This document shows positions 1 through 1,635 of a DNA stretch of 1,635 nt, in pieces (the stretch's first letter is position 1; each line of letters starts with the position of its first letter). Origin of the DNA: Naegleria gruberi (taxonomy: Eukaryota); the NCBI GenBank assembly GCA_000004985.1, contig GG739363.1. One strand, 5' to 3'. Below the pieces are notes generated by a model. The model worked only from the letters and a program-made list of their open reading frames with translations, searched no databases and had not been told where the DNA came from. The position numbers were made by a program, and so were the translations under genes.

Positions 1-30
1 GTTGGGTGATAACGGTTAAACATGCCAAAG

Positions 31-511
31 CGTTCTATCAACTCTAAGAATCATCCACTCTTCCAACTTCACACTCACAGAGCTACTTCAAGAAGATCTA
101 GTTTCTCTATTGTTGGTGACGAAAGTGATTCACCTTGTGTTCCAGATCACTCTGTCATTTCCTATTTCAATACTCCAGCTGTTAGATCAGCCATTGGTGC
201 TACTCATATTGGTAATCCAAATGGATGGCAAGTTTGTTCAACCTTCATTAATTACACCACCATCTATACTACCATGTTGCCATTCTATACCAAGTTGCTT
301 CCTCAAATTAGAATTCTTGTTTATTCTGGTGATGTTGATACTGTTTTGAATACTTTGGGTACTCAAGCTGGTATTAACAAGTTGGGATTGACTGTCTCTG
401 TTCCATACTCTCAATGGTTGCACAATGATGTTAACGGTAATCCAGTCGTTGATGGTTTCTATAAGAAGTATTCTAATGGTAGAGGTTTGACCTTTGTTAC
501 TGTTCGTGGTG
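31..511 (+). CDS. Serine carboxypeptidase (peptidase family S10, carboxypeptidase Y/cathepsin A-like); internal exon encoding the C-terminal region. The 5' boundary is unresolved. The ATG at 22 is not the true start, and in-frame stops at 7-12 imply an upstream intron with acceptor AG at 29-30 or 47-48. The exon ends at g511, phase 1.
   Basis: Frame +1 is open from 13 to 511 and shows codon bias (ggt, gtt, tct, cca, caa, aga, ttg, aag). The translation contains S10 hallmarks: ...SPCVPDHSVISYFNTPAVRSAIGA... aligns with the CPY C-x(7)-YLNxxxVxxALxA block, ILVYSGDVDTV is the GD-x-D block (gat 331-333 / gat 337-339) carrying the catalytic Asp, and ...GLTFVTVRG runs into the GHMVP motif once the intron is removed. 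A GTAAGT donor begins at 512. Confidence 0.85.
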
Positions 512-569
512 GTAAGTTTTTTTAAATGTAGTATTCAACATAATCATTACAATAACATTTCAATAATAG
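512..569 (+). other. Spliceosomal intron (58 nt, phase 1) in the carboxypeptidase gene. Donor GTAAGT at 512-517, acceptor AG at 568-569, possible branch 'aataac' about 13 nt before the AG.
   Basis: Splicing g511 to c570 creates the codon GCT (Ala) and restores the S10 consensus VRG-A-GHMVP exactly. Unspliced, the frame reads RGGKFF-stop (taa 523-525). There is no TACTAAC box. Confidence 0.85.
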
Positions 570-646
570 CTGGTCACATGGTTCCTCAAACAAGAGCTGC
601 TTCTGCCTTGAGAATGCTTACAAACTTTTTGAATGACAAGTGGTAA
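570..646 (+). CDS. Serine carboxypeptidase S10, terminal exon: (A)GHMVPQTRAASALRMLTNFLNDKW*. The catalytic His codon is cac 575-577 and the stop is taa 644-646.
   Basis: GHMVP is the signature catalytic-His motif of S10 carboxypeptidases (compare CPY ...FNGGHMVPFDVP..., wheat CPD-WII ...VRGAGHEVP...). The frame continues from exon 1 only via the 512..569 intron. The C-terminal tail ...ALxMxxxFL... is typical of the family. Confidence 0.88.
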
Positions 647-673
647 ATTCCAAATATTACAATTATTTCAGTA

Positions 674-679
674 AATAAA
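674..679 (+). promoter_or_regulatory. Canonical AATAAA polyadenylation signal for the carboxypeptidase gene, 28 nt after its stop codon. It lies only ~30 nt upstream of the next gene's ATG.
   Basis: The exact hexamer aataaa at 674-679 sits in the A/T-rich 61-nt spacer between taa(644-646) and atg(708-710). Confidence 0.5.
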
Positions 680-707
680 ATTAGAAAAAAATATAATAAT
701 TGAAACA

Positions 708-1222
708 ATGAAAAAATATCGAATAGAAAGTGAAACACTCATCCTACTGAGAAAGTTATTTATCGAGCAAGCTCTCCAACAAGAGAATGAACTGGGAGGT
801 GTTTTCGATTTTACATCATCAATTGATAGAAAAATAGTTTCGGAAGAGAAAAACAATGAACAGAATTCTATTATTACAACAAGTAGTAGTGATGAAAGTG
901 ATAAAGAAGGGGTGGAGAATGAAAATCATCATAAACGTAAATTAACAAGAAGAATTCGGAAAGAAGAAAAAACTTGTAAAAAAAAGAAAATTAATGATCA
1001 TGATGAAACTCCATCGGAAATAGATGAAGAAGTAATAATTCTAACGATACAAAAGCAATTAGATGAAGAACAAGCATCTTCATCAATTAGGAAGGGAAGG
1101 AGACAATTGGATTATACACTATGTGAGGTTCATGATGATGTTCCGTATACTTTTCATTGTCATCCGATTGAAATTGATAGAAAGACTAAACTTCCTATTA
1201 ATATGGCCAATTTAATATCAAG
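708..1222 (+). CDS. Exon 1 of an uncharacterised, probably nuclear protein. Residues 1-35 are an amphipathic N-terminus. An acidic Ser/Glu-rich stretch follows (...NNEQNSIITTSSSDESDKEGVENEN...), then a strongly basic NLS-like block (HHKRKLTRRIRKEEKTCKKKK), then a Cys/His cluster (LCEVHDDVPYTFHCHP). The exon ends after ag at 1221-1222, phase 2.
   Basis: A 515-nt open frame starts at an ATG with A at -3 (aaacaATGa) and has an upstream in-frame stop taa 672-674. It is AT-rich but stop-free for 171 codons. A consensus AAG|GTAATT donor sits at 1223 and the frame continues after a 66-nt intron. Confidence 0.72.
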
Positions 1223-1288
1223 GTAATTAATTCAAATTAATTTAAATAATTATTTAATTATTTAATAATATTAATTTTGATATTATAG
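1223..1288 (+). other. Spliceosomal intron (66 nt, a multiple of 3). Donor GTAATT at 1223-1228, acceptor tatAG at 1287-1288. It is essentially pure A/T low-complexity sequence (aattaatt / taatta palindromic units). The in-frame stop taa 1224-1226 overlaps the donor.
   Basis: Without splicing the ORF stops at 1226 (...NLISR*). Joining 1222 to 1289 gives ...NLIS-S-EDMIGVV... and a frame that stays open for 115 more codons to the window end. Between exons the composition falls to near-zero G+C. Confidence 0.72.
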
Positions 1289-1635
1289 TGAGGATATGAT
1301 CGGAGTTGTACAAGATCACATCGATAATGTGGGATATCTATCAAATTGTCAAGGAAAATTACTATTTGATATTCTATTGTGTCCAGTTGGAATATTCGTC
1401 TATAGTGCCACAAATGCCATCACTGAAAAGTGGGTTGAAATGGAAGAGGCAATGCCTTACAATCAAAAGAATAGGAAATTAATGAAATTATTGGATCCAT
1501 TATCAGATTGTTCGAATAATGAAAATTTTGAAAAACAATTGAAACACTTAATACACACTACACTCAATGAGGATAATCCATTCTGGGCAACTGAGGAAAA
1601 TGCATTAATGAATGAAGGGTTTAATGCATATATTG
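1289..1635 (+). CDS. Exon 2 (3'-partial, running off the window) of the same uncharacterised protein: SEDMIGVVQDHIDNVGYLSNCQGKLLFDILLCPVGIFVYSATNAITEKWVEMEEAMPYNQKNRKLMKLLDPLSDCSNNENFEKQLKHLIHTTLNEDNPFWATEENALMNEGFNAYI...
   Basis: After the AG at 1288, the frame in phase with exon 1 has no stop for 347 nt in ~30% GC DNA, which is very unlikely by chance. The other two frames contain multiple stops. Hydrophobic and charged residues alternate as expected for a folded domain. Confidence 0.7.

Follow-up and report, generated by a model that had tools for sequence, protein, structure and literature searches.

The window analysed here is a complete 1635-bp contig of Naegleria gruberi, AT-rich (32% G+C) and carrying two genes on the plus strand, 61 bp apart, the second of which raises the question of what kind of protein it encodes. 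The earlier note could not assign its product to any family by eye, and suggested a chromatin, nucleolar or replication factor. The gene starts with an ATG at position 708, located after an in-frame stop, which opens an ORF of 172 codons. According to the ORF list and its translation, exon 1 (708..1222, plus strand) comprises codons 1-171 and two bases of codon 172, and encodes an N-terminal helix, the putative catalytic Glu, a disordered insert, the strand with an HxH motif and the first Ser of an SxxD motif. It is followed by a phase 2 spliceosomal intron of 66 nt (1223..1288, plus strand) with 6% G+C and many internal stops, delimited by a GT at 1223 and an AG at 1287-1288. Exon 2 (1289..1635, plus strand) is open up to the contig end and contains the rest of a conserved core, to about aa 222 (nt 1439), and the start of a family-specific helical extension. 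When 708..1222 and 1289..1635 are joined, the frame stays open to base 1634 and yields 287 aa, which in a protein search were 99% identical to an N. gruberi entry annotated as "predicted protein, partial".

N. lovaniensis and Willaertia magna each have a full-length ortholog (364 aa, E = 1e-69, and 391 aa, E = 2e-55, respectively, versus the window protein), indicating that the gene is real and not a chance reading frame, and N. fowleri contains a relative sequence of 207 aa that is N-terminally incomplete. The start codon at 708 agrees with the N-termini of the orthologs (MKKYRIESETL and MTQRFRIEFDTL). In N. lovaniensis, a 41-nt intron (L001, 6384-6424) interrupts the same Ser codon (NLIS/SEDM) after its first two bases, with the same phase as the intron in the window, while the W. 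magna gene (L009, 5001-6176) has no intron and reads PNLISSEDLIG continuously across the junction site. These comparisons confirm the 1222/1289 junction proposed from the sequence alone and, together with the open 287-aa product and the orthologs, bear out the two-exon gene model. The gene was also rightly supposed to run past the window, because comparison with N. lovaniensis places ca. 121 C-terminal residues beyond the contig end. The intron, shared by both Naegleria species and absent from Willaertia, is a small datable case of intron gain or loss within Heterolobosea.

The first gene of the contig (22..646, plus strand) encodes a serine carboxypeptidase (S10), of which only the 3' part is present; it matches positions 269-419 of the 420 in the Pfam profile PF00450 (E = 8e-34). 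With a 58-nt intron at 512-569, its last exon (570-646) contains the GHMVP catalytic-His motif, and the product ends as ...VRGAGHMVPQ...NDKW with the stop at 646; the half of the enzyme bearing the catalytic Ser is off the contig or missing. The first ca. 31 residues of this ORF (MPKRSINSK...) do not match the family, and could belong to an intron or a UTR instead of the coding sequence. The public model P0001 (328 aa) joins the carboxypeptidase (...TFVTVRG) directly to ...ESETLILL of the second gene, skipping window positions 512-725 and, with them, the last carboxypeptidase exon, with its GHMVP motif and stop, and the start codon at 708. Since the carboxypeptidase is complete to its stop and the second gene has its own ATG, the contig carries two genes. 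P0001 is a chimera of both, and the public N. gruberi gene model for this contig needs correction.

The failure to assign the second product by eye extends to sequence searches with Pfam and the PDB. Pfam gave no match for the window protein or its seven closest relatives and, on sets of 8, 25 and 20 relatives, the only relevant result was two sub-threshold matches to DUF4329, described below. Likewise, PDB sequence and profile searches with two family alignments (A1 and A5) were empty, the curated JAB-clan models PF01398, PF14464 and PF04002 had no significant match in the window protein or close relatives, an hhalign comparison of the family profile with human PSMD14 (Rpn11) gave no match (probability 1.8%), and PHROGs and NCBIfam searches of 34 cores returned nothing useful. 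A word-indexed protein search with the core profile added two members (P0062 and P0063) but did not connect the family to any annotated JAB family. When 1.84 billion cluster representatives were searched exhaustively with HMMER, 53 proteins were retrieved at E ≤ 1e-3, among them a repeat-protein false positive (P0058). For prokaryotes and their mobile elements, a pattern scan of 185,579 species genomes (one per species) confirmed no relative, and a tblastn search of phage and plasmid collections with the most DUF4329-like core retrieved only chance matches (E ≥ 3). The named sources of the family are Naegleria, Willaertia and the apusomonad Thecamonas trahens, the remainder being anonymous assemblies and metagenomes. 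In all, the family is rare, and is found in Heterolobosea, Thecamonas, unnamed assemblies and giant-virus contigs. It is outside Pfam coverage; a literature search on Naegleria JAB proteins and iridovirus homologues retrieved nothing informative, and the long form found in protists is not described in the literature searched.

Conservation within the family points instead to a metalloenzyme. In alignment A5, with 34 diverse relatives trimmed to the core and showing 24-52% identity to the window protein, only E28, H150, H152, N165, D174 and G206 are invariant, and G31, D144, P153, S171, D181, G194 and D199 are conserved in at least 90% of the sequences. Three groups of these residues, all encoded on the plus strand, correspond to the elements of a JAMM active site: E28-L-G-G31 (789..800), with the candidate general-base Glu at the start of beta-strand 2; H150-C-H152-P153 (1155..1166), the putative zinc-ligand motif HxH, where a beta-strand ends; and S171-S-E-D174 (1218..1295), the SxxD motif, which is split by the intron. 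In the predicted model, a helix (8-25) precedes the strand that begins with E28 (29-37), the HxH closes a strand, and S171 and D174 open a helix (172-181). The same arrangement is seen in AfJAMM and Rpn11, where the Glu is at the strand after helix 1, the HxH at a strand end and the SxxD at a helix N-terminus. The middle residue of the HxH is Thr in most relatives and Cys (C151, giving HCH) in the window protein and its Naegleria and Willaertia orthologs. In canonical JAMM proteins the HxH-to-Ser spacer has 7 residues; the window protein has 18 and the members of its family have 16-23, so the canonical H-x-H-x7-S-x2-D spacing is absent, and this unusually long linker contains the family-specific invariant N165 (1200..1202).

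The E...HxH...SxxD of the family is the JAMM motif, with its residues where JAMM proteins put them, and the window protein is predicted to adopt the JAB/MPN alpha/beta fold. The JAB core would occupy the first ca. 222 residues and be followed by a helical extension (NPFWATEENALMNxGFN motif); in the full-length orthologs, a C-terminal helix and two strands complete a single compact globule. The ca. 115-aa globular region previously perceived at the C-terminus is therefore not a separate domain, and corresponds to the second half of the JAB core plus the family-specific extension. Assignment at the fold level to a well-known superfamily also takes away much of the novelty originally attached to the protein, an outcome that the note had itself listed as one that would do so.

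All the peptides quoted in the note are indeed present: the acidic Ser cluster SSSDESDKEGVENEN (aa 59-73, nt 882-926), the Lys/Arg block KRKLTRRIRKEEKTCKKKK (aa 76-94, nt 933-989), the Cys/His patch LCEVHDDVPYTFHCHP (aa 138-153, nt 1119-1166), and two others at aa 203-220 and 265-286. However, the spacing of the patch, given as C-x2-H-x8-H-C-H, is actually C-x2-H-x7-H-C-H. Suspicion of a His-rich metal site was well placed, because H150 and H152 are the invariant JAMM-type histidines, but the proposed Cys/His knuckle does not hold: C139 is present only in a subset of relatives, H142 is replaced by N, D, G and others, and C151 is mostly Thr.

Residues 41-104 (828..1019, plus strand) form a disordered, lineage-specific insert, with gap-rich columns in the alignments. 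In the AlphaFold2 model of the window protein, pLDDT is below 50 for residues 41-104 and 117-125, separated by a short strand (109-114, VIILTI) that aligns with a strand in all the relatives, and the same region is likewise below 50 in the model of an ortholog. In an alignment of eight relatives, gaps abound in the columns that hold residues ca. 38-135 of the window protein, which cannot be aligned there, and P0004 and P0007 are nearly devoid of sequence at the position of the insert. Because of the low pLDDT and of these unalignable, in some relatives nearly empty, columns, we consider the charged stretch a disordered inserted loop rather than a set of conserved modules. The loop, variable in length, is placed between the second and third beta-strands of the enzyme domain, so that the acidic and basic tracts sit within a single domain and not, as had been proposed, as modules ahead of another one. 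It is specific to the Naegleria/Willaertia lineage, lying inside the JAB domain and outside its conserved machinery. The charged insert may have a role in localisation or regulation, and its basic tract could work in Naegleria as a nuclear localisation signal.

Stretches very rich in Lys/Arg (10-14 of 20 residues) also occur in P0046, P0049, P0053, P0025 and P0052 at non-homologous sites; some short forms have them at the N-terminus, and the tract of the N. gruberi protein is internal. Their recurrence may be a composition effect of AT-rich genomes, or may reflect that targeting to the nucleus or to nucleic acids has been needed repeatedly.

Among Pfam families, members of the window family matched only DUF4329 (PF14220), which was reached by P0022 (27.2 bits, E = 4e-6) and P0032 (17.6 bits, E = 4e-3) across the motif-bearing region, in both cases below the gathering threshold of 28.6 bits. 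These scores are suggestive of homology, and come from distant relatives only, since the window protein itself gave no match to DUF4329. According to Zhang et al. 2012 (PMC3482391), this domain corresponds to Tox-JAB-2, a JAB clade with the motifs E, H[ST]H, S and D; bacterial polymorphic toxins carry it at their tips, and it also occurs in iridoviruses, mimiviruses, algal viruses and some phages. The same authors predicted that Tox-JAB domains are possibly nucleases (PMC3482391); the literature we found contains no biochemical test of DUF4329/Tox-JAB, and the nuclease or RNase role is there a prediction or an annotation.

Structural comparisons connect the family with giant viruses. A Foldseek search of the predicted viral structures in BFVD had NCLDV proteins as all its best matches (E = 2e-5 to 1e-2), with probabilities of at least 0.9 but low TM-scores (0.2-0.35). 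These top matches were Frog virus 3 ORF 3R, IIV-3 Q197B4, and proteins from Harvfovirus, Pithovirus, Heterosigma akashiwo virus, Bathycoccus virus and Mimivirus-like entries. A scan of IMG/VR retrieved five loci that encode short forms of 253-285 aa; for two of these loci, the contig is named as a giant-virus MAG (GVMAG). The GVMAG proteins share with the rest of the family the motifs GDxPFTFHTHP...DNYPNLISxEDLIG...FDIxAVPxG and a C-terminal Y..L...GF.VDFFPW element. The viral short forms lack the charged loop and a mostly helical insert of ca. 100 aa (NPFWATEENALMN...GSWYY), which in the protist long form carries NPFWATEENALMNxGFNxYIGSWYY and within which the window ends; conversely, they have an extra loop after the VQD helix. 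Short forms also end in Cys-x-Cys (...DxxCMC, ...KICNC, ...MCKC), whereas protist long forms do not. This ending was found in ORFs from L004, L006 and L008 and in P0042, P0062 and P0063, which comprise proteins from GVMAG, IMG/VR and NCLDV-type contigs together with very similar ones of unknown source. P0063, for example, is encoded in a 23-kb contig with the NCLDV-type genes Evr1/Pox_E10 thiol oxidase, XRN exonuclease, Lon, rhodopsin and DnaJ.

Three giant-virus-type contigs show a common block, in which an HMGL-like gene and an XRN 5'-3' exonuclease gene come after the short form (L002, 10001-13686, with an additional thioredoxin gene in between; L006, 4770-8912; L008, 912-4745), and an unassigned gene of ca. 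293-295 aa precedes it on the opposite strand. This conservation probably reflects collinear genomes of related viruses. The cellular loci share no synteny and no conserved neighbour, and the protist orthologs are surrounded by genes such as those for a kinase, ankyrin, VPS9, adaptor subunits, a DEAD helicase, RCC1 and vault. The protist genes are thus cellular, with introns and ordinary eukaryotic neighbours.

Together, our results favour, with a probability of about 0.72, that the gene encodes a highly divergent JAB/MPN+ (JAMM) metallohydrolase. Its most likely function is that of a Zn-dependent hydrolase, probably an (iso)peptidase. From the identity and position of the motif residues, H150, H152 and D174 would hold the catalytic Zn2+, E28 would be the general base that activates the zinc-bound water, and S171 would stabilise the transition state, as in Rpn11, CSN5, AMSH and the archaeal JAMMs. 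The reaction would be the cleavage of a peptide or isopeptide bond, possibly with removal of a ubiquitin-like modifier, although we found no ubiquitin-like partner of the family. We favour a peptidase because the active JAB enzymes whose biochemistry has been characterised are known to be (iso)peptidases, and because the predicted models are closer to peptidase JAMMs than to RadC.

The same fold and zinc site could, nevertheless, act on nucleic acids or another non-peptide substrate, with the basic tracts helping to bind nucleic acid or directing the protein to the nucleus; we consider this unlikely. A non-peptide or nucleic-acid role has reportedly been predicted by Aravind's group for RadC and the Tox-JAB toxin domains. 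This alternative also gains from the polar residues N165, D144, D181 and D199, conserved outside the peptidase JAMM motif, and from the nuclease role proposed for the nearest described family, DUF4329/Tox-JAB-2 (PMC3482391), but in the literature found that role is prediction or annotation only. Its third argument, the strong Lys/Arg tracts in the window protein, P0025, P0046, P0049, P0052 and P0053, is weakened by their lack of positional conservation and their absence from many members; these recurrent, non-homologous tracts lend a nuclease a little support. The basic tract also figures in the original proposal, in which a CK2-type acidic tract, a bipartite NLS, a Cys/His knuckle and an independent domain at the C-terminus would make up a chromatin, nucleolar or repair factor of the nucleus. 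The NLS-type and CK2-type patterns do exist in the sequence, and within the insert each Naegleria and Willaertia ortholog retains a short basic cluster of KRK type together with acidic runs; yet all of this lies in a disordered, variable region lacking in several relatives, the knuckle residues C139, H142 and C151 are not conserved, and H150 and H152 belong to an E/HxH/SxxD set within a JAB fold. As Pfam detected no DNA- or chromatin-binding domain either, the proposal is left without support and we regard it as very improbable.

Equally improbable, in our opinion, is that the gene is not an enzyme at all, being instead a catalytically dead, structural MPN-type scaffold or a decaying viral insertion. 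The truncated gene on a tiny contig and the sharing of the family with giant viruses would agree with this. Against a scaffold, however, protist and viral members at ca. 25% identity retain every one of the five JAMM catalytic positions, which is the signature of MPN+ enzymes and not of MPN- scaffolds. Against a viral insertion, the position of the spliceosomal intron is conserved between Naegleria species and there are intact orthologs in cellular contexts. We therefore rejected both, and retain the divergent JAMM metallohydrolase as the best explanation.

The distribution of this putative metallohydrolase points to gene exchange between amoebae and giant viruses. An extended reading, which we consider unlikely, is that long and short forms make up an undescribed eukaryote/NCLDV branch of JAB proteins that has been exchanged between giant viruses and amoeboid hosts and acts on targets not of the ubiquitin type. 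Under that reading, the branch could consist, e.g., of hydrolases of nucleic acids or virion components involved in virus-host conflict, and the Naegleria copy could be a domesticated viral gene or an antiviral gene.

The assignment turns a family of "hypothetical proteins" from Naegleria (including the pathogen N. fowleri), Willaertia and Thecamonas into a testable enzyme hypothesis in which the catalytic residues are named. The canonical eukaryotic MPN+ set comprises Rpn11, CSN5, AMSH, BRCC36 and MYSM1, and the family would add a lineage beyond it that is shared almost only with giant viruses. It likewise offers a small and concrete case for studies of gene exchange between amoebae and NCLDVs, and a route toward the activity of the DUF4329/Tox-JAB-2 clade.

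Compared with the known JAMM/MPN+ isopeptidases (AfJAMM, PfJAMM1, Rpn11/PSMD14, CSN5, AMSH/sst2 and BRCC36, as well as the bacterial Cap3 and BilC), the family shows no similarity detectable by HMMER or hhalign. It differs from them in the HxH-to-Ser linker of 16-23 residues, instead of 7, with its invariant Asn, in additional conserved Asp and Gly positions, and in a C-terminal helical extension followed by a terminal helix and two strands. In addition, the Naegleria protein has its disordered insert of ca. 65 aa, and the window family lacks a known partner MPN subunit or ubiquitin-like substrate. RadC/YicR, in turn, contains a JAB domain that resembles the window protein in its fold and in its HxH...S..D. 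We classify the window protein as a divergent JAMM member because its predicted fold and motif agree with those of JAMM proteins, while sequence models and the canonical spacing do not, and because membership in DUF4329 is not demonstrable. It is, then, a new and very divergent member of the JAB/JAMM superfamily, and the finding is useful rather than surprising.

The comparison with DUF4329/Tox-JAB-2 is closer, with differences in both motif and architecture. The HxH is HCH in the window protein and its Naegleria and Willaertia orthologs, as opposed to the H[ST]H of DUF4329, although most of the family has HTH and the remaining residues of the motif are present. The window protein is stand-alone and of cytoplasmic type, with the JAB domain starting at residue 1; it lacks RHS, PAAR and secretion modules, and no immunity gene lies next to it, its neighbours being ordinary cellular genes. 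Also unlike DUF4329, the window family had no relatives in the prokaryotic species genomes covered by our pattern scan. Since relatives score below the threshold and the toxin architecture is absent, the window protein is not a demonstrable member of DUF4329. Nevertheless, DUF4329 is the sole Pfam family touched, its motif set E, H[ST]H, S and D is that seen in most of the family, and the iridoviruses, mimiviruses and algal viruses that reportedly bear it are the virus groups that gave the best BFVD matches for the window family; DUF4329/Tox-JAB-2 is the nearest described relative of this family.
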